IMG/VR virus record: IMGVR_UViG_3300024051_000014
Location: 1 to 24,442 of that record
DNA: 24,442 nucleotides
Direction: 5' to 3' (one strand)
From: a virus
Taxonomy: Duplodnaviria > Caudoviricetes
Numbering within the stretch: the first letter of the stretch is position 1; every line of letters begins with the position of its first letter. The notes below the pieces were generated by a model. That model saw only the letters and a program-made list of their open reading frames with translations. It was not told the origin of the DNA and searched no databases. The position numbers and the translations under genes were made by a program. Positions 1 through 24,442 of the stretch are shown here, piece after piece.

Positions 1-1140
1 CATGCCGCTCAGATATTTTCGCAGGCCATCCCACGTCTTGGTCTGGGCGACCATTGACCCGGCGAATTTGCTGTCGAATATGCCGGTGATGGCGTTTCTG
101 ATCGAGACTGAATCCTTTTTGACGGTTTTCGTCATGCCATCATAGGCAAATGACACCTGATTTCCGGTAACAGAGGCGCGGATGCCGAATTCTTTCAGGC
201 GCTCGAACTCACCGGTCTGGGCGTCGGCGATCATTTCGACCGCGTCCATCAGGTTTTTCCCCATGCCCGCCGCCCCGTCACCGAGCGAGCGCATAGACCC
301 GTCGGTCGGGTCGATGCCATAGGCGCGCATCTTGATAAATGCCTCTGCCGCCTGATCGACGGCCGTACCGGTTTCAACCGCGAACCCCTCAACCCATTTC
401 AAAGAGGCCTTGGCCTTTTCGCTCGATTTTTCCATTACGGTCAGGGTGGTGGCGAAGCTCTCGAACTGCGCACCGGTGGTGAATACCCCCTTCGCCAGAC
501 CGACCGAGGCGGCGGTACCCAGCGCCACGGTTGCCAGAAGCGTGGCCTTGGCAGCGGTGCCGACACCCTCAAGCGTCCGCTTCAGGCGCTGATTTTCAGC
601 GGCAAATCCCTTGATGACACGAGCGGCCTCCCTCATGCGGCCCTTGACCAAGCGGGCGGTTTCAACCACCCGCTTGCTGACATTGCGCACAGCCAGATCA
701 GCACGGACGATTTCAAGGGTCAGGCGCTGACCGAAGGTTTCCCGCAAGGTCATCCCCGTGCGCCGCGCCTGCGGGGCGATCCGCCCGACCTCGGCCTTCA
801 GGCGGTCAGCGGCCCCTGTGGCGTGTGTCATGGTCGCCACCACAGGGCTGATGGCGGGGGCGAGGGATTTGACGGAATAGCTGACGCGGCTGAACCCCTC
901 GGCCAGCGCATAGGCATTGCGCGTGGCCGAAACGGTTGATGTGCCCGCCTGATCGAGCGCCGCCGCATAATCCTGCGCCGCATCGGCTCCGCCCGATTGG
1001 GCATCCGCCTGAGACTGGATGCCGGTGGCGGCCTGTTTCAGACCGCCCGTTAATTCCCTGATGCTGGCCCCGATCTGGCGGGCGGGGTTTGACGCCCCGT
1101 CAACAAGCGTCACCGTGGCTTTAAGGTTGTAATTTGCCAT
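1..1140 (-). CDS. Tail tape measure protein, N-terminal 380 codons (runs off the window)
   Basis: Absent from the ORF track because it has no stop in the window. ATG at 1140 gives MANYNLKATVTLVDGASNPARQIG...; Ala-rich helical sequence with tape-measure motif AFIKMRAYGIDPTDGSMRSLGDGAAGMGK...GEFERLKEFGI; directly downstream of the tail chaperone. Confidence 0.92.
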   Translation of the reverse strand, partial: MANYNLKATVTLVDGASNPARQIGASIRELTGGLKQAATGIQSQADAQSGGADAAQDYAAALDQAGTSTVSATRNAYALAEGFSRVSYSVKSLAPAISPVVATMTHATGAADRLKAEVGRIAPQARRTGMTLRETFGQRLTLEIVRADLAVRNVSKRVVETARLVKGRMREAARVIKGFAAENQRLKRTLEGVGTAAKATLLATVALGTAASVGLAKGVFTTGAQFESFATTLTVMEKSSEKAKASLKWVEGFAVETGTAVDQAAEAFIKMRAYGIDPTDGSMRSLGDGAAGMGKNLMDAVEMIADAQTGEFERLKEFGIRASVTGNQVSFAYDGMTKTVKKDSVSIRNAITGIFDSKFAGSMVAQTKTWDGLRKYLSGM

Positions 1141-1267
1141 GTATTGCTAACGCCTGATCGTGCCAAAACAAAAGGTCTTCGAGATCCATGTCCCACACCT
1201 CGGCCATACCGCCGAAGGTGTAGGCGACCTCACCTATGACGTCGGGCCAGTTTCCGGGGACTTTCCC
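1121..1267 (-). CDS. -1 frameshift extension of the tail assembly chaperone (gpT/gpE'-like)
   Basis: The -1 frame after G GGA AAG reads GKVPGNWPDVIGEVAYTFGGMAEVWDMDLEDLLFWHDQALAIHGKLQP*, which resembles the P2 gpE'-type pattern (..F....EV..M.L..L..W...A). It fills the gap up to the tape measure gene. Confidence 0.85.
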   Translation of the reverse strand, partial: GKVPGNWPDVIGEVAYTFGGMAEVWDMDLEDLLFWHDQALAIHGKLQP

Positions 1268-1542
1268 ATCCACGTTTTCAGCTGCTCGGACAGGGCCTGA
1301 TAGTCAGGCACAGCCAGCGCATCGATCACATTGACGCTGACATCCGCCAGCCGCGCGATCAGGCCCAGCGAACCGGCGACATCGCCGTCATATTTGTCAA
1401 ATACCCTGAGGTCGCCTGCCTTAGGGGCGCGCAGGGTCAGGACGGAATAGGTTTCCTCGCGCTCGGTATCACCGGAACGCAGGGTAATTGTCACCGGCTC
1501 AAGCAGGGTGCGGACAAAGGGTTCCATCACAGATTTGGCCAT
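1234..1542 (-). CDS. Tail assembly chaperone (Mu gp41/P2 gpE-like)
   Basis: 102 aa with LTLRAPKAGDLR...LIARLADV....IDALAVPDY pattern; lies between tube and tape measure. Confidence 0.88.
   Translation of the reverse strand: MAKSVMEPFVRTLLEPVTITLRSGDTEREETYSVLTLRAPKAGDLRVFDKYDGDVAGSLGLIARLADVSVNVIDALAVPDYQALSEQLKTWMGKSPETGPTS
1261..1267 (-). other. Programmed -1 ribosomal frameshift slippery site GGGAAAG
   Basis: Minus strand ATG GGA AAG gives G GGA AAG in X XXY YYZ phase, 8 codons before the chaperone stop; same heptamer as lambda G/T. Confidence 0.85.
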
Positions 1543-1898
1543 CAGATCATCTCCTCAGCAGGCGGGCCTTCGACAACAAGCGAAACCTTGCCATCTTCGA
1601 TTTTCGGGGGTTCGCCGGTGCGATAGGCGTCACGGATCACATAGGTCTGACCGGTGTCTGTGCGAAATTCGACGGTCGCCGCCAGCACGTCATAATCGCC
1701 CAGGCTGTCGCCCTCGCCGTAATTGACCTCGCATTCCAGCTTCGCGCCGATTTCCTTTTCGGTGTAGCGGCCGGTGCGGTGGCTGTCGGTGTTGGTGGTG
1801 CGTTCCATGCCTCCCGGCATCAGGGTCGCGTTGCCACGGGTATCGAGTTCGCGCCCGTTGAACCGGATGGTGGCGACCCCATAGAGTTTTTTGGTCAT
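1542..1898 (-). CDS. Tail tube protein (Mu gpM-like)
   Basis: 118 aa, GVATIRFNGREL...TLMPGGMERT...TVEFRTDTGQTYVIRDAY; immediately after the sheath; SD AAGAGG. Confidence 0.9.
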   Translation of the reverse strand: MTKKLYGVATIRFNGRELDTRGNATLMPGGMERTTNTDSHRTGRYTEKEIGAKLECEVNYGEGDSLGDYDVLAATVEFRTDTGQTYVIRDAYRTGEPPKIEDGKVSLVVEGPPAEEMI

Positions 1899-1910
1899 TT
1901 TCAGAGCCTC

Positions 1911-1926
1911 TTAAATCGCGCTTAAC
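1911..1926 (+). promoter_or_regulatory. Putative CtrA-type box TTAA-N7-TTAAC
   Basis: ttaa atcgcgc ttaac in the sheath-tube junction matches the alphaproteobacterial CtrA consensus; function unproven. Confidence 0.35.
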
Positions 1927-3379
1927 CGACCGGCTGGATCACAGCCGCGAAGCGCAGGAGCTGGTCGACGAAATCAGGCGGCAAGAGCGCATCAAGGCGG
2001 TCGCGGTCAGAGGCGTTGCGCTCAACCACCAGCGCCTTGATGAACGCATCCACGTTCTCGACGATGGCGGCCGCCTCCCACTGACGCGCAAGCGCGATCA
2101 ACTCGGCCGTCATGGTCGACGGGGTGACAATGGCCTGACCCAGACCATAGCGACCACCATCATTGCCGAGTTTGTGACGCGGATATTTGAGGGCGACCAT
2201 TGAACGGACGGAGGCCCGCACATAGTAGAGGCACAGGATGGCATTGAGCGCCCGCAGGCTGTCGTCCGCGATGCCGGTCGCCGTGGTCTTATAGGTCGTA
2301 ATCGGCTGCTCGATGCACAGATTACCCCCCTCATCAACGATGAATGTCGAGAGGCCATCGGCCAGCAGATATTCGCGCTCTTCACGCGTCAGGCGATCCG
2401 ATACCGCAGGCGGCACGATGCCGGGCAGGGTCAGATATGTCCACGGTCGCGCCGGGTCGATGGCACCGGCAGGCACCACGCGCGCGGCCAGTACCGCCGC
2501 CAGTTCATAGGCCGGTGACGGCAAGGCCTTGATGCCCCCAATAACAGATTGCGGGCTGTTGCGGCTTTCGCCAAGGGCCTCAAGTGCCGACAGGATGCCG
2601 GACAGGGCCGTATAGCTGATGCCGTCCAACTGGCGCATGGCACCGGCGCGGGACGCCAGTTCCTGCTCGATGACCGCCAGATTGGCAGCACCGGTATAAG
2701 GATGCACGAACGCGTCATAGCGCGCATCGCCGATGGCGGCGAACACGCTGGCCAGATCGGGGTCACCGGCTCCGGCCGTACCGGCATCGATGTCCACCGT
2801 CAGGCCCTGAGGCGTGCGATCCTCATCGTAATAGTTGAGGCGGACATCCAGCCCGTTACCGATCAGGCCCTTGTGTTTGGCCGTCAGGGTTACGACCGCA
2901 TCTTCAGCCGCCGCCGCCATCGGCAATTCGGCATTGGCTGTCACGGCGGCGGCGATGGCCGTGGCAATGGCCGTTGGCGTTTGACCCGACTGGATGGCCA
3001 CCGGCACAGGCTGACCGGCAATCATCAGGGCCAGCGTACCGGCCTCGGTCGGCGCATCACTCAGGGTCAGGGTTTGCGTGGCAGCGGTGGCCCCCGTGGC
3101 GTCATCGAGTGCGATGGCCGACAGTTCGACTGTGCGGTCGGTATTTAGCCAGGCACGGCACATGCGCGCCAGTTGCGACCCGCGACCGAACAGGACGGCG
3201 GCCTCATCCGGCGATGTCACCCGCTTGACCGTCAGGGTTTCGGCGGCGCCGGAGGCCAGTTGCTGGCCGATCAGCAGGGCCTTGACGCGCGCATTTGACC
3301 GCCCCGACTTGGAGGTATCAAATTCGGCATGGGCACCGGGCGTCAGATACATGGGGATTTGCGAAAAACTGATCGTCAC
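1922..3379 (-). CDS. Tail sheath protein (Mu gpL-like)
   Basis: Probable start GTG at 3379 (MTISFSQIP...) with AAGGA upstream; motifs PG.HAEFD, FGRGSQLARM, DPARP, KYPRHKL, VERNASDRDRLD are typical of Mu-type sheaths. Confidence 0.95.
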   Translation of the reverse strand: MTISFSQIPMYLTPGAHAEFDTSKSGRSNARVKALLIGQQLASGAAETLTVKRVTSPDEAAVLFGRGSQLARMCRAWLNTDRTVELSAIALDDATGATAATQTLTLSDAPTEAGTLALMIAGQPVPVAIQSGQTPTAIATAIAAAVTANAELPMAAAAEDAVVTLTAKHKGLIGNGLDVRLNYYDEDRTPQGLTVDIDAGTAGAGDPDLASVFAAIGDARYDAFVHPYTGAANLAVIEQELASRAGAMRQLDGISYTALSGILSALEALGESRNSPQSVIGGIKALPSPAYELAAVLAARVVPAGAIDPARPWTYLTLPGIVPPAVSDRLTREEREYLLADGLSTFIVDEGGNLCIEQPITTYKTTATGIADDSLRALNAILCLYYVRASVRSMVALKYPRHKLGNDGGRYGLGQAIVTPSTMTAELIALARQWEAAAIVENVDAFIKALVVERNASDRDRLDALLPPDFVDQLLRFAAVIQPVG

Positions 3380-3380
3380 G

Positions 3381-3596
3381 TCAGGTGTCCTTTTTCTGTA
3401 CGGCGGGGGCGGCAGCGGCCTTCTGGGCCTTCTGGCGGGCGGCGGTGTCATCGACCACGTCCCCGTCCCTCAGGCGGCGCGTCCAGTAGATGGACGGCCT
3501 GACCCAATCGCCCGCCGCAGGCAGGTATGCGCCGCCATGATCGGCCGACCGGACTTTGCCAGTGGCCGAGGCGGGTTTGAGGTAAATCTTGTCCAC
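3381..3596 (-). CDS. Mu gp38-like protein (DUF2635)
   Basis: 71 aa with YWTRRLRDGDVV motif; directly upstream of the sheath. Confidence 0.88.
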   Translation of the reverse strand: MDKIYLKPASATGKVRSADHGGAYLPAAGDWVRPSIYWTRRLRDGDVVDDTAARQKAQKAAAAPAVQKKDT

Positions 3597-3607
3597 GTTA
3601 TGGTCTC

Positions 3608-4207
3608 CTAATCGGCGGTGGGCAGGGTGATGATGTCGTGTGCCAGGGCCTGACTATCAGGGCTTTCCCAGCGCACATCGAACGTGCGGAAATCATTGAG
3701 ATCGTCGTCGCCGGTGGCGGTCGGGGCGATCTGAAACTGAGTGGTGAACTGCACGGCCAGCATCGACCATTTGCGCTCGATGATCGCCGCCGACGGGCGC
3801 ACGAACTGGCACGACCCCAGCTCCAGCCCCGTGATGGACAGCCCCAGATCGTGATCGAGCAACAGGCCGCAGGCATCCAGCACCATCTGATAGGAACCGA
3901 CCTCGGTACCCGTCGCCGTGGCCTGACCGTGACGGGTGGCCACCTCATTGCGATGGTTCATCGCCGCGACCACCAGCCCGAACGAGCCGCGCACACGGGT
4001 ACCGCTGCGCGATTTATCGACCGACGACCAGCCGCCAAACGTCACCCATGCCGCAGGGCAGTTGATCTGCGCCTCTTTGAGGTACATATCCCAGTCGGTC
4101 GGATAGCTGCCGAGATGCCGATAGGCATAGCCCAGCACACCGGCGTCACTGGCGGCCCTCAGGCGGGCGATGATGCCGTTTTCAATCGCGGCGATCATGC
4201 GTCCCAT
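3608..4207 (-). CDS. Mu gp37/gpK-like tail terminator (DUF1834)
   Basis: MIAAIENGIIARL...PAAWVTFGG...RHG...EVGSYQMV; position before gp38 and sheath. Confidence 0.85.
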   Translation of the reverse strand: MGRMIAAIENGIIARLRAASDAGVLGYAYRHLGSYPTDWDMYLKEAQINCPAAWVTFGGWSSVDKSRSGTRVRGSFGLVVAAMNHRNEVATRHGQATATGTEVGSYQMVLDACGLLLDHDLGLSITGLELGSCQFVRPSAAIIERKWSMLAVQFTTQFQIAPTATGDDDLNDFRTFDVRWESPDSQALAHDIITLPTAD

Positions 4208-4695
4208 CCGTCAAAAAAATGCCCGCCGATCAGGTCGCCGATTTTGGCGATGTCATCATCATTGATGCCGACCATAGGCCGCGCCGGAATGGTCACCTCA
4301 AGAGCCGAGCGGAAGCCCAGACCCGGAATGACAAAGGCCAGACGCTTGGCCGTCTTGGGCCGGATGGTCGCGCCAAACTGATGCGTCGGGGCATAGATCA
4401 GGTTCGTGCCCCAGACGGCATCCGTGACGGTCGCCTCAGACGAATAGGAGTCGCGCAGGTGGCCGCGATCCACGAGGGTCTGACCGCCCGTCGTGGCGGC
4501 GCGGCGGGACGGTTGCCACGGCGCGCCGTCCGGCCCCACCTGATCCTCAAAACGCTGCTTTGTGCTGACCTCGCCATAGCGGGCGACATCAGTCATCAGC
4601 GCCTGCGTGTCAGCACCGGCGGCGATCAGACCGAGCATGGCCCCGTGCAGCGCAGGCAGGTCGTTGAGGTCGATATCCAGACGCACACCGGTCAT
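4195..4695 (-). CDS. Virion morphogenesis / tail completion protein (Mu gpG-like)
   Basis: RFEDQVGPDGAPWQPS, TLVDRGHLRDS, GTNLIYAPTHQFG and IPARPMVGI motifs. Confidence 0.92.
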   Translation of the reverse strand: MTGVRLDIDLNDLPALHGAMLGLIAAGADTQALMTDVARYGEVSTKQRFEDQVGPDGAPWQPSRRAATTGGQTLVDRGHLRDSYSSEATVTDAVWGTNLIYAPTHQFGATIRPKTAKRLAFVIPGLGFRSALEVTIPARPMVGINDDDIAKIGDLIGGHFFDGWDA

Positions 4696-5108
4696 CAGTA
4701 GCCCCTCATGCGGTCACGGCTGAACAGGCGGTCGGGCGTCGAAAACTGGACGGAGGCGGACTGGGTAGCGGTGGCTCCATCATCACCGGTCAGGGTGGCG
4801 GTGCCCTCAGCCACCATTTTGAGCCAATCCATGACCTCTTGGTAACGCGCCGCCACCTGTTCAGGGGCGCTCGTTTTATAGAGGCGATAGCGGGCGATAT
4901 CACAGGCCGCATCGGTCAGTACCGACGGCACTGGCGCAAACGGCCCCGGATAGCGCTTGGAAATATAGGCGTTAATCTTGCCGGTCGCCTCAGTGAGGAC
5001 GGTCGCCAGCTTCGCCTCATCGATGACGCCATTAAGCGCTTCGTCCGTCAGCTGTATCAGCTCGGCCGTTTCAAAGCGCGCGGTCATGTCAGTGAGGGTG
5101 GCGTACAA
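4695..5108 (-). CDS. Head-tail adaptor, Mu gp36/gpJ-like (DUF1320)
   Basis: Probable TTG start at 5108 with AGGA 8 nt upstream: MYATLTDMTARF..ELIQLTD...ACDIARYRLY...RYQEVMDWLKMVAEG...FSRDRMRGY (137 aa). The longer ORF-track call overlaps another gene. Confidence 0.9.
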   Translation of the reverse strand: MYATLTDMTARFETAELIQLTDEALNGVIDEAKLATVLTEATGKINAYISKRYPGPFAPVPSVLTDAACDIARYRLYKTSAPEQVAARYQEVMDWLKMVAEGTATLTGDDGATATQSASVQFSTPDRLFSRDRMRGY

Positions 5109-5120
5109 GAGGGATGTCCT

Positions 5121-5159
5121 AAAAAAAGGCGGGGCGGCGGAATTGGCAGTCGCCGCCCC
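5121..5159 (-). terminator. Rho-independent terminator after the capsid/gp35 genes
   Basis: Minus strand GGGGCGGCG-11 nt-CGCCGCCCC-GCC-TTTTTTT. Confidence 0.8.
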
Positions 5160-5187
5160 AGTTACAGGATCAGGATAGGCGGAACGC

Positions 5188-5748
5188 TTACTTACCCTTG
5201 GCTGGTCGGGCCTTGGGCTGGGGAGCCGGAGGCGGTGTATCCGCCTCCGGTTCAATGGCCGGAACATCAGTCTCCGGCGCTGGTGCGTCATCACCGTCGG
5301 ACTTAGTGTCATCAGGTGTATGGCTTTCAGACGCGGGCATAATGACCCCTTCAGGCGAGGTTTCGGTCGGGGCCGGCGCACCTTCTGCGGCGGCCTCCGC
5401 GATGGGCTGAGTTTCTTCAAACACCTCGCTCGCTGGGGGTATATCGGGTTGATCGGCTTCAAACGCAGTAACGATTGCCCGCATCTGTACCTCACTGAAT
5501 GGCCCAGCCTCGATGTAAAGCTGCTGGGGCATGGCAGCCTCGATGTCATCGACTGACGGCGGCGGCCCCCACTCTTCGCCATTAAAAACCTGCCACGTCA
5601 GGACGGGGTCTTTAGCGATGACCAGGACGCGCTGCAGACCACCCGGACTGCACACCAGTTCGACCTCCTGCCACTGACGGGCAGCGGCAAAGACCAGACC
5701 GGCGCGGCGGTAAGGGACGCGGAGCGACTTGACGCGGATTTTAATCAT
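5188..5748 (-). CDS. Mu gp35/HI1506-like protein with acidic Pro-rich tail
   Basis: MIKIRVKSLRVPYRRAGLVF...DPVLT N-terminal motif, directly after the capsid gene; start is ATG 5748 or GTG 5754. Confidence 0.7.
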   Translation of the reverse strand: MIKIRVKSLRVPYRRAGLVFAAARQWQEVELVCSPGGLQRVLVIAKDPVLTWQVFNGEEWGPPPSVDDIEAAMPQQLYIEAGPFSEVQMRAIVTAFEADQPDIPPASEVFEETQPIAEAAAEGAPAPTETSPEGVIMPASESHTPDDTKSDGDDAPAPETDVPAIEPEADTPPPAPQPKARPAKGK

Positions 5749-5764
5749 GTCCACGGCGCGCCTC

Positions 5765-6679
5765 TTACGCCAGCTTCGGCGCAACGATGATTTTCACATC
5801 GTTGTAAAGCGTATTGCTATCGCCGCCGTTGACCAGTTGGGTTTCAAACAGGGCTTTGGCTGCGGCTTCGTTGGAGTTGCCAACGACAATATGCGTCGGG
5901 CGGATGGCCAGCGGTTCGCCCTGCTCGTCCTTCAGGCCCGTCATGGCCGCCTTGGCGGCTTCATAATTGGCCCGGTTGAGCGTGTTGGTCGAACGGTGCG
6001 CGAGTTGCGGCATGGTATAGCCACCGGCACCGCGCGCCTTACCGTGCAACGGCACCTTACCGTTATTCATTTCGATGACATCACGGTTAGTGCCCATCCA
6101 GAACGTCGGTGCCTGACGGTTCTGCAACAGGATTGGCTTCAGCGGCTGCGTCAGGTCGACCAGGAACCACGGGTCGACAGTCCCCGCCCCCGACGACATA
6201 TTGGAATAGATGCTTTCAACCAGCTTACCGTCACCGTCACGATAGTCATAAGGGTGATCGGTATCGAAGAAGTTCTGGCCGTCATAGCATTCGCGCAGGT
6301 GTCCATCGCGCAAAGCCGCAAAGATCAGATCATCAGGCAATTCGCCCGCCGACTTACCCCAGCTTTCGATCAGGGCGTTATAAGAGCCGAGATTATCATC
6401 CGACCAGTCGTCTTCGTCGATCTCGACTTCGCCGGTGAACTTATCGTTGGCCAGATGGTAAACTTTTTCAGCTACGGCCTGATAGCGGCGCTCACCCATC
6501 CATTTGCGGAGCTTGGGGAAGCGGCCAAACCAGCCATACTTGTTAGAACCTGAGGTGGATGGCACCGGTGTAGCCAGTTGCGCCCCCACCAACAGGGCAG
6601 ATTTCAGACCCTTGGTGAACAGGGCCGAGTAGGTAACGCGCTGTGCATCCAGCGAGGCTTGGGTCATTACGCCGTTCAT
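5765..6679 (-). CDS. Major capsid protein (Mu gpT-like)
   Basis: Start ATG 6679 with GAAGGA; VPSTSGSNKYGWFGRFPKLRKWMGER, CYDGQNFFDTDHP, WFLVDLTQPLKPILLQNR motifs. Confidence 0.96.
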   Translation of the reverse strand: MNGVMTQASLDAQRVTYSALFTKGLKSALLVGAQLATPVPSTSGSNKYGWFGRFPKLRKWMGERRYQAVAEKVYHLANDKFTGEVEIDEDDWSDDNLGSYNALIESWGKSAGELPDDLIFAALRDGHLRECYDGQNFFDTDHPYDYRDGDGKLVESIYSNMSSGAGTVDPWFLVDLTQPLKPILLQNRQAPTFWMGTNRDVIEMNNGKVPLHGKARGAGGYTMPQLAHRSTNTLNRANYEAAKAAMTGLKDEQGEPLAIRPTHIVVGNSNEAAAKALFETQLVNGGDSNTLYNDVKIIVAPKLA

Positions 6680-6701
6680 TGAGACTGTCCTTCGTTCGGG
6701 G

Positions 6702-7154
6702 TTAGGCGTCGTGGCCGGGAGCGATCCACACACCGGCAGGGGTCACATCCTTGATGCGGCCAGCCTTGGGACGGGTGTTGGTGGCGTGGGTCTTGCCGAC
6801 CGTCTCGTCATCGATGACATAACAGTCGTTTTCGATATCAGCGGCGGTGATGGCATCGCCGGACGTACCGTTGCGCAGCAGGTACCAGCCCTCATGCTCA
6901 ATCTCGGCAATCACATCACCATTGGCGACGCCACCTTCGGCACTATGTTTGAAGATACCCACCACACGGCAGGTGGCGGCATCAGCGGCCTGAGCGGCCA
7001 TATCCGCCCCTTGTCCGGGGCGGGCGGCGCGGGCGAACCCTGAGGCCAGCATAGCCAGACCGCCCTGCCAGACCTTAACACCGGCAGCCAGCCCGACCTG
7101 GCGGGCCTTACCGTTACGGCGCTCCAGCGCCTTATTGGGGCCAGTCAGCGCCAT
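6702..7154 (-). CDS. Probable capsid decoration/cement protein
   Basis: 150 aa beta-rich (DAITAADIENDCYVIDDETV...RPKAGRIKDV...GVWI) between protease/scaffold and capsid, as in many Mu-like phages. Confidence 0.7.
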   Translation of the reverse strand: MALTGPNKALERRNGKARQVGLAAGVKVWQGGLAMLASGFARAARPGQGADMAAQAADAATCRVVGIFKHSAEGGVANGDVIAEIEHEGWYLLRNGTSGDAITAADIENDCYVIDDETVGKTHATNTRPKAGRIKDVTPAGVWIAPGHDA

Positions 7155-7702
7155 TATTTCGGTTCCTTCTCAAGGGCATCGCGCGCGGCGATGAATTCTT
7201 CTTCGGTCAGACCGGCACTGGCGGCAGCGGCCACCTCAACCTCAGTCAGACCATTGGCATTTTTCGCAGGCGCGTCGCCATCGAGGACGGCACCGGCAGA
7301 CACGACAACCTCTTTCTTGCCGACGAAAGAATTGAAGCGGTCAGGCTGGTGGCGGGCGAAGTCGAGCATTTCCCCACGCTGCGCAGGCGTAAACTTGCCT
7401 GCGGCGATGGCGGCATCGACCGACGCGGCGATATCCTTTTCGGCCAGATCGTCGACCTTCTTCTGAAGCGCATCATAGGCAGCGGCGGGGACGATAATCT
7501 CTCCCGCCTTCGCGACTTTCCTGTCCTTCAGGGTGGCCGAGGCCGTAACGATCTGTTCTTCGGTGGCCGTCTCATTCAGGCCGAGGGCGCTAACAGACGC
7601 TTTCAGGCGCGTCGTCAGTGAGGTAGCAGCCGCGACGACCTGTTCCTCGGTCGGGCTTTCACCCGTGAGGCCCAGCGCCGCCGCAATAGCGGTCAGTTTC
7701 AT
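7154..7702 (-). CDS. In-frame internal scaffold protein (Mu gpZ-like)
   Basis: AAGGA-7 nt-ATG (MKLTAIAAALGL...) right after the protease domain; Mu makes gpZ from an internal start in gene I. Confidence 0.7.
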   Translation of the reverse strand: MKLTAIAAALGLTGESPTEEQVVAAATSLTTRLKASVSALGLNETATEEQIVTASATLKDRKVAKAGEIIVPAAAYDALQKKVDDLAEKDIAASVDAAIAAGKFTPAQRGEMLDFARHQPDRFNSFVGKKEVVVSAGAVLDGDAPAKNANGLTEVEVAAAASAGLTEEEFIAARDALEKEPK

Positions 7703-8215
7703 GGGGGAGTCCTTGGTTTGCTGGCTGGCCGCAATGGCGGGCAGTCCGTCGATTGCAGGATTGTTGGTCAGGGCCGCATTGATCAGCCGTGTAACCAGTC
7801 CCGATTTTTCTTCCGCCCTGAACAGCGGGGAAATGTAACGATATTCACGGGCCAGAAGTCGCGCCGTTGCCGGAACCGTCCAGTCAACATCCGCCTTCAC
7901 ACCCTCATCATCAGCAAAGAGGCGGGTGACCCAGCCCGAAGCCGGACTCTCCTCACCCTTGGGGGCTTTGAAAAGGAGGCTATGCTCATAATCAAAGTGC
8001 AATTGCTGTTGACCAGCCAACTTCAGGCTGGCGGTAACAATCGCCTCGGCATGCGCACGATCCTTAACCGTGTACGGCCCGCGACCGTCGCGCAAAGTAA
8101 ATGTGCCGATCGGCAGAAGCAGAATGGTCTTTTTAACGCGGCCTTCGCCGTCCAGCACGTCAATCGCGCTGGCAAAAACATCTACTTCATGATTGCCCCC
8201 CTTGGCGGATGACAT
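7154..8215 (-). CDS. Prohead protease/scaffold (Mu gpI-like)
   Basis: Probable start ATG 8215 (GAGG SD); LLPIG.F..RDGRGP, FDYEH, PASGWV, REYRYISP, ALTNNPAI motifs. Confidence 0.93.
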   Translation of the reverse strand: MSSAKGGNHEVDVFASAIDVLDGEGRVKKTILLLPIGTFTLRDGRGPYTVKDRAHAEAIVTASLKLAGQQQLHFDYEHSLLFKAPKGEESPASGWVTRLFADDEGVKADVDWTVPATARLLAREYRYISPLFRAEEKSGLVTRLINAALTNNPAIDGLPAIAASQQTKDSPMKLTAIAAALGLTGESPTEEQVVAAATSLTTRLKASVSALGLNETATEEQIVTASATLKDRKVAKAGEIIVPAAAYDALQKKVDDLAEKDIAASVDAAIAAGKFTPAQRGEMLDFARHQPDRFNSFVGKKEVVVSAGAVLDGDAPAKNANGLTEVEVAAAASAGLTEEEFIAARDALEKEPK

Positions 8216-8265
8216 CTGAACCTCAAACGGATCAGGGGCCACGGCGGCCCCGACTTGTGAGGCTC

Positions 8266-8312
8266 AGATTAGAGAGGGGAGCGGGGACGCATCAGGGTGA
8301 AATATTTCACCC
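8266..8312 (-). promoter_or_regulatory. Late promoter (P-I-like): activator dyad plus -10
   Basis: Perfect 18-bp palindrome GGGTGAAATATTTCACCC (8295-8312), 23 nt spacer, TAATCT (8271-8266), upstream of gene I. Confidence 0.75.
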
Positions 8313-8322
8313 ATGCCTGAGA

Positions 8323-9981
8323 TCAGGGCCGCTCAGGCAGGGGCTGGATGTCATACGTCCAGTGGTCGCGGCTAAAATCCACAGTGATGCGGCGGTCGTC
8401 AAGCGTCTTTGTGTAACGCCGCACCAGCTGCTGGCGAGAATAGTTGCGCCACGCCTTGTTATCGCCGGTCAAATCGACTATCTTGGGCGGGAACCCGGCC
8501 TCGTTTCGGACGTTAGGCAGAGCGGCAGAGGCTACACTCTGAACATTCTGCAGGACGGGCTTTTTATAAAAGGTGTTGGACTCAAGGCCTTTTTCGCGGC
8601 GCTTGATATTGGTCACATAGACATATACCCCACTGGCCCGCCGAGCCACGAACACAACATCCAATTTTCCGAATATCACAGCATCCGGGGCCGCCACGAT
8701 ACCAGGCAGTTCGAGAAAATCCGTTCTGGACATGGCTATCTGCCCGCGCTGGGTTTCAGCAACTGAATCATAATGGTTGTTGCGCACATGACGCACCGCA
8801 TCGGCTGTCAGCTCATGCTCAAACCCGCTAAGATCAAGTCCATGTTTTCGGGCCAGTGTGACAAACGGCGCTGATACAGGGCCGGTAATAAATCGCTCCT
8901 TTTTCTCTCCGGACAATGCCGCATCCACGACCCTGTCAATAGCGACGGTTACCTCAGCCTCTGAACGCATATCCCGCGCCCAGACCCATTCGGCATGATC
9001 CGGTTTTTTGAGCGCCTGCGCCACCTCAGGCAGATCGTCGATCAGGTCAGGACGTGGCACAACCGCATAGCCCCTGGGGTCACGGAACAGGCCATCTGTC
9101 ACCGCCAGCGGCCAGCCGTCACGATCCTGTACGATCCGGCCCTGACCATCCGCGTCAAAGACGTTCAGGAACGCCGTCGATGCCGTCTTGGCTTCGGCGG
9201 CCGGAACCGAGGGCCGACCAGGACGCACCAGCGCGGGGGCCGGTGACAGGGGACGCAAAGGGGCCTTGCCGACATTATAATTAAAGCCGGGGTCTATGCC
9301 GCGCTCGATCTGCGTCACCTCGCCCGTGCGCGGATGGACATAGGTCACCGGCTCAAATTGCACCGGTTTGCTGATCTTCAGGCCGCGCGTCTCCATCATG
9401 CGACGCGTCAGGGATTGAGTGGCGCAACGGCAATTCCAGCCGCACGGCGGATAATGGGTATCCCACCACGGATCATCGACGGGCAAACAGGTGCCGTGCC
9501 ATTCCCGATGCTGAAGGCGCGTCCGGCCATCGCCCGACCGACCGCCGACCGCGATATACATCAGATACGGGAACGCCCGCTTTGAGCGTTCAATGCGCTG
9601 CCAGTTGCCATGCGCGCGGGCGGTGCGCACATTCATGTCAAAAATCGTGCGCAGGCGGCGGTCAGACCCCAGTTGCACCATCTTGGTCTCACCGGTCAGC
9701 GGGTCGGTCATTTCCTGACGCCCCCACCAGCCCGCCGCCTGAAGGTGCGGTTTCAGGCCCGCCTTGAATTGCTCAAAGGTCTGACCGTCCGCCAGTGCCT
9801 GATCAACGGCCTGACGTGTGATTTCCAGCAGCTCAAGATTGGCCATCTTGGCGACGGCGAAGGCCCTGGCATGTTCCTCTTGCCAGACGTCCTGCCACGC
9901 AAAAGACGGGGTCAGCCCCTTCGACCGGAAATAGGCGATGGCATCCCTGGGCGGCAATGGTGTCAATGACGGTTCAGCCAT
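8323..9981 (-). CDS. MuF (gpF) minor head protein with C-terminal PBECR-like putative nuclease domains
   Basis: The N-terminal ~240 aa carry HARAFAVAK, RLRTIFDMN, R..HREWHG, WWDTHYPPCGWNCRC, IDPGFNYNVG (MuF). The ~310-aa extension resembles PBECR2 and PBECR3 domains (recognised by eye). Confidence 0.9.
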   Translation of the reverse strand: MAEPSLTPLPPRDAIAYFRSKGLTPSFAWQDVWQEEHARAFAVAKMANLELLEITRQAVDQALADGQTFEQFKAGLKPHLQAAGWWGRQEMTDPLTGETKMVQLGSDRRLRTIFDMNVRTARAHGNWQRIERSKRAFPYLMYIAVGGRSGDGRTRLQHREWHGTCLPVDDPWWDTHYPPCGWNCRCATQSLTRRMMETRGLKISKPVQFEPVTYVHPRTGEVTQIERGIDPGFNYNVGKAPLRPLSPAPALVRPGRPSVPAAEAKTASTAFLNVFDADGQGRIVQDRDGWPLAVTDGLFRDPRGYAVVPRPDLIDDLPEVAQALKKPDHAEWVWARDMRSEAEVTVAIDRVVDAALSGEKKERFITGPVSAPFVTLARKHGLDLSGFEHELTADAVRHVRNNHYDSVAETQRGQIAMSRTDFLELPGIVAAPDAVIFGKLDVVFVARRASGVYVYVTNIKRREKGLESNTFYKKPVLQNVQSVASAALPNVRNEAGFPPKIVDLTGDNKAWRNYSRQQLVRRYTKTLDDRRITVDFSRDHWTYDIQPLPERP

Positions 9982-11679
9982 TTACCCCTGCCCGTCCGTT
10001 TCCCCCTCAAGCCGCGCCGCAAACAGGGTGCGCGCCAGCAGGCCGGTCAGTTTGGCCGGATCAGTATCGGCCAGAGCCGACAAACCGGCGATAATCTCAT
10101 CATAGCTATTGGCTGCCGCCACCATCTCCTCGATGTCGCCGATCAGCGGGGCCATGACCTCAGTCCACTCATTGGCCGCCGCATCCACCAGATCATCGAG
10201 CCGGTCTTTATCCTCGCCATGAGCGGTCGATTGGGCGGCCCCGACCGACAGCGCCGACGCCGCGACCGCTCCCTCAGGTTTTAAGACGCCTTTAAGACGG
10301 TTTAAGAAGGGTCTGTGTGCGTTTAAGGCGGCGGCGGGGATGTCTGAGCCGCCCGCCCCGTCATCCTCAGTCTGTGGCGCGGGATTCCGGGAGGCAGCAG
10401 ATCGGGGTCTAAGGAGGCGCACGGGCTTGCCGGTGTCCTTCCGGTCGGCCGGATCAGGCAGACCCAGTTTGTCACGCACGACTGACTCTTCGACCTCGCC
10501 ACCCAGATCGACAAAGCGCTCGATCTTCTCCATGTCTTCGACGCTGAAGAACTCGTCCTCACCGATATTGACCTCAGGATATTCGCCTGAAGGCGGCGGG
10601 CCGTGGTTGAAATCGACCATCCACTGCGCCATTTCGGTGAGGGTTTCAGCCAAGCCTTCGGCGTCAGCGCGTTTGATGTCCTGACGCACCTCATTGTGGA
10701 CGGCCCCGCTGGAGCCGAACCCGCCCGTCGTCGCATCCGTGGTGCCGGTCTGGCCCAGCACCGCTTTTGAAACCTGCTGATCGAGCATAGTGATCAGGTT
10801 GTGGAACACCTCGGCATTGCCGCTGACCAGACCGTTGACGAATTCGACTTCCATCGACTTCGGGATGATGCCCGCCGTGTCTGTGCCGATCCCCACGACT
10901 GCGCGCATCAGGGTGCGCCGGTCGTCTTCAGTGGCCGAGCTGTCATATTTACCAAGGCGCATGGGGATGCCGTAGATTTCGGCGAATATAACCCAGTCCT
11001 TGATGGCGAAGTTCTGGAACAACCACGCCCAGGCTACGCCCCGCGCCAGACCGCCACGGATCGGCAGGCCGGTTTTGGCCGTGTGACGGTGGATCAAAAA
11101 TTTATAGGGCGGCAAGTCGGTAGCCAGCCCCGCCGTGCCATCCGGCCCGCCCCTCAGGCGCAGGGTCTCAAGATCGTTCTGATCCAGCTCAAACCATTTC
11201 TGATTGCGGTTAACCAGACGCACCGGCAGCCATTGCTGGCCGGTCGCCCAGACCACCTCCTGAATGCTATAACCCTTACCAAGCGCATCCAGCATATCTT
11301 TGCGCGCGCGGCGGATGGCCGGACGGCGCAGCACCTTGCGCACGAGATCCGCGTCACCTTGCCCGCGCGCATCATCTGTGGCCGCCGCGACCGTGATCGG
11401 CAATTGCGCCACCGCCAGCTTGCGGGCGGATAAGACTCCCTGATAGTGCAGGTACTTCTCTTCGATCTCCTCAGCCAGATCGAAATAGGCGTCGGTATTA
11501 CCGGCCTCGGCATCGCGCATGATGCGCGCCAGCCGCATAGGATCGAGGCCCTGCGCCGGATGGCCGGACAGGACAGAGCGCACCCCACCCAATGTCGGGG
11601 CGGCAATCTCACGCGTCAGCAGCTCACGCTCAAACGGACGGCCATGCACGTCAAGGATGCTGGATTTTACCTTCACCAT
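9982..11679 (-). CDS. Portal protein (Mu gpH/gp29, DUF935)
   Basis: LARIMRDAEAG..AYFDLAEEIEEK, FAEIYGIPMRLGKY, SKAVLGQT.TT, VHNEVRQDI motifs. Confidence 0.96.
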   Translation of the reverse strand: MVKVKSSILDVHGRPFERELLTREIAAPTLGGVRSVLSGHPAQGLDPMRLARIMRDAEAGNTDAYFDLAEEIEEKYLHYQGVLSARKLAVAQLPITVAAATDDARGQGDADLVRKVLRRPAIRRARKDMLDALGKGYSIQEVVWATGQQWLPVRLVNRNQKWFELDQNDLETLRLRGGPDGTAGLATDLPPYKFLIHRHTAKTGLPIRGGLARGVAWAWLFQNFAIKDWVIFAEIYGIPMRLGKYDSSATEDDRRTLMRAVVGIGTDTAGIIPKSMEVEFVNGLVSGNAEVFHNLITMLDQQVSKAVLGQTGTTDATTGGFGSSGAVHNEVRQDIKRADAEGLAETLTEMAQWMVDFNHGPPPSGEYPEVNIGEDEFFSVEDMEKIERFVDLGGEVEESVVRDKLGLPDPADRKDTGKPVRLLRPRSAASRNPAPQTEDDGAGGSDIPAAALNAHRPFLNRLKGVLKPEGAVAASALSVGAAQSTAHGEDKDRLDDLVDAAANEWTEVMAPLIGDIEEMVAAANSYDEIIAGLSALADTDPAKLTGLLARTLFAARLEGETDGQG

Positions 11680-13136
11680 GCGCCACCGCCCTTACTCATG
11701 CCGTGACGGGTCAGTCCACCGACGCGGCGGCCCATGCCCAAACGGCTATCGTCATCGTCGTTGTCAGGTTGTGCGGATCGGGCGGAGTCGTAGGCATAGA
11801 CAGACACACCATCATTTGCCGCCTCATTGGCCAGTGCGCCCGCCCAGAACATATCCGGGTGAATTTCACCTTCAGCCAGCGCCTTGGTGGTGCGGCTGGC
11901 CCGCTTCAGACTGCGATGATCAGCCCGCACCTTAGGATCAGATGGCAGCCGGATGGTGCAGTTTTCAAACCTTAGACGATAGCCGGTCGCCAGATCGAGC
12001 TTACGCGGCGCGGTGAACAGCACCCCATCGATCATGGATTCACCCCAACGTGCTTGCGCGTCCTCAACGACCTTTTCCCCCATGCCGGTCTGGTCGATCT
12101 TGACGCGCATGGTGCGGTATTTGCGGATCAACCGATCCATTTCCTTGTCCTGTTCGGCAAACGTCGCGCCGACCAGTTCCACCCGTTCCCGCAGCCACAG
12201 GAAGCCGTCCACATCTTCAAACACCCAGATGACGGCCGTATCATTCCGACGCGCCACGTCACGGCCGATATAGACCGGCCCGCCCATATAAAGCTCAGGC
12301 TTACCCGCGTCCTCATGCTCACAGGCCGCGTAATCAGCGGCATTAATCCATGAGCCGCCGCCCGTTTTCGGAATACAGTTCAGCTCTTCGTCGGCATTGT
12401 CGCCGTAGGTGTCGAAGATGTCCCTGATCCACGCTTCCTTCGGCAGGATGTCCTTTGTCGCCATGAGCGCCACGCGCTCATAGAGGCCGTCCTGAATGGC
12501 CTCATCAAAGGTAATGCGCAGGGTGCCCCCCTTGCGTTTCCCCGCCTTAATGTCGTCGATCAGCAGGTTGAAAGGATTATCCACGCCGTCATGCGTTGAT
12601 ATGACAACCACCCGACCGCCCCAGATCATCAGTGCCAGGGCAGCTTTCAGCACCTCTTCAAGGTCGGTAATAAAGGCGGCTTCGTCGATAATCACCAGCC
12701 CCTGCTTACCGCGCAACGCACGGGCAACCGACGGCAGGGCGACGATCTCATAACCAGACGCAAAGGTGACACGGAACGCCTTAATGTCCCCTTTGGGGTC
12801 TCTTAGGGTTATCTCACCCATTTCTGACACAGCATGGCCGAACGCCTTGGCCCACATGCCGCAGACGTCGATAAACTCACGGGCCATCTCCATGTCATAG
12901 CCCATGTACCAGACCTTCATGCCACCGGCCTCACGGCTGGAGGCGGCGGTCATGACCGCCAGCGCGGCAATCCCCCACGTCAGGCCGATCCTGCGTGACT
13001 TCTCAATGACCAGCAGCGCATGGACAGACGTGGCGGCAATAGCCTTGCGCTGATAGGGCAGCAGGACATCATTGTCATTGACCGCCTCAAGTCTGTGGAG
13101 GGCATCTTCGTAAGGATCAACGGGCTTCAGCTTCAT
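11673..13136 (-). CDS. Terminase large subunit (Mu gp28-like)
   Basis: LLPYQ, EKSRRIGLTW (Walker A-like), VIIDEAAF (Walker B), GRDVARRND, IDQTGMG, HPDMFWA nuclease motifs. Confidence 0.96.
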   Translation of the reverse strand: MKLKPVDPYEDALHRLEAVNDNDVLLPYQRKAIAATSVHALLVIEKSRRIGLTWGIAALAVMTAASSREAGGMKVWYMGYDMEMAREFIDVCGMWAKAFGHAVSEMGEITLRDPKGDIKAFRVTFASGYEIVALPSVARALRGKQGLVIIDEAAFITDLEEVLKAALALMIWGGRVVVISTHDGVDNPFNLLIDDIKAGKRKGGTLRITFDEAIQDGLYERVALMATKDILPKEAWIRDIFDTYGDNADEELNCIPKTGGGSWINAADYAACEHEDAGKPELYMGGPVYIGRDVARRNDTAVIWVFEDVDGFLWLRERVELVGATFAEQDKEMDRLIRKYRTMRVKIDQTGMGEKVVEDAQARWGESMIDGVLFTAPRKLDLATGYRLRFENCTIRLPSDPKVRADHRSLKRASRTTKALAEGEIHPDMFWAGALANEAANDGVSVYAYDSARSAQPDNDDDDSRLGMGRRVGGLTRHGMSKGGGAW

Positions 13137-13714
13137 GCCTTATCCCCTCCGATCATCGCATCCCAGACACGCTTTTTGGTGTCCGGTGTCCAGCCTTCGG
13201 CATCTGCCACAGCGTCCACACGCGCAGCGGCCTCTTTGGCAAATTCAGCCTTCGCCTTCAGGTAACGTTCCTGATCCGTCTTTTGTGCCGCCGCCAGCAT
13301 CTGCAACGACTTGGCCAGCTTCTCGACGTCCTTTGCAGCGTAGAGTACCGAGCGGGTTTCCCCCTCGTCGGTTTCCTCGACGGCCGTCATCAGCTCCATG
13401 ATCATGGTCTGGAGCATCTGGATATTGGCCCGGCTAACCTCATCCGGGTTATCGCCCAGAACCTGACCAAAGGCTTCGCCCATCGCCCGGCTGCGCTTAA
13501 TCCGATCCTGCGCCGCCCTGAGGCGTTCAGCATATCGGCCCAGACCCGACCGCGACGGCATATCGAACGCGATGCCGCTATCGGCCTCAAGTTGCTTGAG
13601 CTGTGCCACGATCTCGTCCAGCGTGACATTAGCCGCGATCAGCCGCGCCACCTGCTGACGGATAGGGTCTGGCAATTTATCAACCTTGGAAACGGAATGG
13701 CGGCGCGGCGTCAT
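13133..13714 (-). CDS. Terminase small subunit (Mu gp27-like, DUF3486)
   Basis: SKVDKLPDPIR...SRSGLGRY motif; ATGA-coupled to the large terminase. Confidence 0.88.
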   Translation of the reverse strand: MTPRRHSVSKVDKLPDPIRQQVARLIAANVTLDEIVAQLKQLEADSGIAFDMPSRSGLGRYAERLRAAQDRIKRSRAMGEAFGQVLGDNPDEVSRANIQMLQTMIMELMTAVEETDEGETRSVLYAAKDVEKLAKSLQMLAAAQKTDQERYLKAKAEFAKEAAARVDAVADAEGWTPDTKKRVWDAMIGGDKA

Positions 13715-13717
13715 GGC

Positions 13718-14017
13718 TCAGTCCACCGCCGAGGGACGCGCAACACCGGTGACCGTGGACTGACCTTCAGCCGCAGCAATGCCGCGTTTATTGACGATGA
13801 CGACACGGACATTTCCAACCGTTTCGACATTCACCAGACCGATATCGCGCAGATAATCGACCTGTGCTTCGACACGGCCGCGCGACACATCGAACCCAAG
13901 AGGCCCAATGGCGATATGGATCGTGGCCACATTCGCGCGATAACTCAGGTCAGGATCGGCCAGCAGACGTAAGATACACAGGCGCAGGCTTTTATTGACT
14001 TCTTCAACGATACTCAT
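13718..14017 (-). CDS. Mu gp26-like winged-helix protein
   Basis: Start 14017 (ATGA overlap); RLCILRLL...SR..V...VDYL.DIGLV...G...AEG...V.GVARP pattern. Confidence 0.8.
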   Translation of the reverse strand: MSIVEEVNKSLRLCILRLLADPDLSYRANVATIHIAIGPLGFDVSRGRVEAQVDYLRDIGLVNVETVGNVRVVIVNKRGIAAAEGQSTVTGVARPSAVD

Positions 14018-14352
14018 GACGGGTCTCTCATTGTCCACTGGCGAATGGTTTGCAGGTCAGACCGCAAGGCGCTCATGATGTCTTTCACACCGTCGATCTT
14101 GGCCCCCAACTGATCGTCACCGCCCTTGATCTCGGCCCTGAGGGTGTTGATGTCGCCCTTCGTAGCGACCTCCTCAATCTCGGCCTCAAGCTTGGTCAGG
14201 CGGTCACCATGTCGGCTGACCGTGGCGGTTAACTCCTTGGCCGCCTCCGATTCCTTCCAGCGCCCGGCGCGGCTGAAGGCGGCAAAGTTGAGCAACAGCG
14301 ATAAGCCGGAAAACAGCAGGGCCGATATGGCAATAAACTGAGCCGTCATCAC
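14014..14352 (-). CDS. Mu gp25-like membrane-anchored coiled-coil protein (DUF2730-like)
   Basis: N-terminal TM segment, then RLTKLEAEIEEVATKGDI coiled coil; conserved position before gp26. Confidence 0.75.
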   Translation of the reverse strand: MMTAQFIAISALLFSGLSLLLNFAAFSRAGRWKESEAAKELTATVSRHGDRLTKLEAEIEEVATKGDINTLRAEIKGGDDQLGAKIDGVKDIMSALRSDLQTIRQWTMRDPS

Positions 14353-14591
14353 GCCCCCTTTCCCAAATATGCGCGGCGCTCAAGCACCGCCTGACAGGGC
14401 GCGCAGCGGCGGGCCGATGGCACCGCACGGCGACGAGCCTCGGTAATCAGGTCACCGCAGCCCTCACAGTCGTCACAGCCCTCGGCCTGCGCGGCGGTGC
14501 GGATACGCGCAACAGCCGTGCTGACCTCAATGGCGTTAATCTTGAGGTCGCGGGCCTGTGCCCGATCAATGTCATCAACATAGTCAGCCAC
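14349..14591 (-). CDS. TraR/DksA C4-type zinc-finger protein
   Basis: Probable GTG start 14591 (GGAGG upstream); DDIDRA (DxxDxA) and CEGCGDLITEARRRAVPSARRCAPCQ. Confidence 0.9.
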   Translation of the reverse strand: MADYVDDIDRAQARDLKINAIEVSTAVARIRTAAQAEGCDDCEGCGDLITEARRRAVPSARRCAPCQAVLERRAYLGKGA

Positions 14592-14922
14592 CCGCCACCT
14601 CCCCAACCTGCCCAAGACAGGCCGCGCGCGCATCAACGGTACGGTCATACAGACCACCGGCCCAGACGATCAGGGCGGTGACCCAGTCATGGCCTGTGGC
14701 ATTGGCACGGATCTCGGCGGTGTCAGGCACCACCGGTACCGGTGCGATATCGGCCCACACCTCAGGGGGGCAGGCCGTGACGGTCACCACGCGCTCGATG
14801 ACGACAGGCTCAGGCCCAGAGTCAGGGACGGGCGATGGCTTGGGCGCGCTGGCGCAGGCAGTCAGCATCACACACAATGAGGCCGTCATCAGCGACCGGC
14901 GCGACCTTGAGAGCGGCGTCAT
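14584..14922 (-). CDS. Outer-membrane spanin lipoprotein (Rz1-like)
   Basis: Lipobox LTAC, Pro-rich mature part, overlaps the 3' end of the Rz-like gene. Confidence 0.8.
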   Translation of the reverse strand: MTPLSRSRRSLMTASLCVMLTACASAPKPSPVPDSGPEPVVIERVVTVTACPPEVWADIAPVPVVPDTAEIRANATGHDWVTALIVWAGGLYDRTVDARAACLGQVGEVAGG

Positions 14923-15313
14923 TCTGGTACTTTCTTAAAACGGTGGATTGGCCCCGCGCCTCGGCGCGGGAAATGGCAGCATCCTGATCGGCCCTGAGGG
15001 TGTCGATCTGGGTTTTGAGGGCCTCGGCGCTGACATAGAGCGCCTGCACCGAGGGCGTGCAGCTGGGCGAAAGGTCACCGGCTAACAGGGCGGTTTCGCA
15101 GGTCTCGGCAGCTTTGGCCCGGTCATAGATAGACAGAATAGCAATGTGGCAATGGGTTGTGATTTGCTGCCCCTTATCCACCTTCACGCCATCAATACAA
15201 AGCCACTCCCCCCTTAAAGCAACTTCCGACTCCTTCCGGGCCGCGCGCTCAGAAAGGTAGAGGCTTGATGACAAAGCCAGCGCACCCGCCAAAGCGATAA
15301 CGATCTTAATCAT
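14822..15313 (-). CDS. Inner-membrane spanin (Rz-like)
   Basis: Start ATG 15313 (GAGGAG upstream): MIKIVIALAGALALSSSLYL TM then helical periplasmic part; follows the holin. Confidence 0.72.
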   Translation of the reverse strand: MIKIVIALAGALALSSSLYLSERAARKESEVALRGEWLCIDGVKVDKGQQITTHCHIAILSIYDRAKAAETCETALLAGDLSPSCTPSVQALYVSAEALKTQIDTLRADQDAAISRAEARGQSTVLRKYQNDAALKVAPVADDGLIVCDADCLRQRAQAIARP

Positions 15314-15650
15314 TGCCGCGCTCCTCAAGGGTAAGGTCGGCATCGTTTGTGGGGCTAATAAACGATGCCGACCCATCCTCACCGGTCGACGCCCTGACAC
15401 AGGCCTCGTGACCGGCAATCTCATTGAAAAAGGCCTCCGGCGCGATGGCCTGACGGACAAACCCCAGACCCAGAACCGCGACAGCGATCACGCTGTTGAT
15501 GGTCAGGGTTAGCCAAAGCGGCAAACCGCCCTTGATGCTGGCATCAACCCCCAGCCAGATCGGCTGAAGGGCAGCAATTGCAGCAAGGCCACGGATAGTG
15601 TGGCGCTTCAGATGCGCAGGGATGTCGGAGACGAGCTTGAGCTTAAACAC
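15306..15650 (-). CDS. Putative holin
   Basis: GTG start 15650 overlapping the endolysin end; two hydrophobic segments (GLAAIAALQPIWLGV; LWLTLTINSVIAVAVLGLGFV) and a charged tail; between endolysin and spanins. Confidence 0.65.
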   Translation of the reverse strand: MFKLKLVSDIPAHLKRHTIRGLAAIAALQPIWLGVDASIKGGLPLWLTLTINSVIAVAVLGLGFVRQAIAPEAFFNEIAGHEACVRASTGEDGSASFISPTNDADLTLEERGND

Positions 15651-16155
15651 GTTGCGCCCCCCACAATTCAAAGTGCGGGCCGTCCGTTTCGCCCTTTTCG
15701 CCGGGCTTACCGTTGCGGTTCCAGTCCTTGCCCCAGCGTATGGGGATATTCAGGGCCTCAGCCGCCCTGAGCATAGCGTGGGCGATCTTGTGATCATCTT
15801 CCCAGATCACGCGACCACCCCGTATGTGCGCCAGATCGACGGCGTGGCCATAGCCAGTGGATTTTTGAACAAAATGGTTTGAGGTCAGCGTCCATGTGAC
15901 GCGCGGCAGTTTCGGCTGCGCCAGCTTGACGCTCAGGCCCTGCGCCTTCATTTCCCCGGCAGTGCGGCCCTGACCGTACAATTCCAATTGACGGGCATAG
16001 GTGCGCACGCCCTCAATAACGGTAAAATCGACATCACAAATATGTAGCGCCGCCGTCACGACCTCGATCAGATGCGGATGCACCCCCCTGAGGTTAGACG
16101 TGCTGCGCGCGCCAAAAATGCGATTGGGATAGAGTTGCGTGAGGGCCTGTGTCAT
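15643..16155 (-). CDS. Endolysin, M15 family (L-Ala-D-Glu peptidase-like)
   Basis: LRGVHPHL, DFTVIEGVRT..RQ.ELY.QGRT, SNH...GHAVD, IRWG.DW, DGPHFEL zinc-peptidase motifs. Confidence 0.93.
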   Translation of the reverse strand: MTQALTQLYPNRIFGARSTSNLRGVHPHLIEVVTAALHICDVDFTVIEGVRTYARQLELYGQGRTAGEMKAQGLSVKLAQPKLPRVTWTLTSNHFVQKSTGYGHAVDLAHIRGGRVIWEDDHKIAHAMLRAAEALNIPIRWGKDWNRNGKPGEKGETDGPHFELWGAQRV

Positions 16156-16161
16156 GCCCCC

Positions 16162-16208
16162 ACAATGCGCGGGGCCGGTCGATTAAATCAGGGTGAAATA
16201 TTTCACCC
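16162..16208 (-). promoter_or_regulatory. Late promoter (P-lys-like): activator dyad plus -10
   Basis: Same palindrome GGGTGAAATATTTCACCC (16191-16208), 23 nt spacer, CATTGT (16167-16162), upstream of the endolysin. Confidence 0.75.
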
Positions 16209-16218
16209 CTGACGCGCC

Positions 16219-16617
16219 TCAGAACAGATTAAGCTGCCGCTCGGCAGCGGCGCGGGCCTCGGCCTGCTGGCGGATATAATGCACATTTCGTACGCTGCAC
16301 CAATATTTTTTCGCAACCGCCGTCGGCCCCATACCGGCCCTGAGGTCAGCCAGTATCGCCGCATGTTTTCGTTGCGTGAGGGGCAAGGCAATGGTTTCGC
16401 CTGCAAAACGGCCCGCCAAAAGGGCCACGGCCTCGCGGCCCAGAACAACCGTGAGCGGGTGATTATCAGCCGGAGATACAGGCACAAATATACGCGACCC
16501 GCCGAAGCGCTCGGCTAGGGCGGCAAACGCCTCTGCGCCAATGACGGCCCTGACCTCGGATATGAGGTTGTCGTCTATCGGCGCAATGGTCGCTGTAATG
16601 TGGGCCTGCCTGATCAT
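16219..16617 (-). CDS. Mor/C family late transcription activator
   Basis: Start 16617 (TGATG overlap); IG.EAF.ALAERFGGSRIFVP, LAGRFAGETIALP, C-terminal HTH VAKKYWCSVRNVHYI; last gene before lysis, like Mu C. Confidence 0.88.
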   Translation of the reverse strand: MIRQAHITATIAPIDDNLISEVRAVIGAEAFAALAERFGGSRIFVPVSPADNHPLTVVLGREAVALLAGRFAGETIALPLTQRKHAAILADLRAGMGPTAVAKKYWCSVRNVHYIRQQAEARAAAERQLNLF

Positions 16618-17222
16618 CAGTCGCGCTCCCGACCGATCAGGTAACCGCTGAGCCACATAAAGGCGGCAGCGGCCAGAAACAGGGCATCAGACATGGCGGC
16701 ACCAGACATGGCGGCACCCCTTTTTTTTGCAATCAGTTCGTCCAGACGGAATTTCAGCACCTCGACATGCCGTGAGGCAGGCACGCCAGTTAAATCCTGC
16801 GACCAGCCCGCCCGTTCGGCCATCTTCTTCAGCGCCTCAATCAGGCGGTACATTTCCTGCGCGTCGGCCCACTGGAGCTTATCCACGCCCAGCTGACGAC
16901 GGCCAAAGGCCTCAAGTGCCGCCTCAGAAGGGTCACGCACCACCCCAAGCTGACCAAGGCTGATCCACAATGCGCGCGCTTTCTTGGCGGTCGGATGCTG
17001 TGCCGGTTGTTTGACCGTGACACCGGCCTTGCGGTTATGAACCACCAACGTCGGTTTCCACCCAAGGCGCTTGAACGCCTCAAGCACGCGGTCGGCCTGC
17101 GCGTCCGTCAGACCCCTGGCCGTTACCTGACCGGTCTCGCGCTGAAGGATGGCGCGGTAATCATCGTCATGCAGCGCCATCTCTTTTTTGGCTATGTGGA
17201 TTTTGGCGAGGGTCTTGCTCAT
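16617..17222 (-). CDS. gemA: GemA (Mu gp16, DUF1018) protein with fused hydrophobic C-terminal peptide
   Basis: LAKIHIAKKEMAL.DDDYRAIL...TG, KARALWISL..LGVVRDPSEAALEAF..RQ.GV, LIEALKKM motifs. Confidence 0.9.
   Translation of the reverse strand: MSKTLAKIHIAKKEMALHDDDYRAILQRETGQVTARGLTDAQADRVLEAFKRLGWKPTLVVHNRKAGVTVKQPAQHPTAKKARALWISLGQLGVVRDPSEAALEAFGRRQLGVDKLQWADAQEMYRLIEALKKMAERAGWSQDLTGVPASRHVEVLKFRLDELIAKKRGAAMSGAAMSDALFLAAAAFMWLSGYLIGRERD
16689..16718. repeat. 15-bp tandem duplication (agacatggcggcacc x2) next to a T8/A8 homopolymer (16721-16728)
   Basis: Read directly; encodes GAAMS GAAMS. Confidence 0.95.
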
Positions 17223-17246
17223 GCCCGACCCTCGCGCTTATGCGGC

Positions 17247-17441
17247 TCAGGCCGCTTTGGACAGGGCCTCATAACCCTCTGCCGCCCGCTTGAGGTCATT
17301 ATGGATGACCTCAAGCAAACAACACAGGTTTTCCGGATCACAGTGATGCAGGTCGCCGGAACCGGACAGACACAGCAACAGATCACGCACCGCCGCCAGG
17401 GCCGAAAGAGCGTTGAACAGGATGATGTCAGGTTCACGCAT
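17247..17441 (-). CDS. 64-aa hypothetical protein coupled to the ORF6N gene
   Basis: ATG 17441 overlaps the end of the ORF6N gene (GGAG upstream): MREPDIILFNALSALAAVRDLLLCLSGSGDLHHCDPENLCCLLEVIHNDLKRAAEGYEALSKAA. Confidence 0.7.
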   Translation of the reverse strand: MREPDIILFNALSALAAVRDLLLCLSGSGDLHHCDPENLCCLLEVIHNDLKRAAEGYEALSKAA

Positions 17442-18036
17442 GGCCGAACAACTCCATCTGAACCGCGGGCATTCCTTCGGGCAGACGGTCGATGGCTTTG
17501 AAAGCCTGAAGTTCGCGGATCGCTGTGACCACGGTGGGCTGACTTCTGCCCAGTGCGCGCCAGATTTGCTCGAACGTCCAGCCCATTTCGACAAACCGCC
17601 GCGTCTTGCTCAGAACCGGCGATCTGGCAATCCACGTCTCGACGTGCTTGGCATAGGTATCTTTCACGAACTGAACCGAATGGTTCTTCAGCGCGATAAA
17701 CGCCCGCACGATCAATACCGAAATCTGAGCCGCCCGTTCCGAACGTAGGACGCTCGAAAGCATCAAGGCCCCGCCCTCGAAGAAGGCAATCGGAAACGCG
17801 CGATTTGCCATCATTGAAGTCGCATTTTGCGACTTCAATTGTTGCGTTTCGCTCACCGTCAGCGGCGAGCAGAAATCTTCCGGAAAGCGGTCGGGGTTGC
17901 GTCTCACCGCCTCGACGATGCGCTTCGGCTCGACGCCATAGAACGCGGCCAGATCGACGGCCAGCATGAACGGTTCGCGTCCCGGCAGGTGCCAGATGCG
18001 CGCGGTGATTTGATGAAGTGTCGGTAGATTGGTCAT
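17434..18036 (-). CDS. ORF6N-domain DNA-binding protein (antirepressor-like) with C-terminal HTH
   Basis: MLAVDLAAFYGVEPKRIVEAVRRNPDRFPEDF, F.E.GALMLSSVLRSERA.QIS..IVRAF (ORF6N); GWTFEQIWRALGRSQPTV (HTH); SD AAGGAG. Confidence 0.9.
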   Translation of the reverse strand: MTNLPTLHQITARIWHLPGREPFMLAVDLAAFYGVEPKRIVEAVRRNPDRFPEDFCSPLTVSETQQLKSQNATSMMANRAFPIAFFEGGALMLSSVLRSERAAQISVLIVRAFIALKNHSVQFVKDTYAKHVETWIARSPVLSKTRRFVEMGWTFEQIWRALGRSQPTVVTAIRELQAFKAIDRLPEGMPAVQMELFGHA

Positions 18037-18082
18037 GGTAGTGCTCCTTGCAGGTTAAATCCGGAACACCCACTGCTAAACG

Positions 18083-18162
18083 GGTGGCCGGACGGACGCG
18101 GGTTAGCAGACCATGCAAGGGTACACGGCGAGCCTTTCGGCTCCCCACGCCCGCCCGACCAT
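18083..18162 (-). ncRNA. C4-type antisense RNA (P1 c4 / P4 CI-like)
   Basis: Outer stem AUGGUCGGGCGGGCGUGG/CCCGCGUCCGUCCGGCCAC, GAGCC-GAAA-GGCUC hairpin, loop CCUUGCA (b') and bulge CUGCUAA (a'), each complementary to flanking sites upstream and downstream. Confidence 0.88.
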
Positions 18163-18163
18163 A

Positions 18164-18195
18164 GAAAAAGGCGCACCCGTGATGGGAACGCGCCT
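18164..18195 (-). terminator. Terminator-like hairpin just upstream of the C4 RNA
   Basis: Minus strand AGGCGCG-TTCCCATCACGGG-TGCGCCT-TTTTCT. Confidence 0.6.
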
Positions 18196-18257
18196 GATCG
18201 AGCGCCTTGGTATACGGCCTGCTAAAACCGGTCTGGCTGTTTACACCAGACGCGGCC

Positions 18258-18286
18258 AAGCTGAGCCGAAGCGCCCCGATTGTCAA
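18258..18286 (-). promoter_or_regulatory. Sigma70-type promoter of the C4/ORF6N cassette
   Basis: TTGACA (18286-18281), 17 nt, CAGCTT (18263-18258; keeps A-11 and T-7). Confidence 0.7.
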
Positions 18287-18306
18287 GGGGGTGTTATCCG
18301 ACGGTT

Positions 18307-18624
18307 TCATGTCCTGACCACCTGTGGAGCCGAAGCCAGTTCGGCCTCAAGCTGGGCACGAAACTCTGGCGCCACCGCCACCCCCGCCGCCTTTAGGCGC
18401 GCGATCATGCCGTTAATGCGCGCCTCCCATGACGCGGCCAATGCACGATACGCCGCCTCTATCACCGACCACTCTTCTTGCGTGGTTTCAGGGGCTGGAG
18501 CGCTCAGGCGCGCGGCCACATCCCACAGGGTTTCGACCTCAAATTTCGACAGCACCTCAGGCATGGCCGCGTGATGTGTGGCCGTGAGACAGATGGTTTT
18601 GAGTTTTTCCTGACAAATCAGCAT
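18307..18624 (-). CDS. Hypothetical protein (105 aa)
   Basis: Start 18624 by TGATG coupling to the upstream gene; plausible helical protein; no family recognised. Confidence 0.7.
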   Translation of the reverse strand: MLICQEKLKTICLTATHHAAMPEVLSKFEVETLWDVAARLSAPAPETTQEEWSVIEAAYRALAASWEARINGMIARLKAAGVAVAPEFRAQLEAELASAPQVVRT

Positions 18625-18815
18625 CAGACATTTCCTCCGATGATCAAGCCGACCCAGATCAGCCCCACGACAGTAAGCGCAAGGCCAATCCACAGCAGAC
18701 GGCGCGGGCGGTTCGTGATTTCAAAAAGCGGATGACGGCGCACCGTGCGCGGGCCAAACCCGCGCAGGTGCATCCACAGGCCATAGACGGCCCAGGCTAA
18801 GCCGCGCCCCCTCAT
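18624..18815 (-). CDS. Small membrane protein (63 aa)
   Basis: Coupled at both ends (ATGA, TGATG); C-terminal TM LLWIGLALTVVGLIWVGLIIGG. Confidence 0.7.
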   Translation of the reverse strand: MRGRGLAWAVYGLWMHLRGFGPRTVRRHPLFEITNRPRRLLWIGLALTVVGLIWVGLIIGGNV

Positions 18816-19513
18816 GACGCGGCCACATCAATGACGACGGCCTGCCAGCCCGCATTGGCATTGGCGCGACGATAGGCACGGATGTAGCGCTTCGTGCCTA
18901 CGATACGGATGGAGTCGGAAATCGCCTGCATGGCCTGCGTCCAGCGGTCATCTTTAAACTCAAGACGACGCAGGCCGAGCAACTCACCCCGATTGATACG
19001 GCCTTCCTGATCGACCTGAAAGGCCCGGTCTACAATCACGCGCAGATTGGCAGAGGCCCCTTCTGACCAATCCTTCAGGCATTCGTCCACCAGCGCCTTG
19101 GCGGCCTGAAGCTCAGGGCCGAAGGTGATATTATCGGCCACCTGAACCTTAACCATCAGAGTGCCATCGTAGGTGGTCAGGCTGGTGTTACCCTTGCTTC
19201 CGCCAACCTTGGCTCCATACTTTTCAGCCAGAAGCGAAATCAGCGCATCCACATCGTCAAACGAGTGCTGACGAAACCGTGCGACCTGTTCCGACAACGG
19301 TTCGGCAAAGCCGATGATCTTACGCACTGTCTGGTCAATCAGGCGATCCGTGTCCTTGACCTGATCGGCAGGTACCAAACGGCCCTTGGCGTCAGTGTAG
19401 TGATCAACGCCGTTGATGTTGGTGACACCTGCCTGAAGCACATCTGAGGCTTCGGTGCGTTCATATTCGTCATGGGCGCGCTCGAGAACGCCCGCCTGGG
19501 TACAATCAGCCAT
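18812..19513 (-). CDS. DUF3164 family protein (common in Mu-like early regions)
   Basis: DAKGRLVP...D..V..I, KGNTSLTTYDG, ITFGPELQAAKALVDECL, FQVDQEG.IN, WTQAMQAI.DS..K.YIR.Y motifs. Confidence 0.88.
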   Translation of the reverse strand: MADCTQAGVLERAHDEYERTEASDVLQAGVTNINGVDHYTDAKGRLVPADQVKDTDRLIDQTVRKIIGFAEPLSEQVARFRQHSFDDVDALISLLAEKYGAKVGGSKGNTSLTTYDGTLMVKVQVADNITFGPELQAAKALVDECLKDWSEGASANLRVIVDRAFQVDQEGRINRGELLGLRRLEFKDDRWTQAMQAISDSIRIVGTKRYIRAYRRANANAGWQAVVIDVAAS

Positions 19514-19517
19514 GTGA

Positions 19518-19928
19518 TCAGGCTCCTACGTCTGGGGTTTGATTTTTGGGGGGATTGGGTAACTGGACGGGCCGGATCACGCCCAGCGTCAGGTAATCGA
19601 CGCTGTCACAGATCGCCACGGCCATCTGATCCACATGATCGGGCGGCAGCACATGCGCAGCCGCCAGCGCCAGCGTCTGAAGCGCCTTGCCAATCGCGGT
19701 GACCAGTACCTCGGCCTCCTCAGCGGTCAGTTTGTCCGAACCGATGGTACGCACACGGTTGACCACCTGCGCGTCCATATGCCGCTCAACGGCATCGAGC
19801 GCTGTGGCCGATCCGGCCAGCATCAGCTGCCATGTACGCAGTTGCAGAGGGGTGACCTCCTGTCCGCTCTGAATGGCTGCGTCGATCCACGCGGCGGTAC
19901 GCGCGACTTTTTCAGAAGGCCGGATCAT
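19518..19928 (-). CDS. Hypothetical protein
   Basis: Start 19928 by ATGA overlap with the ATPase stop; fills the operon gap. Confidence 0.7.
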   Translation of the reverse strand: MIRPSEKVARTAAWIDAAIQSGQEVTPLQLRTWQLMLAGSATALDAVERHMDAQVVNRVRTIGSDKLTAEEAEVLVTAIGKALQTLALAAAHVLPPDHVDQMAVAICDSVDYLTLGVIRPVQLPNPPKNQTPDVGA

Positions 19929-20899
19929 GCGACACCGCCTGACGACAGTTGCGCCCATGCATCCTTGACGTGCGACAGCGTGACCTCAGCCACCCCATCG
20001 ACATCACGAGCAATGACGTGCGCCAGCTCAAGCACCTTGGACATCGAGCGCAACGCCCCACCGCCCGGCTTCATGGCGATCTCTGTCGCCAAAGCCCGCT
20101 GCTTAGGGTCTTGGCAGCCCCATGCATCCAGCAACAGACTGACGTCCTCAGGCTCCGGCGAGAGAATAACCTGACGCATGGATACGCGGCTAAAACGCTG
20201 GGCGTAGTTTGCCGTCCGCGATCCTTCAATGTTGCGGGTGACCTCAAGGTTACCGGCGAAAACCATACCGACCTTGGTGTCATCATAGATCGACCGGAGT
20301 TCCTCAAGCGCCTTTTCCCCAAGGTGCTGCGCCTCGTCGAGGATCAGCACCGCATTGTCGCGCGACCTAAACTGACGACGTACCAACTCCGACAACTGAT
20401 AGGCCGAGCGTTTACCCGCTGGGACGTTAAACTCATCCAGAATGGCCAGCATGATGGCATTGAAGCTGGCGCGCGATGGAGCGGCCGTAACGCTCCAGAC
20501 ATTCGGATGCTCGCGCCGAAACGCGTCGATGGATTGGGTTTTGCCTACGCCGGGGTTGCCCATGATCGTACACAGGTTCCCGCGCCGCGCCCACGCCAGC
20601 GTTGCACGGATGCGCTGGGCCGTTTTCGTCTTCTGAAAGAATGGTGCCGCAATATCGTCACCGCCAAACAGATCGACGGCATCTTCAGACGTAAACCAGC
20701 GCTCGACCTCCGTGGCGACCGTCTGGTTATTGCCTGCATATTTACCTGTGGCAAAAGCCTGTAGCGTCGCGGTCGCTATACCGGTTTTCTTGTTGAGCTC
20801 AGCCCAACTGAGCTCCTTCGTTTCCTTGTAATCAAGAACCCGCTTGCGCAGGGCCTCCAGCTGATCATCGGTGAATTGTTTACGCGATTGCGTCATCAT
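19925..20899 (-). CDS. MuB-like transposition AAA+ ATPase with N-terminal HTH
   Basis: Walker A GNPGVGKT, Walker B VLILDEAQHL, LEELRSIYD, R-finger FSRV. Start 20899 has a GAGGA SD; an alternative ATG at 20992 overlaps the transposase stop. Confidence 0.94.
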   Translation of the reverse strand: MMTQSRKQFTDDQLEALRKRVLDYKETKELSWAELNKKTGIATATLQAFATGKYAGNNQTVATEVERWFTSEDAVDLFGGDDIAAPFFQKTKTAQRIRATLAWARRGNLCTIMGNPGVGKTQSIDAFRREHPNVWSVTAAPSRASFNAIMLAILDEFNVPAGKRSAYQLSELVRRQFRSRDNAVLILDEAQHLGEKALEELRSIYDDTKVGMVFAGNLEVTRNIEGSRTANYAQRFSRVSMRQVILSPEPEDVSLLLDAWGCQDPKQRALATEIAMKPGGGALRSMSKVLELAHVIARDVDGVAEVTLSHVKDAWAQLSSGGVA

Positions 20900-20988
20900 G
20901 CTATTCCTCGGTTGTGTGTCAGGGCCGAAGCCGTCAGGTTTCGGCGGCATTTCAGGGCGCAGGCGGGTATCAGACGCCTGCGCCCAAC

Positions 20989-23052
20989 TCATTTACGCGC
21001 TGGCTGTTCTGGCTCTGTGTGCGGGTCGGCTAACCCACCATCTAAAATCGAAAATCGGGGCCGCTCCTGAGGCGTCAGGCGCTCAACAGCGGAGGTGAAC
21101 CGGTCAATGACCGGTGTCTGTTCGTTGACCGGCGCAGGCAGGGCCGCGACCGCTGCCCCACCATTACGGCGCGGACGAACAGGTCGAATGACCGCAGGCT
21201 GTGCAGGCTCCGGTACCGGCTGAGACGCGGGCTGCATGGCGGCCAGATCGGCGGCGCTGATAAGCCCCTGAAGCCGCGCCGCTTCACGTGTCGCTTTACG
21301 CAGATCGCCTTCCATCTTGGCACGCGCCTTAGCGCCAGCGACATCATAGAACCCGACAGCCGCTTGCACCTCTGCCTCGCAGATGTATTCACCCGTAGAT
21401 TTGTAAACATGGACGGATGACTGGAGGTCGTCTGGATCAAACCTGACGGTGACCATTTCACCGGCAACCTGATAAAGCGCCTGATGGTGAAAAGCGTTGC
21501 CATAGATCGACACCTCGCCGGTCTTGCGATTGGCGCGCACATTATCTGCCGTTAACAAAGCGAGGCGCATCTGCTCAGGGCTGGCCTTACCGATCGGATT
21601 GGCCTGCACACTCTCAAAGAAGATGCCGTCGAAAGAGCGCCCTTTGGCATTCTCTGTGCGGCGTCCCTCACGGGCGTTGTGGTCGGCAATTTGCTCGGCT
21701 ACCAAGGCCTCAAAATCAGCCAGATCAATGGCGCGGTTGCCATAGTCTTCCGGCTTTGCGTCGATATGATTGCCAGTATAGGCACCTGCACACGCTGGAT
21801 GACGACCGATGGCTTCTTCAAGGTCGCGGAAGGCACGTTCAATGGGTTTGGCCTGACCGTGATGTGGTTTGGCCCAATGTATCTGAATGCCAAAGGATGT
21901 CAGAAGCCCCCAGTTCTCATCCTCACGGATTTTGAAACGGAAGCGCGATTTCGCTCCGCCCGTTATCCATTTCGACGCAAAGGCGCGACCATTATCCAGT
22001 GTGCAGCGCTTCGGTATTCCCCAGTTTTTGAACAAATCGGCAAAGGCCAGTCGGGTCAGGATCGCAGACTCAGTCTGACCCGTGCGCCACGCCAGTATCT
22101 TATTGGAATACAGGTCTTGAATAACGACCGAAATCGGGCGCGCAATGCGTTCGGGCTGACCGTCTTTGGCGGGGAAGCGCACGAACACATCCCACTTGTG
22201 ACCGTCGATATTGACGGCCTCAAGGGCATGAAGATTAGCGCGTGTCCGGCGCTGCGCAGGGATCATCTGAATGACTGCATCCATGCCATCGCGCTTGAGC
22301 TTTATGACCTCAGCTGGCACCTCGGCCTCAAGACGGCGCTGGAGCGTCTTAACGGGCGGCAGAGTAATGCCACGTACCTTGGCGATCTTGAGAGTGCGCC
22401 GGTAACATTCCGAATAGGACGGGCCAGATGGGCGAAGAAAATCCGACTTGAAGATGGTGAAAAGTTCGTCGTCCACCTCAACCCGAACCCCGCCGCCCTT
22501 CCGGCGTGGCGCGAGCGCAGGCAGCCTGTCCGCCACCGCCACACCAGCCAGCAGCTTGAGCCAGTTCCAGATTGTCGCCGCTGAAACACCATGCTGTGCC
22601 GCTGCACGGGCCACCGCCGCATTGGCCTTGAGGCCCGCCAGCTTGGCAGCATCCACCGCCTGAACGATCATCAACCGGCGCTGAGCCTCTGCCTTTACCT
22701 TAGCGGTCTGGGCCTCAAACCACCCCCAAGTCCCCTCGCCGCGCTCTGGCGACGGGGTTTCTGTGACTTCGGTAACCGACACATAAGACGGCTCCAAGAG
22801 GCCTCTTTTGACCAGCTCAAGCACCGCTGAAGGCGGCAACAGACTGGCATGATACTCAGACCCGCCGCCGCGACCGGCGCGGGGTCGGGACAAAGGTTCA
22901 CCGGCTGCATTGTGTTGTTCGCCCCAGCGCTGATCGCGCGCCATGTGCGCGATGCGCGACCGCTCCGCGGGTAAGCCGGGCAAAGCCAGATCGGCCAGAT
23001 CGGCGGGCGAATACCAGTGTTTGAGCATTGGCGCGGAATCAAAACCCATCAC
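20989..23052 (-). CDS. MuA-like DDE transposase
   Basis: N-terminal Mu-type HTH (WYSPADLADLALPGLP...GRGGGSEYHASLLP), catalytic NIDGH / LDNG / KPIERAF, C-terminal VTVRFDPDDL..VHVY domain. Confidence 0.96.
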   Translation of the reverse strand: MMGFDSAPMLKHWYSPADLADLALPGLPAERSRIAHMARDQRWGEQHNAAGEPLSRPRAGRGGGSEYHASLLPPSAVLELVKRGLLEPSYVSVTEVTETPSPERGEGTWGWFEAQTAKVKAEAQRRLMIVQAVDAAKLAGLKANAAVARAAAQHGVSAATIWNWLKLLAGVAVADRLPALAPRRKGGGVRVEVDDELFTIFKSDFLRPSGPSYSECYRRTLKIAKVRGITLPPVKTLQRRLEAEVPAEVIKLKRDGMDAVIQMIPAQRRTRANLHALEAVNIDGHKWDVFVRFPAKDGQPERIARPISVVIQDLYSNKILAWRTGQTESAILTRLAFADLFKNWGIPKRCTLDNGRAFASKWITGGAKSRFRFKIREDENWGLLTSFGIQIHWAKPHHGQAKPIERAFRDLEEAIGRHPACAGAYTGNHIDAKPEDYGNRAIDLADFEALVAEQIADHNAREGRRTENAKGRSFDGIFFESVQANPIGKASPEQMRLALLTADNVRANRKTGEVSIYGNAFHHQALYQVAGEMVTVRFDPDDLQSSVHVYKSTGEYICEAEVQAAVGFYDVAGAKARAKMEGDLRKATREAARLQGLISAADLAAMQPASQPVPEPAQPAVIRPVRPRRNGGAAVAALPAPVNEQTPVIDRFTSAVERLTPQERPRFSILDGGLADPHTEPEQPARK

Positions 23053-23297
23053 ACGCGCTCCTCAAACAGAGGCAGCGACGCAGGGGCAACACGATACCGG
23101 CGCGGCTTCAGGCCATGCTGAACCAGATACGCCGTCTTGGCCTGCGCCCAGACCTTCTTACCCCATGATGTCCCCTGATGCGCATACCAGGCCTGCGCAT
23201 TTAGCGCCCTGATGCGCGCCTTTAGAGGGGCATCGGCTGACAAGGTGCGATCCACCTCGACGATGATCTCATATGCGCGTTGCCTCCAGACACTCAT
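23049..23297 (-). CDS. Hypothetical protein (82 aa)
   Basis: Coupled at both ends (ATGA, GTGA); basic, Trp-rich; no function recognised. Confidence 0.75.
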   Translation of the reverse strand: MSVWRQRAYEIIVEVDRTLSADAPLKARIRALNAQAWYAHQGTSWGKKVWAQAKTAYLVQHGLKPRRYRVAPASLPLFEERV

Positions 23298-23878
23298 GAG
23301 GGCACCACCATTTCGCGGATGGCCCGCACACCGGCGACATTGAGCCAGTCTTTTGGCTCTTGGCGCGCATTGATGATGCTATGGATGCCCGTATCGCTAC
23401 AACCGCGACCAGCCAGATCGCGCACCAACTCCGCCAGAGGCGTTAAAGTCACCGCTCTAACACCCTCATTTGATTTATCAAGGGAGGTGGCGGGCGCAGT
23501 CCCGCCTGAGGGGGCGTTTTCCGCCTGCGCAAGATCGAGTCGGCATTCGACCAAATCAGATTCTGCGGCCTCTGCCCTCGCCGTGAGGATTTCATTACCC
23601 TCACGCAGTCGATCATTATCCGCCTCAAGCTCCCGGAGACGGTCATTAAGCGACATAACCTCAGCCGCCAGCCAATCCCGTGCCTCGTCGGCGTCCTCCA
23701 GCTCGGCCCCAAGTAATGCGACCGTCATTCTCGCCACATCAAGGCCGCTCTGAAGCTCGTCCAGTTGCGCCTGATCGACCTCTTTTGAGACAGCGACCGC
23801 AGCCTTGATCTGCGTCAGCAGGTCAACGACCTGCCCGTGGCGCAAAGTAGCTGTCTGTGCATCTTTACGCGCTCTCAT
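23294..23878 (-). CDS. Hypothetical coiled-coil protein (194 aa)
   Basis: Acidic heptad-rich middle (LNDRLRELEADNDRLREGNEIL); ATGA overlaps at both ends. Confidence 0.75.
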   Translation of the reverse strand: MRARKDAQTATLRHGQVVDLLTQIKAAVAVSKEVDQAQLDELQSGLDVARMTVALLGAELEDADEARDWLAAEVMSLNDRLRELEADNDRLREGNEILTARAEAAESDLVECRLDLAQAENAPSGGTAPATSLDKSNEGVRAVTLTPLAELVRDLAGRGCSDTGIHSIINARQEPKDWLNVAGVRAIREMVVPS

Positions 23879-23964
23879 GCCAGCACCTGTATGAGCAGGG
23901 TGACCACTATTGCGCCGCAGATCGTGAGTTGCAGGATGGTGTCAAGGTGGGTCTGGGGCTGCAT
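23875..23964 (-). CDS. 29-aa hydrophobic peptide
   Basis: MQPQTHLDTILQLTICGAIVVTLLIQVLA; GGAGG SD, TAATG overlap upstream and ATGA overlap downstream; below the ORF-track cutoff. Confidence 0.7.
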   Translation of the reverse strand: MQPQTHLDTILQLTICGAIVVTLLIQVLA

Positions 23965-24442
23965 TATTTATCCTCCCCGAAATGCTTTTCATTCAGCGCC
24001 AGAAGCAGGCCGTCCGCCTCGCTGATCGTTATTGCGTCAGCGAGCATCAACAGGGCCTGCTTGCGCTCGGCCTGAGTCATCCGCCCGAATGTGTCCAGAA
24101 AGGTATTCAACCGCTTCTTTTCAGGTGCTTCAGGGGCCTTCTTGTCGATGATGGCCACCGCCTCGGATATGCCCTTGGCCTGTCCGTCGGCGATCAGGTC
24201 AACGACCCTGACCTGACGCGCCGGATCCATCTTGGCCAGTGCCCGCAATGCCGAAGCATTGGAGCCTATAGCCAGAGGCCGGACACGCGACGCTATCGAG
24301 GCCGGAAGGCGCTTAAACAGCATGAGGTCATTACTGACCGTTTGTTGCGACAAGCCCAATTTGGCGGCTACGCCAGCCTGAAGCCCGTATGCATTACCAA
24401 TCATTAGTATTGCATCCGCAGCTTCGGTTTTGACCTCCTTCT
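23964..24442 (-). CDS. C-terminal part of a ParB-like HTH protein (5' end outside the window)
   Basis: Frame stays open to the window edge (KEVKTEAADAILMIGNAYGLQAGVAAKLGLSQQTVSNDL...LRALAKMDPARQ); HTH followed by ParB-like helical region. Confidence 0.7.
   Translation of the reverse strand, partial: KEVKTEAADAILMIGNAYGLQAGVAAKLGLSQQTVSNDLMLFKRLPASIASRVRPLAIGSNASALRALAKMDPARQVRVVDLIADGQAKGISEAVAIIDKKAPEAPEKKRLNTFLDTFGRMTQAERKQALLMLADAITISEADGLLLALNEKHFGEDK

Follow-up and report, generated by a model that had tools for sequence, protein, structure and literature searches.

The window, by which we mean the whole 24,442-nt stretch of viral DNA analysed here, derives from a Mu-like transposable myophage with genes for a Mu-type transposase, transposition protein, late activator, major head protein and sheath, and Pfam families for the portal, I protease, gp36 and terminase were recognised within it. 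A 552-aa open reading frame on the minus strand (9981..8323; protein P0001) encodes a minor head protein of the MuF type (Mu gpF/SPP1 gp7-like; PF04233, PHROG 220, TIGR01641). Its Phage_Mu_F domain occupies residues 56–188 (9418..9816, minus strand; Pfam E = 4e-17, 63.4 bits against a cut-off of 29.6), the TIGR01641 match scores 40.6 bits against a cut-off of 39.65, and the conserved MuF core reaches about residue 240. Directly upstream lies a Mu-type portal gene (9982..11679, minus strand; Portal_Mu, E = 4e-93), and directly downstream a Mu-like I protease gene (7154..8242, minus strand; Mu-like_Pro, E = 5e-62), which places the gene in the packaging module next to the portal, as for other members of the MuF family. 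The motifs quoted in an earlier sequence-only reading of this DNA all fall within this one reading frame.

The gap between the MuF and protease genes measures 80 bp (8243..8322), too small for an immunity gene. In none of seven loci with the nested architecture described below does any free-standing ORF, such as a small putative immunity ORF, precede the protease-like gene (gap of 57–102 bp), and the MuF gene of locus L246 likewise leads straight into a protease-like gene. Positions 8150–9100 contain no match to a sigma-70 promoter or a terminator; a 12-nt inverted repeat (92% complementary; 8310–8343) spans the MuF stop codon and was not called a terminator. Elsewhere in the window, a 198-aa ORF with an acidic, proline-rich tail (5188–5784, minus strand) lies between the major head and gp36-like genes without a PHROG match, and four early-region ORFs (23297–23878, 23052–23297, 19521–19958 and 18310–18693, minus strand) also have no PHROG match at E = 0.001. 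Those nested records that bear names belong to Asticcacaulis or Caulobacteraceae. In the genus of genome G001 (Asticcacaulis sp. YBE204), 5 of 44 genomes gave a match, four of them to the protein end and one only to residue 339.

Behind the MuF core, the Pfam PBECR2 model aligned only in part to P0001 (model positions 1–68 of 120 at residues 270–341; 19.6–22.3 bits, below the cut-off of 27.1), and the C-terminal flank searched alone had no Pfam match. We built a host-domain profile from 48 insert-free relatives picked by motif spacing, with no nested protein among them. This profile matched the two flanks of P0001 as complementary, non-overlapping halves: positions 5–81 at residues 263–338 (N-half, with EWVWAR as its last strand; 8968..9195, minus strand; 68.6 bits) and positions 83–114 at residues 515–546 (C-half, LVRRY...VDF...WTYD; 8344..8439, minus strand; 21.8 bits). 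The C-half score fell to 16.6 bits after dropping the closest relatives, against a maximum of 6.6 bits in 1000 shuffles of residues 345–552, and the same two-match pattern was seen in all 14 nested proteins tested. Because the profile matches end at residue 338 and resume at 515, we take the insert to be residues 339–514 (8440..8967, minus strand), a 176-aa module (GC 0.54, GC3 0.57) in place of a short hairpin turn. The insertion proposed earlier, at about 8460–8970, is thus present with refined bounds, and its suggested resemblance to PBECR3 is borne out by a PF18812 match above the cut-off over the core (residues 376–474; 8560..8856, minus strand; E = 1.9e-9, 37.9 bits against 30).

Across 449 distinct proteins, the N-half of the host domain was present in 186, comprising 161 intact, 23 split and 2 truncated forms; the intact forms divide into 110 plain proteins, 33 with a tandem PBECR3-like domain and 18 with another tail. 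Relatives without the insert, for which the sequence-only reading had asked, therefore exist in number, and in P0025, P0037 and P0045 both host-domain flanks are joined through a short turn. The spacing between the GWP and RRY motifs is 52–62 residues in insert-free proteins and 223–248 in nested ones (232 in P0001). PBECR3 was assigned in 23/23 split proteins (22 typed by script and P0158 by Pfam), among which L081 and L108 are near-copies. The PF18812 cut-off was exceeded by 10 of 11 nested relatives in one set (P0011 reached 25.5 bits) and by both in another, with the window insert scoring 37.9–41.6 bits. The insert of P0011/L246, which falls below the cut-off, is without the E.RGQ segment and has the longest branch, with both histidines retained. 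The insert is free of indels in the contigs of sequencing run X1, which are not independent of the window; a minor contig of that run (depth of about 3) carries four differences in the host N-half (9040–9097) and is either a strain variant or an error.

On these comparisons of sequence, we regard it as almost certain that in the tail of P0001 a PBECR3 domain interrupts a PBECR2-like domain in frame. An intein was rejected, with no Hint match and variable junction residues across the 23 proteins, as was a mobile element, with no repeat pair at the insert junctions. Tandem duplication to PBECR2-PBECR3-PBECR2 followed by two deletions would yield an identical architecture, and no such intermediate was found among the 186 proteins. 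The effector swapping that had been proposed for the insertion site did not hold up: no other domain type occurs there among the 23 split proteins, so the site is not a swap hot spot, and it is the whole C-terminal cassette that was likely swapped instead.

The host domain is best called PBECR2-like. PF18810 matched the insert-free P0025 (28.1 bits) and P0037 (28.4 bits) narrowly above its threshold (model positions 1–91), and did not match P0045. By a motif list read from our own alignment rather than from a curated list of active-site residues, the host domain is without the K..K.R.R cluster, the threonine of W.G.T, and the final helix and RG.L.Y strand of full PBECR2 members. The insert-free close relatives are without the same cluster, threonine, and last helix and strand; the loss is therefore likely to be older than the insertion, and the active site of the host domain was probably gone when the insert arrived. 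There is no conserved histidine at residues 296–324, though R310 is retained in 24/34 proteins, so that the host domain is called no more than likely to be catalytically inactive. At the same time, identity in its C-half amounts to 60% across nested proteins and 57% across empty ones, and R521, R522, D528, D535, F536, W541 and T542 are invariant in 23/23. The earlier description of an older, possibly degenerate effector was right in so far as the domain looks catalytically degenerate. The domain is not decaying, however: conservation in its C-half equals that in the MuF core.

An AlphaFold2 model of residues 256–552 of P0001 (pLDDT 92.6, pTM 0.78) is consistent with the nested architecture. 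The host-domain elements of the nested model correspond one for one to those of a model of intact P0025, with strand lengths of 8, 11, 7 and 7, and the insert takes the place of the turn that joins the first of these strands to the second. Together with the complementary profile matches, the agreement of the two models upholds the proposal that the flanks are halves of a single PBECR2-like domain; they likely form one domain in the model, although the folding alignment included insert-free rows and therefore favours reassembly of the split domain. Some outside PBECR3 domains were misaligned at the first helix in that alignment. Judged by first and last aligned residues, 11 PDB chains cover both flanks in the nested model, and every one of them also ranks among the top 50 matches of the intact model; 6d7y aligned over 68 residues at Z 3.3 against nested and intact models alike. 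For the insert, BECR-type RNase toxins top the list at low Z, with BrnT at 5.1 (rmsd 3.0, 75 residues aligned), CdiA-CT at 4.4, RelE at 4.1, colicin D at 3.5, and colicin E5 also present; all are under Z 8 and hence weak on their own. Foldseek found no match in the PDB at E = 0.001, its list being filled by PCNA, while BFVD returned seven matches at this threshold, mostly large phage proteins and given without alignments. A profile search of the sequences of solved structures gave one chance 21-residue match to colicin E5, located in the MuF core (E = 0.4). Atlas feature scores, which serve as leads only, were 0.80 or less, and the structure rows were PBECR3 and MuF_C with a TM by query below 0.5.

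Predicted active-site residues of the insert follow the PBECR layout of a histidine on a helix and a serine or threonine on the last strand. H398 and H403, either of which could be the catalytic histidine, lie on the first core helix (8773..8790, minus strand; model helix 393–403), and T470 and K473 on the last core strand (8563..8574, minus strand; T470 in model strand 465–474). Among nested proteins, H398, H403 and K/R473 are each present in 23/23 and T/S470 in 22/23; across 148 PBECR3 domains from outside the nested set, the two histidines are found in 145 and 147, and the serine or threonine in 140. The nested clade is reasonably likely to be active as an RNase, and for the P0001 copy itself we consider the chances evenly balanced.

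The doubt about this copy arises from changes of its own. A 6-aa in-frame deletion in a strand–strand loop of the insert (8656..8664, minus strand) occurs in P0001 only among 23 nested proteins, in columns filled in 93–100% of the 148 outside domains, and four substitutions (D392T, G404Y, E458N and R460K) fall at positions that are 79–89% conserved in outside domains. The insert also has a GC3 of 0.57 compared with 0.72 for the rest of the MuF gene (p = 5e-4), with fourfold sites showing the same signal (63/98 against 167/212, p = 0.008), and elsewhere in the clade a loop in the insert-free protein P0165, described below, resembles nested linkers as a deletion scar would. These observations would fit a nested architecture that is functional in the clade with a PBECR3 domain in P0001 that is decaying or inactive, the protein now being a minor head protein only. 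Nevertheless, the frame of the insert is intact, H389, H398, H403, E409, R412, Q414, D421, T470 and K473 are all retained, the AlphaFold2 model is confident across the shortened loop, and in 6 of 7 relatives with DNA the insert is likewise the part with lower GC3 (significantly in two), so that the compositional trend is not peculiar to this copy. We therefore consider decay of the P0001 insert unlikely.

An enzymatic role for the insert would involve delivery in the virion. The MuF core would carry its two-domain tail into the particle in few copies, linked to the portal, by analogy with SPP1 gp7, which the portal targets to the procapsid in few copies and which supports the start of infection (PMC6316719; PMC5576092), and the protein would then enter a new cell together with the phage DNA. 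On the strength of this analogy, we lean towards virion delivery of the MuF protein; entry of MuF toxins into cells is itself put forward as a hypothesis (PMC5576092). The split PBECR2-like domain would refold around the insert as an inactive stand, and the PBECR3 insert would act as a metal-independent RNase with a small range of host RNA targets, cut at an early stage of infection. For PBECR families, a His plus Ser/Thr site, metal-independent RNase activity and a packaging idea have been predicted or proposed, with defence RNA or mRNA suggested as a target (PMC5512222). Here, the target might be a specific tRNA, or a defence RNA or mRNA, with the host slowed briefly and not killed. CRISPR RNA was considered in this respect, and Cas1 matches were found in 8 of 44 genomes of the above genus and in 1 of 5 carriers. 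A low-dose, narrow-target enzyme is favoured because a temperate phage without an immunity gene must spare its new host. As a whole, a virion-delivered, low-dose, narrow-target RNase seated in an inactive split domain is the best explanation, to which we give about an even chance. We found no assay of PBECR activity in the literature searched.

Both domains could alternatively be non-catalytic binders of nucleic acid, which chaperone the DNA end at ejection or bind RNA and so broaden the DNA-binding function of gp7-type proteins. RNA binding has been proposed for the inactive PBECR of Mu gp30 (Iyer et al., PMC5512222), SPP1 gp7 is reported to bind DNA and to aid the start of infection (PMC6316719), and a binder would be in line with the lack of an immunity ORF at nested loci. 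However, the two histidines, the Thr/Ser and the Lys/Arg are near-invariant despite a mean identity of 33% in the insert, which is the most divergent part of the nested proteins (the MuF core averages 58%), and this is the pattern of an active site; we consider the binder reading distinctly unlikely. A further possibility keeps the nested RNase alive and makes the dead shell its control, holding or masking it in the producer and the virion, presenting RNA after ejection and replacing an immunity protein, with a long-lived armed/unarmed polymorphism. What speaks for it is that the shell is conserved, that an immunity gene is missing and that the two-domain model has a pTM of 0.78; we regard it as distinctly unlikely. 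The insert might also be a polymorphic toxin of the MuF type with broad toxicity, a tRNase or rRNase that stalls competitor cells, with immunity provided elsewhere or unneeded. Characterised colicin-like BECR members, among which PBECRs have been placed, mostly cut tRNAs (bioRxiv 10.64898/2026.08.28.747851), chains of colicin D, colicin E5 and CdiA-CT turn up with weak scores in the fold search of the insert, and cassette exchange is typical of polymorphic toxins; a broad toxin nonetheless appears quite improbable to us, for a temperate phage of this kind would have to spare its host, and a narrow-target RNase remains our preferred reading.

The composition of the insert might be taken as the mark of a fresh effector swap. 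The GC contents counted by hand (53, 68 and 58%) agree with the computed values of 0.526 for 8521–8940, 0.683 for 9061–9240 and 0.583 for 8341–8460, in a window with an overall GC of 0.604, and insert GC was the lowest when set against 217 overlapping 176-codon windows from 16 other phage genes. A fresh swap is nevertheless not supported, as the insertion is common to 23/23 split proteins with inserts only 33% identical on average. Relatives of the insert include PBECR3 domains of giant phage proteins (2000–4000 aa), and those giant proteins that were scanned carry LPD, ART-PolyVal or RadC domains. Outside PBECR3 domains match almost the whole insert (median profile positions 6–172 of 184), and the piece that moved therefore extends beyond the Pfam core.

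A tree was built from 22 nested inserts, without L108, together with 42 of the outside domains; its bootstrap had not yet converged. All nested inserts but one (21 of 22) formed a single clade (94/91, short of starred support) among PBECR3 domains of polyvalent proteins, and the insert of P0155 grouped with two outside domains (87/83). A single clade for all 22 was not rejected (p = 0.175). These relationships make a single old insertion probable, with a second one possible. The P0001 insert is sister to that of P0159 (96/87), and P0159 is likewise the row with the shortest path to P0001 in the trees of the host domain and of the core. Taking the tree and the GC signal together, low insert GC agrees better with rapid evolution of the insert or weak selection on its codons than with a fresh import; an unsampled lower-GC member of the nested clade may have supplied a replacement for the P0001 insert. 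Recent import of lower-GC DNA, as one of several effectors swapped into the site, could account for the extreme GC and for the highest identity of the P0001 insert in the tree alignment being to an outside domain (38%), but is very improbable given that placement with the most similar outside domains was rejected (p-AU = 0.006), that P0159 is its sister and that the same domain type fills all 23 split proteins.

Insert-bearing (armed) and insert-free (empty) forms are intermixed with respect to the MuF core. In the MuF-core tree, empty forms fall inside the nested group (P0037 with P0007, 100/100 and 82% identity; P0045 with P0011, 100/98), and monophyly of nested forms was rejected (p = 1e-4). 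With more rows, the armed/empty state requires at least seven changes on starred branches, and it clusters on this tree no more than shuffled labels do (74 and 168 of 500). On the host-domain tree, which is poorly resolved, the state is clustered (0/500 shuffles); pairing of the P0037 and P0007 host domains was rejected (p = 0.032), and that of P0045 and P0011 was not (p = 0.082). Whole C-terminal cassettes, armed and empty, have thus likely been exchanged among MuF cores, because most empty forms keep an ancestral turn length that deletion would not restore. Deletion as the origin of all empty alleles was rejected, with a W-to-RRY distance of 12 in 6 of 8 listed close relatives and in 120 of 157 intact proteins. 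Individual deletions are another matter. The 27-residue loop of P0165 is the best match to nested linkers among 157 intact proteins (27.4 against a mean of 15.4, SD 2.4), and the insert-free P0166 has a 31-residue loop at the insertion site with a weaker match; both long loops are probably deletion scars, and at least one copy likely lost its insert in this way. The insert is dispensable, because insert-free cassettes persist (11 close relatives).

Other tails were seen on the same scaffold. Locus L026 (2986–4716) encodes an ADP-ribosyltransferase domain behind an intact host domain (Pfam E = 2e-18), another re-arming of the scaffold, and by eye the tails of L109 (3001–4698) and L181 (1382–3109) look like it, while the tail behind the intact host domain of L091 (2971–4557) resembles a piece of Mu I protease. 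A weak search for longer fused host domains yielded P0153 alone (963 aa), a portal–MuF fusion by Pfam. Among GenBank phages, no record covered 80% of the C-terminal region and five gave partial matches. Four Burkholderia phages (H1–H4) have a PBECR3-like match, and in two of them the overlapping gene is annotated as a portal protein.

We propose the following history. A MuF-fused PBECR2 domain would have lost its basic cluster, terminal threonine and last helix–strand; a PBECR3 module from a giant polyvalent phage protein would then have been inserted at the hairpin turn, probably in a single event, giving the MuF protein a new effector; later, armed and insert-free C-terminal cassettes would have been exchanged, with at least one deletion of the insert. 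Insertion into a dead effector would thus be a route of effector renewal, one that end-to-end domain annotation misses: Pfam sees MuF and PBECR3 in the nested proteins and, of PBECR2, one half or nothing. Insertion of one domain into another is in itself commonplace in evolution. In prophages of named Asticcacaulis strains, nearly identical MuF cores occur with and without the insert; this natural experiment would allow a direct test of the role of likely virion-delivered enzymes.

Fusions of MuF with PBECR domains, inactive PBECRs on MuF proteins and cassette exchange are already known. The MuF-PBECR fusions of PMC5512222 (PF18810, PF18812 and MuF_C, PF18819) resemble P0001 in having a MuF core encoded between portal and head genes and C-terminal BECR-fold domains, and that source puts the share of phage polyvalent proteins with a PBECR domain at up to 26%. 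Mu gp30, described there, carries an inactive PBECR on a MuF protein, like the presumed inactive host domain here. Those proteins are presented as fusions, duplications and rearrangements, whereas in P0001 a PBECR sits within a second PBECR. Neither "inserted" nor "insertion" is used in the main text of PMC5512222, the accessible part of PMC10684548 contains nothing on a nested PBECR, and none was found in the literature searched; the supplementary architecture lists of PMC5512222 may contain such proteins. SPP1 gp7 shares the Phage_Mu_F/TIGR01641 core and adjoins the portal gene; unlike P0001, it has no toxin domain according to PMC5576092.

The MuF polymorphic toxins (Jamet et al. 2017, PMC5576092) are alike in belonging to temperate tailed phages and a packaging module, and in having a variable C-terminus swapped on conserved N-terminal cores. 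A downstream ORF is present in 89.4% of MuF toxin genes; the nested clade differs in being without an immunity ORF, in having its effector internal rather than terminal, and in showing only two cassette states. Colicin D, colicin E5 and CdiA-CT share with the insert a helix-plus-sheet core with His and Ser/Thr, at Z 3.2–4.4 and an identity below 15%. Colicin-like BECR tRNases use other delivery routes and have paired immunity proteins, and several PDB titles among the colicin-like matches read toxin–immunity complex. Also close to the nested proteins are the tandem MuF-PBECR2-PBECR3-like proteins (33 of the 161 intact forms, including L009, L015, L016, L027 and L029, many of them in sphingomonad records), which have both domain types on the same scaffold. 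There the PBECR3-like domain follows a host domain that is intact, and it forms a distant lineage in the insert tree; it is therefore an independent re-arming. Set against these systems, the nested MuF protein is an unusual architecture within a known family, well supported as a history read from sequence.
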